DNA from: Eledone cirrhosa
Taxonomy: Eukaryota
Length of the DNA stretch: 19,884 nucleotides
Assembly: GCA_964016885.1 (NCBI GenBank)
Contig: CAXHJY010000673.1
Location: forward strand, 1-19,884
Direction of reading: 5' to 3'
Shown here: positions 1 to 19,884 of the stretch, piece by piece
Position numbering within the stretch: the first letter of the stretch is position 1
Layout of the letters: every line of letters begins with the position of its first letter
Translations under genes and position numbers: made by a program
The notes under the pieces: model-generated
What the model saw: the letters and a program-made list of their open reading frames with translations, nothing else
Databases searched by the model: none
Told to the model about the DNA's origin: nothing

Positions 1-424
1 CATATACATAATATATATACATAACATACATATACATATACATATATATATACATATACATACATATACATATAACATATATATATACATATACATACAT
101 ATACATATATATATATACATATCATATATATATATACATACATATATATATATACATACTATATATATACAATACAAATATATATACATACATATATATA
201 TACATACATATATACATATATATATTATATATATATACACACATATATATACATATATATACTATATATATACATACATAATATACATATATATATATAT
301 ATACATATACATACATAAACATAATATATATATATATAATATACATATACATACATATACATACATATATATAATATTTTATATACATACATACATACCA
401 TATATATATATATAATATATATAT

Positions 425-463
<39 letters not shown>

Positions 464-725
464 CATATATATATATATATATATACATATACATACATAT
501 ACATACACATCTATATATATATATATATATATATTATACATACATACACATACATATACATAAGATATATATATATATATATATATATACATACATATAT
601 ATAGTTATATATATATATATATATACATACATATAATATATATATATATATATACATACATACATATATATATATATACTATATACATACATATATATAT
701 ACATACATACATATATATATACTTA

Positions 726-763
<38 letters not shown>

Positions 764-873
764 CATACATACATATATATATTATAATTAGATATATATA
801 CATACATATATATATATATATAATACATATACATACATATATATAATATATATATACATACATACATACATAC

Positions 874-906
<33 letters not shown>

Positions 907-919
907 CATATACATACAT

Positions 920-978
<59 letters not shown>

Positions 979-1157
979 CATACATATACATACATATATA
1001 ATATATATATACATATACATACATCTACATACATATATATATATACATATACTTACATATATATCATATAAATATATATATATATATACATACATATAAA
1101 TATATATATATATATATACGTACATATATACATACATATATATATATATATACATAC

Positions 1158-1188
<31 letters not shown>

Positions 1189-1476
1189 CATACATATAGT
1201 ACATACATATATATATACATACATATATAATACATACATATATATATATATCATATATATATATATATACATATATATATAATATACCATATATATATAT
1301 ACATATATATATATATCATATATATTATATATATACATATATATATATAATACATATATAAATATACATAATATATAGTATATATATATATACAATATAT
1401 ATACTATATATATATATACACTATTATACATATATATATATAATATAATATATATATATACATATAATATATATAC

Positions 1477-1515
<39 letters not shown>

Positions 1516-1755
1516 CATATATATATACATATATATATATATATACACATATATATATACATATATATATATATACATATACTATATATATATACACTAT
1601 ATATATATATATATACACATATACTATATACTATATATATATATATAAATATATATATACATGTGTAATATATATATATATATGTATATATATATACATA
1701 TATATAATATACTACACATATTATATATATATACATATATATATATTATATACAC

Positions 1756-1786
<31 letters not shown>

Positions 1787-1803
1787 CACATATATATATA
1801 AAC

Positions 1804-1840
<37 letters not shown>

Positions 1841-1923
1841 CATATATATATACATATATATATACATATATATAAATATATATACATATATATATACATA
1901 TATATATACTATATATATATATA

Positions 1924-1964
<41 letters not shown>

Positions 1965-2391
1965 TAAACATATATATATACATTATATATATATATATAT
2001 ATATACATTATATATATATATATAATACATATATCTAATATATATATACAATAATATATATATACATACATATACATACATATATACATATATATACACA
2101 TATATATATACATAATATATACACAATACATATACATACATATATATATAGACATATATATATACATATATATATACATATATATTATACATATATATAT
2201 ACATATATATATACATATATATATACATAATATATATACATATATATATATATACATATATATATACATATACATACATATATATATACATATATATATA
2301 TATATACATACATATATACATATATATATACATACATATATACATATATATATACACATATATATACATACATATATACACATATATATAC

Positions 2392-2424
<33 letters not shown>

Positions 2425-2487
2425 CACATATATATACATATATATATACATTATATATATATATATATACACAATATATATACATAC

Positions 2488-2521
<34 letters not shown>

Positions 2522-2566
2522 TATACATACATATATATATTATATATATACACATATAGACATACA

Positions 2567-2597
<31 letters not shown>

Positions 2598-2713
2598 TAT
2601 ACATACATATATATATATATATATATACACATATATATACATACATATATATATATATATATATACACATTTATACATACATAATATATATATATATATA
2701 TATACACATATAT

Positions 2714-2752
<39 letters not shown>

Positions 2753-2788
2753 CATATATAAATATATATACATCATATATATACATAA

Positions 2789-2821
<33 letters not shown>

Positions 2822-3241
2822 TATACATACATATATATATATATATACACATATATATACATACATATATATATATATATATACACATATATATACATAC
2901 ATATATATATATATATACACATATATATACATACATATTATATATATACATATATATATATATACATATAATATATATATATATACATATATATATACAT
3001 ATATATATCATATAATATAATATACATATATATATATATATACATATCATTACATATATATATAATTACATATATATATATATACATATATATACATATA
3101 TATATATACATATATATATATATACATATATATACATATACATAATATAGATATATACAATAGAATATACATATATATATATATATAATATACATATATA
3201 TATATACATATATATACATATATATATATATACATATATAC

Positions 3242-3273
<32 letters not shown>

Positions 3274-3283
3274 CATATTATAC

Positions 3284-3315
<32 letters not shown>

Positions 3316-3384
3316 CATATACATATATAATATATACATATATATATATATACTATATATATATATACATATATATATATATAC

Positions 3385-3416
<32 letters not shown>

Positions 3417-3441
3417 TATATATATTACATATATATATACA

Positions 3442-3480
<39 letters not shown>

Positions 3481-3481
3481 C

Positions 3482-3552
<71 letters not shown>

Positions 3553-3556
3553 CATC

Positions 3557-3632
<76 letters not shown>

Positions 3633-3696
3633 CATATATATATAATATATATATACATATACATACATATATATATATATATATACACATATACAT
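1..3696. repeat. Compound (TA)n/(TACA)n/(CA) microsatellite block 1
   Basis: Near-continuous purine-pyrimidine alternation (tatatatacatacata...) with very few G on the + strand. It produces all the Y/I/M/C/V pseudo-ORFs in this interval. Confidence 0.98.
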
Positions 3697-4155
3697 ACTT
3701 ACACCTCTCCAAGACAATGTCACTGGACCGAGACCTTTGGCGGTACTCAGTAACAGAGAAGACCCGCCTTACCTAAATATATAGTAAAACCCACTCCAGC
3801 CAGTAGGCATCTCTAACAAAATACACCCCGTCCCACCACCCACCACCCCCACCCCATCCACACCACCCAGTTCTATGTAAAGTTATGTGGGTGCCGCGCC
3901 ATCGAGGCCGAAACAAATGAGATCGTGTAGGTGTCACGACAAAAAAACACACAGTCCACGCTGTAATGTGGCCGTGTAGGCAACACGGTAAAAACCTCCC
4001 AGACCCACACTGTAAATGTGGTTGGTGTTAGGAAGGGCATCCAACTGTAGAAAACCTGCCAGACAGTCCTATGCGAGCAAGACAATCACGTCTTGCCTCA
4101 AGTGGGACTACCCCCGTCCAAACCATGCAAGCGTGGGAACACGGACGTTAAACGT

Positions 4156-4186
<31 letters not shown>
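3697..4186 (+). mobile_element. RTE-clade LINE family A, copy A1 (3' ~490 bp only, 5'-truncated)
   Basis: Encodes the last codons LHLSKTMSLDRDLWRYSVTEKTRLT* (TAA 3774-3776), identical to the C-terminus of ORFs 8191..8610 and 11083..11748. A ~380-bp 3' UTR follows, nearly identical to the reverse complement of the other A copies, then a (GAT)10 tail at 4157-4186. Confidence 0.93.
4115..4147 (+). other. 3'-terminal RNA stem-loop of RTE family A (putative RT recognition element)
   Basis: CGTCC-aaa-CCATG-caag-CGTGG-gaacac-GGACG just before ttaaacgtt(GAT)n. It is present in all four A copies and structurally conserved in family B. Confidence 0.65.
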
Positions 4187-4301
4187 ACATATATATATAT
4201 ATATATATATACATATATATACATATACATATAATATACATATACATATCATATAATATATACATACATACATATACATACATATATATATATACATACA
4301 T

Positions 4302-4332
<31 letters not shown>

Positions 4333-4369
4333 CATACATATACATACATATATATATATATATACATAC

Positions 4370-4404
<35 letters not shown>

Positions 4405-4502
4405 CATATATATACACATAACATACATATATATATATATATATATACATATACACATATACATACATATATATATATTATATTATATATACATATACAC
4501 AT

Positions 4503-4533
<31 letters not shown>

Positions 4534-4552
4534 CATATACACATATACATAC

Positions 4553-4586
<34 letters not shown>

Positions 4587-4638
4587 ACATACATATATAT
4601 ATATATATATACACATATACATACATATATATATACAT

Positions 4639-4669
<31 letters not shown>

Positions 4670-4908
4670 CATCATATATATATATATATATATACATATA
4701 CATACATATATATTATATATATATATATATACATATACATACATATATATATATATATATACATATACATACATATATATATATTATATATATATACATA
4801 TACACACATATATATAATATATATATATACATATACACACATATACATATATATATATATATATATACATATACATACATGTATATATATATATACACAT
4901 ATACATAC

Positions 4909-4939
<31 letters not shown>

Positions 4940-4948
4940 TATATATAT

Positions 4949-4987
<39 letters not shown>

Positions 4988-5410
4988 CATACATGTATAT
5001 ATATAATATACACATATACATACATATTTATATATATATACATGTATATATATATAATACACATATATATATATATACATGTTAATATATATATACACAT
5101 ATACATACATATATATATATATACATACATGTATAATATATAATACATATACATACATGTATATATATATACATATACATACATGTATATATATATACAT
5201 ATACATACATGTATATATATATATACATATACATACATGTATATATATATATACACATATACATACATATATATATATATACATATACATACATGTATAT
5301 ATATATATATACATATACATACATACATATATATATACATATACATACATACATATATATATACATATACATACATACATATATACATATACATACATAC
5401 ATATATATAC

Positions 5411-5462
<52 letters not shown>

Positions 5463-5484
5463 ATATATATACATATACATACAC

Positions 5485-5518
<34 letters not shown>

Positions 5519-5737
5519 ATATACATACACATTTATATATATATATATATACATATACATACATACATATACATATATATATACATATACATACATACAT
5601 ATACATACATACATATACATACATACAATATACATATATATATACATATACATACATACATATACATACATACATATACATACATACATATATATACATA
5701 TACATACATATATATATATACATATACATACATACAT

Positions 5738-5769
<32 letters not shown>

Positions 5770-5972
5770 GCATACATACATATACATATATATATATATG
5801 CATACATACATATACATACATACATATATATATATACATATACATACATATATATATATACATACATATATATATATACATATACATACATATACATACA
5901 TATATATATATACATACATATATATATATACATATACATACATATACATACATATATATATATACATACATA

Positions 5973-6031
<59 letters not shown>

Positions 6032-6405
6032 ACATATATATACATACATATATATATATATACATATATATATATACATACATATATATATATACATACA
6101 TATATATACATATATACATATACATATATATATATATACATACATATATATATATACATACATATATAATATATACATATACATATATATATATACATAT
6201 ACATATATACATATATACATATACATATATATACATATATATATATACATATATATATATACATATATATATATATACATATATATACATATATATATAT
6301 ACATATATACATATACATATATACATATATACATATACATATATACATATATATACATATATATACATATACATACATATATACATATACATACATATAT
6401 ACATA

Positions 6406-6450
<45 letters not shown>
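4187..6450. repeat. Compound (TA)n/(TACA)n microsatellite block 2
   Basis: Same composition as block 1, with a local variant unit containing CATG (catacatgtatata) repeated around 4875-5300. Confidence 0.98.
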
Positions 6451-6451
<1 letters not shown>

Positions 6452-7775
6452 CAGATGCCCTCTTCTTGGTGAGACAAATGCAAGAGAGGTTCTTAGAGAA
6501 GAATAAGCCACTATACTTGGCCTTTGTTGACCTAGAGAAGGCCTTTGATAGGGTACCCCGATCTGTCATCTGGTGGTCCCTAAGGAAGCTGGGTGTTGAG
6601 GAATGGCTTGTAAGGACAGTGCAAACTTTGTACAGAGGTACTCTCAGTAAAGTCAGGGTAGGAATGGAGTTTAGTGAGGAATTCCAGATACAAGTAGGAG
6701 TACATCAGGGTTCGGTCCTCAGCCCGCTCTTGTTCATTATAGTCCTCCAAGCCATAACAGAGGAGTTTAAGACTGGCTGTCCATGGGAACTTCTCTATGC
6801 TGACGATCTGGCTCTTATGGCAGAATCAGTAGAGGAGCTAGAGAATAAATTCCGGCTATGGAAACAGCAGTTGGAAGCAAGAGGACTGAGAGTAAATCTA
6901 GCTAAGACAAAAGTGTTGATGAGTAGAAAAGAGGACAAAACCCTGATTCCGTCAGGGAAATGGCCATGTTCGATATGCAGAAAAGGAACTGGCATAAATT
7001 CTATAAAATGCACACAATGTAGGTCCTGGGTACACAAGAGATGTAGCGGGATAGCAGGCAAACTAACAGGTAGGGAGAAATATGTATGCAGTAGATGTAC
7101 AGGGAAATTAGACAGTAGAAGTCGCACTGATAGACACATTTTTCAAATGCGAGAGGGCGCTATAGAAGTGGTGGATAGCTTCCGGTACCTAGGAGATCAG
7201 ATTAGCATGGGAGGAGGGTGTTCCGAGGCCATAGTATCTAGAATAAGGACGGGTTGGAAGAAGTTTAGGGAGCTGCTTCCTCTGTTGACGAAGAAGGGTT
7301 TCTCCCTGCATACGAAAGGCCGGTTGTATGATGCCTGTGTGAGGAGCGCGATGCTGCATGGTAGTGAGACATGGGCAGCTACCGCAGAAGATATGCGACG
7401 GCTGGAGAGAAATGAGGCAAGCATGCTCCGTTGGATGTGCAGTGTAAATGTGCTGTGAACGACCCAGCATAAATGTGTTGAGAGAGAAACTGTGTCTGAG
7501 AGGGATAGAATGTAGTGTACGGGAGAGGAGACTGAGGTGGTATGGACATGTGATGCGCATGGAGGATGACCGATGGGTGAAGAAGTGCCAGGAAATGCCA
7601 GTTGAAGGAAGACGTAGTAGAGGAAGACCACGAAAAACATGGGCGGAAGGTGGTGAGAACAGACCTCAGATCATTGAAGCTCACGGTGGAGATGACGAGG
7701 GACCGTGACGAGTGGAGAGATGCTGTGCTGAATAAGACCCGTCCCACCCTTGCAAGCAGGGAAAAGCGGACGTAA
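6451..7775 (+). pseudogene. RTE reverse transcriptase fragment (family B) with internal PHD-type finger, two +1 frameshifts
   Basis: Motifs [31 protein letters not shown] (YADD 6796-6807), [34 protein letters not shown] and GRPRKTW. Frameshifts at ~7454 and ~7648; the final frame reads VVRTDLRSLKLTVEMTRDRDEWRDAVLNKTRPTLASREKRT* (TAA 7773-7775). Confidence 0.92.
7740..7772 (+). other. 3'-terminal RNA stem-loop of RTE family B
   Basis: CGTCC-cac-CCTTG-caag-CAGGG-aaaagc-GGACG, overlapping the last codons of the ORF. Same architecture as the family A hairpin. Confidence 0.65.
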
Positions 7776-7798
7776 AAATGATGATGATGATGATATAC

Positions 7799-9900
7799 AT
7801 CATCATCATCATCATCAACGTTTAACGTCCGTGTTCCACGCTTGCATGGGTTTGGACGTGGGTAGTCCCACTTGAGGCAAGAGTGATTGTCTTGCTCGCA
7901 TAGGACTGTCTGGCAGGTTTTCTACAGTTGGATGCCCTTCCTAACACCAACCACATTTACAGTGTGGGTCTGGGAGGTTTTTTACCGTGTTGCCTACACG
8001 GCCACATTACAGCGTGGAATGTGTGTTTTTTTGTTGTGACACCTACACGATCTCATTTGTTTCGGCCTGGATGGTGTGGCACCAACACAACTTTACATAG
8101 AACTGGGTGGCGTGGATGGGTTGGGGGTGGTGGGACGGGGGGCTATTTTGTTAGAGACGCCTACTGGCTGTAGTAGGTTTTACTATGTATTTAGGTAAGG
8201 CGGGTCTTCTCTGTTACTGAGTACCGCCAAAGGTCTCGGTCCAGTGACATTGTCTTGGAGAGGTGTAAGTGTGTGAGGTCGGAGTTTATCAGCTCGTCCC
8301 AGGTTTTTCTAGGTCTGCCTATTCCGTGGCTACCATCTATCTTTATTGCCCTGCACTTTGTTATACAGCTATCGACTTTCATGCGCATCACGTGTCCATA
8401 CCAACGTAGCCTTCTCTCGAGTAAACAACATCTGATCCCTCTTATTTCTAATTTTTTCCTTAGTTCGTTTATGCTTTGCCGTTCACGTATATTACTGTTA
8501 CACATCCAGCGGAGCATGCAAGCTTCGTTCCTCTCTAGTCTGCGTATATCCTCTGCACACAATGCCCAGGTCTCACTGCCATGCAACATTGCCTGTTCGT
8601 ATGCAGGCATCGTACAACCTGCCTTTCATTTTTAGGGAGAACCCTTTAGCAGCTAATAGTGGTATAAGCTCTCTGAACTTTTTCCAACCAGTTCTGACTC
8701 TAGCTACTGTACTTTCAGAGCACCTTCCCCCACTGCTGATTTTATCACCCAGGTAGCGGAAACTGTCCACTATTTCTATAGAACCCTCTGCGCAATTGAA
8801 AGAGCTAGTATTTTGTGGGCACTTGCTGCTACTTATTGTACCTGAGCACCGGCCACATGTAAAATTTATGTTCCTAGTTAGCTTACCTGTGATCCCACTA
8901 CATCTTTTATGCACCCATACTTTGCATTTAGGACATAAAATGGAGTTTCTACCTACGCCTTTCCTACACACCGAGCACGACCATTTCCCAGAAGGGACCG
9001 CCGCCTTATTTTCTTTCCTACAAACTAGAACTTTAGTCTTAGCCAGGTTAATTTTAAGGCCTTTTGATTCTAGGCCGTGCTTCCATGTTTGGAATTTCTT
9101 CTCTAGCTCGGCCATTGATTCCGCTATGAGTGTCAGGTCGTCTGCGTATAGGAGTTCCCATGGGCAGCCGGTCTTGAACTCCTCTGTTATAGCCTGAAGG
9201 GCAATAATAAATAGTAGGGGGCTGAGAACAGAGCCCTGATGGACGCCAACTTTTACGTTAAACTCTTCACTATATTCGTTGTGTAATTCTAACCTTGCTG
9301 ACTGTTTCTTTATACATGGCTTGTATAGCTCTCACAAGCCATTCGTCAACGCCTAGTTTTCTAAGAGCCCACCAGATAATGGAGCGGGGGGACTCTGTCG
9401 AAGGCTTTCTCCAAGTCGACAAAAGCTAAGTAGAGGGGTTTACCTTTAGCTAGGTACTTCTCCTGTAGTTGTCGTACAATGAAAAGAGCGTCTGTGGTAC
9501 TTTTGCCTGACACAAACCCGAACTGCATTTCATCTAGGTCAATTCTTTCTCTGATTAGTTGTGCTATTACTTTTTCCGTGACCTTCATGACCTGGTCGGT
9601 TAATTTAATGCCTCTATAGTTACTCCTATCTAGGGCGTCTCCTTTACCCTTATAACAGTTAACGATGATGCTGCTATGCCAGTCCTTCGGAACAACCCTC
9701 ATTCTGTATGACTCGGTTAACTATGCGGGTGACCATGGTGTGTCCCACCGTGCCAGATGCCTTCAGCATCTCAGCAACTATTTCCGAAGGCCCAGCCGCC
9801 TTACCAGTCTTCATATCCTTGATTGCCTTACTTATTATTATTATACTCCCCTCGACTAACACTGCTGGTCCCTCTATTGGGTCGATATGGGAGAAAGACT
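7799..9900 (-). mobile_element. RTE-clade LINE family A, copy A2 (~2.1 kb, 5'-truncated, no APE endonuclease region)
   Basis: (ATC)6 tail at 7799-7816, family A 3' UTR 7817-8190 and RT coding region 8191-9900, which ends abruptly in the microsatellite. Confidence 0.94.
8191..9900 (-). pseudogene. RTE reverse transcriptase (family A) with internal PHD-type finger, four +1 frameshifts
   Basis: Joining ORF pieces gives [72 protein letters not shown] (YADD 9137-9148), FRYLG, LHGSETW, RRLRWYGHVMRM and GRPRKTW. Frameshifts near 9697, 9388, 9288 and 8592. Confidence 0.93.
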
Positions 9901-9902
9901 AC

Positions 9903-9953
<51 letters not shown>

Positions 9954-10134
9954 CATATATACATACATATATATATATACATATATACATACATATATAT
10001 ACATATATACATATATATATACATATATACATACATATATATACATATATACATATATATATATATATACAATAATACATACATATATATATATACATAT
10101 ATACATACATATATATATATATACATATACATAC

Positions 10135-10165
<31 letters not shown>

Positions 10166-10220
10166 CATATATACATACATATATATATATATACATATAC
10201 ATACATATATATATACATAC

Positions 10221-10255
<35 letters not shown>

Positions 10256-10615
10256 CATATATACATATACATACATATATATATACATACATATATATAT
10301 ACATACATATACATATATATATACATACATATATATATACATACATACACATACATATATATATACATACATATACATACATATATATATACATACATTA
10401 TACATACATATATATATACATACATATACATACATATATATATACATACATATACATACATATATATATACATACATATACATACATATATATATACATA
10501 CATATACATACATATATATATACATACATATACATACATATATATATACATACATATACATACATATATATATACATACATATACATACATATACATACA
10601 TACATATACATACAT

Positions 10616-10685
<70 letters not shown>
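9901..10685. repeat. Compound (TA)n/(TACA)n microsatellite block 3
   Basis: Alternating TA/CA with no G on the + strand and a locally regular ~28-bp higher-order unit around 10400-10600. Confidence 0.98.
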
Positions 10686-10687
<2 letters not shown>

Positions 10688-11691
10688 CATCATCAATCAT
10701 CATCAACGTTTAACGTCCGTGTTCCACGCTTGCATGGGTTTGGACGGGGGTAGTCCCACTTGAGGCAAGAGTGATTGTCTTGCTCGCATAGGACTGTCTG
10801 GCAGGTTTTCTACAGTTGGATGCCCTTCCTAACACCAACCACATTTACAGTGTGGGTCTGGGAGGTTTTTACCGTGTTGCCTACATGGCCACATTACAGC
10901 GTGGACTGTGTGTTTTTTTGTCGTGACACCTACACGATCTCATTTGTTTCGGCCTGGATGGCGCGGCACCAACATAACTTTACATAGAACGGGGTGGTGT
11001 GGATAGAGTGGGGGTGGTGGTGGTGGAACGGGGTGTATTTTGTTAGAGATGCCTACTGGCTGGAGTAGGTTCTACTATATATTTAGGTAAGGCGGGTCTT
11101 CTCTGTTACTGAGTACCGCCAAAGGTCTCGGTCCAGTGACATTGTCTTGGAGAGGTGTAAGTGTGTGATGTCGGAGTTTATCAGCTCGTCCCAGGTTTTT
11201 CTAGGTCTGCCTATTCCGTGACTACCGTCTATCTTTATTGCCCTGCACTTTGTTATACAGCTATCGACTTTCATGCGCATCACGTGTCCATACCAACGTA
11301 GCCTTCTCTCGAGTAAACAACATCTGATCCCTCTTATCTCTAGTTTTTTCCTTAGTTCGTTTATGCTTTGCCGTTCACGTATATTACTGTTACACATCCA
11401 GCGGAGCATGCAAGCTTCGTTCCTCTCTAGTCTGCGTATATCCTCTGCACACAATGCCCAGGTCTCACTGCCATGCAGCATTACTGTTCGTATGCAGGCA
11501 TCGGATAACCTGCCTTTCATTTTTAGGGAGAACCCTTTAGCAGCTAATAGTGGTATAAGCTCTCTGAACTTTTTCCAACCAGTTCTGACACTAGCTACAG
11601 TACTTTCAGAGCACCCTCCCCCACTGCTGATTTTATCGCCCAGGTAACGGAAGCTGTCCACTATTTCTATAGAACCCTCTGCGCCATTGAA
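10686..11691 (-). mobile_element. RTE-clade LINE family A, copy A3 (~1.0 kb, 5'-truncated)
   Basis: Interrupted (ATC)n tail at 10686-10704 followed by the family A 3' UTR. The coding part matches 8191-8800 closely until ...gcgccattgaa (11691), then switches to a short TA tract. Confidence 0.94.
11083..11691 (-). pseudogene. C-terminal fragment of family A RTE ORF (uninterrupted frame, no native start)
   Basis: [18 protein letters not shown]...LHGSETW...RRLRWYGHVMRM...GRPRKTW...EKTRLT*. The first ~19 aa of track ORF 11083..11748 come from flanking DNA. Confidence 0.9.
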
Positions 11692-11839
11692 TATATACAT
11701 ATATATATAGTATATAAGGGAGAGGATCAGGGGTGTATAACACTCCACTTATCCAATAGGCAGCATAAGGTTAGCTCGATGTCTGAGGACAGAGCCGTGA
11801 TATAATCAACAACAAAGAACGCCTATAGTATATGTATAT

Positions 11840-11897
11840 CTTTACTTGCTAACATTGTTTCATCCGCACTATAAGTGGGACTCATCAGAGCATAAAG
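11840..11897 (-). ncRNA. Minimal type I hammerhead ribozyme
   Basis: Minus strand reads CUUUA-UGCU CUGAUGA GUCC-CACU-uau-AGUG-c-GGAU GAAA C-aau-G U U AGCA-ag-UAAAG. The CUGAUGA and GAAA core is complete, with stem II 4+4 bp, a 2-bp stem III, a GUU cleavage triplet and stem I 4+5 bp with an AG bulge. Predicted cut between 11851 and 11850. Confidence 0.85.
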
Positions 11898-12320
11898 GTT
11901 GATTACATATTACACAAGCAATAACAAATCCAAGACATTGAAGAAATAAAGAATAAAAAATAATAAAAAATAAAAAATATTGAGGAAGTAAAAATAAAAA
12001 TAAACATTGAAAAATAAACATTGCAAAATAATTGAAAAATAAGGGGTGCTATCGGTCACAGTTGGGCGGGGTGCTGTCAACATACAGTTACATACAAGCA
12101 TACGCATGGATAAGAGTAGATAAGATAGATAGGAGTAGGTAAGAATAGATAAAAAATAGGTGAAAAATAGGTAAAAAATAGACATATAATATATATAAGA
12201 AATATAAAAAAATATAAAAAACATACATATAAAATATACAGATAATAGTGATACAGGGTAAGGAATGAAATAAAATAAAATAAAAATTATATAAAATAAG
12301 ATATAATATAATATAATAAT

Positions 12321-12360
12321 AATAAAATAAAATAAAATAAAATAAAATAAAATAAAATAA
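12321..12360. repeat. (AAAAT)n pentanucleotide microsatellite in A-rich low-complexity region
   Basis: aataaaataaaataaaataa..., about 8 units, with degenerate copies across 12265-12420. Confidence 0.85.
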
Positions 12361-12446
12361 ACTAAAATAATATAATATAAGATATAATTAAATAAAATTA
12401 AATAAAATAAAATAAAGTAAATTGAGATAAGATATATATTTTTAGA

Positions 12447-12575
12447 ATATATATATATATATATATACATATACATACATACATATATATATATATACAT
12501 ATACATACATATATATATATATACATATACATACATATATATATACATACATACACATACATACATATATATATA

Positions 12576-12606
<31 letters not shown>

Positions 12607-13384
12607 ACATATATATATACATACATATATATATACATACATATATACATACATATACATACATATATATATACATACATATACATACATATATATATAC
12701 ATACATATACATACATATATATATATACATATATATATACATACATATACATACATATATATATATACATATATATATACATACATATACATATATATAT
12801 ATACATATATACATATATATACATATATATATACATATATATACATATATATATATATACATATATACATATATATATACATATATATATATATACATAC
12901 ATATACATATATATATATATACATACATATACATATATATATATATACATACATATACACATATATATATATATACATACATATACATATATATATATAT
13001 ACATACATATACATATATATATATATACATACATATACATATATATATATATACATACATATACATATACATATATATACATACATATACATATACATAT
13101 ATATACATACATATACATATACATATATATACATACATATACATATACATATATATACATACATATACATATACATACATATACATATATATATACATAC
13201 ATATACATATATATATACATACATATACTTACATATACATATATATACATACATATACTTACATACATATACATACATATATATATATATACATATACAT
13301 ATATACATATACATACATATATATATATATACATATACATATACATATATACATATACACATATATACATATACATATATACAC

Positions 13385-13451
<67 letters not shown>

Positions 13452-13452
13452 C

Positions 13453-13500
<48 letters not shown>
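12447..13500. repeat. Compound (TA)n/(TACA)n microsatellite block 4
   Basis: Alternating TA/CA with no G on the + strand. Confidence 0.98.
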
Positions 13501-13501
<1 letters not shown>

Positions 13502-13502
13502 A

Positions 13503-14201
13503 ATAAATTATTAAAAAAATAATGAATAAACAAAGAAACAGTTCCTTATATTAAACAAAAAAAGTTCATTATTTTACGATCGTTTCTAGGACATATATGT
13601 GTTAGAATTGGTATGCATATTCAAAAGATCTATGTACAAAATTATACAAACTATCAGAGTGAATATACATACCTTCACATATATATGCTGTCTTCAGAAA
13701 TAATGATGCTTGTTTATTGATAATAACAACAATTCAAAATAATAGGTCTGTTTGGGAACAGATTTTAAATAGACCAATGAAATAAAGATTGAGATACATA
13801 AAAATTTATCAAGAAAATACAGTTAGGTGTGTATATATGTATGTAAGTACGCTCACAGATGTGCATAAAAGTGTATGCTCATATGTATACGTATAGTGAA
13901 AAAGTGTATGTAAATATAAAATTTAGGGCTAATGTATCTGTATGTCTGTAATCAACAGACAGAATATATATATATATATATATATCACAAGTATATGAAT
14001 ATTGAGGCGCTCACATAAACACGCCCACACACACTTACATTTAGATGCGGAAGTAAAAGAGGTAAGGGAGTATAGTAATTAAAGGAAAGTGTCAATCTCG
14101 ACATACATATAAAAATGTATCAATAAATTAGAAATAAAAAAATAATTTTTTTTTTTTTTTTTTTTATAGAAGGAAAAAACTCAAGAAAAGAAGACAAAAA
14201 A
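13503..14201 (+). repeat. Left arm of 699-bp inverted repeat
   Basis: Reverse complement of 17827-18525 from ataaattattaaaaaaataatg to ctcaagaaaagaagacaaaaaa. Only a handful of substitutions and homopolymer length differences were seen by eye (e.g. gatgcgg/gatgtgg, catatatgtg/catatacgtg). Confidence 0.96.
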
Positions 14202-14704
14202 GGGGGGGGGGTACGTACATACACAGACACGCATGTCTCACAAAAGAAACATTAAAAAAACATAAAAGAGAGACATAAAATATACATGCTTATATACACA
14301 CGCACATTTACACATCCATACGTTCGATACGTACATACATACACACACACATACACATACTTACACTCACGCATATTGACCTGTTTGTATGCACACACAT
14401 AAAAATAAGTAAAACATATACCCATACATATAAATATACACCTATATATATATATATATACACACACACATACCCATGTATATATACAACCACACACACA
14501 CTCAGACATACATATATATAGACATACACACACATATATACACAGTCAGACACACATCTCTACACATACATATATATGCATACATATGTATTTTTATACT
14601 CACATAGAAACACACATACATACATACACACTTACATACACATACACACATCCACGCTTACATATACATATAATTATTGGGGGGGGGGGGGGGGGTGAAG
14701 GGGG
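14202..14704. repeat. CA/TACA-rich low-complexity tract bounded by G-runs
   Basis: G10 at 14202-14211, a degenerate (CA)n/(TACA)n interior and G17 at 14679-14695. Confidence 0.75.
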
Positions 14705-14801
14705 ATTAAATTTATTAATGGGAAATAGTAAATATATAGGTTTCAAGGAACATAGAATACTAACCTGCAGTTAAAGCTTTATATGTGTTTACTTATATCT
14801 G

Positions 14802-15743
14802 TTTTAGGAAATGGTATTTGTAAGAAGGAAAGCCAAATTATGTATTTTAATATAAGTAGAATATTAATTATAGGTTAACTAAAATAAAAATAGTTAATAT
14901 ATTAATTTCTAATTAGGTTTATAATATTTAAAGCGGAATTTTGAAGTTAAACAGTAGTAGAGTATTAATTATAGCATAACTAAATTAAAAATAATTACAT
15001 ATATTTACATGATGGTATCAATTTTAGGAAATGAATTTTGTAAGAGGGAAAGCCAAATTAAGTAGTTCATCGGTAGTAGATTATTAATTATAGGTTAACT
15101 AAATTAAAAATTATATATTAATTTCTATAGTATATGTTAATTAGGTTTATAATATTTAAAGCAGAATTTTGTATTTTATCTATAGTAGAATTTTAATTAT
15201 AGGTTAACTAAATTAAAATTAATCTATATATTAATTTGTAAAGTATATATTAATTAGGTATATATTTAAAAGTTTTTCTCAGTTTATGATTACACGATAT
15301 TTTGCATTTCATTTGTATTAGAATTTTAATTATAAGTTAACTAAATTAAAATTATAGGTTAACTAAATTAAAATTAAATTATATATTAATTTCTAAATTG
15401 TATATTAATTTGGTTTATAATATTAAAAAGTTTTTCTCCGTTTTTAATTACACGATATTTTGTTGTATTTCATCTGTAATAGAATTTTAATAATAGGTTA
15501 AATAAACTAAAATTAATCTATAAATTAATTTCTAAAGTATATATTAATTAGGTTAATAATATTTAAATGTTTTTCTCAGTTTATGATTATACAATATTTT
15601 TTATTTCATCTGTAGTAGAATTTTAATTAAAATTATAGGTTAACTACATTAAAATTAATTTATATATTAATTTCTAAAATATATATTATTAATTAGGTTT
15701 ATAATATTTAAATGTTTTTCTCAGTTTATGATTACACAATATT
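14802..15743. repeat. Degenerate AT-rich minisatellite (~110-150 bp units) in the PLE 3' region
   Basis: Core tagaattttaattataggttaactaaattaaaa recurs near 14857, 14967, 15076, 15186, 15319, 15480 and 15616. The motif ttaattaggtttataatatttaaa recurs near 14910, 15138, 15250, 15405, 15544 and 15689. Confidence 0.85.
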
Positions 15744-17826
15744 ATTAATTCCTGTTGCTTATTTAATAGGATATCCTTAGATTTCATTATTTCAAATAGT
15801 TCTTGGGAACACAATCTACATTCATTTCTATTATTTTGATAAGGGGTGGCTCTTTTGAGCACACTCCAGGTCATATCATATTCTATATTCCTCTTTCTAT
15901 AACTATTAATTTTTTCTGCTAGAGATGTTGTATTAGCCAGTGCGGCATTTTTAAAAAAACTATGTTTGTGGGTATTAAATCTTACCTTAAAATTGTTAGA
16001 AGTAGCTCCTATATATATGAGCAAATAGAATCCTTAGTTTTAACTTTACATTTATATACTATGTTGTTAACAAGACAATTTCCTTTTAATGGGCAGTTTG
16101 CCTTGTTTCTACAGTTACAACCTTTCGTTAATTCTGTATTTGAGGAGATATTATGGCTAGTTTGATGTACTGGTGGTATACTTATGGTTTTTTTACATTT
16201 ATATGCATTATAGGCACTTATATTTTGTTTTATGTTTTTGGTTGTTGAGTATGAGAATTTAACTGTTGATCTATTTAAGATTTGATGGTATTTGTGGTTT
16301 GGCGGGAAGTTTTTCTCTAGGATATTAAAGAATTTTTTAGGTATATTATCCTTAATTTGTAAATTAAATGGAGCATTATACCAAGTAACTCGTCTATTAC
16401 GGTTTCTATGTTGTTTATTGTTTTTATAGGATGCATCCTGATGTTTACTAGGAGGATTATTGTTAATGACCTCTCCACGCACATTTTTAGTTAGATTTAT
16501 TGATTTAGGTGTTTTAGCTTGTTTATTAGGAGTTTTATTATTAACATTTATTAGAGTTGTAGGATGAGTAGTTTTTTGAGAGTTACTATACTTTATATTA
16601 GAGGAGTTAGAGAAATTTGGTTTTATGTTGGTATTTTGGGGTATAGTGTGAGTGGCATTTAGGTGTGTACGTTTCATTTGGTGTTTGTTGGTAATATTAG
16701 GTTGTATGTTTATAGTGTTATTGGTAGAAGGTATATATTCCAATCTATTTTTGTGGCCACTTCTAGCTAGAGCTTCGTTATAAAAGGTCGCATTTTTATC
16801 AAATACATCTTGGTTAGACGAAAGGTTAGAAATTCTAAGTGATATATTATATGTAAGGTTTTTAAGGATAGATTTAGGGTGATTAGATTGTGAGTGTATG
16901 TAGTGTAAATTTTGGTTGGGTTTATGGTAAGGTTGGTAGATACCCGTAGCTAAGTCTAATGTTATATCTAGGAAATTAACTACTTTACTTGTGTTTTCAA
17001 AAGTAATATCTAGACTATAATAGTCTTTAAGGAAAGTTCTAATAAGCTTTTTGTTTTTTTCTATCCCTGAGAGGCTAAGGTTGTTGGAAAGAAGAAGACA
17101 GTCATCACGATATAAACCACCTTTAAGGTGGGGAAAGGAAGCATTTATGTTAAAAAGAAGAAAGAGGCCCACAAGATCAGTAATTTGGGCAGAATCGCTT
17201 GAGCCCATAGTAATATCAAATAGATTACTATATGTGTTTCTGGTCCAGTATTCATTCTGAAATTCAATTAGTGTTAGTCTAGCATGTGTAATAATATTAA
17301 TGTCATCCAAAGTTAAGTTAGATTTATTTTTAGCAAATATCAAAGCTTTGTTCAGGAGTATAGGTGATATAGAATAGTAATTATCTATATCAAATTGTAG
17401 AAATGAAGCAGAGGATTTACATCTAATATTATTAAACCAGTTAATTACCTGGGAAGTGTTTTCCCAGAGTGGTAAATTAACATGTTTTATTAGTTGTGGG
17501 ATGACTCTATCTAAAATTTTTTTGCTAATTATTCCAATATCTGATTTGGAGGGACATATAAGTCTTATAGAAGGATTAGAGTTAAAGTTTGATTTATGAT
17601 CTTTCAGGTTGAAGTGTGGTCTTTTCAATGCCAAAGGTTCAGTTCTATCTTCAATATTTAGTTTATTCACTGTTGCGTCTTTTGTTGTTGATGTTGGTGA
17701 GCGAGACATTATTTGTTTTTCTATAATTTTTCCTGAGTTCTTTATATATGAACTCATTGTAATTTTCAATATCCATGTGATATAGGTTTCCAGTTTTGAC
17801 CGAGTGGACATGGATTTTTTTTAGAT
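15689..17826 (-). pseudogene. Penelope-like RT-GIY-YIG polyprotein, two frameshifts, N-terminus missing
   Basis: RT motifs LKDHK, RLICPSKSDIG, FLQFDIDNYYSIS, FDITMGS, GLYRDD (17101-17112), VNFLDITLDL, YHKP and SNHP. Linker CNCx5CPLxxxC (16075-16119). Endonuclease IVYK...SYIG...FKVRFNTH...CRLCSQE...LLNKQQEL...CNH. Frameshifts at ~17682 (+1) and ~16014 (+2, TA slip) join ORFs 16009..17811 and 15689..16024. Confidence 0.9.
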
Positions 17827-18525
17827 TTTTTTGTCTTCTTTTCTTGAGTTTTTTCCTTATATAAAAAAAAAAAAAAAAATTATTTTTTTATTTCTAATTT
17901 ATTGATACATTTTTATATGTATGTCGAGATTGACACTTTCCTTTAATTACTATACTCCCTTACCTCTTTTACTTCCACATCTAAATGTAAGTGTGTGTGG
18001 GCGTGTTTATGTGAGCGCCTCAATATTCATATACTTGTGATATATATATATATATATATATATTCTGTCTGTTGATTACAGACATACAGATACATTAGCC
18101 CTAAATTTTATATTTACATACACTTTTTCACTATACGTATACATATGAGCATACACTTTTATGCACATCTGTGAGCGTACTTACATACATATATACACAC
18201 CTAACTGTATTTTCTTGATAAATTTTTATGTATCTCAATCTTTATTTCATTGGTCTATTTAAAATCTGTTCCCAAACAGACCTATTATTTTGAATTGTTG
18301 TTGTTATCAATAAACAAGCATCATTATTTCTGAAGACAGCATATATATGTGAAGGTATGTATATTCACTCTGATAGTTTGTATAATTTTGTACATAGATC
18401 TTTTGAATATGCATACCAATTCTAACACGTATATGTCCTAGAAACGATCGTAAAATAATGAACTTTTTTTTGTTTAATATAGGGAACTGTTTCTTTGTTT
18501 ATTCATTATTTTTTTAATAATTTAT
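17827..18525 (-). repeat. Right arm of 699-bp inverted repeat
   Basis: Reverse complement of 13503-14201; abuts the 5' break of the PLE coding region. Confidence 0.96.
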
Positions 18526-18656
18526 CTTGACTCTGTTTTCCGTTTATCTTTCACTGAAAGTGATTTTTGAATGCATCTCTTCTTTTCATGATATCTGGAT
18601 TACATTGAGTTCTTCATACGGATTGGACACTACCGTACACTTTTGGTAGATTTATC

Positions 18657-19477
18657 TATATACATATATATATACATACATATATATATATACATATATA
18701 CACATATACATATATACATATACATGCATATATATATATACATATACATACATACATATATATATATACATATACATACATATACATACATATATATATA
18801 TATATACATATACATACATACATACATATATATATATATACATATACATACATAAATATATATATATACATATACATACATACATATATATATACATATA
18901 CATACATACATATATATATATACATATACATACATACATATATATATATACATATATACATATATATATATATACATATACATACATACATATATATATA
19001 TACATATACATACATACATATATATATATACATATACATACATACATATATATATATATACATATACATACATACATATATATATATACATATACATACA
19101 TACATATATATATATACATATACATACATACATATATATATATACATATACATACATACATATATATATATACATATACATACATATATATATATACATA
19201 TACATACATATATATATATACATATACATACATATATATATATACATATACATACATATATATATATACATATACATACATATATATATATACATATACA
19301 TACATATATATATATACATATACATACATATATATATAGACATATACATACATACATATATATATATACATATATACATATATATATATACATATACATA
19401 CATACATATATATATATACATATACATACATACATATATATATATACATATACATATATATATATACATATACATAC
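18657..19477. repeat. Compound (TA)n/(TACA)n microsatellite block 5
   Basis: Regular higher-order units, e.g. the 24-bp unit tacatatacatacatatatatata repeated at about 19170-19335 (seen as repeated CMYMYIYI in the ORF track). Confidence 0.98.
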
Positions 19478-19884
19478 ATCATCATCATCAACGTTTAACG
19501 TCCGTGTTCCACGCTTGCATGGGTTTGGACGGGGGTAGTCCCACTTGAGGCAAGAGTGATTGTCTTGCTCGCATAGGACTGTCTGGCAGGTTTTCTACAG
19601 TTGGATGCCCTTCCTAACACCAACCACATTTACAGTGTGGGTCTGGGAGGTTTTTACCGTGTTGCCTACACGGCCACATTACAGCGTGGACTGTGTGTTT
19701 TTTTTGTCGTGACACCTACACGATCTCATTTGTTTCGGCCTGGATGGCGCGGCACCAACATAACTTTACATAGAACGGGGTGGTGTGGATGGGGTGGGGG
19801 TGGTGGTGGTGGGACGGGGTGTATTTTGTTAGAGATGCCTACTGGCTGGAGTAGGTTTTACTATATATTTAGGTAAGGCGGGTC
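19478..19884 (-). mobile_element. RTE-clade LINE family A, copy A4 (3' end; continues beyond window)
   Basis: (ATC)4 tail at 19478-19489, complete family A 3' UTR, stop codon at 19869-19871 and last codons TRLT*. Confidence 0.93.

What the first reader, a model, noticed from the sequence alone, without database searches (positions are those of the whole stretch)
11840..11897. Hidden minimal hammerhead ribozyme on the minus strand
Seen: complete catalytic core (CUGAUGA at 11888-11882, GAAA at 11861-11858, GUU triplet), bulged 9-bp stem I, extended bulged stem II, and a stem III of only 2 bp around AAU. Known: Penelope-like elements carry minimal type I hammerheads in their pLTRs with unstable stem III that cleave better as dimers. 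Unusual here: G-U at the base of stem II, a GUU rather than GUC/GUA site, an imperfectly palindromic stem III (AACAAUGUU), and an AG bulge in stem I that might contact loop II. No second copy is present in the window, so any dimer would have to form in trans. The ORF-less island could be a solo pLTR or a non-autonomous retrozyme-like element.
Basis: partly seen in the sequence, partly recalled or inferred. Interest (0 to 1): 0.75.

Follow-up and report, generated by a model that had tools for sequence, protein, structure and literature searches.

The report
Hammerhead of a Hydra-clade Penelope retrotransposon
This is a real hammerhead motif (a predicted self-cutting RNA) at the tail end of a truncated copy of a common Penelope-type jumping gene, present over a thousand times in this genome, and it is an ordinary new member of a described group.

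Summary
The motif is real: a type I hammerhead fold at 11897-11840 (minus strand), predicted cut between 11851 and 11850. It is not an ORF-less retrozyme. The island 12452-11706 is the 5'-truncated 3' end of an autonomous Hydra-clade Penelope-like element. Six fetched loci carry a 4.6-5.4 kb unit with RT/GIY-YIG frames between two copies of this hammerhead, so the dimer can form in cis there. A core pattern shared with four sister subfamilies matches 1,274 places (control 0). Subfamily changes avoid core and paired positions, but none is a two-sided compensatory change. The 'unusual' traits (GUU site, G-U base of stem II, odd palindrome in stem III) all occur in published Hydra hammerheads. 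Copies end at two fixed sites about 50 and 142-145 nt past the cut, and almost never at the cut, which fits published internal priming on uncut RNA. Cleavage is untested and no RNA data were available. The scan noted similar two-armed Penelope ends on other DNA of this genome. Side find: the window's other Hydra element carries two hammerheads with a 104-nt stem II (about 10,000 pattern matches).

The parts
11840..11897 (-). Type I hammerhead fold (family A); predicted cut between 11851 and 11850
11889..11897 (-). Stem I, 5' strand
11882..11888 (-). Core CUGAUGA (position 7, 11884, is U in 85 and A in 20 of 105 copies)
11862..11881 (-). Stem II, 8 bp, bulge at 11866, loop UAU; base pair G-U in 80 and G-C in 25 of 105 copies
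11851..11861 (-). GAA, stem III segment ACAAUGU (11858-11852; 3+1+3 palindrome, centre variable) and U17 (11851; U in 97, C in 8 of 105)
11840..11850 (-). Stem I, 3' strand with 2-nt bulge 11846-11845
11706..12452 (-). 5'-truncated 3' end (pLTR part) of a Hydra-clade Penelope-like element, family A, inserted in (TA)n; 5' edge about 600 nt upstream of the cut with ATATATTC microhomology; 3' end at the distal fixed site
11706..11800 (-). About 92-94 nt 'tail' between the two fixed 3' ends of the family (proximal end at 11800, distal end at 11709-11706)

Best explanation
The motif is a type I hammerhead carried in the pLTR of a Hydra-clade Penelope-like retrotransposon, and it is likely a slow, gated ribozyme that would cut only as a dimer or with help from the element's protein. 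Shown: the fold, the family, the ORF link, about 1,300 core matches, and where copies end. Inferred: a full element (pLTR-ORF-pLTR) is transcribed with two hammerheads 4.6-5.4 kb apart. Their ACA-N-UGU segments could pair (3 bp + mismatch + 3 bp, predicted -1.6 kcal/mol) to complete stem III in cis, and cutting after GUU would trim tandem or read-through RNA about 225 nt ahead of the first ATG. Most insertions, this one included, were likely reverse-transcribed from uncut RNA, primed on nicked (TA)n DNA at one of two internal sites about 50 or 142-145 nt past the scissile bond. The window copy stopped about 600 nt upstream of the cut, so it has no ORF and no partner. It is most likely an inert passenger that would cut little if transcribed.
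For: [quoted passage not shown] Similar units occur in L050, L051, L060, L082 and L098. 28 of 30 ORF-5'-end loci have the core upstream. Copies: 1,274 exact pattern matches vs 0 control; 1,301 with a looser pattern. Constraint: in 105 distinct copies, variants shared by 4 or more copies fall in 2 of 47 core/paired columns vs 6 of 11 free and 32 of 103 flank columns (p=3e-4, 1e-4), while rare variants are as frequent in constrained columns as in flanks (0.51% vs 0.43%). Using only columns outside the search pattern: 1 of 20 vs 3 of 6 (p=0.028) and vs flank (p=0.014). A sister copy with G-C and GUC scores 17.8 bits on Rfam Hammerhead_1 (E 0.12). Ends: of 69 copies, 36 end at the distal site, 23 at the proximal site, 7 run into the ORF, 2 end at the cut and 1 is at a locus edge; 15 of 18 back-to-back pairs have one end of each kind. 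Genome-wide only 3 places join (TA)n within 10 nt of the cut. None of 30 upstream pLTRs starts at the cut. PMC11167929 (parts 1-2 of 4 read) shows for an anole Poseidon element two internal RT start sites that define the tail, a hammerhead that cuts only with protein, and unprocessed RNA as the dominant template. PMC4209133 (parts 1-2 of 4) reports no monomer and low dimer cleavage for one minimal hammerhead.
Against: No cleavage or RNA data for this family. No two-sided compensatory change among 12 aligned variants, and the pairing score does not beat shuffles. Rfam misses the window copy. In flanking context the predicted fold loses stem I. The constraint test counts related copies that were picked by similarity or by a core pattern, so the p-values are optimistic and 104 of 105 intact cores is partly by selection. 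The protein-assistance result comes from a different PLE clade. Intact junctions fit re-ligated RNA as well as uncut RNA.
Confidence: 0.7

Rival explanations
1. The hammerheads cut the tandem transcript into a unit-length RNA that is re-ligated to a circle (or bridged by template jumps), and RT runs more than once round it to make pLTR-ORF-pLTR copies.
For: A circle predicts seamless junctions at both hammerheads and scattered pLTR 5' ends; 28 of 30 upstream pLTRs cross the cut site, with alignment ends from -145 to beyond -1400. Proposed in PMC4209133. The hammerhead is under constraint, so cutting probably matters somewhere.
Against: Uncut multi-copy RNA predicts the same pattern and was the dominant template in vitro for PAc. 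No long ORF-bearing arrays were seen among the fetched loci (only one pair of ORF 5' ends 5 kb apart on each of C1002 and C15, not examined further). No RNA evidence.
Confidence: 0.2
2. The island belongs to an ORF-less, non-autonomous retrozyme family that spreads on its own as short hammerhead units.
For: The window copy has no ORF, and most copies are ORF-less: 229 first-look candidates for the ORF 5' segment vs 1,502 for the island.
Against: ORF-less copies are nested 5' truncations of the same 3' UTR with varied 5' edges. No head-to-tail short arrays of this unit in 40 ten-kb loci.
Confidence: 0.04
3. The motif is a non-catalytic relic or a protein-binding structure kept for RT recognition.
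For: Weak stem III, G-U base and GUU are expected to lower activity (recalled knowledge). Catalytic mutants did not affect PAc insertion in vitro. The G-U form is the commonest here (69 of the first 100 listed).
Against: No shared variant in the 11 core columns, while position 7 and position 17 (U or C, never G) vary as the hammerhead rules allow.
Confidence: 0.06

Closest known systems
Hydra-clade PLE hammerheads (Craig et al. 2021, PMC8557442; section 11, search passages, and supplement part 2 with Files S1/S2 read)
   Same: Sense-strand type I hammerhead near the 3' end, (TA)n insertion, RWK-like, DKT and CxCX5C motifs. A GUU site is listed for 10 of 25 Hydra families, G-U at the base of stem II for Penelope-13_HM and -17_HM, and odd palindromes with one central base in stem III for many (counted by eye from File S2).
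   Different: New family, not the listed Hydra-1_oBim hammerhead. Unit 4.6-5.4 kb with a 3' UTR of about 2.4 kb, against 'generally <3 kb'. RWR instead of RWK. Stem III palindrome 7 nt rather than the usual 9-10. Bulged stems I and II. Tail about 92-94 nt against the 30-40 bp described.
Poseidon element PAc of the green anole (Frangieh et al. 2024, PMC11167929; parts 1-2 of 4 read, supplements not seen)
   Same: Hammerhead upstream of two fixed 3' ends that define a tail; AT-rich targets; no sign of ends at the cut site.
   Different: Other clade. The PAc hammerhead overlaps the start codon and its priming sites lie inside the ORF; here both ends lie about 80-175 nt before the first ATG, at TA-like microhomologies.
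Minimal PLE hammerheads (Cervera and de la Pena 2014, PMC4209133; parts 1-2 of 4 read)
   Same: Long stem II (7-8 bp), tiny palindromic stem III, mostly single copies from truncated PLEs, nearby copies on opposite strands.
   Different: No extra base between positions 9 and 10.1; G-U rather than the conserved G10.1-C11.1 in the main subfamily; longer, bulged stem I.
Rfam Hammerhead_1 (RF00163)
   Same: Core and GUCC/GGAC stem II base; sister copy L097 aligns at 17.8 bits.
   Different: Below the gathering score of 34; the window copy gives no match.
Animal non-LTR retrozymes (preprint 10.64898/2026.07.22.740005, part 1 of 5 read; PMC7229834, search listing only)
   Same: Type I hammerhead related to PLE pLTRs.
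   Different: Retrozymes are ORF-less tandem units; this is a truncation of an ORF-bearing element.

Membership tests
Type I hammerhead ribozyme | Core C3 U4 G5 A6 N7 G8 A9, G12 A13 A14, A15.1-U16.1, H17 | tested here: met
   104 of 105 copies keep all 11 core bases (sample partly selected on the core)
Type I hammerhead ribozyme | Stems II and III closed, ends meet in stem I | tested here: met
   98.2% of cells paired in 12 variants vs 24-43% for slid partners; stem III only 2 bp as a monomer
Type I hammerhead ribozyme | Covariation support for the helices | tested here: inconclusive
   0 two-sided changes, one G-U/G-C change; shared variants avoid paired columns
Type I hammerhead ribozyme | Rfam Hammerhead_1 gathering score (34 bits) | tested here: not met
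   0 matches; sister copy 17.8 bits. It is not a member of RF00163 as curated.
Type I hammerhead ribozyme | Self-cleavage 3' of position 17 | not testable with these tools
   no assay; no RNA reads
Hydra-clade PLE | Single ORF, RT then C-terminal GIY-YIG | tested here: met
   L099 844-aa frame, by motif; Pfam gives no family at E<=1
Hydra-clade PLE | RWK motif, DKT motif, CxCX5C linker, no CCHH, CxxC and CxH near the C-terminus | tested here: met
   RWR (conservative variant), DKT, CNCRRASGC, one Cys between VY and YIG, CNLC, CPH; matched by eye to Hydra-1_Obim text
Hydra-clade PLE | Insertion into (TA)n, pLTRs, inverted truncated arm, tail | tested here: met
Hydra-clade PLE | Placement in the Hydra clade on an RT tree | not tested
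   no tree with published proteins was built
Non-LTR retrozyme | ORF-less 150-400 nt units in head-to-tail arrays, each with a hammerhead (size range recalled) | tested here: not met
   same-strand neighbours are 4.6-5.4 kb apart with an ORF between; no short arrays in 40 loci

The most novel reading that the evidence does not exclude
An autonomous Hydra-clade element whose hammerheads cut and re-close a 5-kb unit into a circular RNA, which RT copies from both sides of one DNA break, starting one arm at each of two fixed sites. The recent G-C to G-U shift in the commonest subfamily would then be a tuning-down of cleavage. With about 1,300 young copies and G-C/GUC sisters in one genome, the family is a ready natural series for testing the circle model against the uncut-template model.
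Probability: 0.2. Interest if true: 0.55.

Novelty: new member of a known kind. Interest (0 to 1): 0.22.

Why it matters
As a discovery it matters little: hammerheads in PLE pLTRs, and in the Hydra clade in particular, are described, including the traits flagged as unusual. Its modest value is as material. It is a young, high-copy family with five natural hammerhead variants and two fixed insertion ends, which extends to the Hydra clade the two-start 'tail' pattern shown biochemically for a Poseidon element. It also shows that Rfam and short descriptors miss such motifs (this one, and the 104-nt stem II one next door).

Tried and rejected
(1) The window's own PLE ORF (15689-17820, minus) as the parent: rejected. 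None of 20 ten-kb loci of that family carries the island, and none of 20 island loci carries its RT at high identity (one has a 67% relative); the two proteins are 41% identical. (2) Insertion ends at the cut site as a fossil of cleavage: 2 of 69 copies, which look like one duplicated event, and 3 places genome-wide within 10 nt; no enrichment. (3) 5' ends at the cut site: 0 of 30; some of these 5' edges are alignment breaks in low-complexity DNA, so single values are rough. (4) Expression: no RNA holder listed; four contig runs of unrecorded kind hold the family at high depth and say nothing on cleavage. (5) Whole-window Rfam scan: 337 matches, the 150 shown are microsatellite noise with no ribozyme, 187 not shown. 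(6) Searches had errors (copies not dereplicated, positions 16.1 and 17 swapped, a descriptor that missed the true hit); they were redone, and only the folding energies and pair probabilities are used. (7) I first read family B as lacking a hammerhead; this was wrong, because the scans capped stem II at 40-60 nt. (8) A partner arm beyond the window: the contig ends at 19884, and none lies within it. (9) Lunse et al. 2016 is not held; it is known here only through passages of PMC6765202, and may describe variants like these. (10) A protein search of the genome with a family A frame gave no answer, so there is no count of ORF copies. (11) Sequence look-ups in earlier scan findings returned nothing for either hammerhead.

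Full report
Observation. On the minus strand, 11897-11840 reads stem I 5' (CUUUAUGCU), CUGAUGA, an 8-bp stem II with a G-U base pair and a bulged C, GAAA, C-AAU-GU, U17 at 11851, and stem I 3' with an AG bulge. A descriptor finds this one hit and fires in 2 of 1000 resampled windows; the isolated fold has z = -2.28. Rfam does not see it (0 matches), though a sister copy with G-C and GUC reaches 17.8 bits on Hammerhead_1, below the 34-bit cut-off. The active monomer is predicted to be unfavourable: -8.0 against -13.4 kcal/mol, stem III probability 0.0, and stem I is lost when flanks are added. Self-pairing of ACAAUGU is predicted at only -1.6 kcal/mol.

What carries it. The 415-nt island has 1,502 first-look candidates in the 3.0-Gb genome, and the 40 scored are 91-100% identical. 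A 32-place core pattern gives 1,274 matches against 0 for the reversed control. Copies share the span 12452-11706 of the window. In ten-kb loci this span is the 3' end of a longer element: L050, L051, L060, L082, L098 and L099 have RT/GIY-YIG frames between two same-strand hammerheads 4,632-5,377 nt apart. L099 has an unbroken 844-aa frame with RWR, DKT, YRDD, CxCX5C, GIY-YIG without CCHH, CxxC and CxH. These are the Hydra-clade marks listed in PMC8557442 section 11, with RWR for RWK. Pfam names nothing and no tree was built, so the clade call rests on motifs, (TA)n targeting and likeness by eye to Hydra-1_Obim. Of 30 loci picked by the ORF 5' segment, 28 have the hammerhead core upstream. The window copy is the last 750 nt of this element, sitting in a (TA)n tract with a short microhomology at its 5' edge. 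The PLE ORF elsewhere in the window (15689-17820) is a different family, 41% identical in protein and not linked to the island in 40 loci.

Are the 'unusual' traits unusual? No. File S2 of PMC8557442 lists 25 Hydra families. By eye, 10 have GUU, two have G-U at the base of stem II, and many have an odd palindrome with one central base in stem III. Within this genome, sister subfamilies have G-C (25 of 105 copies), GUC (8 of 105) and C, U or G at the palindrome centre. The stem I bulge keeps its A (103 of 105) but the second base is G or U, and the loop II centre takes all four bases, so a specific bulge-loop contact is unsupported, though not excluded.

Is it under selection? In 105 distinct copies, variants shared by four or more copies hit 2 of 47 core or paired columns, 6 of 11 free columns and 32 of 103 flank columns. 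Rare variants, which are likely post-insertion changes, are equally frequent in constrained and flank columns (0.51% vs 0.43%). One of the two shared changes keeps the pair (G-U to G-C); the other (11892, 6 copies) breaks the pair next to the bulge. Because 20 loci were picked with a core pattern, I repeated the test on columns outside that pattern: 1 of 20 vs 3 of 6 (p=0.028) and vs flank (p=0.014). Copies are related, so these p-values are optimistic, and there is no two-sided compensatory change. The pattern of change is that of a working hammerhead; catalysis itself is not shown.

How it most likely works. Copies end at two fixed TA-like sites, about 50 and 142-145 nt downstream of the cut: 23 and 36 of 69 copies, with 7 running on into the ORF, 2 ending at the cut and 1 at a locus edge. 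In 18 back-to-back pairs, 15 have one end of each kind, 1 has two distal ends and 2 involve the cut-site copy. Half of these loci were picked for having a distal end, but the partner arm was not selected. Ends at the cut are rare genome-wide (3 places within 10 nt), and no upstream pLTR starts there (0 of 30). So the RNA that was copied had an intact scissile bond. PMC11167929 shows the same logic biochemically for a Poseidon element: two internal RT start sites define the tail, the hammerhead cuts only with the element's protein, and uncut RNA is the main template. I therefore read the motif as a slow, gated ribozyme (dimer in cis across the 5-kb unit, protein help, or both) that would trim tandem or read-through RNA, while most insertions come from uncut RNA (0.7). 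The circle model of PMC4209133 fits the same junctions and stays open (0.2). A retrozyme family (0.04) and a non-catalytic relic (0.06) are unlikely. The window copy has no partner and no ORF, and is probably inert.

Novelty. New member of a known kind. My four paper searches found no description of this particular family, but the class, the clade and the traits are in print; Lunse et al. 2016 and the supplements of PMC11167929 were not seen and may cover more variants. Earlier notes of this scan describe two-armed Penelope ends on other DNA of this genome; they are leads, not support. Their mention of rearranged hammerheads made me rescan the window's other PLE with a wider descriptor, which turned up a hammerhead with a 104-nt stem II at 13697 (-) and 18330 (+). 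That side finding is arguably more interesting than the one assigned. Interest 0.22.

Noticed in passing
window 13706-13566 (-) and 18321-18461 (+): Two copies of a second type I hammerhead fold with a 104-nt stem II, in the pLTR and the inverted arm of the window's other Hydra-type element: 9-bp stem I, CUGAAGA, GAAA, palindromic AC-GAUC-GU, GUA site. Fold z = -4.88, 0 of 200 shuffles. 35 of 36 pulled rows keep the layout, with position 17 A or U, a U-A to U-G change in stem I and length changes in the distal loop. 10,069 pattern matches vs 0 control. Missed by Rfam. No earlier scan note matched. Cleavage untested.
   Followed up: partly
window 13506-18655: Hydra-type PLE family B: RT frame 16009-17820 (603 aa) and GIY-YIG piece 15689-16033 in another frame (-), shorter at the 5' end than the 834-aa frames elsewhere; a 139-155 nt tandem repeat in the 3' UTR (14800-15750); an inverted arm 17830-18655 with a tail of about 150 nt. 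48,792 first-look protein candidates.
   Followed up: partly
window 3693-4175, 6451-9900, 10678-11691, 19468-19884: Fragments of LINE-type elements with RVT_1 and PHD fingers; 7793-8800 and 10678-11691 are 95.6% identical. The family A copy abuts one of them across a short (TA)n.
   Followed up: no
   Followed up: no
L048 7541, L052 1632/1263, L057 9361/9257, L061 7612/7127, L051 7544/7402, L069 1797/1756, L066 763: At least six further hammerhead-like families turn up by chance in 50 fetched loci, often as back-to-back pairs; one has a 50-nt stem II. The genome is very rich in such motifs.
   Followed up: no
L086 5417 (-), L087 7859 (-), L105-L108: Rare copies that join (TA)n at or next to the predicted cut site; could be insertions of cut RNA, but too few to show enrichment. 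L086 and L087 look like one duplicated event.
   Followed up: partly
L041 3600-10000: Long low-complexity minisatellite giving many overlapping open frames.
   Followed up: no
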